The notes under the pieces: model-generated
The model's input: the letters and a program-made list of their open reading frames with translations, nothing else
Told to the model about the DNA's origin: nothing
The model's database searches: none
In this document: positions 1-42,230 of the stretch, piece after piece
How the letters are laid out: each line of letters begins with the position of its first letter
Numbering within the stretch: the first letter of the stretch is position 1
From: Myxococcota bacterium
GTDB taxonomy: Bacteria; Myxococcota_A; UBA9160; UBA4427
Direction: 5' to 3'
Assembly: GCA_963169575.1 (NCBI GenBank)
Contig: CAUJGH010000231.1
Location: forward strand, 1-42,230
Length of the DNA stretch: 42,230 nucleotides
Program-made: the position numbers and the translations under genes

Positions 1-383
1 AAATAGGCGTAGAGGGAGGTCGCCAGCGTGAGCAGGGCAACGTAGGCGGATTCGGGCTCGCGCTGGAAGGCTGCCTCGGTGATGACGGGGGTCATGAGAA
101 GCTTCCAGCGAAGGGCACGGCGCTGGATGACGGGGTCCTCGATGGCCTGGGCGATCGTGTCGGACGTCGCGATGATCGTCGATTCGAAACGGCTCGCATA
201 CTGCAGGGTGGCCTCGCGAAGCTCCTCCTTCGAGATGCGCTCCTTGTTGAAGGTCTTGCTCGCGAGGTTGCCGATAGACTGACTGCCCGGGATCAGGCGA
301 CACGCGCCGAGCATGAGGCTGAGGTGCAGGCCGACCAGGACGAAGGCGAAGCGGCGCTGGCTCGTCACGTTTCGGATGCTCAT
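1..383 (-). CDS. Hypothetical lipoprotein, N-terminal part (gene continues beyond the left window edge)
   Basis: Hand translation of the minus strand from ATG at 381-383 gives MSIRNVTSQRRFAFVLVGLHLSLMLGAC... with a lipobox-like LGAC. The frame stays open to position 1. It is absent from the ORF track because there is no stop inside the window. Confidence 0.45.
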   Translation of the reverse strand, partial: MSIRNVTSQRRFAFVLVGLHLSLMLGACRLIPGSQSIGNLASKTFNKERISKEELREATLQYASRFESTIIATSDTIAQAIEDPVIQRRALRWKLLMTPVITEAAFQREPESAYVALLTLATSLYAY

Positions 384-496
384 CGTCGGCCTGACCGTCC
401 TGGCCGGGTGCGCGAATCGGCTTCCCCCGCCGCCGAGCGCGCGCTTCCCCCGCCAGGGTCGCTTCTTGAATGCGAGGGTCCCATCCCCAATTCTGT

Positions 497-2848
497 TCAT
501 GGATTCGTCGCTTCGAGACGCGCGAGCGCCGCGTGATGACGAGCCGCCGCGGCCGCGTTCCCCGCGTCCGAATGAAAGCTGACGAGCGCCTCGCGCACGG
601 CGCGATCGCCCGGATGCGCCGCCGCCGTCGCCTCGAGGCGCTCGATCGCCTCCCGGACCTTGCCCGCCGAGTGCAGCGCGACCGCATGGACGTAGGCGAA
701 CCGGATCGAATCCGGATCGAGGTCCACCGCCCGCGCGAGATCCGCCTCCGCCTGGGACATCCGCCCGGCGCGGACGCGCGCGAGGCCCCGCGCGTGGTGC
801 AACGCAGCGCTCTCGGGCATCCGCGCTAGCGCGGCATCGAGCGTTCGAATCGCTTCCGCCTCGAGGCCGAGCGCGCGCTCGAGATCCGCGAGATTGATGT
901 GCGCCGGCTCGTAGCGGGGCTCGATCGAGATCGCGACAGCGAGCTCGCGGCGCGCGCCCTCGGCGTCGCCCCGCTCGGCGAGGAATACGCCGAGCTGGGT
1001 CCGGGCCTCCGCACGATCCGCGTCCCGGCGCAGCGATGCCTCGTACTCGGCCGCCTCCTGCTCGTAGACCGCCCGCACGGCCGGTGACAGCTCCCGCGCG
1101 AAGGCGGTCAGCATGCGCACGGCCTCGAAGCGCAGCGCCCGGAGCGGATCCCTCAGAGCCTCCTCCGCAACCGAGATCCGAGCCTCGCCGGGCGCGCTCG
1201 CGAGTCCCTCGAGCGCACCGAGTCGCACGAGCGCGTCCGGGTCGCCCACGGCCCGAACGAGTGCTTCCGCCGAGGATCGGCCCAGCGATCCATCGAGACG
1301 CGCGAGCGCCGCCGCGCGCACGATCGAGGGCTGCGACGAATCGGCCGCGACCGCACGCAGCGCCGGACCGGCCTCCGGCGCGCCGATCTCGCTCGCGTGG
1401 AAGGCCGCGGCGTGGCGCTCGAATCCCTGCGCAGGCCTGCCGCGCCACCTGCGCAGGGTCTCGTCGGCCCAGCGGACCGGTCGCTCCGCATGACAGCTCT
1501 GGCAGGCATTCGGGACCCCGAGCGAGACCGTCTGATCCGGCCGCGGGACGCGCAGGCTGTGGTCGTGACGCGGGTCGATCATCATGTAGGTCTTCGTCGG
1601 CATGTGGCATGCGACGCATTGGCTCCCGCTCGACGCAGGCGCGTGGCGATGGTGGTCGGGGGTCGCGTACTTCGACGGCGCGTGACAGCTCGCGCAGAGT
1701 GCGTTGCCCTCGGCGCGCGGCTTGCCCGAATGTGGATCGTGGCAATCGCTGCAGGTGACGCCCTTCGCGTGCATGCGGCTCTGGAGGAAGGAGCCCCAGC
1801 TGAACACCTCGTCGTCCTGCTGGCCGTCGGCGAAGTAGAGACCGGGGTCGAGGAGCGACGGGCGATGGTGGTCGAGGAAGGGCTCGCCGGCGACATGGCT
1901 CTCGGTGATGTTGCTGCGGCGGGCATGACAGGGCGCGCAGACGTCGAGCTCGCGACTGGTCGTCCGGGGCGCCGAGCGCAGCGGGTTCCCGCTCGTCGGA
2001 TCGATCGTCCAGCGAATCCCCCGCCGCTCGTCGAGGTGCGCCACGAGCCCCATTTCGGATCCATCGCGCGAGGCGCGCTGCGGCTGCGGAGAGCCACTCG
2101 CCGCGTCGCCCGTGCGGCTCGTTGCCCAGCGGATGTGCTCGGCGCCGGGACCGTGGCAGCTCTCGCATCCGACGCCCAGCTCTTCCCAGCGCGATTCGAA
2201 CTGGGCGCGCTGTGCGTCGAAGCGCTTGCGGAAGCCCGTGACGTGGCAGTCGGCGCAGACGTGGTTCCAGTTCTGCGAAGGTCGCGAGAAATGCAGCGGG
2301 TCCGTCGCATCGAGGGTGGCCTCGGGGTAGAGGTTGAACCAGCGCTGGCCGCCTGCCGACTCCGGTCGGGTATCCCAGGCCCAGGGCAGGACCTGCACCC
2401 GGCCGTCGACCGCTTCGAGCAGGTACTGCTGGAGCGGGTCGACGCCGAAGGTGCCCGATATCCGAAGCACGCCGTCGTCCGCCTTCGCATCGGGATCGAC
2501 CCGACCGCGCGCGGCCCGGTCGCGGGATACCCTGTAGCCGCCGCCCTCGCGCCCGAAGGTGACGGCGCCGCCCCCCTCGCGGAGCTCTTCGCCGCCGAAG
2601 GGTGCCTTCACGCTCCCGGTCGTCGCGAAGGCCATCGCCGCCCGGTGCTGCGAGCGCTCCCAGCTCGCCGCCGCGTCCGCATGACACGCGACGCAGGCCG
2701 CACTGCCCACGAAGCTCGGCTTCGAGGCAGACGTGCTCCCGGACGCAGCTTCGCGCGCGCTGTCGTCGGAGCCGCAGCCGAGCGGGGCGCAGGCGGCGAG
2801 CCATGCGGCGCCCATGCGCAGGCCGGTTGCGATCGAGCGATCCGTCAT
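497..2848 (-). CDS. Multiheme (8 x CXXCH) c-type cytochrome with C-terminal TPR repeats, secreted
   Basis: 783-aa ORF with an N-terminal signal-like segment. Eight CXXCH motifs are present: CVACH, CADCH, CESCH, CAPCH, CSDCH, CASCH, CVACH, CQSCH. The C-terminal ~250 aa is Ala/Leu/Arg-rich and TPR-like (..AEAIRTLDAALARMPESAALHHARGLA..). Confidence 0.85.
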   Translation of the reverse strand: MTDRSIATGLRMGAAWLAACAPLGCGSDDSAREAASGSTSASKPSFVGSAACVACHADAAASWERSQHRAAMAFATTGSVKAPFGGEELREGGGAVTFGREGGGYRVSRDRAARGRVDPDAKADDGVLRISGTFGVDPLQQYLLEAVDGRVQVLPWAWDTRPESAGGQRWFNLYPEATLDATDPLHFSRPSQNWNHVCADCHVTGFRKRFDAQRAQFESRWEELGVGCESCHGPGAEHIRWATSRTGDAASGSPQPQRASRDGSEMGLVAHLDERRGIRWTIDPTSGNPLRSAPRTTSRELDVCAPCHARRSNITESHVAGEPFLDHHRPSLLDPGLYFADGQQDDEVFSWGSFLQSRMHAKGVTCSDCHDPHSGKPRAEGNALCASCHAPSKYATPDHHRHAPASSGSQCVACHMPTKTYMMIDPRHDHSLRVPRPDQTVSLGVPNACQSCHAERPVRWADETLRRWRGRPAQGFERHAAAFHASEIGAPEAGPALRAVAADSSQPSIVRAAALARLDGSLGRSSAEALVRAVGDPDALVRLGALEGLASAPGEARISVAEEALRDPLRALRFEAVRMLTAFARELSPAVRAVYEQEAAEYEASLRRDADRAEARTQLGVFLAERGDAEGARRELAVAISIEPRYEPAHINLADLERALGLEAEAIRTLDAALARMPESAALHHARGLARVRAGRMSQAEADLARAVDLDPDSIRFAYVHAVALHSAGKVREAIERLEATAAAHPGDRAVREALVSFHSDAGNAAAAARHHAALARLEATNP

Positions 2849-2929
2849 TGCGTGGTGGACGTCATGCTGCTCCCCGAGCCGCTTGCCCTCGCGCCGGAGG
2901 ATCGCGATCCGGTGACCGACCGGATTCGG

Positions 2930-3955
2930 CTAGTCGGCGAAGATCCGCTTCCAATCACTCTTCATGCCGACCACGATCCAGCCGTCCCGCTTCGCGTGCT
3001 CTTCGAGCGCCGGTGTGAAGGCCCCGATCGCGACGTTGCGAAGTCCGCGGGCGGGCCCGTAGGCGTACTCGCGCTTCTCGTCGTCGTGAAGGACGAGCAG
3101 CATGAAGCGCGCGCCAGGGCCGCCCTGGGTGTACTCCAACATCTGCTGATCGCCGTCGGAGTTTCCGAAGGCCATGACCGGCCGGCGGCCGATGTGCTGA
3201 TGGATGGCGACCGGCTTGCCGGACTTGTCGTCGTTGAAGTTCAGCTCGGGCAGGCGAACGAGGATCGGCTTGCCGTCCTTCATCTCGAATTTCGTCTTGA
3301 TGCTGCTGCCGATCACCTGTTCGGGCGGAATCCCGTAGACCGCCTCGGCCCACGGTCGCATGAACTCGATACCCCCGCCGGAAACGATGAAGGTCTTGAA
3401 CCCGTTCGCGCGCAGGTAGGCCAGGACCTCCAGCATGGGCTGGTAGACCATCCGCGTATAGGGTCTTCCGGTCTTCGGATGCCTCGACGCGGTGATCCAG
3501 TCCTTCACGATCTGCTCGAACTCGGTCGTCGTCATGCCCGCGTGCGTCGCCATCACGAGCTCGAGGAGCGCGTGCTCTCCCCCGGCCAGCGCGTTCTTCA
3601 GATCGCCCTTCAGGACGGACGCGAAGGGCTCCTCCGACTTCCATTCGGGATGCTGCGGCGCCAGTCTCTCGACGCGGTCGAGCGCGAAATGGAGTTGGAC
3701 CGGGATCGGCTGCTCGCACCAGAGCGTCCCGTCGTTGTCGAACACTGCGATGCGCTCCGGGACCGGTACGAAATCCGGCGATCCCGGCCGCGTCACCTTC
3801 GAGACGAATTCGACGATCGACGACTTCGCCGCCCCCTCGTTCCAGGACGGCAACGGATCCGCCGCTCGAGCGAGACCGGCCGCGAAGGTCGACGGGACGG
3901 CGAGCGCAATCGCGAACGCGAGCACGATGAGATCGCGGATTCGTGAAGACTTCAT
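2930..3955 (-). CDS. Secreted HAD-superfamily (subfamily IB-like) hydrolase/phosphatase
   Basis: Start trimmed to MKSSRIRDLIVLAFAIALAVPSTFAAG (signal peptide). HAD motif I is FDNDGTLW. FIVSGG and GNSDGD motifs follow. Confidence 0.8.
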   Translation of the reverse strand: MKSSRIRDLIVLAFAIALAVPSTFAAGLARAADPLPSWNEGAAKSSIVEFVSKVTRPGSPDFVPVPERIAVFDNDGTLWCEQPIPVQLHFALDRVERLAPQHPEWKSEEPFASVLKGDLKNALAGGEHALLELVMATHAGMTTTEFEQIVKDWITASRHPKTGRPYTRMVYQPMLEVLAYLRANGFKTFIVSGGGIEFMRPWAEAVYGIPPEQVIGSSIKTKFEMKDGKPILVRLPELNFNDDKSGKPVAIHQHIGRRPVMAFGNSDGDQQMLEYTQGGPGARFMLLVLHDDEKREYAYGPARGLRNVAIGAFTPALEEHAKRDGWIVVGMKSDWKRIFAD

Positions 3956-4066
3956 GGGAATCGATCTCCCGGGTGGGGCGGGCTCCTCGCACGCGGGGCG
4001 TCGTCGTGTCGAGGTCGGAGCAAAGGCGGGGTGGGGTGCTCCGGCGAGCATCCCACCCCGGCCGCT

Positions 4067-5755
4067 CTACTTGCTGATCTTCTGGCCTTCACCCAGGGTC
4101 GCCATCACGGCGTCCATGTTGAAGCTGGCCGCCTTCTGGCGCTGCGGGAACTCCTCGAAGCTCTCGAGGAACTTCCCCACGAACCCCTGGGCGGGAACGA
4201 GAAGGAAGATGTGGTCGAGTAGCCAGTCGTAGTAGGTGTTCGACGTGATGTCCGCGCGCTCGTACGGGTCGGTGCGGAGATTGAAGATCTTGGGAACGCG
4301 CAGGTTGACGAAGGGCTCGGCCCAGATCTGCAGGGTGCCCTGCTGTCGCTGCTCCATGAAGACGAACTTCCAGTTGTCGTAGCGGAGTCCGGTCAGCTGT
4401 TGGTCGTCGTTGATGTACAGGAACGACTCGCGCGGGCTCTTCTCCACCTCGCCCGTCAGGTACGGAACGAGGTTGTCTCCGTCGAGGTGGACCTTGAACT
4501 TCGAGCCGCCGACCTTTGCGCCCTTTTGGAGCTCGTCCTTGACCCCGTCGTTTCCCGCCATGGCCAGGAAGGTCGGCAGCCAGTCGTGGTGCGCGACCAT
4601 CTCGTTCGAGATCTGGCCCGGCTTGATCCTGCCCGGCCAGCGAACCATCGCCGGGACCCGATAGGCGCCTTCCCAGTTCGAGTTCTTCTCGTTGCGGAAG
4701 GGCGTCATCGCCGCGTCGGGCCAGCTGTTCATGTGCGGGCCGTTGTCGGTGCTGTACATGACGAAGGTGTCGTCCGCGATCCCGAGCTCGTCGATCGCCG
4801 CGAGGATCTCGCCGACGTTCTTGTCGTGGTCGATCATGGTGTCGTGGTACGGGCTCTGCCAGCGGCCGGACTGACCGATGCTCTCGGGCTTCGTGTGGGT
4901 GCGGAAATGCATGTGCGAGAAGTTGATCCACACGAACGCCGGGACGCCGGCTGCGTTCTGGCGCTTGATGAAATCGATCGCGCGCGCCGCGACGTCGTCG
5001 TCGATCGTGACCATCCGCGCCTTGGTCAGAGGGCCGGTATCCGTGCAGGCCTGCTTGCCGACCGGGCCGAAGCGCGGGTCGTTCGTCTTGTCGACGCTCG
5101 CCGTCGCCTTGCAGTCCATCACGCCGCGGGGACCGAACCGGGCCTTGAACGCCGGATCCTTCGGATAGTCGGGCAGCTCCGGCTCTTCCTCGGCGTTCAG
5201 GTGGTAGAGGTTGCCGTAGAACTCGTCGAAGCCGTGGACGGTCGGAAGGAACTCGTTCCGGTCGCCGAGGTGGTTCTTGCCGAACTGGCCGGTGGCATAG
5301 CCCTGGGCCTTCAGGAGCTCGGCGATCGTCGGGTCTTCCTTCTGGAGTCCGATCGGCGCCCCCGGCAGGCCGACCTTCGTGAGCCCCGTTCGCAGTCCGG
5401 ATTGCCCCGTCAGGAACGACGCGCGGCCGGCGGTGCAGCTCTGCTCGGCGTAGTAGTCGGTGAACATCATGCCTTCGCGGGCGACCCGGTCGATGTTCGG
5501 CGTCTTGTAGCCCATCACGCCGTGGGAGTAGGCGCTGACGTTCGACTGGCCGACGTCGTCGCCCCAGATGATCACGATGTTGGGCTTCCGCGACGCGTCG
5601 TCCACCTGCGCCGAGACCGGCGGAGCCGCAGACGCGAGCGCGACACCCGCTGCGAGACCCAGGGCCGCCCGGAATCGTATCGGTCGGGTCGGGCTGACGG
5701 GCTTCGGCCCGCCGAGAGCCGAGCTCGCCATGCCGATGATCGTGGGATCCATCAT
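4067..5755 (-). CDS. Arylsulfatase (formylglycine-type sulfatase family)
   Basis: Active-site segment YYAEQSCTAGRASFLTGQ (a C-x-A-x-R variant of the sulfatase signature), with sulfatase-like blocks throughout. Start set at MMDPTI.. (ATG 5753-5755), preceded by GGAGAG. A signal-like ALGLAAGVALASAAPPVSA follows. Confidence 0.9.
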   Translation of the reverse strand: MMDPTIIGMASSALGGPKPVSPTRPIRFRAALGLAAGVALASAAPPVSAQVDDASRKPNIVIIWGDDVGQSNVSAYSHGVMGYKTPNIDRVAREGMMFTDYYAEQSCTAGRASFLTGQSGLRTGLTKVGLPGAPIGLQKEDPTIAELLKAQGYATGQFGKNHLGDRNEFLPTVHGFDEFYGNLYHLNAEEEPELPDYPKDPAFKARFGPRGVMDCKATASVDKTNDPRFGPVGKQACTDTGPLTKARMVTIDDDVAARAIDFIKRQNAAGVPAFVWINFSHMHFRTHTKPESIGQSGRWQSPYHDTMIDHDKNVGEILAAIDELGIADDTFVMYSTDNGPHMNSWPDAAMTPFRNEKNSNWEGAYRVPAMVRWPGRIKPGQISNEMVAHHDWLPTFLAMAGNDGVKDELQKGAKVGGSKFKVHLDGDNLVPYLTGEVEKSPRESFLYINDDQQLTGLRYDNWKFVFMEQRQQGTLQIWAEPFVNLRVPKIFNLRTDPYERADITSNTYYDWLLDHIFLLVPAQGFVGKFLESFEEFPQRQKAASFNMDAVMATLGEGQKISK

Positions 5756-5940
5756 CTCTCCTTTTCCATCTCGAGGTTTCAAGCGACGAGATGCCGCGCG
5801 TGCGTCGTGCCGCGGTCCGAATATCTGCCGGAGACACGAAGATCCAAGCTGAATGATGTGCATCCGGTGATTCGCATAATGGCGCATCCCGGGACGCGAG
5901 GTCCAATGCCTGTCGCTGCCTGCTTTGATAACTTGCACGC

Positions 5941-6873
5941 ATGAAGATCGATCTGCGCCAGCTGCGTCACCTTCTCGCCATCGATCGACACCGCAACTTC
6001 GCCCGCGCCGCCGACGCCCTCGGCCTGACCCAGCCCGGCCTGACCCGCAGTCTCCAGATGCTCGAAAAGTCCGTCGGCGCGCGTTTGTTCGACCGGGACC
6101 GGGCGCACGTCGAGCCGACTGCAGTCGGCACCGGATTGATCGAGCGGGCTCGGCCGCTGCTCGATCAGGCGCGCCAGATCGAATGGGACCTCGCGCGGAT
6201 GCTCGAGGTCGAGATCGGCCTGTTGCGGATCGGCGCCGGTCCGTTTGCGTCGGAGCTGTCGGTCGGCGTCGCGATCGGACGTCTGTTGCGATCCCATCCC
6301 CAGCTGCTGGCCGATCTCTCGGCCGGTGATTGGCCGGCCCTGCAGGCTCGGGTCATCTCGGGCGAGCTCGATCTCGCGGTCTCCGAGACGAGCCTCGCGG
6401 TCGACGACGGCCGGCTCTGCGTCGAGCCGCTCCCGAAGCATCGCGGGGTGCTGTTCTGCCGCGCGAACCACCCGCTGCTCGCTCCGGGGCGCGGCTCGGA
6501 TGCGCTGAGCCTTCACGACGTCGGGAAGTTCCCGCTCGTCCTGGCAAGTCTCCCGTTCCGCTTTCCGGACTGGAGCTCGAGCGCGGGCAGTGAGTCTGCG
6601 CCGGCTCATGCGAGCGGATTGCGAACGCCGCGGATTCGCGTCGAGAGCCTCGCCCTGGCGCGCAGCATCGTGTTGGAGAGCGACGCCGTGAGCGTCGCGG
6701 TCCCCCGACAGATCGCAGAGGAGATCCGGGACGGCCGCTTCGTCGCGCTGCCGCTCGCCCCGCCCTGGCTCGAGACGAGCTACGGCATCATCCGGCGGGC
6801 GGACCGAACGCTTTCGCCCGCCGCCGATGCGTTCCTGAAGATCTTGAAGCAGGTCGAGGCCGAGCTCGCATGA
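5941..6873 (+). CDS. LysR-family transcriptional regulator, divergent from the sulfatase gene
   Basis: N-terminal HTH MKIDLRQLRHLLAIDRHRNFARAADALGLTQPGLTRSLQMLE. The 310-aa length and C-terminal substrate-binding domain are typical of LTTRs. Confidence 0.9.
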   Translation: MKIDLRQLRHLLAIDRHRNFARAADALGLTQPGLTRSLQMLEKSVGARLFDRDRAHVEPTAVGTGLIERARPLLDQARQIEWDLARMLEVEIGLLRIGAGPFASELSVGVAIGRLLRSHPQLLADLSAGDWPALQARVISGELDLAVSETSLAVDDGRLCVEPLPKHRGVLFCRANHPLLAPGRGSDALSLHDVGKFPLVLASLPFRFPDWSSSAGSESAPAHASGLRTPRIRVESLALARSIVLESDAVSVAVPRQIAEEIRDGRFVALPLAPPWLETSYGIIRRADRTLSPAADAFLKILKQVEAELA

Positions 6874-7293
6874 ACGCGATCCGCTGGTGGCGATGACTCG
6901 GCAGGGCTGGACGTGCAGGACGTCGATGCTCGAGGTTCGCCGAGCCGATGGCTCGCTGATGCGACGGATCGCAGAGCGCTTGCAGGTCGGGGCTGGAAGG
7001 CGGAGCGCTCTCCAGGTCGGAGTCCGACCCGGGTCGCGCCGGAGTTCGCCGAGGGGGCCGCGAAGCAACGGGCCCTCGAACGCCGGGCGAAGGTCAAGCA
7101 GGAGAAGCTCTGCCTCCCCGCGGTTCGTCTCGGGTAGGACGGGCGGATCTCTCGATCCAGCCCGGCTTCGTCGGGCGCGAGCTCCGACTCGCGCCGATCG
7201 AAGCGGCGCATCGGGGCGATTCGAGTCGCCGGCCCTTTCCCGGCGTCGAAACGAGCTAGGCTCGGCGCGGCCCATGCCAGGAGGGGAAGCTCG

Positions 7294-8577
7294 ATGCGCG
7301 CACTGCAAGGATGGGGGCTTGGATCGGCTGCTTGTACTCTCGCGGTCGGCCTCGGCGCCTCCGCTGCCCTCCTCGTCGCCGACGCCGCCTCGGCCGGCGG
7401 CCTCTACGTCAACGAGTTCTCGACGACCGCTCAGGCCAACGCCGGCGCGGGACGCGGCGCGTGGGCTCCCGACGCGTCGGTCGCGCTCCACAACCCCGCG
7501 GCGATGACCCGCCTCGATGACCACGGCTTCGCCGCGGGCTTTTCGGCGGCGGTCGGCCGGATCCAATTCGATCCCACCGCGGACTCGCCGAGCGGCAATT
7601 CGAGCGGCGGCAACCAGGCGGGCTTCGCCCCCCTCGCGGGTTCGAGCTATGTCCACCGGATCTCGGACCGACTGCGCTTCGGACTCTCCTTCTACTCGCT
7701 CTCCGGCTCGATCCTCGATCCCGACGACAGCTGGGCCGGGCGTTTCCAGCTGCGCGAGATCTCGCTGCTCACGATCAGCGTCTCGCCGACCCTCGCCGTC
7801 CGCCTGACGGACTGGCTCTCGGTCGGCGGCGGACCGCTCGTGACCTATGGCGTGCTCGATTGGAACCTGAAGGCCGACGTTCTCGGCGACGAGCGGAACA
7901 TCCGACTGGACCATCTCAACGACGTCCAGGCGGCGGGTCGGGTCGGGCTCTTGCTGCATCCGACGGAGGATCTGTCGGTCTCGGTCTATTACAACTCCGA
8001 GACCGACTTCGAGCTGAGCGGCAACGCGGAGGGAGCGATCGGCCTGAACCCGAACCTCGACTCCGAGCTTCCCCTCGCCCAGTTCATCGAGGTCGGCGTC
8101 GCCTGGCAGGCGACCGAGAAGCTCGCCCTGCTCGGGACCTTCGACTGGGAGGACTGGAGCGAGGCCGGAGAGCTCGCGATCACGATCGGCGGGACCAGCG
8201 TCGACGCCGCGACCGGCTTCGAGGACACCTACAAGATCGGCGTCGGCGCCAACTACCGGATCCGCCCCGACTGGCTGCTGCAGACGGGCGTGATGTACGA
8301 CTCGAGCCCGCTTCGCAACCGGGACCGCACGGTGGCGCTGCCGCTCGACGAGCAGTGGCGCTTTGCGCTCGGCGCCCAACACGACCTCAGCGAGGCGACG
8401 ACCGTCGGATTCTCGCTCGTCTACGTGAACCTCGGCCAGGCAGAGGTCCGCAAGGACACGGTGCGAGGCGACTACAAGCGCAACCACCTCTTCGTGCTCG
8501 GCGGGACGCTCGCCTTCAAACGACTGCCCTGGAGCGGCAAGCTGACGTTCGGGGGCGGTGCGCCCTCGAACGGCTGA
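7294..8577 (+). CDS. Outer-membrane transport protein, FadL/OmpP1/TodX-like
   Basis: Signal peptide, then GGLYVNEFSTTAQANAGAGRGAWAPDASVALHNPAAMTRL, which resembles the FadL-family N-terminus. The rest shows an alternating beta-strand pattern. Confidence 0.7.
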   Translation: MRALQGWGLGSAACTLAVGLGASAALLVADAASAGGLYVNEFSTTAQANAGAGRGAWAPDASVALHNPAAMTRLDDHGFAAGFSAAVGRIQFDPTADSPSGNSSGGNQAGFAPLAGSSYVHRISDRLRFGLSFYSLSGSILDPDDSWAGRFQLREISLLTISVSPTLAVRLTDWLSVGGGPLVTYGVLDWNLKADVLGDERNIRLDHLNDVQAAGRVGLLLHPTEDLSVSVYYNSETDFELSGNAEGAIGLNPNLDSELPLAQFIEVGVAWQATEKLALLGTFDWEDWSEAGELAITIGGTSVDAATGFEDTYKIGVGANYRIRPDWLLQTGVMYDSSPLRNRDRTVALPLDEQWRFALGAQHDLSEATTVGFSLVYVNLGQAEVRKDTVRGDYKRNHLFVLGGTLAFKRLPWSGKLTFGGGAPSNG

Positions 8578-9213
8578 TTCGATCGCCGAGCTCGAGCGAA
8601 GAAGGGCGAAGGACCCTGCCGAAATCGTTCCAGATTGCGGCAATCCGACGTTCGCCGAGGGATTCAGGGGCGCAGTCGTCAACTGCGGCGAGTACGACTC
8701 ACGGATCCATTCGTCTGCAGCGTCGTCCAGCCGTGCGCTCCCGCGTTGCCCTGGCAGAACGACGATCGAGTCGGGGTGATCGCGGTCCTGGGCGGTCTCG
8801 GCGACGCCTATCCGCCCAAGATGGTTCGGACGCTCGATCCGCGGCCCTTCCAGAAGGCGGGGCCACCGGCCTGCCCGACATCGTCATTGGAATCGACTCC
8901 GGCCTCTGCGGTCGGGTGTGGACGGCATGCGTGAACTCGGCGGGGGTCTGCCGCCGGACAGTCGCCTGATTCGGGGGTTTGGGGTCGTTTTCGGGTCGCT
9001 GGCATGAATTCGCCTCCACGCGCCCGTCGATCTCGCCATATTCGTTCCCGTTCCGTCACCCGTTCTTCACATTCGATTGGTTTCCTGCACGCGCCATTCA
9101 CCGAAATGGCATGGCCGTTCATCGTGCGCAGCAAGACCGGGCCCGAACAGAGGCTTCGGGAGCGCCAGCTTCGACCCGGACGACCCGGGTCGATCCAGAG
9201 GGGAGAATCGTTC

Positions 9214-10533
9214 GTGAGAGAGAAGAGACGCTCGGCAGGATGGGTGGCAGCCTCGTTGTTTTCCTGGACGGCGGCCAGCCTCGCGGGCGCCGCGGACATC
9301 CCGCCGACGGACTCCGCTTCGGCGCCGGCCAAGGTCGTGGTCGACAAGGGCGGACTCAAGGTCGACTCCGGAGACGGCGCCTTCCAGTTCCGAGCCTGGG
9401 GTCGGCTCCATGCGGACGGCACGCTGCACGTCGGCGATACGCCGCCGAACTCGGACGGGATCAACAACGACGCCACGGACGGCACCGAGATCCGGCGCGC
9501 CCGCTTCGCGATGAGCGCCAAGGCCTACGAGGTCTTCACCTGGTTCGGCGAGGTCGACTTCGGCGACAACGAAGTGTCGGTCACGGACTTCATCGTGGGG
9601 TACACCGGGATAGAGCGGCTGAACCTGACGGCCGGCCACCAGAAGCAGCCCTACAGCCTCGCGGTCGAAATGAGCTCGAACGACCTCCCGTTCACCGAGC
9701 GCAGCATCGACAACGAGCTGATCATCCCGCTGATCAATCGTGCGATCGGAGGACGCTTCGAGGACTACGGCGAGAAGTGGTATGTCGCCGGTGGCTTCTA
9801 CGGCGACAGCATGGAGGCCCAGAGCCAGAACGCGACCGAGGGCTGGGGCACGGCGGCGAAGGTCGTCGTCACGCCGATCCTCGCGCCGGATCGCGTGATC
9901 CATCTCGGCTTCCGAGGCGCGGTAAGGCGCCCCGAGAACGACAACGAGAGCATTCGCTTCCGCGATCAGACGACCCAGATGTCCGACTACCGGATCGTCG
10001 ACACCGAAAGGATCGAGGACATCCAGGAGGCCGCGATCTTCGGCCCCGAGGCGGCGATCGCCTTCGGTCCCTTCTCGCTCTACGGCGAATACAACCGGGC
10101 CCATCTCACGCGCAAGGGCGCCGACACGCTCCGGTTCCAGAGCGGTCACATCGCCGCGACCTGGAGCCTGACGGGCGAGTCCCGGGCGTCCATCTACACG
10201 ATCCAGACGGGCGAGTTCAAGCGCCTCACGCCGAAGAACAACTTCAGCCTCAAGACCGGCGGCGTCGGCGCCTGGGAGCTGGCCGTCCGATACGCCTACG
10301 TCGATCTCAGCTCGGGCAGCGCGAGCGCGAACGCCAGCGTCGTGGGCGGCGAGGAGCATGCCCTCGACACCAGCCTCAACTGGTACCTGAATCCCGTCGT
10401 TCGATTCATGTTGGATTGGAAGCACATACTCGAGACCAGCATCGGCGATGCGGCCGATGCGACGCTCGTCGCCCGCAATCAGGAAGGCAAGGGCCTCAAC
10501 GCCTTCACCCTCCGGGCGCAGTTCGCCTTCTAG
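9214..10533 (+). CDS. Phosphate-selective porin O/P (OprO/OprP) family porin
   Basis: Blocks FQFRAWGRLHADG, EIRRARF, GEVDFGDNEVSVTDFIVGY, GHQKQPYSLAVEMSSNDLPFTERS and a C-terminal ..LRAQFAF. Start trimmed to GTG 9214 (VREKRRSAGWVAASLF.. signal), 5 nt after GGGGAGAA. Confidence 0.75.
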   Translation: MREKRRSAGWVAASLFSWTAASLAGAADIPPTDSASAPAKVVVDKGGLKVDSGDGAFQFRAWGRLHADGTLHVGDTPPNSDGINNDATDGTEIRRARFAMSAKAYEVFTWFGEVDFGDNEVSVTDFIVGYTGIERLNLTAGHQKQPYSLAVEMSSNDLPFTERSIDNELIIPLINRAIGGRFEDYGEKWYVAGGFYGDSMEAQSQNATEGWGTAAKVVVTPILAPDRVIHLGFRGAVRRPENDNESIRFRDQTTQMSDYRIVDTERIEDIQEAAIFGPEAAIAFGPFSLYGEYNRAHLTRKGADTLRFQSGHIAATWSLTGESRASIYTIQTGEFKRLTPKNNFSLKTGGVGAWELAVRYAYVDLSSGSASANASVVGGEEHALDTSLNWYLNPVVRFMLDWKHILETSIGDAADATLVARNQEGKGLNAFTLRAQFAF

Positions 10534-10562
10534 GAATCGGAGGGTCCCGGGCGTCGGCCTTC

Positions 10563-10603
10563 CCGCGCGAGGGTCTCGCATTAATCGCGAGACCCTCGCG
10601 CGG
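10563..10603. terminator. Perfect 17-bp stem / 7-nt loop hairpin between convergent genes (bidirectional terminator candidate)
   Basis: CCGCGCGAGGGTCTCGC-ATTAATC-GCGAGACCCTCGCGCGG, read directly, 30 nt after the porin stop. There is no U-tract. Confidence 0.5.
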
Positions 10604-10618
10604 GGCGAACCCGCTCAG

Positions 10619-11131
10619 TCAGGGCGGACAGTTCGCCTTCGTCGGAGAGAGCCTCCTTCGCCACGCGGCGACTGAAATCGACCGCGTCGTACCCGCCCCA
10701 GCGACCCGGGAAGTCGAGCCACTCGGCCGCTTCGTCGCGATGTCGGGGAAGTCGGAGGACGCGACGATCGGGCGGCTCCGGTTGGCGAGGTGGAGTCCGC
10801 TCGGGGCCTGCATCGCGACGCCTTCGGGCGTGCCCGTCAGGACGATCGTACCCGCCGGCAGGATCGGCGGCGCGTATGGATCCGCCTGCACGGCGAAGGG
10901 GTAGTACCGGACCTCTCCGTCGCGCTCCATCGGCATCCGCGTGCGCAGCCCCTCCGTGCGGACCTGCGTGGCGATCTTCTCGAGCGGCGCGCGCGCGGGC
11001 AAGATCATCCATTCCGTCGTGGAGCGCTGTCGTTCGACGAAACCGTTTCCCTCGTCGACCTCGAGCCCGATCCCGAGGCCGCTCGCGCCGCACTCCGCGA
11101 GTGCCGCGAAGAGCTCGCTTCCGCGCACCAT
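10619..11131 (-). pseudogene. Possible frameshifted fumarylacetoacetate-hydrolase (FAH)-family-like gene
   Basis: The 170-aa ORF contains LPAGTIVLTGTPEGV, which resembles the FAH motif. The sequence after it looks like noise, while a second minus frame carries protein-like text (EAAEWLDFPGRWGGYDAVDFSRRVAKEALSDEGEL). The upstream 200 nt has no clean N-terminus. Confidence 0.3.
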
Positions 11132-11327
11132 CCACGGCCCGGCCGGAAGGAAGTTCGGTTGCCCCTCTCCTCGAGCAGATCGGGGCCGACGGCCTCGTCG
11201 TCGCCGGACCGCCCGCCTTCGCCGCCGACGATTCGCCGTCCCCGTTCTGGTTCATGCGCCGCAACGAGCCGAGGCCCCCCCTTCGACCGCCGCTGTCCTG
11301 GGCAGCCGAGCGATCCGACGAGGCGGG

Positions 11328-12302
11328 TCAGACCCGCGCGAGAAAGACCTCGAGGCATCGATCGTGCCACGGCACCTTCGATCCCCGCGCATGGAAGCCG
11401 ACGTGTCCCCCCGAGCGCGAAATCAGCGCGGTGAGGTGCGGATTCTTCGACCACGGATAGTCGGTGTAGGTCGTCGCTGGAATCCAGGGATCGTCTCCGG
11501 CATGGAGGATGAGGGTCGGCAGCTCGATGTCCGCGAGAAATCGACGGGCGTTGTTCCGGGCATAGTAGTCGGCGGCTCCCGAGTAGCCGTTACGCGGGGC
11601 GACGAAGCGGTCGTCGAACTCCAGGATGGTGCGCAGCGTGGGGATCAGGGCGCGCTCCTCCTCCCCGAGGCCCTCACTCGCGGCGAGTGTCTCCTGCTTG
11701 ATCCTCCCGAGCAGGTACCTCAGGTAGAGACGGTTGCGGAGAGCCAGAAAACGATCGGAGGCTGCGGCGAGATCGATCGGTGCCGAAACGGAGACTGCGC
11801 CCCGCAGACCGCCGTGCTCGGCCGCGTATTTGAGGATCATGTTGCCGCCGAGCGAGTAGCCGACGGCGACGAATCCGTTTCTCGACGCCTCGGCGGGCAG
11901 TGCGGCCAGGGCATCGCGCAGGTCGCGCGTGCGTCCCGCGTGGTACTGCTCGCGACAGAGCGGGCGACTGGCGCCGGCCCCGCGCAGGTCCAGCAACAAA
12001 ACGGGGTGGCCGAGGCCGAGCAGGTGACTGGCCGTCGCCTGGACATAGGGGCTGTCCTGGGTGCCGCCGAGTCCATGCACGAGCACCACGAGCGGCGAAC
12101 CCTCGCGCGGGGCGACGGGCTCGTAGATCCGCGCAGCGAGCCGGTCCCCGCTCCCGTCGGCGAGCGGGAGGATCATGGATCGTCCCTCGCTCGCGCGAGG
12201 CGGCGCCAGGGCGGGACCGCGCAGAAGATTGCGCAGCGTCTGAAGATCCCCTCCCAGCCACGGCGCACGGGGCTCGAAGTGCGGAAAATCCGTCGACCAC
12301 AT
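11328..12302 (-). CDS. Alpha/beta-fold hydrolase (YheT/ABHD1-3-like)
   Basis: Start trimmed to MWSTDFPHFEPRAPWLGGDLQTLRN. Contains LVVLVHGLGG, the nucleophile elbow GYSLGG, and a C-terminal ..SGGHVGF. Confidence 0.8.
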   Translation of the reverse strand: MWSTDFPHFEPRAPWLGGDLQTLRNLLRGPALAPPRASEGRSMILPLADGSGDRLAARIYEPVAPREGSPLVVLVHGLGGTQDSPYVQATASHLLGLGHPVLLLDLRGAGASRPLCREQYHAGRTRDLRDALAALPAEASRNGFVAVGYSLGGNMILKYAAEHGGLRGAVSVSAPIDLAAASDRFLALRNRLYLRYLLGRIKQETLAASEGLGEEERALIPTLRTILEFDDRFVAPRNGYSGAADYYARNNARRFLADIELPTLILHAGDDPWIPATTYTDYPWSKNPHLTALISRSGGHVGFHARGSKVPWHDRCLEVFLARV

Positions 12303-12399
12303 CGATCCGGAACCTAGCGCTCGCGTGCTCGGCGTCGCAGTCGGGCTGGCGGCGTGGGCAGCGAAGACCGACCCTCGAGGCTCGAAGGAGAAGCGCTCC

Positions 12400-13566
12400 A
12401 TGGCCCAGCCCGTCTCGCCCCCTACCGACCCGACGCGCGAGCGCACCGACGCGCTGATCCGGCGCATCGTCGACCGGATCGCGTCGGGGACGACCGACGA
12501 GAGCCTGGGGCCGATGGTCGAGTCGGTCGCCGACTTCCTCTCGGTCGAGCGGCACGCAAAGGAGCGCGAGCGCCTCTTCCTGGACATGCCGCAGGTCGTG
12601 GGCTTCGCCGGCGAGGTCGCGCGGCCCGGCCAGTTCATCACGGCCGAGGCGATGGGCATCCCGATCGTCGTGACGCGCGCGCCCGACGGCCGTCTCCACG
12701 CGCTCGTCAACGCCTGCGCCCACCGCGGTGCCCGCGTCGCCCAGGGCCACGGGACCCTCGCCGGTCGGCGCCTGCGCTGCGGCTTCCACGGCTGGACCTT
12801 CGAGCTCGACGGACGCCTCGCCTCGCGGCCGAGCGACCGCTGCTTCGAGCCCATCGCGGCCGGCGACACGCGCTGCGACCTGACGCGCCTGCCCGTGTCG
12901 GACCGCTCGGGCCTCGTCGTCGTCGGCCTGCGCCCCGAGATGCCGCAGGCGCGCGTCGACGGCCATCTCGCCGAGCTCGAGCCCGAGCTGACGGGCCTCG
13001 GCCTCGAGCAGGCGAAGACCCTCGACGTGCAGCGCTACGAGGTCGCGGCGAACTGGAAGCTCGTCTCGATGCTCTCCTACGAGAGCTACCACTTCGCGGC
13101 GCTCCACCGCGAGACCGTCGCGACGATGTTCGAGTCGCATGCGATCGCGGACGCCTTCGGCCGCCACAGTCGCTGGGCCTTCGCGCTGAAGGGCACCGAC
13201 GCGCTCGCGAAGGCCGACCCGGCGAGCTGGCCGGCGAGCTTCCCCGGCGCCATCAGCCATCAGCTCTTTCCGGGCACCGTCCTGATCACGACCTGGGAGG
13301 TCGCCCAGCTGATCCGCAGCGAGCCGGGACCGACGCCCGGCACCTCGGTCGTCCATACGGCGAACGTCTACTTCGACGAGGCGAAGCGCGAGGCGCTGAT
13401 CCCGAACGTCGCCCTCGGCACGCGGGCCTTCGAGGAGGAGGACCTGCCCGCCGCGATCCAGACGCAGCAGGGCCTCGCTGCGGGCAGGAAGCAGCTCTTC
13501 GCAGGTGCGAACGAGCCGATCGTCCAGTTCTGGCTGCGGCAGTGGCGCGAGGCCGTCGACGGCTAG
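12400..13566 (+). CDS. Rieske [2Fe-2S] non-heme-iron oxygenase, alpha-subunit-like
   Basis: Rieske motif CAHRG...CGFHGW and mononuclear iron motif YESYHFAALH. Start at MAQPV (ATG 12400) after GAAGGAGAAG. Divergent from the hydrolase gene. Confidence 0.85.
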   Translation: MAQPVSPPTDPTRERTDALIRRIVDRIASGTTDESLGPMVESVADFLSVERHAKERERLFLDMPQVVGFAGEVARPGQFITAEAMGIPIVVTRAPDGRLHALVNACAHRGARVAQGHGTLAGRRLRCGFHGWTFELDGRLASRPSDRCFEPIAAGDTRCDLTRLPVSDRSGLVVVGLRPEMPQARVDGHLAELEPELTGLGLEQAKTLDVQRYEVAANWKLVSMLSYESYHFAALHRETVATMFESHAIADAFGRHSRWAFALKGTDALAKADPASWPASFPGAISHQLFPGTVLITTWEVAQLIRSEPGPTPGTSVVHTANVYFDEAKREALIPNVALGTRAFEEEDLPAAIQTQQGLAAGRKQLFAGANEPIVQFWLRQWREAVDG

Positions 13567-13601
13567 GCGTTCCGGCGGGCGGCCCGCCCAGACCTCGTCC
13601 G

Positions 13602-13775
13602 CTACACCGAAATGATCCTGATGGGCGCGAAAGCGCGCCCGCTCGTGGGCGACTGGAGCAGCTTCGGGACGCGCTGGTGCCAGCGGATCGTGTCGCCGAC
13701 GTCCTGCTTGGCGAGGTGCTCGGCCCATTCGACAGGGAGCTCGCCGCCGAAGGCGTGCATCGCGTTCGACTCCAT
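13602..13775 (-). CDS. Small hypothetical ORF (57 aa), below the ORF-track cutoff
   Basis: Hand translation gives MESNAMHAFGGELPVEWAEHLAKQDVGDTIRWHQRVPKLLQSPTSGRAFAPIRIISV. Composition is protein-like, and it lies directly downstream of the SnoaL-like gene on the same strand. No recognisable motif. Confidence 0.2.
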   Translation of the reverse strand: MESNAMHAFGGELPVEWAEHLAKQDVGDTIRWHQRVPKLLQSPTSGRAFAPIRIISV

Positions 13776-13782
13776 CCCGCCG

Positions 13783-14328
13783 TCATGGCACCCGACGACC
13801 TGGCTCCACGAGGTCGCTCCGGTTCTTCATCGCCAGGATCTGCACGTCCCGCCGGCTGAATCTCCAGCGCCCGTCGTCACCCTTGACCAGACGATCGTAG
13901 TAGCGACCGACACTGGTGATCACCCAGGAAGTCGGATCGCCCTCGCGCTCGATCTTCACGCGGAGGAAGTCGGACCAGGCTCGGGCGGTGGTCTCGGATT
14001 CGAGCTCGACGAGGGCGGTAAAAGGAAGGTGCTTTCCCGGTCCCCGCGGCTTCTCGGCCAGCTCCGCCCGAATGGCTTCGCGGCCGTCGTAGACGAACTC
14101 GTCCGCCGTGAAGACGGCGTCGCGCGTGAAGAGGTCGAGGAAGTCTTCGACTCGACCGTCGTCGAGGAACATCGCGTACTGCTGGAGGGTCGTTCGGATG
14201 AGTTCGAGCTCGCGCAGCCGCGCGTCGCCTTGCGTGGCCGCAGAGCGATCGGTGCAACCCGACTGAACGAGGCAGACGGTCAGGAGGATGGCCCCGAGGA
14301 CCAGGCGCTGGATGCTTCGACGAATCAT
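13783..14328 (-). CDS. SnoaL-like / NTF2-fold lipoprotein
   Basis: Lipoprotein signal LLTVCLVQSGC. The blocks YAMFLDDGRVEDFLDLFTRDAVF....GREAI...W and a C-terminal GRWRFSRR are typical of SnoaL_4/NTF2-like domains. Confidence 0.75.
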   Translation of the reverse strand: MIRRSIQRLVLGAILLTVCLVQSGCTDRSAATQGDARLRELELIRTTLQQYAMFLDDGRVEDFLDLFTRDAVFTADEFVYDGREAIRAELAEKPRGPGKHLPFTALVELESETTARAWSDFLRVKIEREGDPTSWVITSVGRYYDRLVKGDDGRWRFSRRDVQILAMKNRSDLVEPGRRVP

Positions 14329-14365
14329 CGGGGCTCTCCTTTCGCGGCATGTGACGGGGGCGGGT

Positions 14366-14750
14366 GAGTTGCACGCCGCCGCTCACGAGGACGAAGGTGC
14401 CGGCGATCACGACCATCCGCCTCCGGTCGTGCAAGCGGACCAGCAGCGCGAGCAGGAAGAGCAGCACCCACATCGCGCAGGGATTGAAGCCGTCCGGTAG
14501 CCCGAGGGCCAGCGTGAAGCGCGTAGCCCCGGGCGCGATGCGCTCAGCTCGCCGAAGAGCGCCGTCCCCAACATTGGCGTGTCCGGGATGCGCGGGCGAT
14601 CGACGCGGGCGGCTCGGGGCCCGTCGTCCCGGCACGATCGAAGCCGATCGGGATCCGGCCGTCGATGGCTGGCGCCGGCGATCGGGCCGGCGCGCCCGCA
14701 GCCGGGGCCAGGATCAGGGCCGCGAGGAGGAAAGCGAGCCAACCCCGCAT
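14366..14750 (-). pseudogene. Remnant of a DsbD/CcdA-type (DsbD_2) thiol-disulfide membrane protein, frameshifted and 3'-truncated
   Basis: A signal peptide MRGWLAFLLAALILAPAAGA sits in one frame. The conserved LGLPDGFNPCAMWVLLFLLALLVRLHDRRRMVVIAGTFVLVSG sits in another. The reading frame runs into the start of the SnoaL-like gene with no further TM segments. Confidence 0.35.
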
Positions 14751-14833
14751 CGGGAGGCAGTCTCCTCGAACGAACGGCGTTACGCTCGAACCGGGATGCG
14801 ACGAACCCTTTGCCCGTCGAGCGGGAGGCGCCC

Positions 14834-15571
14834 ATGATCGACTTCTACGGCTTCATCACCACCATGAGCTGGCGCGTCGGCATCGCCCTCGAAGAGCTGG
14901 GGCTCGCCTACCGCTTCCACTCGCTCCATCTCGGCCGCGGCGAGCAGCGCGCGCCGGAGCATGCCGCGCGCAACCCGATGCAGAAGGTGCCCGTCATCGT
15001 CGATCACGCGCCGAAGGGCGGCGGGACCGGGATCACGGTCTTCGAATCGGGCGGGATCATTCTCTATCTCGCCGAGAAGACTGACCGCCTGATCCCGACC
15101 GGGACGCGGGAGCGCGCCGAGTTCTGGACCTGGTTCTTCTGGATCATCGCGAGCTACGGCCAGGACGTCGGACTCTGCGGCGCCGCCTTCCACCGCGACC
15201 CGCGCTATCGCCTCGACAAACAGACCGACTACGGCCGCACGACCTACGAGTTCTTCACCGAGGCGAGCATCGCCGCCCACCACAAGCTCGACGCTCGCCT
15301 CGCCGAGCGCGAGTACGTAGGCGGCCGGGAGTTCTCGCTCGCCGACGTCGCGGCGATCGGATCGACAGTCCCACTGCGGCTGCACGGCATCGAGAGCCTC
15401 GACGGCCTTCCGAATCTGGCGCGGTGGTACGAGCAGATGCGGAAGCGGCCGGCCGTCGCGAAGGGTCTCGCGCTCGGTCGGGACGGAAGGTCGGGATTAC
15501 CGGCGGATTACGAGGCGGCGCTCTTCGATGACGGATGGGAGACGCGGGCGAAGCCGGGCCGAGCGTCCTGA
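14834..15571 (+). CDS. Glutathione S-transferase family protein
   Basis: Start trimmed to MIDFYGF.. The N-terminal thioredoxin-like part contains NPMQKVPVIVDH...VFESGGIILYLAE. The C-terminal part is a helical GST domain. Confidence 0.85.
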   Translation: MIDFYGFITTMSWRVGIALEELGLAYRFHSLHLGRGEQRAPEHAARNPMQKVPVIVDHAPKGGGTGITVFESGGIILYLAEKTDRLIPTGTRERAEFWTWFFWIIASYGQDVGLCGAAFHRDPRYRLDKQTDYGRTTYEFFTEASIAAHHKLDARLAEREYVGGREFSLADVAAIGSTVPLRLHGIESLDGLPNLARWYEQMRKRPAVAKGLALGRDGRSGLPADYEAALFDDGWETRAKPGRAS

Positions 15572-15654
15572 ATCGGGACTTCGGATCGATCGTCTGTCCG
15601 GAACGAACCCACGCCAGGATCTGGATTTTCCACGCACGAGAGGAGGATCACGTC

Positions 15655-16536
15655 ATGACGCTCGAGCTTCGACCGCTGTCCGGATCGGTCGCCTTCGAGA
15701 TCCATGGAATCGACCCGGCTCGGCTCTCGGAGTCCGATCGATCCGAGCTTCGCCAGGTCTTTCTCCGACACAGCGTCCTGGTCTTGCGACGGACCCGGGT
15801 GACCCCGGAGTCCCAGCTCGCATTGGCCACGGCGCTGGGCGAGCCGGAGATCCACCCGATCGCCGCTGGACGGCTGGATGGCCATCCGGCAATCCTCGTC
15901 CCGAAGCCCTACGGCGTCCAGGCATCCGACGACCCGGACGAGGTCATCGGCCGCATCCCCTGGCATGCGGACCTGACCTATACGACCGCCCAGCCCCGCG
16001 GCGCCCTGCTCCGCGCCGTCGAGATCCCGCCCGAGGGAGGCCAGACCGGCTTCATCGACACCGTGGCCGTCTACGAGGCGCTCCCGGAAGCGCAGCGCAG
16101 GCGCATCGAGCCACTCGAAGCGATCCATCGGCTGTCCCACGCGCAACGCCTGCTCGGACTCGACATGAACAGCGAGCGGACGCACGAGGTCGCCCGACGG
16201 TTTCCTCCCGTCGCGCAGCCCCTCGTCCTGCGCGATCCGGCGACGGGCTGCCGATCCCTCGCGGTGAGCCCCCTCTTCGCGGACGAGATCGTCGGGATGG
16301 ACCGATCGGAGGGCGCCGCGCTCCTGAAGGAGCTGGAGGCCTTCGCGACGCAGGAGCACTTCGTCTACTGGCACGACTGGCGAGAAGACGACGTCGTCAT
16401 CTGGAACAACTATCGCACCCTGCACGCCGCGGCGGGTCATCAGCAGAAGCACGTCCGTACCCTTCACCGCGCCACCCTGAAGGGAGAGACGACGTTCGGA
16501 CGCATCCTGGCTCCAGACGACGAGCACGAGGGCTGA
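15655..16536 (+). CDS. TauD/TfdA-family Fe(II)/2-oxoglutarate dioxygenase
   Basis: Start MTLELRPL.. after GAGGAGGA. Contains WHADLTYT...PRGALLRAVEIPPEGGQTGF and a late ..WNNYRTLHAA block, both typical of TauD. Confidence 0.85.
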   Translation: MTLELRPLSGSVAFEIHGIDPARLSESDRSELRQVFLRHSVLVLRRTRVTPESQLALATALGEPEIHPIAAGRLDGHPAILVPKPYGVQASDDPDEVIGRIPWHADLTYTTAQPRGALLRAVEIPPEGGQTGFIDTVAVYEALPEAQRRRIEPLEAIHRLSHAQRLLGLDMNSERTHEVARRFPPVAQPLVLRDPATGCRSLAVSPLFADEIVGMDRSEGAALLKELEAFATQEHFVYWHDWREDDVVIWNNYRTLHAAAGHQQKHVRTLHRATLKGETTFGRILAPDDEHEG

Positions 16537-16684
16537 GAGGAAGAAGCACGTGAAGACGACGAGCAGGGAGTTCAATGTGTCTCTTCGCTCTGCGTCCACT
16601 GCAACAGGTGCATGGCGACGATCTACACAGGTACGCATTGCGTGCTGGTCGAGGAAGGCCAGCGCGCCTGACGAGGAGCACGGC

Positions 16685-18103
16685 ATGACGCTGAGCGCAT
16701 CGGACATCCGCAGTCGACTCGATCATCCCGTCGTCGACGCGGACGGACACGTGATGGAGTCCGTTCCGATCCTGGCCGAGTATTTGCGCGAAGCGGCAGG
16801 CGGGAAGACCGCGGACGCGTTCCTCGCGCGGGCGGGCTTCGTGACGATGTCCGCCGCGGAGCAGCACTGGGTCGTGGCCGAGGAGCAGGCGCGCAAGCAG
16901 CGTCGGCCTGCGGCGCCCTGGTGGGGCAGTCCGACGACGGCGATCGACCGCGCGACCGCCTTCGTGCCCGCGCTACTCGCCGAGCGCCTCGAGGAGCTCG
17001 GTCTCGACTTCTCGATCGTCTATCCCAGCGTGGGCCTGATGTTCGCCGGGCACGACGACGACGCCATGCGCGTCGGGGGCTGCCGTGCCCTCAACACCTA
17101 TCTCGCCGACCTCGTCGGGCCGCATCGCGATCGGCTCACCGCGGCCGCCCTGATCCCGATGCAGACGCCGGACGAGGCGATCGAGACGATCGACCACGCG
17201 CTGGACGAGCTCGGTCTGCGCTGCATCGCGATCTCGAGCTGGGTCCGGCGGGTGGGTCCGGGCGGACCCTTCTCCGACGTCTTCGGCATCGACTGCGAGC
17301 ACGACTACGATCGCGTCTGGCGGCACTGCGCGCAGCGAGGCGTCGCGGTGACCGCCCACGGCGGCAGCATGGGCTTCGGCTTCCGACAGTCCCCGTCGCG
17401 CTACATGTACAACCACATCGGGCACTTCGCGGCAGCCAGCGAGGCGCTCGCGAAGGCGCTCTACTTCGGCGGCGTGACTCGTCGCTTTCCCGACCTGCCC
17501 TTCGCCTTCCTCGAGGGCGGCATCGCGTGGGGGGCGCAGCTGCTCGCCGATCTCGTCGGCCGCTGGGACAAGCGCGGGGGCGCGAACATCCGCCAGCTCG
17601 ATCCCGCGCGGCTCGACGGCGCTCGCTTCCGCGAGCTGCTCGCGCAGCACGGCGGGCCGCACTTCGCCCGACCGGACGTGGTCGAGGCGGCGGCGCAAAT
17701 GAACTCGGCCCATCCCCACGAGCTCGACGAGTTCCACCTCTGCGGCATCACGGAGCGCGCGGACATCGCGCGGCGATTCGTGCCGTCGTTCTACTTCGGG
17801 TGCGAGGCCGACGATCCCTTCGTTGGCCTCGCCTACGACGAACGGCTGATTCCCGGCGACGAGCCGCTCCGCCCCCTCTTCGGGTCGGACGTGGGCCACT
17901 GGGACGTGACCGACATGCGGGGTGTCCTGCCGGAGGCCTTCGAGCTGGTCGAGGAGGGACTCCTCGACGCCCGGGCCTTCCGCGCCTTCACGGCCGACAA
18001 CGCGATCGCGCTGCATACGCGGGGCAACCCCGCCTTCTTCGAGGGAACCGCGGTCGAGGGCTACGCGCGCAGCCGCGTCGAGCGTGGCCACCCGATCGAC
18101 TGA
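16685..18103 (+). CDS. Amidohydrolase-2 (metal-dependent hydrolase/decarboxylase) family protein
   Basis: Start MTLSASDIRSRLDHPVVDADGHVME (the D-x-H metal motif of the amidohydrolase_2 family). The remaining 472 aa has the matching C-terminal GSDVGHWD block. Confidence 0.8.
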   Translation: MTLSASDIRSRLDHPVVDADGHVMESVPILAEYLREAAGGKTADAFLARAGFVTMSAAEQHWVVAEEQARKQRRPAAPWWGSPTTAIDRATAFVPALLAERLEELGLDFSIVYPSVGLMFAGHDDDAMRVGGCRALNTYLADLVGPHRDRLTAAALIPMQTPDEAIETIDHALDELGLRCIAISSWVRRVGPGGPFSDVFGIDCEHDYDRVWRHCAQRGVAVTAHGGSMGFGFRQSPSRYMYNHIGHFAAASEALAKALYFGGVTRRFPDLPFAFLEGGIAWGAQLLADLVGRWDKRGGANIRQLDPARLDGARFRELLAQHGGPHFARPDVVEAAAQMNSAHPHELDEFHLCGITERADIARRFVPSFYFGCEADDPFVGLAYDERLIPGDEPLRPLFGSDVGHWDVTDMRGVLPEAFELVEEGLLDARAFRAFTADNAIALHTRGNPAFFEGTAVEGYARSRVERGHPID

Positions 18104-18214
18104 GCCGACGGGGGCACGTTCCGACAGCCTCGTGCGTCGCGGTCGTCGAGCCCGGGGCCAGCGAGCCCGGAGGCGACGGCTGCGCGCTCGCCCCCCCGAC
18201 CTCGTCGCCCAGCT

Positions 18215-18625
18215 TCACGCGCGTTCCTGCTCGAGCTTCGCCCCGCAGCGCGAGCAGTCCGCCGGCCGCGCTTCGTCCCAGCCCGGCAGTGCCTGCGTCC
18301 AGCGCCCGCAGGCCGCGCACTTGCGCGCGCGCCGGTGGTCCTGCTCGAGGCGGTACTCGCCGAAGCAGCCCTCGGTGCACCACTTCCGGAAGCCGGGCAT
18401 CAGGACGCTGCGATGGAACTCGTTGTCGACCCAGCGCTTCACCGCGGCGGCATCGGTCCACAGCGTCGAGAACTGATAGCGGCGGCCGGGCCGGCTCCAG
18501 ACCACCGCCTGGAGGCAGCCCTCCGTCGCCCGCGTCTCCGCCAGCGTGCGCTCGAGGTGGGGCAGGAACTGCGCCTCGCCCTCTTCGGAGAACACGAACT
18601 CGGCGAGGACCAGCAGGGGTGTCAT
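18215..18625 (-). CDS. Antibiotic-biosynthesis-monooxygenase (ABM/Dabb)-like domain fused to a C-terminal CxxC..CxxC zinc ribbon
   Basis: Start MTPLLVLAEFVFSEEGEAQFL.. after GGAGG, 13 nt downstream of the nsrR-like stop. The tail is ..RKCAACGRWTQALPGWDEARPADCSRCGAK. Confidence 0.6.
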   Translation of the reverse strand: MTPLLVLAEFVFSEEGEAQFLPHLERTLAETRATEGCLQAVVWSRPGRRYQFSTLWTDAAAVKRWVDNEFHRSVLMPGFRKWCTEGCFGEYRLEQDHRRARKCAACGRWTQALPGWDEARPADCSRCGAKLEQERA

Positions 18626-18638
18626 GGTGGAGCCTCCG

Positions 18639-19073
18639 TCAGAGCGAGAGCAGCCGGGCGAGGGGTGTGCGGCGGCGAGCGACGAGGTCGGCCACCGAGT
18701 AGCCGTCGAGCGTCTCCATGAACGCAGCGAGCGCCTCGTCGAGGATCGGCCGCAGCCCGCAGGCCGGCTCGATCCGGCACTGACTCGTGGCCGGGTCGAA
18801 GCACTCGACGAGCACCATCCTACCCTCCATTCGCCGGACCACGTCGCCGACCTTGATCCGTTCCGCCGGTCGGGCGAGTCGGATGCCTCCACCTCGACCA
18901 CGCAGGGTTTCGAGGTAGCCGGCCTGCCCGAGCTCGTGGACGACCTTCATCAGATGCCCCCTCGAGATCCCGAAGGCGTCCGAGATCTCCTCGATGGTGG
19001 CCAGGGACTCGGGCCTGACGGCGAGGAAGGTCAGCACGCGCAGGCCGTAGTCGGTGTAGCGAGTGAGCTGCAT
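18639..19073 (-). CDS. nsrR: Rrf2-family transcriptional repressor, NsrR-like (NO-sensing Fe-S regulator)
   Basis: MQLTRYTDYGLRVLTFLAV...ISRGHLMKVVHELGQAGYLETLRGRGGGIRLARP, plus three clustered Cys (ECFDPATSQCRIEPAC). Confidence 0.85.
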   Translation of the reverse strand: MQLTRYTDYGLRVLTFLAVRPESLATIEEISDAFGISRGHLMKVVHELGQAGYLETLRGRGGGIRLARPAERIKVGDVVRRMEGRMVLVECFDPATSQCRIEPACGLRPILDEALAAFMETLDGYSVADLVARRRTPLARLLSL

Positions 19074-19090
19074 GAGCCTCCTTGACTGCA

Positions 19091-19113
19091 AAGATATATC
19101 GCGGATATTGCTT
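19091..19113. promoter_or_regulatory. Candidate NsrR operator in the nsrR / rnk divergent promoter
   Basis: AAGATATATC-GCG-GATATTGCTT. The arms match each other at 8/10 positions. It has the same 10-3-10 architecture and AAGATAT core as the perfect palindrome at 21256-21288. Confidence 0.45.
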
Positions 19114-19134
19114 GGCTTTCGAGAGGGGAAAGGA

Positions 19135-19536
19135 ATGGCCCAGCCCGCACGCATCGTCCTGTCGCGCCACGATCACGACCGCCTCGAGCGGCTGCTCGAG
19201 AAGGTGGGGCCGCGTCCCGATCTCGATGCCCTGCGCGAGGAGATCGAGCGCGCGGAGGTCGTCGAGCCCGAGGCGGTGCCGAGGACGCTCGTCACGATGA
19301 ACTCGGTCGTGCGCTTCGTCGACCTGGAGTCGGGCAGGGAGAACGAGGTCAAGCTCGTCTTTCCGGCCCACGCCGATGGCGTCGATCGCGTCTCCGTGCT
19401 CGCGCCGGTCGGCAGCGCGCTGCTCGGGCTCTCGGAAGGCGACGAGATCGACTGGCCGCTTCCGCAGGACCGCAAGCGCCGGCTCCGGGTGCTCGCCGTC
19501 ACCTATCAACCGGAGGCCGCCGGCGATCCCGACTGA
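19135..19536 (+). CDS. rnk: GreA/GreB-domain protein, Rnk (regulator of nucleoside diphosphate kinase)-like
   Basis: 133 aa. MAQPARIVLSRHDHDRLERLL...VTMNSVVRFVDLESGRENEVKLVFPAHAD...VSVLAPVGSALLGLSEGDEIDW matches the Rnk / GreA C-terminal domain pattern. Confidence 0.8.
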   Translation: MAQPARIVLSRHDHDRLERLLEKVGPRPDLDALREEIERAEVVEPEAVPRTLVTMNSVVRFVDLESGRENEVKLVFPAHADGVDRVSVLAPVGSALLGLSEGDEIDWPLPQDRKRRLRVLAVTYQPEAAGDPD

Positions 19537-20000
19537 GGGTCGCGATCGGCGGCGAGCTCGGCCTCGATCCGCGGCGCGAGGGCCTGCAGCTCGGCGGATC
19601 CGCTCGCCGCGCGCTCGATCATCGGATAGAGGATCCGCTCCTCCTTGCCGTCGTGAGCGAGCAGGTGGGCCGTCAGGTCCGCGAGCGTCCGCATGCGAGC
19701 GTCGGCGTCGTTTCCGGCGAGCAGCCCGGCGAGCGAGGTCAGCAGCTCTTCCATCAGGCGATGCTCCGCACACATCACCGCGACCGGGGCGGCGGCGGTC
19801 GGCTCGCCGGCGCGCACGAAGCCGGGAAAGAGCCACTCCTCCTCGATCCGGATGTGACGATCGAAGCCACGCCGGAGCTCGGCCAGGCGGGCGAGCGCGC
19901 CGGCTGCGTCGCCGGCGGCGGCGCATCGCTTCAGCGCCGCGAGGCTCTCGTCGAGACGGCGGTGGTCGAGGGTGAGGGACGAGGTGACGCTCGGGTTCAT
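19506..20000 (-). CDS. Hemerythrin (HHE cation-binding) domain protein, DnrN/ScdA-like context
   Basis: LDHRRLDE.., FDRHIRIEEEWLFP, CAEHRLMEE, LLAHDGKEERILYP. The ATGA start/stop overlap with nnrS suggests translational coupling. Confidence 0.75.
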   Translation of the reverse strand: MNPSVTSSLTLDHRRLDESLAALKRCAAAGDAAGALARLAELRRGFDRHIRIEEEWLFPGFVRAGEPTAAAPVAVMCAEHRLMEELLTSLAGLLAGNDADARMRTLADLTAHLLAHDGKEERILYPMIERAASGSAELQALAPRIEAELAADRDPQSGSPAASG

Positions 20001-21226
20001 CCGGGGGCTCCGTCGGCGCGGGGGCGCGTGAGGATCGGCCAGTAGAGAAGGGCGAAGAGGGCGAACGCGCCGATCCAGGCCAGCCCGGCGGCGACGAGCA
20101 GCGCGAGCTGAGGGGAGCCGGAGGCGAAGGCGGCGACGACCCGGAGCAGGGCCGCGGCGTGGACGAGCCCGTAGCTCGCGACGGCCCCGGCCGGAAGCAC
20201 GAGGGGCCGACCCGTATGACCGAGGCCGACGCGCGTCATGACGGCGAGGATGGTCGTGCCGATCGCGCCGGAAGTCAGCGCGTGGAGACCGGCCGTCGGC
20301 GGCACGGCTGCTCCGAGGTCTCCGGCGGCCACGAGCAGCAGCCCGACCGCGACCCACGCCATGCCGGCATGGAGCGACCAGAGCAGCGGGTCGCGCCGCA
20401 CCGCCCAGCTGCGCCAGCCGACGAGCCGAGCCGCCGCCGCGAGGCCGGCGATCGCCGCGGCCGCGCCGCTCCAGGGGCTGCGCGGCGCCATCAGATCCGC
20501 GACGAATAGCAGCAGCGCCGCCCCGATCGCGAGTCGATCGAGCCACGCGAACGAGCGCGCGGTCTGCTTCGAGCCCCAGCGCCGCAGGGCGTTGGTCGTG
20601 AAGGCCGGCGTGATGCGACCGCCTACCACGAGCAGCAGGACGACGATGCCATCGATCCCTGCGCGCAGCGCGCGACCCGCCACGTCCGTGGGGACGAGGC
20701 CGAGGAAGCCGGCGTGCATCGTGGCGTTCGCGAGGGCCAGGAGCGATACCACGACGACGATCCCGTAGTTCCAGGTTTGGCCCGAGCCCCACAGCGTTCG
20801 CGCGAGCACGATCGCCAGCACCGGCAGGAACGAGCCGTCGATCGCGGCGGTCAGCCAACCGGGGAGCAGGTCGGCCGCCCAGAACGCCGCGCGCCCGGCG
20901 AGCCAGAGGAGCACCAATGCGGCGAGCGGGCGCCCGGCGAGCGCCGTCCCGCCGGTCCAGACCGGCACCGCCGTCGTCAGGAAGCCCGCGATCGCGGCGG
21001 CGGCGAAGCCGAAAGCCATCTCGTGGCCGTGCCACCAGAGCGGGCTCTGCCAGCTCGGCGCCCGGGCTGCGCCGAGCCAGATCGCGAGCCAGGCGCCGAC
21101 CGCGAGCGCCGCGTAGAGGCCGGTGCAGAGGAAGAAGGGCCGGAAGCCGCGCCCGAAGAGCGCCATTCCCGCCGCGGGCGGGGACTCGACATGCGCCTGC
21201 CGCAGCAGCATCTCGCTCGACCCCAC
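19997..21226 (-). CDS. nnrS: NnrS-family heme/copper membrane protein (NO stress response)
   Basis: LFGRGFRPFFLCTGLYAAL...WHGHEMAFGFAAAAIAGFLTTAVPVWTG, multi-TM throughout. An alternative start lies at the internal MALFGRG. Confidence 0.85.
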   Translation of the reverse strand: MGSSEMLLRQAHVESPPAAGMALFGRGFRPFFLCTGLYAALAVGAWLAIWLGAARAPSWQSPLWWHGHEMAFGFAAAAIAGFLTTAVPVWTGGTALAGRPLAALVLLWLAGRAAFWAADLLPGWLTAAIDGSFLPVLAIVLARTLWGSGQTWNYGIVVVVSLLALANATMHAGFLGLVPTDVAGRALRAGIDGIVVLLLVVGGRITPAFTTNALRRWGSKQTARSFAWLDRLAIGAALLLFVADLMAPRSPWSGAAAAIAGLAAAARLVGWRSWAVRRDPLLWSLHAGMAWVAVGLLLVAAGDLGAAVPPTAGLHALTSGAIGTTILAVMTRVGLGHTGRPLVLPAGAVASYGLVHAAALLRVVAAFASGSPQLALLVAAGLAWIGAFALFALLYWPILTRPRADGAPG

Positions 21227-21255
21227 GGCTCCCCTGCCTCCCGCCTGGTCTGTGC

Positions 21256-21288
21256 CGATAAAGATATACCAGCGGTATATCTTTATCG
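21256..21288. promoter_or_regulatory. Perfect 15-3-15 palindrome upstream of nnrS, candidate NsrR operator
   Basis: CGATAAAGATATACC-AGC-GGTATATCTTTATCG, read directly, 30 nt upstream of the nnrS ATG. It is a strikingly AT-rich island in GC-rich DNA. Confidence 0.55.
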
Positions 21289-21304
21289 CAAACCGCGCCC
21301 GGGG

Positions 21305-21386
21305 CCGGACGGGCCTCGCGGCGGGCCGGTTGACCTAAATGATCTTCGCGGCGGTGCGGAAAAGGCCTCTTGTGCTTCCTATCCGC
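21305..21386 (+). repeat. R repeat copy 1 (82 bp, full length)
   Basis: CCGGACGGGCCTCGCGGCGGGCCGGTTGACCTAAATGATCTTCGCGGCGGTGCGGAAAAGGCCTCTTGTGCTTCCTATCCGC. It differs from copy 3 at 5/82 positions. Confidence 0.8.
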
Positions 21387-21392
21387 GCGATC

Positions 21393-21728
21393 ATGGGCTG
21401 GGACGTTCAGTTCCAGTCGTTTCGCCCATCGCCGTGGGCGCTCTGCCTCCTGGTCGATGGTGCGTGGTTGCTGGTGTTCGCCACGCTTTGGCGCGGTTCG
21501 GGCAGCGCGGCCGAAGGCTGCGCCATTCTCGCGAAGCTCGCGCCGGATCCGTACCAGGGCCAGGGAGGACCCGATGGCTGGCCGAAGCGGCACCGCGTCC
21601 AGAACCTGTACGGTGAACCGGTCGACGCACGCCGGCCCGGCAGGGACCACCCGGCGCCGATCCTCCGCTACGAGTGGTGGCCCGATCGCGCCGAAGGGCG
21701 GTGCGATGGCAGCCGATTCCCGGCGCGT
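21393..21728 (+). pseudogene. Truncated, internally deleted paralog of the membrane-protein gene at 27966-28778
   Basis: MGWDVQFQSFRPSPWALCLLVDGAWLLVFATLWRGSG/SAAEGCAILAKLAPDPY...LRYEWWPDRAEGRCDGSRFPAR aligns to the C-terminal half of the full copy. About 62 codons are missing. The stop is lost (TGG instead of TGA at 21729). Confidence 0.6.
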
Positions 21729-21805
21729 TGGACCTGGCCAGAGCGTCGGCGGGCGCCACGGAGCCTCGTCCGGCAAGGGCATGGGACCGGACTCGCGAGA
21801 CGGAA

Positions 21806-21850
21806 TGGATCCCCGACGTGGATTCGAACCACGATTAACAGAGTCAGAAT
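21806..21850 (-). pseudogene. 3' 45 nt of tRNA-Gln(CUG) (anticodon loop to CCA), a partial duplicate
   Basis: Identical to 32156-32200. Identity stops at the last base of the 5' strand of the anticodon stem. Confidence 0.8.
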
Positions 21851-21985
21851 TTCTTACAGGAGTTTTGTACCGATTCGCATGGGCCCGCAGGCCCTAGAAG
21901 TCGCCCAAGGCGCGAATCTCTGCAGCCTTCAGCAGGGTTCAGCCCACGTTTGCAGACCCGATGGCCGTCAATTGGCCGTCAACCA

Positions 21986-22301
21986 TCAACTCTTGCGTCG
22001 CGCCGCTTCTTTAGAGAGCCCGATCAGCCCGAGCACTCCGGCTCCGATCATCACTGCAAGCCCCGGCTCCGGCGCCGCATCGTGAAGCTTCGAATCGACG
22101 ACGGCAACGCGTTGCCCCGCCCGCCTCGCATCCCGGTGCATCGTACGGGGTCGCCATCACCTCGTGGATCCCGTTCTCGTCGAGGCCGTCGGCGTCCGAG
22201 TCGAGCTGGTCCGGCCTGACGTCCGGGGGCACGAAAACGGGAACGCCAGGCGAGGCGATGCCGCCCGCTGTGTCGGAACTGCGCGGCTGTCGAGGGTGCA
22301 C
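21986..22301 (-). pseudogene. Frameshifted remnant of a small PEP-CTERM protein
   Basis: Hand translation of the 3' end gives ..VAVVDSKLHDAAPEPGLAVMIGAGVLGLIGLSKEAARRKS* (PEP motif, TM helix, basic tail). The upstream part (..DQLDSDADGLDENGIHEV..) is in another frame and has no signal peptide. Confidence 0.4.
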
Positions 22302-22305
22302 GAAG

Positions 22306-23331
22306 TCACGCGCGTCGAGGGCGTCGCGCGTCGCGTCCGCTCCCGGAGCCGGGTTGCCAGCGCGAACCCGTGAACAGGGCGCCGATCGCCGCCAGCGCGT
22401 CGCGCATGCGCTCGTCGGGTCCGCCGCGCAGGCGGCGTACGGGCGTCGCCCTGCGCGCGAGGGCCTCGAGGAACCAGTCCTGCATCGCGTGTCGAATGAT
22501 TTCGCCGTCGCGGATGCCGTCCTGGACGAAGGGGATCTCGTCGCCGGTCAGCAAGTAGAGGTCGCAGCGGCTGCGATCGCCGATCGCGTCGACCTCGGGG
22601 TCGTGGTGGCCGAGGTAGCGGCGGGTCCAGAGCGTGGTCGCGAAGGCGTTCGTGTCGCAGACGACGATCCGGTTCGCGGTCCGGGCCGCCGCGTCTTCGC
22701 GTCGCTGCTGTTCGAGAGCAATCGCGACGAAATCCTCCCGCGACCAGCGCGTGTCGCCTCGCGCATACTTCGCCTCTGTGAGCTCGCGTCCGTATTCGGG
22801 GACCCAGACGGTCTCGAGCCGCCGGGCGAGCGCCTCGGCGAGCGTCGTCTTGCCCGTCGACTCGGCGCCGACCAGGCAGACGCGCTTCGCATACCAACCG
22901 CGCACGGGAGGCGGCAGCTGATCCCAGCTCGCATGCGGATCTGCGCGGACCGCCGTCCCCGAGATCGGGAAGCGTGTGCGAGCGCGATCGACGAGGACGT
23001 GCTCGCAGCCCATCTCTCGCGCCCAGGCCTCGCCGTAATCCTCCGACGTGAACGCCACGTCCGGGCGCCCGCCGAGCCAGCCGATCGTCAGCTCGGCCCA
23101 GAGCCGGGAGTCGTCGGCGTCGTAGACGTCCTCGATCTTGCGGATGCGCGCCCACGGATGGAGCTCGCGCAGCCACGCGACCCGCTCTGCCCCGGGGATC
23201 GGATCGTCGACCCGCTCGCAGACGATCACGTCGAGCGCCTCGCAGCCGGCGAGTGCCGTTTCGATCAACAGCGCGTGGCCGCGATGGGGCGGAAGGAACT
23301 TCCCGACGACCACGCCCCGTCTCGCCCTCAT
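22306..23331 (-). CDS. nadR: NadR-like bifunctional NMN adenylyltransferase / ribosylnicotinamide kinase (no N-terminal HTH)
   Basis: Start MRARRGVVVGKFLPPHRGH (nucleotidyltransferase HxGH motif). Walker A is VGAESTGKTT in the second half. ATGA overlap with the pnuC stop. Confidence 0.85.
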   Translation of the reverse strand: MRARRGVVVGKFLPPHRGHALLIETALAGCEALDVIVCERVDDPIPGAERVAWLRELHPWARIRKIEDVYDADDSRLWAELTIGWLGGRPDVAFTSEDYGEAWAREMGCEHVLVDRARTRFPISGTAVRADPHASWDQLPPPVRGWYAKRVCLVGAESTGKTTLAEALARRLETVWVPEYGRELTEAKYARGDTRWSREDFVAIALEQQRREDAAARTANRIVVCDTNAFATTLWTRRYLGHHDPEVDAIGDRSRCDLYLLTGDEIPFVQDGIRDGEIIRHAMQDWFLEALARRATPVRRLRGGPDERMRDALAAIGALFTGSRWQPGSGSGRDARRPRRA

Positions 23332-23909
23332 GCCCGCCCCTCGCCTGCGATCAGGATGCGCCGCCAATCGCGCCAGCCGACGACGCACATCGCGAGGAAG
23401 ACCGCATAGAGCACGGCCGTCAGGACGAGGCCGCGGCTCAGGTAGAGGGGGACGTAGATCAGGTCGGTCAAGATCCAGAGCGCCCAGTTCTCGAGGCGCT
23501 TGCGGGCGAGCAGGAGCTGGGCGGCGAGGCTGAGCGCGGTCGTCAGGGCATCGAAGAACGGGGCGGCCCCGCCGCTCGCGACGAGGATTTCGCGCAGCCC
23601 GAGCGTCGTCGCGGGTAGAGCCGCGAGTAGCCCGATCCACTCCGCGCGGCGCGCGCGCGTGATCGCGGGTCCGGAACCGTCCCGCTTCGCGACCCAGATC
23701 CACCAGCCATAACAGCCGAGCGCGAAGTAGACCGTCTGGAGCGCCATGTCCGCATACAGACGTGCGTCGTAGAACAACGCGAAGAAGAGCGCGTTGTTGG
23801 CGAGGCCGACGGGCCAGGTCAGCACGTGTCGTCGGACTGCGAGCCAGACGCAGGCGCCGCCCGTTAGGAATCCCAGGACCTCGGTCCATGAAGTGTCGAA
23901 CAGGTCCAC
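23328..23909 (-). CDS. pnuC: PnuC nicotinamide riboside transporter
   Basis: WTEVLGFLTGGACVWLAVRRHVLTWPVGLANNALFFALFYDARLYADMALQTVYFALGCYGWWIW, a typical PnuC pattern; 193 aa with multiple TM segments. Confidence 0.85.
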   Translation of the reverse strand: MDLFDTSWTEVLGFLTGGACVWLAVRRHVLTWPVGLANNALFFALFYDARLYADMALQTVYFALGCYGWWIWVAKRDGSGPAITRARRAEWIGLLAALPATTLGLREILVASGGAAPFFDALTTALSLAAQLLLARKRLENWALWILTDLIYVPLYLSRGLVLTAVLYAVFLAMCVVGWRDWRRILIAGEGRA

Positions 23910-23937
23910 GGCCTTCGTTTTCGCTCCGCCGCCGACT

Positions 23938-24147
23938 CTAGACGTTCCAGCGCGCGGTCGTCACACGGTCCAACAGGGTCCGGTCCGCAAAGGCGCCGGT
24001 TCGGGACGCGACGAGCCAGTGGCTCCACGACAGCGAGAGAAGGTCGCCCCGGACCATCGCGAGCAGGCAGGCCGTCGTCCCCTCGGCGTACTGCTCCACG
24101 AAGGGTCCGAGATGCTCGCGCAAGCCGCTATTCGGTCGGGCCGCCAT
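23938..24147 (-). CDS. Small hypothetical protein (69 aa)
   Basis: Fills the gap between the hydrolase gene and pnuC on the same strand and ends 28 nt before the pnuC start. No recognisable motif. Confidence 0.3.
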   Translation of the reverse strand: MAARPNSGLREHLGPFVEQYAEGTTACLLAMVRGDLLSLSWSHWLVASRTGAFADRTLLDRVTTARWNV

Positions 24148-24187
24148 CGCTCGCTCCGAGCGTTGGATGCCGCTCTTCTCTGCCGGG

Positions 24188-25105
24188 TCACCCGCGGCCG
24201 AGCAGCTTCGCGACGAGGAAGTCGCGGCCCTGCTCGGCCAGCTGCTCGAGCCGGGACTGGTTGCTGTAGAGGGTCATATGGGAGGTGTCGCGGCAGAGGA
24301 AGAGGCGTTTGTCGGGGGTCGCGATCTGGTTGAAGACGTCGATCTCCTCCTCCCAGAGCGTGATGTCGTCCTGCTCGGCGACGCTCATCAAGACCGGCGT
24401 GCGCAGGATCCGCCTCAGGAAGGGCCGGACGTCGTAGCTCATCAGGAGCTCCGTCGAGGCGATCGTGTTCCAGTGTTCGTGGGTCGGGGCGACGGAATCC
24501 TTGAACTGGAGGAAGGCGCTCGTCACCTCGGGAAAGGGCCAGGTCGAGAGCTCGCGTGCCGGGTCGGGCGTCGACATCGGCATCGTCCCAAGCACGCCGG
24601 TCGAGAGGCGCTTGCGACGGTCCTCGAGGATCAGCGCTTCGAGCCGGCGGAAGGCGAGGGCGCCGTGGACGCTCTGCATCGTCCGCCAGCCGTCGACGAC
24701 GGGGATGTTCGAGACGACGCACTGCACGCGCGGGTCCGTCGCGGCGACGACGAGGACGTGGCCGCCGCTGTATGAGATCCCCCAGACCCCGATGCGCGAC
24801 GCGTCGAGCTCGGGACGCGTCTCGACGAAGCTGATCGCGTTCTTGTAGTCGTCGATCTGGGCCCAGGGATCGACGTGCTGGCGGGGCTCTCCCTCGCTCG
24901 TCCCGAAGCCCCGATAGTCGAAGACCAGCGCGGCGATGCCGGCCCCGGCGAAGACCCGCGCGTACTCGGGCTGGACCAGCTCCTTGACATAACACCATCC
25001 CCCCGCCATCACGACGACCGGATGCGGGCCCGGCCCGGCCGGGAGATAGAGATGGGCGCGAATCGTCGTGCCCGCGCTCTGGAACGCGACGTCGAGGGGC
25101 TGCAT
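24188..25105 (-). CDS. Alpha/beta hydrolase (dienelactone-hydrolase/peptidase S15-like)
   Basis: Start MQPLDVAFQSAG... Contains PVVVMAGGW, FDYRGFGTSEG and the nucleophile elbow GISYSGG. Confidence 0.8.
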   Translation of the reverse strand: MQPLDVAFQSAGTTIRAHLYLPAGPGPHPVVVMAGGWCYVKELVQPEYARVFAGAGIAALVFDYRGFGTSEGEPRQHVDPWAQIDDYKNAISFVETRPELDASRIGVWGISYSGGHVLVVAATDPRVQCVVSNIPVVDGWRTMQSVHGALAFRRLEALILEDRRKRLSTGVLGTMPMSTPDPARELSTWPFPEVTSAFLQFKDSVAPTHEHWNTIASTELLMSYDVRPFLRRILRTPVLMSVAEQDDITLWEEEIDVFNQIATPDKRLFLCRDTSHMTLYSNQSRLEQLAEQGRDFLVAKLLGRG

Positions 25106-25212
25106 GGGGATCCTTTCGCGCGGATGCGGAGGGCTTCTCGAGACGGCTAGAGTGGCCGATGCCCCGTCGGTCGACAAATCGCAGACGGACGGCCAGACGA
25201 GAGGAGGATCCG

Positions 25213-26343
25213 ATGGAGGCGCTCGAACCGACCGCGGCGCTGGCGCGCGAGGCTGCAGCCCACCTGAACGAACACGGCTATGCGATCCTCGATCGGATCG
25301 CGGATCCCGCGATCATGGATCGGCTGCAGGCGGAGGTGAAGCCCTGGGCCGACCGGGCCGAGCGTCTCCAGCTCAAGTTCTTCGGCGGGGGGCTCCGCAA
25401 GGTCGAGTCGGTCCTCACGAAGTCGCGGGCCTTCGTGACGCTGCTCGCGCATCCGGTCCTCCATGCGCTGAACGAGCGGATCCTCGGGCCCGAGTCGCTC
25501 CTCAACGGCTCCTCGGTCTTCATCCTCGAGCAGGGCGGCCGCGAGCAGACGATCCATACCGACGGTGCCATCTACGAGCCGATGCTGCCGCGCACGCCCG
25601 GTGGGCCCCACTTCCTGCTCGTCTACATGTGGGCCGTCACTGACTTCACGCAGGAGAACGGTGCGACGCGCGTGATCCCGGGCAGCCATCTCTGGCCCGC
25701 CGGGCGTCATCCGCGGCCCGACGATCCGGTCGAGTATCTCGAGATGAAGAAGGGCTCGGTCGCGGTCTGGCTCGGCTCGACCTTCCATGCGGCGAGCTCG
25801 AACCACACGCCGGCGGCGCGGATCGGCACCCAGATGGGCTTCAACTGCGGCTGGCTTCGGCCCCATGAGGCGAACCTTCTGCTGGTCCCGCCGCTCGTCG
25901 CCCGCGACATGCCGCTCGCCGTCCAGGAGGTCCTCGGCTACCGCGCCTATCGCGGGATGCTCGGCTGCATCGAGCAGCAGAGCCCCGGCGAGTGGCTCGG
26001 GATCCAGGCGAGCCTCGGCTCGAAGAGCAATCAAGTCGCCGCGACCCCCGATCCCTTCGACGTCGAAGCCTGCACGCGCGACTACTTCGCGTCCCGCGCG
26101 CTTCCCATTCCGTCCGACGTGCAGAGCGAGCTCGACCAGCTCGCGGCGACGAACGCCGCCCGCGCCGCCGCCTCCTCCGAGGACGACCGCGAGGTCCTCG
26201 AGGTCGTGGCGCGCTCGCAGTCGCGGCATCTCGTGAGCCACGTGCTCGCGGGAGAGGACGCGGCGCTCGCCGACGCCCTGCGCCAGCTGCCCATCGCGAC
26301 CGCCGAGACCGCCACCCATTCGCATGCCAGGGAGACCCGATGA
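25213..26343 (+). CDS. Phytanoyl-CoA dioxygenase (PhyH)-family Fe(II)/2OG oxygenase
   Basis: Start MEALEP after GAGGAGGA. Contains GYAILDRI..., QTIHTDG (HxD), NGATRVIPGSHLW and a later H in STFHAASSN. Confidence 0.8.
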   Translation: MEALEPTAALAREAAAHLNEHGYAILDRIADPAIMDRLQAEVKPWADRAERLQLKFFGGGLRKVESVLTKSRAFVTLLAHPVLHALNERILGPESLLNGSSVFILEQGGREQTIHTDGAIYEPMLPRTPGGPHFLLVYMWAVTDFTQENGATRVIPGSHLWPAGRHPRPDDPVEYLEMKKGSVAVWLGSTFHAASSNHTPAARIGTQMGFNCGWLRPHEANLLLVPPLVARDMPLAVQEVLGYRAYRGMLGCIEQQSPGEWLGIQASLGSKSNQVAATPDPFDVEACTRDYFASRALPIPSDVQSELDQLAATNAARAAASSEDDREVLEVVARSQSRHLVSHVLAGEDAALADALRQLPIATAETATHSHARETR

Positions 26344-27269
26344 GCAAGACCGATGACCGTCCGTATCGAGCCGCAGTCTGCACCGTGACGCCCTATGACG
26401 ACGCCGGCCGCCTCGACGAGGCGGCGGTCGTCACCCTCGTCGAAAGCATCGCGAGCCGCGGCCTCGCCCTCGCGATCGGAACCGCATCCCCGGGCGAAGG
26501 CTTCGCGATGTCGCTCGACGAGACCGCGACCTTCTACGAGCTCGTGGTCCGCACGGCCGCCGGTCGCGTCCCCGTCTGCGCCATGGGCGTCGAGCCGCGC
26601 AATGCGAACCAGCTGCGGCCGATGGTGCGCGTCGCCGAAAAGGCGAAGGTCGACGTCATGCAGCTCTACACGGTCGACCCCGGCCACTCGATGAAGCTGA
26701 CCGACCGCGAGCTCGAGCGCTATTTCGCGACGCTGCTCGGCGAGATGACGATCCCCGCCGCGATCTCGACCCATGTCTACAACGGCCTCGTCCCGCTCCC
26801 GGTGCTCGCCCGGCTGCTCGACGCCTTCCCGAACATCGTGCGGATCCACTGCACGAGCGAGGTCAACTATCTCCATCAGCTCGTCCAGATCGTCGCGGAC
26901 CGCTGCGAGATCCTGGTCGGCGGCCCGATGCAAGCGCTCTCGACCCTCGCCATCGGGGGGCACGGCTTCCTCTGCTCCGAGGGCAACATCGCGCCCGTCG
27001 TCTGCAGCGAGCTCCAGAGCGCGATCCGCGCCGGGGATCTCGAGGCGGCGAAGGCCGCCTATCGCCAGCTGAACGGCGTCTTCAGCCTCAACATCTGGCC
27101 GGGGGGAACCGTCCGCTTCCTGAAGACGGCGATGCGCCTGCTCGGCCTGCCCGGCTCGGCGACGCGGCCGCCCTTCGAGCCGCTCGACGAAGCGGCGACG
27201 GCGATCGCGCTCCGCGCGATGCGCGCGCTCGACCTGCCGGAGTGGCGGGGGCGGTTGGCGGAGGGTTGA
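26340..27269 (+). CDS. Dihydrodipicolinate synthase / N-acetylneuraminate lyase family (class I aldolase) protein
   Basis: ATGA overlap with the PhyH stop. The 309-aa length and TIM-barrel-like pattern (AAVCTVTPYDDAGRLDEAAVVTLVESIASRGL..) fit the family. The exact subfamily is not recognisable. Confidence 0.7.
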   Translation: MSKTDDRPYRAAVCTVTPYDDAGRLDEAAVVTLVESIASRGLALAIGTASPGEGFAMSLDETATFYELVVRTAAGRVPVCAMGVEPRNANQLRPMVRVAEKAKVDVMQLYTVDPGHSMKLTDRELERYFATLLGEMTIPAAISTHVYNGLVPLPVLARLLDAFPNIVRIHCTSEVNYLHQLVQIVADRCEILVGGPMQALSTLAIGGHGFLCSEGNIAPVVCSELQSAIRAGDLEAAKAAYRQLNGVFSLNIWPGGTVRFLKTAMRLLGLPGSATRPPFEPLDEAATAIALRAMRALDLPEWRGRLAEG

Positions 27270-27386
27270 GGGGCGGCGATCGCTCCGCTCATCGCCCCGA
27301 TGGGGTCCCGGCGGATGCCCAACCTTCCTCGTTTCGGTGAACGTGAGATCCGGACGGATCTCGGATGGGGCGTGCTCGCCCATTGA

Positions 27387-27596
27387 CTCAGCTGCGGCCG
27401 CCGTGACGCCTGCGGCCATGACGGCCTGGTCGTCTTCTCGTGCAAGGGCCGCAGCTTCGGTCCTTCCTGCGGCGGTCGCGGCACGGCGGATCTCGCGGCG
27501 CAGCGCGTCGACCGGATGCTGCCCGAGATCCCGATCCGGCGGTGGATACGCTCGCTGTCCGATCCGCTTCGCGACCGCCGCGCCTGGAACTCGCCC
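27387..27596 (+). pseudogene. IS91-family transposase N-terminal (zinc-binding domain) fragment
   Basis: Hand-read frame LSCGRRDACGHDGLVVFSCKGRSFGPSCGGRGTADLAAQRVDRMLPEIPIRRWIRSLSDPLR resembles the IS91 block ..CG....VAFSCKGRGFCPSCGGRRM...LP.VP.RQWV.SLP. It ends exactly where R copy 2 begins. Confidence 0.55.
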
Positions 27597-27752
27597 CCGG
27601 ACGGCCCCCCAGCGGGCTGGTTGACCTGAATGGCATTAGGGGCGGTCGAGAAAATCCCGCTTGAAACTCCTGTCCGCCACACCCGCGAACGTTCTTGATG
27701 CTCGTGTCGCATCGACCGGTTGAGACCGCAGCCTCTTGTGCTTCCTGGCCGC
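27597..27752 (+). repeat. R repeat copy 2: a diverged full copy (27597-27678, ~70% to copy 1, nearly gap-free) plus an extra right-end copy (27731-27752)
   Basis: CCGGACGGCCCCCCAGCGGGCTGGTTGACCTGAATG....CTCCTGTCCGCC, then GCCTCTTGTGCTTCCTGGCCGC. Aligned by eye. Confidence 0.65.
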
Positions 27753-27965
27753 CACGGAGTTGGAGGGGTGGGCGATCGACGATGAGAGGGAGCGGGGCTG
27801 CACCTCCGGGTCATCAGCGATGACGCGTGTGATCCACTCGCTGGGGCGGGAGACGAGTACGCGGTGAATCGCAGGGCAGATCACCCGATTTCGACTCGTC
27901 TCGTTTCGGTCGAATGATGTCTCGGAGGCGCAGTTCGACGTGCATCGGGTAGCGACGCGCCTGCG

Positions 27966-28778
27966 TCAACGCGCCGGAAACCCGCTGCTGTCGCACCTGC
28001 CCTCGGCGCGATCCGGCCACCACTCGTAGCGGAGGACCGGCGTCGTGCTCTCCTGGCCGGGGCGACCCGCGCCGACGGGCTCGCCGTACAGGTTCAGCAC
28101 ACGGTGCCGCCTGGGCCAACCCCCGGGCGCGCCCTGGCCCGGGTAGGGATCCGGCGCGAGCTTCGCGAGGATCGCGCAGCCCTCGGCCGCGCTGCCCGGC
28201 AAGGCGCGGTGTTCGGACGGGTACAGCTCCAGCGTCTCCAGCTGGGTGGTCGCATCCCAGGTACTCGTCGCCGGGCGCCATGTGACGAAGTAGGCCTTCA
28301 TGCTCGCCTGCGCGGCGATCGCAGCGACGACCGGGACGGCGAAGACCATCGCGGCAATGTGCGCGCGCGGCATGGCTCGGCCCGGGACGCGCCACAGCGC
28401 GACGAAGACGAGCAGCCAGGCGCCGTCGACCAGGAGGTAGAGTGCCCACGGCGATGGGCGGAACGACTGGAACTGCATATCCCAGGTCATGACCGCACCG
28501 GCCGCGAGCGCGCCGAGCGCGAGCGGCATCGCGCCCGCACGCCCCTGGGCCGACCAGGCGAGCGCGCCCGCGCCCACGACGAGGCCCGGAACGTGCATCG
28601 CGCCCCAGCCGAACCAGAGAGGAACCGCATAACTGGCGAAGACGCTCTCGCCGCCCCACAACGAAGGAAAGCGCGCCCATTCGGCGATCGCGCCGGCGGT
28701 CAGGCAGCTGAGCAAGATCCAGAGCGCGATCGCGAGCGCTGAGGCGGCTCGAGGCGGCGCAGGCCGGAGCGTATTCAT
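27966..28778 (-). CDS. Hypothetical integral membrane protein with a Cys/Trp-containing C-terminal domain ('gene X', full-length copy)
   Basis: Start trimmed to MNTLRPAPPRAASALAIALWILLSCL. About 6 hydrophobic segments, then ..GSAAEGCAILAKLAPDPYPGQG...LRYEWWPDRAEGRCDSSGFPAR. No family recognised. Confidence 0.65.
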   Translation of the reverse strand: MNTLRPAPPRAASALAIALWILLSCLTAGAIAEWARFPSLWGGESVFASYAVPLWFGWGAMHVPGLVVGAGALAWSAQGRAGAMPLALGALAAGAVMTWDMQFQSFRPSPWALYLLVDGAWLLVFVALWRVPGRAMPRAHIAAMVFAVPVVAAIAAQASMKAYFVTWRPATSTWDATTQLETLELYPSEHRALPGSAAEGCAILAKLAPDPYPGQGAPGGWPRRHRVLNLYGEPVGAGRPGQESTTPVLRYEWWPDRAEGRCDSSGFPAR

Positions 28779-29007
28779 GGCGCGGCGGCCTCGGCGCGTC
28801 GGCAGGTTGCGAGGGAAGAACGGGGGGCCGCTTTCGCCTTCATGGGCGCCGAGGATAACGCACGGGGGACGCGTGATCCGATCGCCCTCCCGGACACGAA
28901 GCCGCGCCGGGTTGCGGAGCGGAGGGGCCCGAGTTCGAGTCTTGTCGGGCGCGCCAATTTTGCCAGTTGGATTTCGCGTCGCTGCGACTGTTCCGGAAGA
29001 GTTGGAG

Positions 29008-29265
29008 TCAAGCAGTGGGGCGAAGGTTCTCGCGGATGATTCGCGGGTGTCTTGCTGCAATGCGCAGCAGTGCGATCGCTGGCTCCTCGGGTCGCCGGCG
29101 GCCTTGTTCCCAGTTTCGCAGCGTGTGCACGCTGATCTCGATCGCTCGGGCGAAGTCGGTCTGCGTCAGCCCGACGAAGCGCCTCAGCGCGGCGATGTCC
29201 TCACCCGACTCCAATCGGCCTTCCATCAGCCGCTTGCGAAGTCGAGCGGGAATGGCTCGCTTCAT
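29008..29265 (-). CDS. XRE-type HTH protein (COG2944/antitoxin-like)
   Basis: 85 aa. LRRFVGLTQTDFARAIEISVHTLRNWEQGRRRPEEPAIALLRI is typical of HigA/YiaG-like small HTH proteins. Confidence 0.75.
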   Translation of the reverse strand: MKRAIPARLRKRLMEGRLESGEDIAALRRFVGLTQTDFARAIEISVHTLRNWEQGRRRPEEPAIALLRIAARHPRIIRENLRPTA

Positions 29266-29385
29266 CTGCTCTTCGGTCGGTTCGGGAATCTCCGTGCAAG
29301 ACGACCCAGCCCCCGGCCCACGTGTGATACCGCGATTGGCGACCGCGACCTGCCTGGCGCGACTCTGCGTGGTGTCGCCATCGCC

Positions 29386-30081
29386 TCAGAAGACGATCCG
29401 GCGCTGCCTTGCCAATCCCGTCAGGCCCAGGGCGAGTAGGAGCGCCGTGCCGGGTTCCGGGATGGCCACCAGGCTGATCGTCGCGTTCTCGGCGAGGGCA
29501 AAGCTGGTTGGGATTGCGATTCCCCCCAGACCGACGTTTGTCCCAAAAGTGATCGATGTCGCGCCGGGCCCGACGACCTCGAAGGCCAGCCGGAACTGCG
29601 GATCACCGACCACGCCGCTCACGCCCAAGTCGTCCTCACCGGTTCGGGTCGATGTCACGAACGCGATCGCGTCGGCGAATACCACGTACGGATCCGACGG
29701 ATCGATGAAGCGCTCGCTGGGACTCGCCGCGGCTGAATTATCGAGGCCACCGAAGCAGCCATGGATCGGGAGGCAGAACGCCAGGAGCTTCTGGGCGACC
29801 GTTCCCGAATGGAATCGGACGACGGACGGGTCGTAGCCGAAGGCGCTGGCGGCGATTCCGAAAATGGACCAACCGCCCTCGTTACGGAACGTGATGTCGA
29901 CCTCGACCACGTCGCCCACGGCGAGTTCGTCGAGCGCCTGGCCGCTCGAGGACGTCACCCCGGAAACGCTGAATCGAGCGGCATTGGCGGCCTGTGTCCC
30001 CAATCCTGCCGACACCGCGGACACCAGACTGAGCAGGCCGAGTCGGACGAGCGCGGAACGGAATCGAAAGGAACGGGTCAC
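29386..30081 (-). CDS. PEP-CTERM sorting-domain secreted protein
   Basis: GTG start after GAGGGAGAA. Signal peptide RSALVRLGLLSLVSAVSAGLGTQAANA. The C-terminus is ..VAIPEPGTALLLALGLTGLARQRRIVF. Confidence 0.7.
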   Translation of the reverse strand: MTRSFRFRSALVRLGLLSLVSAVSAGLGTQAANAARFSVSGVTSSSGQALDELAVGDVVEVDITFRNEGGWSIFGIAASAFGYDPSVVRFHSGTVAQKLLAFCLPIHGCFGGLDNSAAASPSERFIDPSDPYVVFADAIAFVTSTRTGEDDLGVSGVVGDPQFRLAFEVVGPGATSITFGTNVGLGGIAIPTSFALAENATISLVAIPEPGTALLLALGLTGLARQRRIVF

Positions 30082-30235
30082 GACATTCTCCCTCTTCGAA
30101 ACGGAACATCGAACGGGAACGAGGCGAACAAGCGTTTCAAGAGGCGTTTTCCGGACCAACGGTAACGCAACATGATTTAGCTGGTCCGCCGGAGGCCCAT
30201 CCGGGGACGAATCAAGGTGGCCGGCCCTGCGAAAA

Positions 30236-30445
30236 TGACTCCAGTCTCTGAGTTGGCCTCGGGAAGCCGAGGCGATCGGAGACGAGATGAAGGCAAAGCG
30301 ATTCACGGAAGAGCAGATCATCGGGATCCTTAACGAAGCCGAGCAGACGGGGAACATCCGCGAGGTCTGCAAACGGAACAACATCACGGAGACGACCTTC
30401 TACCGCTGGCGCACGAAGTTCGGCGGCATGGAGGTCTCGGATGCC
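30236..30445 (+). mobile_element. IS3-family remnant: putative left IR (TGACTCCAGTC..) plus the first 53 codons of orfA
   Basis: MKAKRFTEEQIIGILNEAEQTGNIREVCKRNNITETTFYRWRTKFGGMEVSDA is the classic IS3/IS407 OrfA HTH. It is cut exactly at the start of R copy 3. Confidence 0.65.
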
Positions 30446-30527
30446 CCGGACGGGCCTCGCGGCGGGCCGGTTGACCTATATGATCTTGACGGCGGTGCGA
30501 AAAAGGCCTCTTATGCTTCCTATCCGC
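30446..30527 (+). repeat. R repeat copy 3 (82 bp, full length)
   Basis: CCGGACGGGCCTCGCGGCGGGCCGGTTGACCTATATGATCTTGACGGCGGTGCGAAAAAGGCCTCTTATGCTTCCTATCCGC. Confidence 0.8.
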
Positions 30528-30564
30528 TGACACCGGTGAGCTTCGTGGCGATATACTCGAAGCC

Positions 30565-31752
30565 ATGAAGTCGCATGCGCTCTTGCTATTCGTCGCGGCG
30601 TTCGTCACCTCGGCCCAGACGACCAGCGCCGCCTCCTTCACGCCCATCGGTCGCGTCGGCGTCCGAAGCAGCGCCTTCGGCGTATCGGCCGACGGTTCGA
30701 CGGTCGCCGGCTCCTTCGCCGACAGCAGGGGCCGGTCCGTGGGTTCATTCGTCTGGAGCTCCGCAAACGGATTGCAGGACCTCGGCATCCTTCCGGGCGG
30801 AACTTCGCAGCAGTTCGCCCTGGGCATCTCCCCGGATGGCGCGACCGTGGTCGGCTCGAACGCCACTGCGACCGGCTCCGAGGCATTCGCCTGGGACGCA
30901 GAGGCGGGGACCCGGGGACTCGGAATGCTTCCGGGCAGCCTGAATAGCACTGCCCGTGCCGTCTCGAACGATGGATCCGTCATCGTGGGCGAGGACGGCG
31001 GGCAGGATCCCCTGGACCCGACGTCGCTGCGGGCCGTGATCTGGGAGGCGGGTCGGGGCGTCCGCGCGCTCGGGGATCTGCCCGGGGTGGAACCGATCTG
31101 GAGCTCGGCTACCGACGTTTCGGCCGATGGGACGGTCGTCGTGGGCTGGGGCACGAGCGGCGAACCGGGAACTCTGACGATCGAGCGCGAGGCATTCATC
31201 TGGGATGTGAGCAATGGCATGCGTGGACTGGGCGGGCTGCCTGGTCAGCCAGCGATTTCCCGGGCGACCGCGATCTCCCGGGACGGCGCGACCGTCGTGG
31301 GTTACGCAAGAGTCGAAGGCCTCTCGGGCCCGGACTACGACGAACCCTTCGTGTGGGATGCAGCGCGCGGCATGCGCAGTCTCGGCGCATTCGCAGGCGC
31401 TCGAGTCAGCGTTCCGCTGGACGTGTCGGATGGCGGATCGACCGTCGTGGGCTACATGCCATTCCCTTTCGCCGGCACCGACCTGGCATTGATCTGGGCC
31501 GAGGAAAGTGGACCTCAGCGCGTGGACTTCCTGCTGCAGTCGCTGGGGATCGATCTCGCGGGTTGGCGCCTCGAGCGGGCCAATGGAATCTCTGCAGACG
31601 GAACGACCATCGTCGGAACCGGAATCGATCCGAGCGGCCAACGCCAGGCCTGGATCGCCGTGATTCCGGAGCCGACGAGCGCGCTCCTGCTCGGAGCCGG
31701 TCTCATGGGGCTGGCCCTGGCTGGACGCCCTCGACCTTCGAATCCCGATTGA
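30565..31752 (+). CDS. HAF-repeat extracellular protein with PEP-CTERM anchor
   Basis: Signal peptide. At least 7 repeats of ~45 aa of the type ..A.GVSADGSTVVG......EAF.W....GMR.LG.LPG... The C-terminus is VIPEPTSALLLGAGLMGLALAGRPR. Confidence 0.8.
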   Translation: MKSHALLLFVAAFVTSAQTTSAASFTPIGRVGVRSSAFGVSADGSTVAGSFADSRGRSVGSFVWSSANGLQDLGILPGGTSQQFALGISPDGATVVGSNATATGSEAFAWDAEAGTRGLGMLPGSLNSTARAVSNDGSVIVGEDGGQDPLDPTSLRAVIWEAGRGVRALGDLPGVEPIWSSATDVSADGTVVVGWGTSGEPGTLTIEREAFIWDVSNGMRGLGGLPGQPAISRATAISRDGATVVGYARVEGLSGPDYDEPFVWDAARGMRSLGAFAGARVSVPLDVSDGGSTVVGYMPFPFAGTDLALIWAEESGPQRVDFLLQSLGIDLAGWRLERANGISADGTTIVGTGIDPSGQRQAWIAVIPEPTSALLLGAGLMGLALAGRPRPSNPD

Positions 31753-31760
31753 TCCAGCGC

Positions 31761-31997
31761 TCAGGCATCTCGACCGCTCTCTTCGTCCGTCGACGGATGG
31801 CCACCCGCGAGAGATTTCTGCCACCAGCCGCGCTCGTGCGTCGAGAAGAGCATCGGGATGCCGCAGGTCGACGCCGGCTTCGTGTGCACCATCTGACCGT
31901 AGTCGTACTCGATGGTTTCCCGCGTCCGGAACTCCACGCCCGCCGAACGCCCTTGCTGGATGTGCGCGCGAACGTCGTCGACGTCGACACCGAATAG
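31761..31997 (-). pseudogene. C-terminal fragment of a VOC (glyoxalase/bleomycin-resistance)-like protein, 5'-truncated at R copy 4
   Basis: LFGVDVDDVRAHIQQGRSAGVEFRTRETIEYDYGQMVH.. resembles the last beta-alpha-beta unit of VOC proteins. It has no N-terminus, and homology starts 4 nt from the R repeat. Confidence 0.35.
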
Positions 31998-32001
31998 CCC
32001 C

Positions 32002-32055
32002 CCGGACGGGCCTCGCGGCGGGCCGGTTGACTGAAATGATCTCAGCGGCGGTGCG
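32002..32055 (+). repeat. R repeat copy 4 (left 54 bp only), fused to the last 11 codons of a gene X copy
   Basis: CCGGACGGGCCTCGCGGCGGGCCGGTTGACTGAAATGATCTCAGCGGCGGTGCG, followed directly by ATGGCAGCCGATTCCCGGCGCGTTGA. Confidence 0.75.
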
Positions 32056-32155
32056 ATGGCAGCCGATTCCCGGCGCGTTGAACCTGTCCAGAGCGTCGGC
32101 GGGCGGCACGGAGCCTCGTCCGGCCAGGGCATCGGACCGGACTCGCGAGAAGGAA

Positions 32156-32229
32156 TGGATCCCCGACGTGGATTCGAACCACGATTAACAGAGTCAGAAT
32201 CTGTTGTCCTGCCGTTAGACGATCGGGGA
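32156..32229 (-). tRNA. tRNA-Gln (anticodon CUG), CCA encoded
   Basis: Folded by hand. Acceptor TCCCCGA/TCGGGGA is 7 bp. D stem is GTC(T)/(G)GAC. Anticodon arm is ACAGA-TTCTGAC-TCTGT. T arm is CGTGG-TTCGAAT-CCACG. Discriminator is U, then CCA. Confidence 0.9.
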
Positions 32230-32640
32230 TCAGGACCGAGGCCGGTTTGTACCGGACTGCGCCGCGCTCCTCAAGGTCGGGGCCCGCAGCGCCTCGGTGC
32301 ACGGATCCTGCCGATCGGATCCGGCCCCCCGAAGCCTGAGGGTCGACTGAGGCGCGTGCGGGCTCGCGCCGGGATCCATATATAGTCAGAGTCCCCTTGG
32401 GGCCCAGGAACGGGCGAGCCGCCGAGGCCGGGCGAACGGCCGGCCCGGGTCGTTCCCGCCGCCCGATGGGCGATCCCGAGCCGGAGTCGCGCCCGGGGCC
32501 TGTGTCCCGCCGGCCACTTCCTTAGAATCGGCCTCCTCGCGGACCCGACCCGTCGCCCCGGCCTCCGAGCGCGCCCGGCCGGCCCCGAGCAGCCCATCCG
32601 AACCTCTCCGCTCCTCCGCCCACTCGAAAGGATCCCTGCG

Positions 32641-33456
32641 ATGTCCGAGACCCCGAGCAAGCCCGCCGTCATCGTCGAGAAGGAAGGACACGTCCTGATC
32701 GTGACCCTGAACCGCCCGGAGAAGAAGAACTGCGTCAACTCCGAGGTCATGTGCCGGCTCTACGATGCGTGGGTCGAGCTCGACCGCGATCCCGAGCTGC
32801 GCGTCGCGATCCTGACCGGCAACGGGGACACCTTCTGCGCCGGCATGGATCTCTCCGAGATCCCGAAGCTGCGGACCGGCAAGCCCGAGAACGACTGGAT
32901 GGCGCGGGTCATGAAGGACTCGAACATCACGCTCGCCTGCTGGCTCAAGACCTATCGCCCGACCAAGCCCGTCATCCTCGCCGCCGAAGGCTTCGCCCGC
33001 GCGGGCGGCACGGAGATCCTCCAGGGCACCGACATCCGCGTCGCCGGCGAGAGCGCGATGTTCGGGGTCACCGAAGTCCAGCGCGGCCTCTTCCCGATGG
33101 CGGGCTCGGCCGTCCGCCTGCGCCGCCAGATCCCGTACGCGATCGCCGCCGAGATGCTGCTCGCCGGCGAGGATCTCCCGGCGCGGCGCGCCTACGATCT
33201 CGGCCTGATCAATCACGTCGTGCCCGATGGCCAGGCGCTCGCGAAGGCGAAGCAGATCGCGGAGCGCATCGCGAGCAACGGCCCGCTCGCCGTCGCCGGC
33301 ATCCTCGCGACGCTGCGCCAGACCGAGGCGATGCCCGAGGAAGAGGCCTTCAAGATCGAGATGCAGCACGGCATGAAGGTCATGTCTTCGAAGGACGCCG
33401 TCGAAGGGCCGCGCGCCTTCATGGAGAAGCGGCCGCCGATCTTCAAGGGCGAATAG
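32641..33456 (+). CDS. Enoyl-CoA hydratase/isomerase (crotonase) family protein
   Basis: VIVEKEGHVLIVTLNRPEKKNCVN...RVAILTGNGDTFCAGMDL and C-terminal ..EGPRAFMEKRPPIFKGE. Confidence 0.9.
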   Translation: MSETPSKPAVIVEKEGHVLIVTLNRPEKKNCVNSEVMCRLYDAWVELDRDPELRVAILTGNGDTFCAGMDLSEIPKLRTGKPENDWMARVMKDSNITLACWLKTYRPTKPVILAAEGFARAGGTEILQGTDIRVAGESAMFGVTEVQRGLFPMAGSAVRLRRQIPYAIAAEMLLAGEDLPARRAYDLGLINHVVPDGQALAKAKQIAERIASNGPLAVAGILATLRQTEAMPEEEAFKIEMQHGMKVMSSKDAVEGPRAFMEKRPPIFKGE

Positions 33457-33543
33457 CAGCCCGGGCGAATAGCAGATCGGACGAAGGGCGGTCCGGGCGA
33501 ATGGCGGCGAGCCGGTGCGCCCGGCGCCCGGAGCGCGATCCGC

Positions 33544-34602
33544 TCAGAGATCCGTGCGCCGGCTGTCCGAGCACTCGAGCGGGAAGTCGGGGCCGAACGC
33601 GGTCGCCGGGGTCTGGTAGCCGATCGGGGCGAGACCTTCGGCGACCCGCCGCGCGGCTTCGATTGCCGCGACCTGCGTCATCGCATAGCCGCTCGGCGTC
33701 TCGAGCATCGCCGCCGCGCGCTGGCCGCCCGCGCTCTCGGCCTCGGCGAGGACGCCCGCGCGGGTCGACTCGCGCGCCGCCTCGTCCGGGCCCTCGGGCA
33801 GCGCGTCGATGCGCGCCGAGAGAAAACGCTGCACGGCCTCGAGCCGCAGCAGCGGCGCCGCGAAGCGGCTCGCCTTCAAGAGCAGCGGGATCCGGCCCGA
33901 CACGACGACATAGGTCTCGATGTCCGGGATGCCCGTCGAGTGGAACGCGCTCGCGAGATCCGCGAGCGGAAGCGCCACGGCGCGCAGCGGGCCCGCGCCG
34001 ATGTCGAAATGCCGCTCGAGGCTGCCCATCGCGCGCCGGACGAGCACGCCCTGATGGCGGACGCGCAGGCCGTCGGCGACGGCTTCGAGCATCGTCCGCG
34101 TCGTGCCGCGCGAGGCGCCGCCGCCGAGGCCGGCGAGGGCGATGCGCAGGACGACGGGCTCCGCGACGCGCGCGGCGACGTAGGCCGCGAGGCAATCGCT
34201 CGGGACGACGTCGAAGCCGACGCCGGGCAGCAGCGTGATCCCCGCGCGCCGGGCTTCATCGTCGCGGCGGGCGAGGGCCTCGAAGACGTCGATCTCGCCG
34301 GTGACGTCGAGATAATGCGTGCGCGTCGCGAGGCAGGCGTCGACCATCGGCCGCGAGGTCTTCGAGAAGGGGCCGGCGATGTGGAGGACGGCGGCGACGT
34401 CTTCGAGGGCGGCGGCGAGGCGTGCCGCATCGCCCAGGGAGACGGCGCGCGTCTCGAAGCCGTGGGCCTCGCCGATAGGCACGAGCTTCTTCGCATCGCG
34501 GCCGGCGAGCACGACGTCGAGGCCGCGGCGCGCGGCTTCGCGGGCGACGAGCTTGCCGGTGTAGCCCGTCGCGCCGTAGATCAGGATCCGGCCGCTTGCC
34601 AT
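33544..34602 (-). CDS. Saccharopine dehydrogenase-like NAD(P)-binding oxidoreductase (trans-acting enoyl reductase-like)
   Basis: Start MASGRILIYGATGYTGKLVAREAARRG (Rossmann GxxGxxG) after GGAGAT. ..HYLDVTGEIDVFE.. is typical of the family. Confidence 0.85.
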   Translation of the reverse strand: MASGRILIYGATGYTGKLVAREAARRGLDVVLAGRDAKKLVPIGEAHGFETRAVSLGDAARLAAALEDVAAVLHIAGPFSKTSRPMVDACLATRTHYLDVTGEIDVFEALARRDDEARRAGITLLPGVGFDVVPSDCLAAYVAARVAEPVVLRIALAGLGGGASRGTTRTMLEAVADGLRVRHQGVLVRRAMGSLERHFDIGAGPLRAVALPLADLASAFHSTGIPDIETYVVVSGRIPLLLKASRFAAPLLRLEAVQRFLSARIDALPEGPDEAARESTRAGVLAEAESAGGQRAAAMLETPSGYAMTQVAAIEAARRVAEGLAPIGYQTPATAFGPDFPLECSDSRRTDL

Positions 34603-34708
34603 CTCGGATCTCCGAAGTGTGAAGCGCGAAGAGCCAGGCGCGAAGAACGAAGAACGATGGTCGGTGCGGTCGGCAAAGGCAAGACCGCCCCGCGCCAATC
34701 GCCCGGCT

Positions 34709-35509
34709 TCAATTCCCCGTGAACTCGGGCCGCCGCTTCTCGAGGAAGGCCGCGATGCCCTCCTGGCCGTCCTTCGTCCGGGCGCAGTCGGCGATGCCGC
34801 GGGTCTCGTGCTCCATCTGGCTCTCGAGTGAGTCGTAGGCGCTGTTCAGCAGCAGCTTCTTGACGACCCCGAATGCGTTCGTCGGCCCCGCCGCGAGCTG
34901 GCCCGCGAGCTTCTCCGCCGCCGGCATCAGCTCGTCGAGGGGCACGACTTGGTTGACGAGTCCCCATTCGAGGGCGAGCTCGGAATTGAGGACGCGGTTC
35001 GTCAGCATCAGCTCGAAGGTCCGCCGCTGCCCGATGATGCGCGGCAGGAAATAGGACGAGCTGCCGTCGGGCGATAGACCCGCGCCGGTGTAGGCCATCG
35101 TGAACTTCGCCGACTCCGACGCGATCGCGAGATCCGTCGCGCAGACCATCGAGAAGCCGGCCCCCGCCGCCGTCCCGTTGACCGCCGCAATCACCGGCGT
35201 CCGCATGCGCGCGAGCCGCGAGATCGCGAGATGCAGGTTGCCAGCGAGCTCCTTGATGTAGGCCGGCGCGCGAGCGCCCGCCGCCTTCATGCCCGCGAGA
35301 TCCCCGCCCGCGCAGAACATCTTCCCCTCGCCGGTCAGGATCAGCGCGCGGATGCCCGGATCCTCGTCGACCTCGATCGCCGCATGCAGCAGGTCGCGCG
35401 ACATCGTGAGATCGAGGGCGTTCGCGTGGCTCGCCCGCGCGAGGGTCAGCGTCGCGATCGCGCCGTTTCGCTCGAGGCGCAGGGTCGAGTAGGGAGCGGG
35501 CTTCGACAT
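34709..35509 (-). CDS. Enoyl-CoA hydratase/isomerase (crotonase) family protein
   Basis: Start MSKPAPYSTLRLERNGAIATLTLARASHANAL. Contains ILTGEGKMFCAGGDL, AAVNGTAAGAGF and C-terminal EGIAAFLEKRRPEFTGN. Confidence 0.9.
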   Translation of the reverse strand: MSKPAPYSTLRLERNGAIATLTLARASHANALDLTMSRDLLHAAIEVDEDPGIRALILTGEGKMFCAGGDLAGMKAAGARAPAYIKELAGNLHLAISRLARMRTPVIAAVNGTAAGAGFSMVCATDLAIASESAKFTMAYTGAGLSPDGSSSYFLPRIIGQRRTFELMLTNRVLNSELALEWGLVNQVVPLDELMPAAEKLAGQLAAGPTNAFGVVKKLLLNSAYDSLESQMEHETRGIADCARTKDGQEGIAAFLEKRRPEFTGN

Positions 35510-35804
35510 CGGGGGTCCTTTCTTCGGGGCAGCCGGTCGGGGCAGTCGGTCTCTTGGACGGTCGGGGCGAACGGTCGGGCGATGGGACGGAGCGGATCTC
35601 GCTTCCGCCCGATCGGCCGGGGTCGGGCCCGGGGCCGGTCGGGCGGAACTCGGACGATGCCGCGTTCCGGGGGCGATGACACGCCTCGGCTCGCACCGCG
35701 CGCCCATCCGACCGGAATTCTTCGGGAATTCAGCGCCGGGGGCGCGTCCGGCCCGCGCACGGGGGGCGGCGGGGGCGGCTCGTTTCGGTACTCTCCCGCG
35801 CTCC

Positions 35805-35892
35805 GGAGAGGTGGCCGAGAGGCCGAAGGCGCGCCCCTGCTAAGGGCGTATAGGGAAACCTATCGAGGGTTCGAATCCCTCCCTCTCCGCCA
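35805..35892 (+). tRNA. tRNA-Ser (anticodon GCU), long variable arm, CCA encoded
   Basis: Folded by hand. Acceptor GGAGAGG/CCTCTCC. Anticodon arm CGCCC-CTGCTAA-GGGCG. Variable arm TAGG-GAAA-CCTA. T arm GAGGG-TTCGAAT-CCCTC. Then G-CCA. Confidence 0.9.
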
Positions 35893-36924
35893 TCTAGGCT
35901 GCGGCTCCGGAGACTTTGCGCTCGGGGTGCGATCCATCCAGAAAATACGCGCGATTCCGCGGGGTTTTGGGCGAGGAACTCAGCGTATCCCAAGCGGAGA
36001 CGCGTTCGGGGCGCGCTCCGAGGCGCCGCGAAGCGGGTCGTTCTCCAATGAAGGGCCGGGCACTTCGGATTGGCGAGTTAGATGCCTATTCGAGGGGGTG
36101 CTCGCGCCTTGGTCTCGCTACCCCGGGCGCGAACGTCCCGCGAATCGGTAGACGTTGCCAGCCCTCCTTGTGGACTGGGGATGTCATCGAGCCAAGCGAG
36201 CTTCTCCAGTGTCCACGCTGACCGGGGGGGGCATTGCGGCAGGCGAACTCCGTTCAAGCAACCGTGCGACCTGATCATCGCGAGCGCCGCGATATCCGCT
36301 ATTACGGGACCGGCAGGGAGATTTTAGGACTGAAACTGAACTTGCGGAGACCCCAGGAGGAGTTGAGCGTCTGGGTGCGACGCGCGTGGTAGAACGTCGA
36401 TCAGATCCTGATGGGCTACGGTACTTTTTACTAATTAGTTGTACGGCCCGCCGACCTCCGCGTGTTAATCGGACAGAAGGCGCAACGCTGTTGGCGCCTC
36501 GACTCGATCGAGCTCCGAAGGCGAAGACGCAAACCAGCCGGCCGAATTTCGATCCGGTTCGATCGGCCTGCGAGATTGGCATTGCTGCGACGACGGCCGA
36601 ATCTCCTCGCAGCTGACGCGTCGGCCGAAGAGACGGCTCTTTCTCCAGCCGCGTCAGGACGTCCCCGCCAACAGCTGCGGGAGGTCTTGGCGCTCAGAGA
36701 CCCGATTCTCCGATCGGATGAGCTTGACCGAACGCCTCGCATCTCCGGATTTGCGTCGCCGTGCTGATGCGGGCCGTACAAATCAATGCAGACGGACGAT
36801 TCGCGGTCGAGGCCGTCGCATGCTGCGCCGACCTCGACGCTGCGGGCTTCGCGCTCAGCTTAGGCCGGCTCGTTCGGCTTTGCAGCGATCGCTGTACTCT
36901 TGCTAAACCTAGCGCGAAGCGCCG

Positions 36925-38418
36925 ATGATCGGCGATTCGTTATGCAACACCTGCGTGAGAAATTGCATGAGCGATCCCACAAAGAAGCTAAAGGCAAAGT
37001 TCGCGCCCAACCATAGATACGCGAATTTTGGTCCCGCTATCAGTTCGATACGGATATGCGGGTTCCGCGGGATCGCTGACATGCGTATCGAGTTTGAGTT
37101 CCCCGTAACGGCATTCTCCGGGCTGAATGGCGCCGGGAAAAGCACCGTTGGACAGCTCGCAATATGCGCCTATCGAAAACCTTCTACCGGCGCCCACTAC
37201 AGACGTTACTACGTCAAGGATTTCTTTCCCGTTTCAGTAGCGGATCCAAGCCCGTTTGAGCCCAACGCTCGGGTGGAATATTCCTACGAGACTAATCAAC
37301 CTAATGCGCAGCAAACCGTAACAGTTGCGCGTGCCCTGAAGGAGTGGTCCGGCTATAAGCGACAGCCTGAGGGTTACGCATTCTACGTGGGATTCACGCT
37401 CTATATCCCCAAAGTCGAGCGCAGAGACCTGAGCATTTATCGCGGATCCTCGATTGACCTTCGGGCTACTCGGGCGATTCCAACGGAGGTACGCGCCAAA
37501 GTTGGATCGATTCTGAACCAACCTTATGATGATTTAGTATTCCAGGGGATCGGACATAAGAATCGCGAAGTTGAACTCGGCCTTGCCACCCGATACGGGT
37601 CCAAGTATTCAGAAAACAACATGGGGTTCGGTGAGGGCCGCGTCCTCTATATGGTGGACCTGATGGAGACGGTCCCCGAGCAAAGCTTATTTGTATTGGA
37701 AGAGCCTGAGACCTCGCTCCATGAGGACGCCCAGTTTCAACTAACTCGATATCTTCTCGACGTGTGCGACAGACGGCACCATCAGATGATTCTTTCGACC
37801 CATTCGAGCGTGATTCTGGAGGCGCTTCCGCCCGAGGCGCGAAAATTGCTATTGAGAGACTCATCCGGTGTGATCGAGTTTCCGCGAATCTCGGCCACGC
37901 GAGCACGATCGATCCTTTCGAAGGGCCAAAAGCGAGGACTAACCGTTTGCGTCGAAGATGCGTTCGCGAAACTGGTTCTGACGGAAATCCTCCGGAGAGC
38001 AGATCCCGCGCTTCTAAAGGCCGTCGCAATTGAGCCAATTGGAGATAAGGCCGCAGTGCTGAACGGCATCCGACTACTCGACCACCTCTCAATAAATGCC
38101 ATAGGTGTTCGTGACGGCGATTCCGGTGCGGATGCAGCGAAGAAGATTTTCAAGTTGCCTGGCACCAAGTCCCCTGAACTCGAAGTATTTGAAACGGAGA
38201 AAGTGCAGAAGCATCTCGTCGAGACATATGGCGTAAGCGTCGAAGACTTCTTATCAATTCATCCCGATTTTGACCCGCACACTCTCCCAGCAGCGCTAGC
38301 AAAAGAGATTAATCTCCTACAGGACGCGCTAAGTACGGATGCTGTCCGAGTGTATGTAGGTAATTTGGATCCGTCCGAGTACTCTGATTTAGTTGCCGCC
38401 ATAAAAGGCGCTGCATAA
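36925..38418 (+). CDS. OLD-family-like ABC-type ATPase fused to a TOPRIM/DUF4435-like nuclease domain
   Basis: Walker A GLNGAGKST (37120-37146). Signature-like SENNMGFGEGRV. Walker B LFVLEEPETSLH (from 37687). H-loop LSTHS. C-terminal VCVEDAF (E344, 37954-37956) and GVRDGDSG (D397/D399, 38113-38121) fit a TOPRIM E...DxD. An alternative start lies at ATG 36967 (MSDPTKK). Confidence 0.75.
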   Translation: MIGDSLCNTCVRNCMSDPTKKLKAKFAPNHRYANFGPAISSIRICGFRGIADMRIEFEFPVTAFSGLNGAGKSTVGQLAICAYRKPSTGAHYRRYYVKDFFPVSVADPSPFEPNARVEYSYETNQPNAQQTVTVARALKEWSGYKRQPEGYAFYVGFTLYIPKVERRDLSIYRGSSIDLRATRAIPTEVRAKVGSILNQPYDDLVFQGIGHKNREVELGLATRYGSKYSENNMGFGEGRVLYMVDLMETVPEQSLFVLEEPETSLHEDAQFQLTRYLLDVCDRRHHQMILSTHSSVILEALPPEARKLLLRDSSGVIEFPRISATRARSILSKGQKRGLTVCVEDAFAKLVLTEILRRADPALLKAVAIEPIGDKAAVLNGIRLLDHLSINAIGVRDGDSGADAAKKIFKLPGTKSPELEVFETEKVQKHLVETYGVSVEDFLSIHPDFDPHTLPAALAKEINLLQDALSTDAVRVYVGNLDPSEYSDLVAAIKGAA

Positions 38419-38648
38419 CCAGCGCCTACTCTCTGCGGGCTACTTCGTTTCAGGGGAGAGTTTGCAATAAGAGCAAATGAACCAGGCGAGTCCAAAGCTG
38501 AGGACGTCTCAGCTACGCCGTCTAGGCCGGTCTTTGACCGGAAGGCGGCTTGTACGGCTTCGTTCCGGCCGGTGTATTCTCGACAAAACTTTTGTCGTCG
38601 ACTCGCAGCTCATCTGCGGTCCGTTAGCCGGAGTGGATCGAGGACTTC

Positions 38649-39251
38649 GTGGGCGTGCTACTAGGCTTTGATCCAGGTGGTGCAGGCACCTTCGGCTGGT
38701 GCGTTGCGCGCGACTCCGTGTGGTTGCCTCTTGAGGTTCTCGCCTCCGGAGTGACGAGCCATGCGAAATCGGCGGTCGCGGCAGCTATCTCGGTTGTGCC
38801 GTCCGGCCAGGAAGTGCTTGCGGCAGGTATCGACGCCCCGTTGGTTTGGGCGAGGAGTGGACCCCGCAATTGCGACCTCACTGTTCGGCAGGCGATTCGC
38901 CAAGCAGGTGCGAAGCATTCTGCTGGAACCGTTCAGGACGTAAACTCGCTCCGCGGTGCCTGTCTGGTGCAGGGCATTCTCGCAGGCCTCGAGCTTCGTG
39001 AGGCATTCCCTTCGCTTCCCCTTACGGAGGCTCATCCGAAGGCGCTTCGTTGGCTGTGTTCGGAGTCCGCGAAGATCGTTGCCTCAACCGACCACGAACG
39101 AGACGCAATCCTAGGCGCGTTTGCTGCCTGGGCCCTCGTTCATAGTCCTTCCGGCTGGTGTGATCTCTACTTGAATGAAGTTCCCTACTTTACGCCTCTG
39201 CCGCGGCCGCTGGCATACCTCATGCCGCTGACCGGTCGGGGACATGGTTAA
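38649..39251 (+). CDS. RNase-H-fold protein (RuvC/DUF429-like predicted nuclease)
   Basis: GTG start 5 nt after GAGGA; an in-frame TAG upstream forbids a longer N-terminus. Motifs: LLGFDPGGAGTFGW (D8), AAGIDAPLVW..GPRNCDLTVRQAIRQAG (D62), LTEAHPKAL (E127), HERDAILGAFAAW (D152). Order and spacing match the DUF429/RuvC pattern as I recall it. Confidence 0.65.
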   Translation: MGVLLGFDPGGAGTFGWCVARDSVWLPLEVLASGVTSHAKSAVAAAISVVPSGQEVLAAGIDAPLVWARSGPRNCDLTVRQAIRQAGAKHSAGTVQDVNSLRGACLVQGILAGLELREAFPSLPLTEAHPKALRWLCSESAKIVASTDHERDAILGAFAAWALVHSPSGWCDLYLNEVPYFTPLPRPLAYLMPLTGRGHG

Positions 39252-39278
39252 CAGAAATTCGGGGACATGGCTGAGAAA

Positions 39279-39294
39279 TTGCCGTGCCCGGCAA
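39279..39294. terminator. Short hairpin between convergent genes
   Basis: TTGCCG-TGCC-CGGCAA, 28 nt after the stop of 38649-39251. It is weak, with only a 6-bp stem. Confidence 0.25.
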
Positions 39295-39311
39295 ACGATC
39301 ATTGACGCAGA

Positions 39312-40958
39312 TCAATCGTAACCCAAGACTTCCATCTGCTCGGACCACGCGAGCGGCAAGTCGATCCGCGTCAACAGCGCTGCGGTGGTGAGCTCAATCG
39401 GCTGAGTACCCGCGAAGACTCTCGAGACGATCTCGGGCGCTAGAAACGCGAGCGGGATCAGCGTCCCGATGTACGGTGCACTGACTCCTTCCGCCTCTGC
39501 AATTGCCTCTAGGGATTGACCGCTCGCGAGGGCTTCAAACCATCTCCGCGCCCGAATCAGCGCCTTGATGAGCGCCGGGTCCACACGGGCATCGGGCGAT
39601 CCCGCCTCCCCGTCGTCGAGAACGAGTCGCGTCTCGACCCCACGTCGCCGGATCCGTGCCGGGAGGGTGTGTCGTATGATGATTGCTTCTTCGTCGAGGA
39701 AGCTCGACAGGTCGACGTTCATCGTGAGGCTCTCTGCGCCGAGATCCACCCGCGCCACCAATCCAAGAGGCCTCCCAGTCCAGTCGCGAACCCGGTCGAG
39801 CAAAACTGAGATCCGCGCCTCGTGGACCCCCGACTCCCGGGCTAGTCGAGCCAGCTCGGCCGGATTCGCGAAGAGGGCGACGACCCGCTTGGCCACGAAC
39901 TGCTCGATCTCCCGAGCAGGCAGTCGCCAACGGGAGGATCGATTGTTCGATGCGCACGGGGAGCCTCCGGTGATCGATTCTCGAGAGACGTAGTACCGAT
40001 AGCGGCGACCGCTCTTGACCGCGTGGCTCGGGGTCAGGCCGATGCCCGCTTCATCGAAGAGAATTCCGCGGAGCGGGTTGCTGTGGGCATGGTTCCGAGC
40101 GGGGCGGCTCGGCGTTTGCTCGGCGAGCTGCTTCTGGACCGCTTCCCAGGTCTCCAGGTCGACGATGGCGGCATGCTGACCTTCGAAGGATTGGCCTTTG
40201 TGAGCGATCCGGCCGGCGTAGATCGGGTTGTTGAGGAGCTTATAGAGGTGGCCTCGGCTGAACGGGATGCCTCCTCCCTTCCACCGACTGTCTCCGGGCC
40301 GCACCTTGCTTCGAAGGCCCATTCGATCGGCCTCTTCCTTGACCCGCCGGACAGAGCCCAGCTCAAGGTAGAGGCGGAAGAGGGCTTGGACCGTCTTGGC
40401 CTCGGACTCGACGATCGTGAGGGTTCGCCCGTTGGGCTCGTAACCGAGCGGGACGTTCCCGCCCATCCAAAGGCCCTTCCGCTTCGAGGCGGCAATCTTG
40501 TCCCGAATCCGCTCGCCCGTGACCTCTCGCTCGAACTGGGCGAAGGAGAGAAGCATGTTCAAGGTGAGCCGCCCCATCGAGGTCGTCGTATTGAACTGCT
40601 GGGTCACGGACACGAAGGAGACTTCGTGCTCGTCGAGAATCTCGACGATCTTGGCGAAGTCTGCGAGCGACCGAGTGAGCCGGTCGACCTTGTAGACGAC
40701 GACCGTATCGATCTTCCCGGCCTCGATGTCGGTCAGGAGTTGACGGAGGGCAGGGCGATCGAGGGTCCCCCCCGAATATCCGCCGTCGTCGTATCGCGAT
40801 CGGATGGGCTGCCATCCCTCGCCCACCTGGCTCCGGATATAGGCTTCGCAGGCCTCCCGCTGCGCATCGAGTGAGTTGAAATCCTGTTCGAGCCCCTCCT
40901 CGGAAGACTTGCGGGTGTAGGTCGCGCAGCGGCGGCGCTGGGGGTGGACCGTGCTCAT
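39312..40958 (-). CDS. Large serine recombinase (resolvase/invertase N-domain + recombinase domain + C-terminal extension)
   Basis: Start MSTVHPQRRRCATYTRKSSEEGLEQDFNSLDAQREACEAYI. Contains YDDGGYSGGTLDRPALRQLL, VVVYKVDRLTRSL, GERIRDKIAASKRKGLWMGGNVPLGY and PIYAGRI. ATGA overlap with the upstream gene. Confidence 0.9.
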   Translation of the reverse strand: MSTVHPQRRRCATYTRKSSEEGLEQDFNSLDAQREACEAYIRSQVGEGWQPIRSRYDDGGYSGGTLDRPALRQLLTDIEAGKIDTVVVYKVDRLTRSLADFAKIVEILDEHEVSFVSVTQQFNTTTSMGRLTLNMLLSFAQFEREVTGERIRDKIAASKRKGLWMGGNVPLGYEPNGRTLTIVESEAKTVQALFRLYLELGSVRRVKEEADRMGLRSKVRPGDSRWKGGGIPFSRGHLYKLLNNPIYAGRIAHKGQSFEGQHAAIVDLETWEAVQKQLAEQTPSRPARNHAHSNPLRGILFDEAGIGLTPSHAVKSGRRYRYYVSRESITGGSPCASNNRSSRWRLPAREIEQFVAKRVVALFANPAELARLARESGVHEARISVLLDRVRDWTGRPLGLVARVDLGAESLTMNVDLSSFLDEEAIIIRHTLPARIRRRGVETRLVLDDGEAGSPDARVDPALIKALIRARRWFEALASGQSLEAIAEAEGVSAPYIGTLIPLAFLAPEIVSRVFAGTQPIELTTAALLTRIDLPLAWSEQMEVLGYD

Positions 40959-41437
40959 GCGGACGCACCCTTGACCAGTCCGAAGAAGCGTGGTCCCGAC
41001 CAACGGGTCCCGGTGATCTCGCGTGCCACGGCCGAGAGGGAAGGCCAGGTCTGGTCCCGATACCGGACACCCCGCTCGAGGACGATCACCTCGTGGACTT
41101 TGCCGTTCCACTCGCGCAGGAGACGGGTGCCCGGCTTGATCTTGGGGACGGGCGAGGCGACGGGTCGGCCGGCGGCGAGATCTCGTTCGGCGCGGGCGAG
41201 TCGGCGGAAGGTCAGGGCATCTAGACCGCCAAAGGCTTGCTCCTGCATCCGGTAAGCGAGGGCTCGGGTCAGGATGCGGCGGCTGATCTGGGTGGGGCAG
41301 GGCGTCTCGTAGAGCTCGACCCAGCGCTTCTGCAGCTCGGTGCGAGGGAGTTTGGGGAGGGATTTCAGGTCCGATTCGAGCCGATCCTCTGCGCGCCTGC
41401 GGGATTTGGTCATTCGGGTCCTCGGCGATCGCTGCAT
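40955..41437 (-). CDS. DUF2924-like protein, a typical partner of large serine recombinases
   Basis: ..LPKLPRTELQKRWVELYETPCPTQISRRILTRALAYRMQEQAFGGL...PGTRLLREWNGKVHEVIVLERGVRYRDQTWPSLSAVAREITGTRWSGPRFFGL. The start could be the internal MTKS (41413). Confidence 0.75.
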   Translation of the reverse strand: MQRSPRTRMTKSRRRAEDRLESDLKSLPKLPRTELQKRWVELYETPCPTQISRRILTRALAYRMQEQAFGGLDALTFRRLARAERDLAAGRPVASPVPKIKPGTRLLREWNGKVHEVIVLERGVRYRDQTWPSLSAVAREITGTRWSGPRFFGLVKGASA

Positions 41438-41696
41438 CGATGCACGATCGACTCGGCTTCCGAGGCCCCGATCAAGCTGATCACGCGCGACCTTCGCCGC
41501 GACCGGGCGCCCACTAGGCCTCGAGCTGTCTCCGCATACACGCTCATGACGAGCAGGGAGTCAACGGATCTCCGCCGCCCAAAAGGCCTTTCTCTGCGCC
41601 ATTCGCCTCGGATTCGCGCCTGAGATGAGAAGATCGCCATCTCTGCTGCCGAATCAGCAGCCCGCGTACACCACTCTATTGTGATAGTTTGAGCTG

Positions 41697-42050
41697 TTGG
41701 TTGGGGAACACTCCCGCATACTTCGCGCCGATGATAATGGGAACCCAGTGTGCATGGATTCAGACACGCCCTCCGGATCGACGATAGGGATCCGCGCTGA
41801 GATCGCTCCGCGCATCACATTTGCAACGCATCAATGCGACGTTCCGGTCCTCATCGATCTCGCGATCGTGAACCCGTCCGACGACGAGATCGAAAACGTC
41901 ACGCTGCACTTGTCGTGCGAGCCTCGGGTTCTCTCGGAGCGAATGTGGACCATTGATCGAATCGCCCCGAATGGAGAAATTCGACCGCGAGATCGTCGGG
42001 TCACGATCATTGGCGGATTTCTGAGATGTAGTAGTCGCGATCTGATCTGA
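41697..42050 (+). pseudogene. N-terminal ~100 aa of a large DUF4011/Dna2-Upf1-type helicase-like protein, truncated by IS insertion
   Basis: ITFATHQCDVPVLIDLAIVNPSDDEIENVTLHLSCEPRVLSERMWTIDRIAPNGEIRPRDRRVTIIGGFL resembles the N-terminal module of ~1,500-2,000-aa helicases. The frame ends in the TGA that starts the IS inverted repeat. Confidence 0.4.
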
Positions 42051-42230
42051 CAGTTACCCCGGTTGGGCACCGTCTGTCGGATCGAGTCTAAGCGGCGACT
42101 TCGCCGATCGACTTCTCCGCCCAGATCTTCATGCCATCCTCGAACGTCGCCATCTCCGTCCTTCCGCAGCACATCTTGCCCTGGTGCGTCCGCTCCTCGT
42201 TATAGCGAACGATCCAGGCATCGAGATCCT
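42049..42230 (-). mobile_element. End of an IS element (rve/DDE transposase, IS481/IS3-like), which continues beyond the window
   Basis: Terminal sequence TGACAGTTACCCCGGTTGGGCACC, 39 nt from the transposase stop. Confidence 0.6.
42088..42230 (-). CDS. DDE (rve) transposase, C-terminal 47 aa (partial)
   Basis: Hand translation gives DLDAWIVRYNEERTHQGKMCCGRTEMATFEDGMKIWAEKSIGEVAA*. The YNEERTHQG block is the post-catalytic-E region of rve integrase-core transposases. Confidence 0.7.
   Translation of the reverse strand, partial: DLDAWIVRYNEERTHQGKMCCGRTEMATFEDGMKIWAEKSIGEVAA

Follow-up and report, generated by a model that had tools for sequence, protein, structure and literature searches.

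Do two genes that stand side by side on one strand, and that both encode proteins of nuclease-type fold, form one system? This question is raised by positions 36,925 to 39,251 of a 42,230-nt stretch of DNA from a Myxococcota bacterium, the whole of which was analysed and is here called the window. The preliminary description of this DNA had read the pair, an OLD-like ATPase-TOPRIM protein (ORF1) and a DUF429/RuvC-like protein (ORF2), as an undescribed two-gene conflict system. We find that ORF1 alone matches the named HEC-04 system and that the homologs of the two genes lack conserved adjacency. The region is probably a short, decayed cluster of integron-type cassettes without an integrase, located between a tRNA-Ser gene and a serine-recombinase element and consisting of two functionally independent single-gene cassettes. 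Such a cluster resembles a CALIN, a cluster of attC sites (at least two close together) that lacks an integron integrase.

ORF1 and the HEC-04/IbfA family

ORF1 occupies positions 36925..38418 of the forward strand as its longest frame (497 aa). Its translation contains GLNGAGKST, LFVLEEPE, STHS, VCVEDAF and GVRDGD, of which the first three, the ABC-ATPase motifs, are unchanged across 21 homologs. All motifs quoted for the two genes in the preliminary description are present, both frames lie where it placed them, and their key residues are invariant in homologs. The 497-aa frame of ORF1 holds, but not its start: nearly all listed homologs measure 481–486 aa and a database protein identical to ORF1 is annotated at 483 aa, so the true start is most likely the ATG at 36967 (36967..38418, 483 aa) and the residue numbers given earlier are 14 too high (K58 equals K72). 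In the 483-aa numbering of the family, which we use for individual residues, K58, E245/E246, H279, E330, D383 and D385 are invariant in the homolog alignment.

Pfam matches of ORF1 are AAA_15 and AAA_21. Its AF2 model (pLDDT 82.9) finds the OLD nuclease 6p74 as top match in Foldseek (E 2e-14), followed by GajA and with retron Eco8 among the best, and it also superposes on SMC and Rad50 heads. The full-length match to 6p74 and GajA includes the C-terminal TOPRIM region, and judged by this model ORF1 is an OLD-like ABC-ATPase-TOPRIM fusion, as had been proposed. OLD proteins (P2 Old and Thermus scotoductus OLD, 6P74) and GajA share this combination of ABC ATPase and TOPRIM with ORF1, and provide its best full-length structural match and its best PDB profile match. 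However, sequence similarity is restricted to the ATPase signature region. The TM-scores are low (0.3–0.4), so inserts and domain arrangement differ between ORF1 and OLD/GajA. Unlike in Gabija and class 2 OLD, neither a UvrD-like GajB nor a class 2 OLD helicase neighbour is found in the window, and no dedicated partner of the Gabija, PARIS, Septu, AbiL or retron type (GajB helicase, AriB, PtuB HNH, RloB or reverse transcriptase, respectively) flanks ORF1.

The PADLOC models lead to a more specific assignment. The HEC-04 model matches ORF1 at E 3.2e-48 (residues 32–424 of 497, profile positions 20–403 of 494) and spans 79% of the protein, whereas AriA, GajA and PtuA are far weaker (E 1e-8 to 5e-21). 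HEC-04 (Hma-embedded candidate 04 in PADLOC) has been published as a defence protein of ABC-ATPase-TOPRIM type that acts as a single gene and was tested experimentally, and its defence is abolished by K62A or by E319A/D375A/D377A (bioRxiv 10.1101/2024.01.29.577857). It is reported to be homologous to IbfA from the IncI plasmids R64 and pUA1135; the phage-protection data concern the E. coli HEC-04 representative and IbfA only. By sequence, ORF1 is a member of this known single-gene anti-phage family, and by analogy it may be active in defence as well.

Like HEC-04 and IbfA, ORF1 is a single chain in the range of ~480–520 aa that carries the ABC ATPase at its N-terminus and the TOPRIM domain at its C-terminus. 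It shares with HEC-04 the Walker A lysine and the E...DxD metal site, with a spacing of E330/D383/D385 comparable to that of E319/D375/D377, and its distant homologs are, like HEC-04, embedded in apparent Hma systems: in loci L061–L079 their neighbours include a protein of 1367 aa in 14 loci and one of 1132 aa in 11 loci which, read without a domain search, appear to be the helicase and methylase of Hma, the setting from which HEC-04 was defined. There are differences as well. Identity of ORF1 to ~520-aa enterobacterial-plasmid proteins, probably IbfA, is ~25%, and ~70 C-terminal residues of ORF1 lie outside the HEC-04 profile match. Moreover, HEC-04 and IbfA are Hma-embedded or plasmid-borne, whereas ORF1 and several relatives sit in integron-type cassettes.

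ORF2 and the DUF429 family

ORF2 (38649..39251, forward strand) starts with GTG and encodes 200 aa that include GFDPGG, GIDAPL, RNCDLTVR, TEAHP and ERDAILGAF, and D8, D62, E127, H129 and D152 are invariant in the homolog alignment. DUF429 proteins (PF04250) are, like ORF2, mostly single domains of ~200 aa in which acidic residues are kept at the expected catalytic positions of the RNase H fold, and Majorek et al. (2014) assigned the family to clade D, which is RuvC-like, within the RNase H-like superfamily. ORF2 itself misses the 23-bit Pfam cut-off, with 20.9 bits over residues 42–88 only, but 19 of its 25 aligned relatives match PF04250 (E ≤ 0.01, best 3e-7), and on these profile matches the group is a divergent DUF429 subfamily. 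In Foldseek the AF2 model (pLDDT 89.8) weakly matches T. thermophilus RuvC as its top hit (E 2e-3, probability 0.92), with RNase H1 and Ydc2 among the other top matches, also at weak E-values. As far as the model indicates, ORF2 is a DUF429-type RuvC-like protein of RNase-H fold, which agrees with its earlier description.

The subfamily is widespread, with more than 1000 detectable relatives. PADLOC and NCBIfam profile searches give zero matches for ORF2 itself. The PADLOC single-gene candidate PDC-S44 is matched by two of the 25 family members (E < 0.05; best 5.9e-5 over ~80 residues), a link that we set aside as weak and partial and for which no useful literature was found. Fusions with an Xre/MbcA/ParS antitoxin-type domain occur in part of the family; at the one locus inspected, no RES or other toxin gene stands beside the fused gene. 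Other homologs lie in housekeeping contexts, for example after the ccm operon in 24 contigs. The genomic context of DUF429 has been judged conserved and probably not mobile (Majorek et al. 2014), in contrast to the subfamily of ORF2, which is found in mobile cassettes.

Neighbours of the homologs

To work as a pair, ORF1 and ORF2 might be expected to travel together, and the preliminary description had treated them as a unit. We compared 177 loci, ~89 with an ORF1 homolog and ~88 with an ORF2 homolog. In 80 genome loci searched ±6 kb around an ORF1 homolog, ORF2 homologs are absent throughout; ORF1 homologs are likewise absent from all 80 metagenome loci that carry an ORF2 homolog, and co-occurrence stays at zero when the closest relatives are added. 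A recount at E 1e-3 over all 177 loci yields a sole co-carrier, L169, which is a second assembly of the window's own DNA. Room for a partner was present in 80 ORF1 loci with at least 900 nt downstream and in 65 ORF2 loci with at least 600 nt upstream.

The relatives instead have neighbours of their own. Downstream of the ORF1 relatives of 68–69% identity stand a gene for a 257-aa protein, genes for a 151-aa and a 136-aa protein, or a DSPc phosphatase gene, and the closer ORF1 homologs have no recurring neighbour gene. Upstream of the ORF2 relatives of 67–70% identity lie unrelated small genes; ORF2 homologs have no recurrent neighbour either, the biggest neighbour cluster being found in 5 of 76 loci.

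The two genes also differ by 9 points in GC content (52.6% for ORF1, 61.5% for ORF2). The host part of the window has 69% GC, so that the dip noted in the preliminary description is real although its figures were rough.

Cassette arrays around the nearest relatives

Where do the nearest relatives of either gene reside? P0002, which shares 70% identity with ORF2, belongs as a single cassette to an array (L161) of 13 repeats of 152–166 nt with the ends GCCTAAC...GTTAGGC, in which 44 pairs are consensus pairs and 13 pairs show compensatory changes. P0123, 68% identical to ORF1, is directly followed by an attC of the L161 family (52.8 bits, E 1.6e-9), and a Paraperlucidibaca homolog of ORF1 lies among at least seven attC matches. 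Genes of the HEC-04/IbfA type recur as cassettes in several Proteobacteria. Exact-complement R'/R'' boxes surround 6 of 80 ORF1 loci and occur at six distinct ORF2 places, with ~0.2 expected by chance.

The covariance model used for these sites, R1, was built from the single array L161 and is tuned too closely to one attC family: under default filters it gives zero matches at E ≤ 0.01 in 83 ORF1 loci, and with filters off, in selected loci, it recovers the sites of L173 and L065. An energy-based attC finder, which scored R''/R' boxes together with a constrained energy of the stem, found every L161 site but was discarded, since its matches were as numerous on the strand opposite the genes as on the genes' own (129 versus 134).

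Putative recombination sites and flanks in the window

The low-GC stretch has a tRNA-Ser gene (anticodon GCU; 35805..35892, forward strand, ARAGORN) as its left landmark, upstream of which enoyl-CoA-hydratase-type host genes follow. On its right, 60 nt past ORF2, begins a large serine recombinase gene (39312..40958, frame to 41111, reverse strand; Pfam Resolvase 7.8e-40, Recombinase 2.7e-15). The likely start of this gene, the ATG at 40958, overlaps the stop codon of a DUF2924 gene (40955..41437, reverse strand; PF11149 at 5.8e-44) as ATGA, and the two genes are, from this overlap, predicted to be translationally coupled. The setting beside a tRNA gene and a serine recombinase had been recognized correctly. 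A second copy of the 3' end of tRNA-Ser, as an island end repeat, is absent from the window, and a search of the whole region against plasmids at the DNA level returns only short ATPase segments. Among the larger host ORFs that were scanned, ten (~310–780 aa) have metabolic, transport or regulatory functions.

Integron attC sites are bounded by an R'' box (consensus RYYYAAC) and an R' box (GTTRRRY), and the first bases of a cassette are complementary to its own R''. The best R1 match in the 42-kb window, on both strands, lies directly upstream of ORF1 (36773..36945, forward strand; 22.6 bits, E 0.0018, full model length) and ends in an R' box, GTTATGC (36939–36945), 21 nt before the ORF1 ATG; an nhmmer attC profile marks the same place marginally (36778–36943, E 0.035). 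The exact reverse complement of this box, GCATAAC (38413–38419), overlaps the ORF1 stop codon as an R'' box; the putative ORF1 cassette runs from ~36940. The second-best R1 match (35985..36153, forward strand; 15.5 bits, E 0.056) is borderline when taken alone and could be the first site of the array.

Between ORF1 and ORF2, an attC-like region (38413..38631, forward strand) has a well-kept 3' half and a degenerate 5' half. The 3' half closes with the R' box GTTAGCC (38625–38631) and contains the best nhmmer attC match in the window, which is individually marginal (38533–38628, E 0.015). At its 3' end the sequence hardly differs from the attC end ahead of P0002 in L161, and the DNA homology of ORF2 to the P0002 cassette begins inside this attC end, with the ORF2 cassette starting at ~38626. 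R1 covers the site at full model length but with only 6 bits (38464–38628), a fold of the single strand leaves the R''/R' ends unclosed, and the 5' border may be either GCATAAC at 38413 or the degenerate GCAATAAG at ~38464. A mini-site at 38398–38439 scored below significance and was rejected. Within the 84 kb of strand searched with nhmmer, the top two matches end ~20 nt before ORF2 and ORF1, respectively.

The stop codon of ORF2, TAA, likewise sits in an R''-like box (GGTTAAC, 39246–39252), so that both ORF stop codons fall inside such boxes. GGTTAAC and the GTTAGCC at 38625 differ by one mismatch, and each R'/R'' box at ORF1 and ORF2 has one base that deviates from the strict consensus. The remainder of the ORF2 attC is missing, and the serine recombinase gene begins where it would be expected. 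In total, two to three attC-like sites occur within 2.7 kb, of which only 36773–36945 is significant by E-value alone.

The spacer between the genes had been described as 231 bp with a hairpin and possibly separate promoters. The repeat is there, as CCGGAA (38538) and TTCCGG (38563), but the spacer measures 230 nt, the hairpin falls in the variable centre of the attC-like site, and no sigma-70-like promoter is found in 35800–39400, nor a promoter-like site in either spacer. Together, the cassette arrays of the relatives, the attC-family matches and the complementary boxes argue that this spacer is a degenerate attC and not a regulatory hairpin. All six frames of the window are free of a tyrosine-recombinase motif indicative of intI, ORFs at 35900–36900, between the tRNA and ORF1, have zero Pfam matches and show no intI remnant, and neither attI nor Pc is found upstream of the cassettes. 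With no integron integrase, the cluster would be a CALIN-like relic.

Discussion

What brought ORF1 and ORF2 together? We consider it likely that the region is what remains of an integron-type cassette cluster. The first cassette would carry ORF1, by homology a self-contained anti-phage nuclease whose activity would need the Walker A lysine K58 and the TOPRIM metal site E330, D383 and D385; the 230-nt spacer would be the degenerate attC of this cassette. The second would carry ORF2, a DUF429-type protein that elsewhere stands alone in many contexts. Both cassettes would have been inserted by IntI in the past, the ORF2 attC would have been cut off by the recombinase element, and the adjacency of the genes would result from cassette shuffling and not from joint function. 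As in integrons and CALINs, each unit holds a single ORF, the ORFs share one strand, R' precedes the starts by ~20 nt and R'' lies at the stops, and the attC family is shared with the true arrays that carry the nearest relatives. The locus departs from these in its decayed sites, one of which is below significance, in lacking intI, attI and Pc, and in its last attC, cut short beside the serine recombinase gene. Defence genes in chromosomal integron cassettes are an established theme, and such genes are reported to be abundant among integron cassettes (Science 2025 papers).

The original idea, that an ATPase-TOPRIM sensor or nuclease works with a RuvC-like partner or second effector, draws on the adjacency of the genes on one strand, on nuclease-type folds with intact catalytic residues and on the frequency of partners among ABC-ATPase defence proteins; the arrangement recurs in L169, though L169 and the window are one and the same DNA, and a rare, lineage-specific partnership would be compatible with the comparative data. 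However, co-occurrence is zero over ~89 ORF1 and ~88 ORF2 loci, the nearest relatives of either gene have other neighbours, HEC-04 acts as a single gene, and a recombination-site-like sequence and a 9-point difference in GC separate the two. We regard such a system as very improbable and, on the zero adjacency and the place of ORF1 in a named single-gene system, reject it. Equally improbable is that ORF2 modifies the function of the neighbouring HEC-04 protein, and much more so than that ORF2 acts as a nuclease on its own. The latter, a single-gene defence or anti-mobile-element (anti-plasmid) nuclease repeatedly captured by integrons, would turn the locus into two independent defence cassettes. 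It is favoured by the recurrence of ORF2-type genes as single-gene cassettes, by the reported richness of integron cassettes in defence genes (Science 2025 papers), by D8, D62, E127 and D152, invariant in a RuvC-like fold, by the two PDC-S44 matches and by the antitoxin-type fusions. ORF2 is however without a PADLOC or NCBIfam match, its homologs include those after the ccm operon, and Majorek et al. judged the DUF429 context not mobile; we hold this role to be unlikely, if clearly less so than a joint system.

The genes may also be independent cargo of a serine-recombinase island at tRNA-Ser, as the earlier wording of a serine-recombinase islet implied, in which case the attC-like matches would be chance or leftovers without an integron role. 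The low-GC DNA begins right after tRNA-Ser, 60 nt past ORF2 comes a large serine recombinase gene coupled to DUF2924, IntI is absent from the window and the attC-like sites are weak. Yet matches ~20 nt before both ORFs are placed too precisely to be due to chance, the two boxes at ORF1 complement each other exactly, the ORF2 cassette boundary is common to a true array, and the window contains no direct repeat derived from the tRNA that would mark the end of an island. The cassette signatures favour an integron origin, and we give the island on its own a low probability, similar to that of a stand-alone ORF2 defence nuclease. Island and cassettes are compatible, as a CALIN can be carried inside an island.

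In conclusion, the main value of this analysis is corrective: what looked like a plausible pair of ATPase and nuclease is probably two unrelated cassettes, and adjacency within cassette arrays should not be taken as evidence of an operon. The locus makes a modest addition to the view of integrons as stores of defence genes, and it flags a DUF429-like subfamily as a recurrent cassette gene. If ORF2 is indeed a self-contained defence nuclease, the locus would represent a two-cassette defence stockpile.

Results

ORF1, the OLD-like ABC-ATPase–TOPRIM gene (36925–38418 as first read, plus strand, 497 aa), and ORF2, the DUF429/RuvC-like gene (38649–39251, plus strand, GTG start, 200 aa), lie where the preliminary description placed them, and all the motifs quoted there are found in their translations. 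Because nearly all ORF1 homologs among those listed are 481–486 aa long and the database entry identical to ORF1 is annotated with 483 aa, the true start of ORF1 is most likely ATG 36967, which would make the residue numbers first assigned to it 14 too high. The dip in GC content is real but less extreme than had been stated (52.6% in ORF1 and 61.5% in ORF2 vs 69% in the host part). Scans of larger host ORFs identified ten as unremarkable genes of metabolism, transport or regulation; one host gene, unrelated to the finding (497–2848, minus strand), encodes a 783-aa multihaem cytochrome fused to TPR repeats, with paired CXXCH and cytochrome c7/c554 motifs.

The two genes had been proposed to form a new two-gene conflict system. 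A tblastn search of 80 genome loci surrounding ORF1 homologs (36–70% identity, ±6 kb) turned up no ORF2 homolog, nor did any ORF1 homolog appear in 80 metagenome loci surrounding ORF2 homologs (40–64% identity), and the comparison is informative because the flanks are long enough, with at least 900 nt downstream in 80 ORF1 loci and at least 600 nt upstream in 65 ORF2 loci. Only when the nearest relatives were added and the cut-off was relaxed to E 1e-3 did both genes appear together, in a single locus (L169) that is a second assembly of the window's own DNA. Downstream of the closest ORF1 relatives (68–69% identity) come a 257-aa protein, proteins of 151 aa and 136 aa, or a DSPc phosphatase, and the closest ORF2 relatives (67–70% identity) are preceded by unrelated small genes; no recurrent neighbour of ORF2 homologs was detected, the biggest neighbour cluster covering 5 of 76 loci. 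The proposed system is therefore unsupported, and this gene-neighbourhood evidence argues that ORF1 and ORF2 are not a functional pair.

Taken singly, both domain assignments were right. The PADLOC model HEC-04 (Hma-embedded candidate 04, a single-gene defence model) matches residues 32–424 of ORF1 at E 3.2e-48, while other PADLOC families fall far behind (AriA 5e-21, retron ATPase-Toprim_I-B 2e-13, GajA 1e-10) and the Pfam hits are limited to the unspecific AAA_15 and AAA_21. Among PDB structures, the closest to an AlphaFold model derived from 21 homologs (pLDDT 82.9) is OLD nuclease 6p74 of Thermus scotoductus (E 2e-14), with GajA second and the retron Eco8 and PtuA ATPases after that, an order repeated in a profile search of PDB sequences. 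The family alignment shows no variation at K58, E245/E246, H279, E330, D383 and D385. Protection by HEC-04 is abolished by K62A or by E319A/D375A/D377A (bioRxiv 10.1101/2024.01.29.577857), and HEC-04 is reported to be a homolog of IbfA, an abortive-infection-like factor encoded by IncI plasmids (PMC12111858). ORF1 shares about 25% identity with ~520-aa proteins encoded by conjugative plasmids of E. coli and Salmonella; these proteins, we infer, are probably IbfA.

ORF2 has 1073 detectable relatives, mostly 195–220 aa long. Its own DUF429 match falls below the Pfam threshold (20.9 vs 23 bits), and 19 of 25 aligned relatives match DUF429; D8, D62, E127, H129 and D152 are invariant. The confident AlphaFold model (pLDDT 89.8) is closest in the PDB to T. 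thermophilus RuvC (E 2e-3, probability 0.92), followed by RNase H1 and Ydc2, which fits the assignment of DUF429 to a RuvC-like clade within the RNase H-like superfamily (Majorek et al, 2014). ORF2 itself has no match in PADLOC or NCBIfam, and the single-gene candidate PDC-S44 partially matches two of its relatives (E below 0.05); a defence role for ORF2 is possible but unlikely. A subgroup of the family (P0016, P0017, P0030, P0040; 273 aa) has a toxin-binding domain of the Xre/MbcA/ParS antitoxin type (PF09722) at the C-terminus. In one locus, a 273-aa homolog (L170, 4001–4822) has DUF6988 and a TnsA-like gene as neighbours, and no gene for a RES-type toxin adjoins it.

Relatives of both genes reside in integron-type cassettes. 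The locus of P0002, the closest ORF2 relative (L161), holds 12 small same-strand genes separated by 13 repeats of 152–166 nt that start with GCCTAAC, end with GTTAGGC and form a canonical attC hairpin (44 consensus pairs, 13 with compensatory changes, bulged bases in the L stems). R1, a covariance model of these attC sites, finds a same-family attC directly after P0123, a 68% ORF1 relative (52.8 bits, E 1.6e-9). In Paraperlucidibaca baekdonensis it detects seven or more sites surrounding the ORF1 homolog, and in L101–L104 it detects sites that follow ORF2 homologs. A simple cassette rule, which asks for a GTTANNN box upstream of a gene and for the box's exact reverse complement at that gene's stop codon, holds in 6 of 80 ORF1 loci and 6 distinct ORF2 places against a rough chance expectation of ~0.2, and GTTAGGC lies 20–30 nt ahead of the start codon in L001, L005, L034, L050 and L065. 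The array with the 68% ORF1 relative, in L173, also has (at 4978–5564) a HigB-like toxin/HTH_3 antitoxin pair and a PRiA4_ORF3 gene, content typical of chromosomal integron arrays.

Within the window, the best R1 match on either strand of all 42 kb is at 36773–36945 (22.6 bits, E 0.0018) and terminates in GTTATGC, 21 nt ahead of the ORF1 ATG; the exact reverse complement, GCATAAC, overlaps the ORF1 stop codon. The second-best match is at 35985–36153 (E 0.056). With an ordinary nhmmer profile built from the L161 sites, the two best matches in the window, 38533–38628 (E 0.015) and 36778–36943 (E 0.035), are immediately upstream of ORF2 and ORF1, respectively. When the ORF2 region is aligned with the P0002 cassette, homology begins inside the attC 3' end (CGCAGCT.A...GCG.TCCGTTAGCCGG), and in both the stop codon TAA is inside the R'' box (GGTTAAC in ORF2, GGCTAAC in P0002). 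From these site matches, complementary boxes and alignment, the 230-nt spacer between ORF1 and ORF2 reads as an attC-like site. The CCGGAA...TTCCGG hairpin, once taken as a hint of separate promoters, falls in the variable centre of this site, and no sigma-70-like promoter is predicted in 35800–39400. The window's attC-like sites are decayed: the one between ORF1 and ORF2 scores only 6 bits with R1, has two possible 5' borders and leaves its ends unpaired in a single-strand fold.

Two further repeats were observed. A perfect 13-nt inverted repeat (36439–36451 / 36769–36781; TTGTACGGCCCGC / GCGGGCCGTACAA; 317 nt between arms), whose right arm runs into the site at 36773–36945 at its 5' end, may mark an ORF-less cassette that begins, under the rule above, with the complement of its own R''; the stretch between the arms contains no ORF that Pfam detects. 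An 18-nt direct repeat (36949–36966 / 39265–39282; ACCTGCGTGAGAAATTGC / ACATGGCTGAGAAATTGC; 15/18 identical), directly before the ORF1 ATG and 14 nt past the ORF2 stop codon, may be left over from the start of a second ORF1-type cassette, or may be due to chance.

Discussion

The region lies downstream of a tRNA-Ser(GCU) gene (35805–35892), lacks an integron integrase anywhere in the window, and is best labelled a CALIN-like relic, that is, a cluster of attC sites without integrase. Past its R'' box the attC of the ORF2 cassette breaks off, and 60 nt further a large serine recombinase gene with a DUF2924 gene begins (from 39312, minus strand); the serine-recombinase element may either have cut the cassette array or carry it. 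The recombinase most likely starts at ATG 40958 rather than GTG 41111, and this ATG overlaps, as ATGA, the stop codon of the DUF2924 gene upstream (40955–40958, minus strand), which suggests translational coupling of the pair. The contig ends 1 kb beyond the element, in an apparent transposase C-terminus (42086–42228, minus strand; DLDAWIVRYNEERTHQGKMCCGRTEMATFEDGMKIWAEKSIGEVAA followed by a stop) that we take to resemble the last residues of a DDE transposase of the IS481/IS3 type; the assembly may break here because of an insertion sequence.

HEC-04 was defined in the context of the Hma system, a setting that distant ORF1 homologs (36–41% identity, L061–L079) appear to share, their recurrent neighbours being a 1367-aa protein (14 loci) and a 1132-aa protein (11 loci), which we read as a putative Hma helicase and methylase. 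Unlike this group, homologs of 49–70% identity are often cassette-borne.

By homology, ORF1 would block the multiplication of phages as an ATP-dependent TOPRIM nuclease complete in itself, and ORF2 would probably act alone as a predicted metal-dependent RuvC-type nuclease. Because there is no Pc, expression of either would need read-through or unrecognised internal promoters. In conclusion, the locus is probably an HEC-04-family cassette adjoining an unrelated DUF429-type cassette, and represents not a new two-gene system but a member of the already known HEC-04 defence kind.
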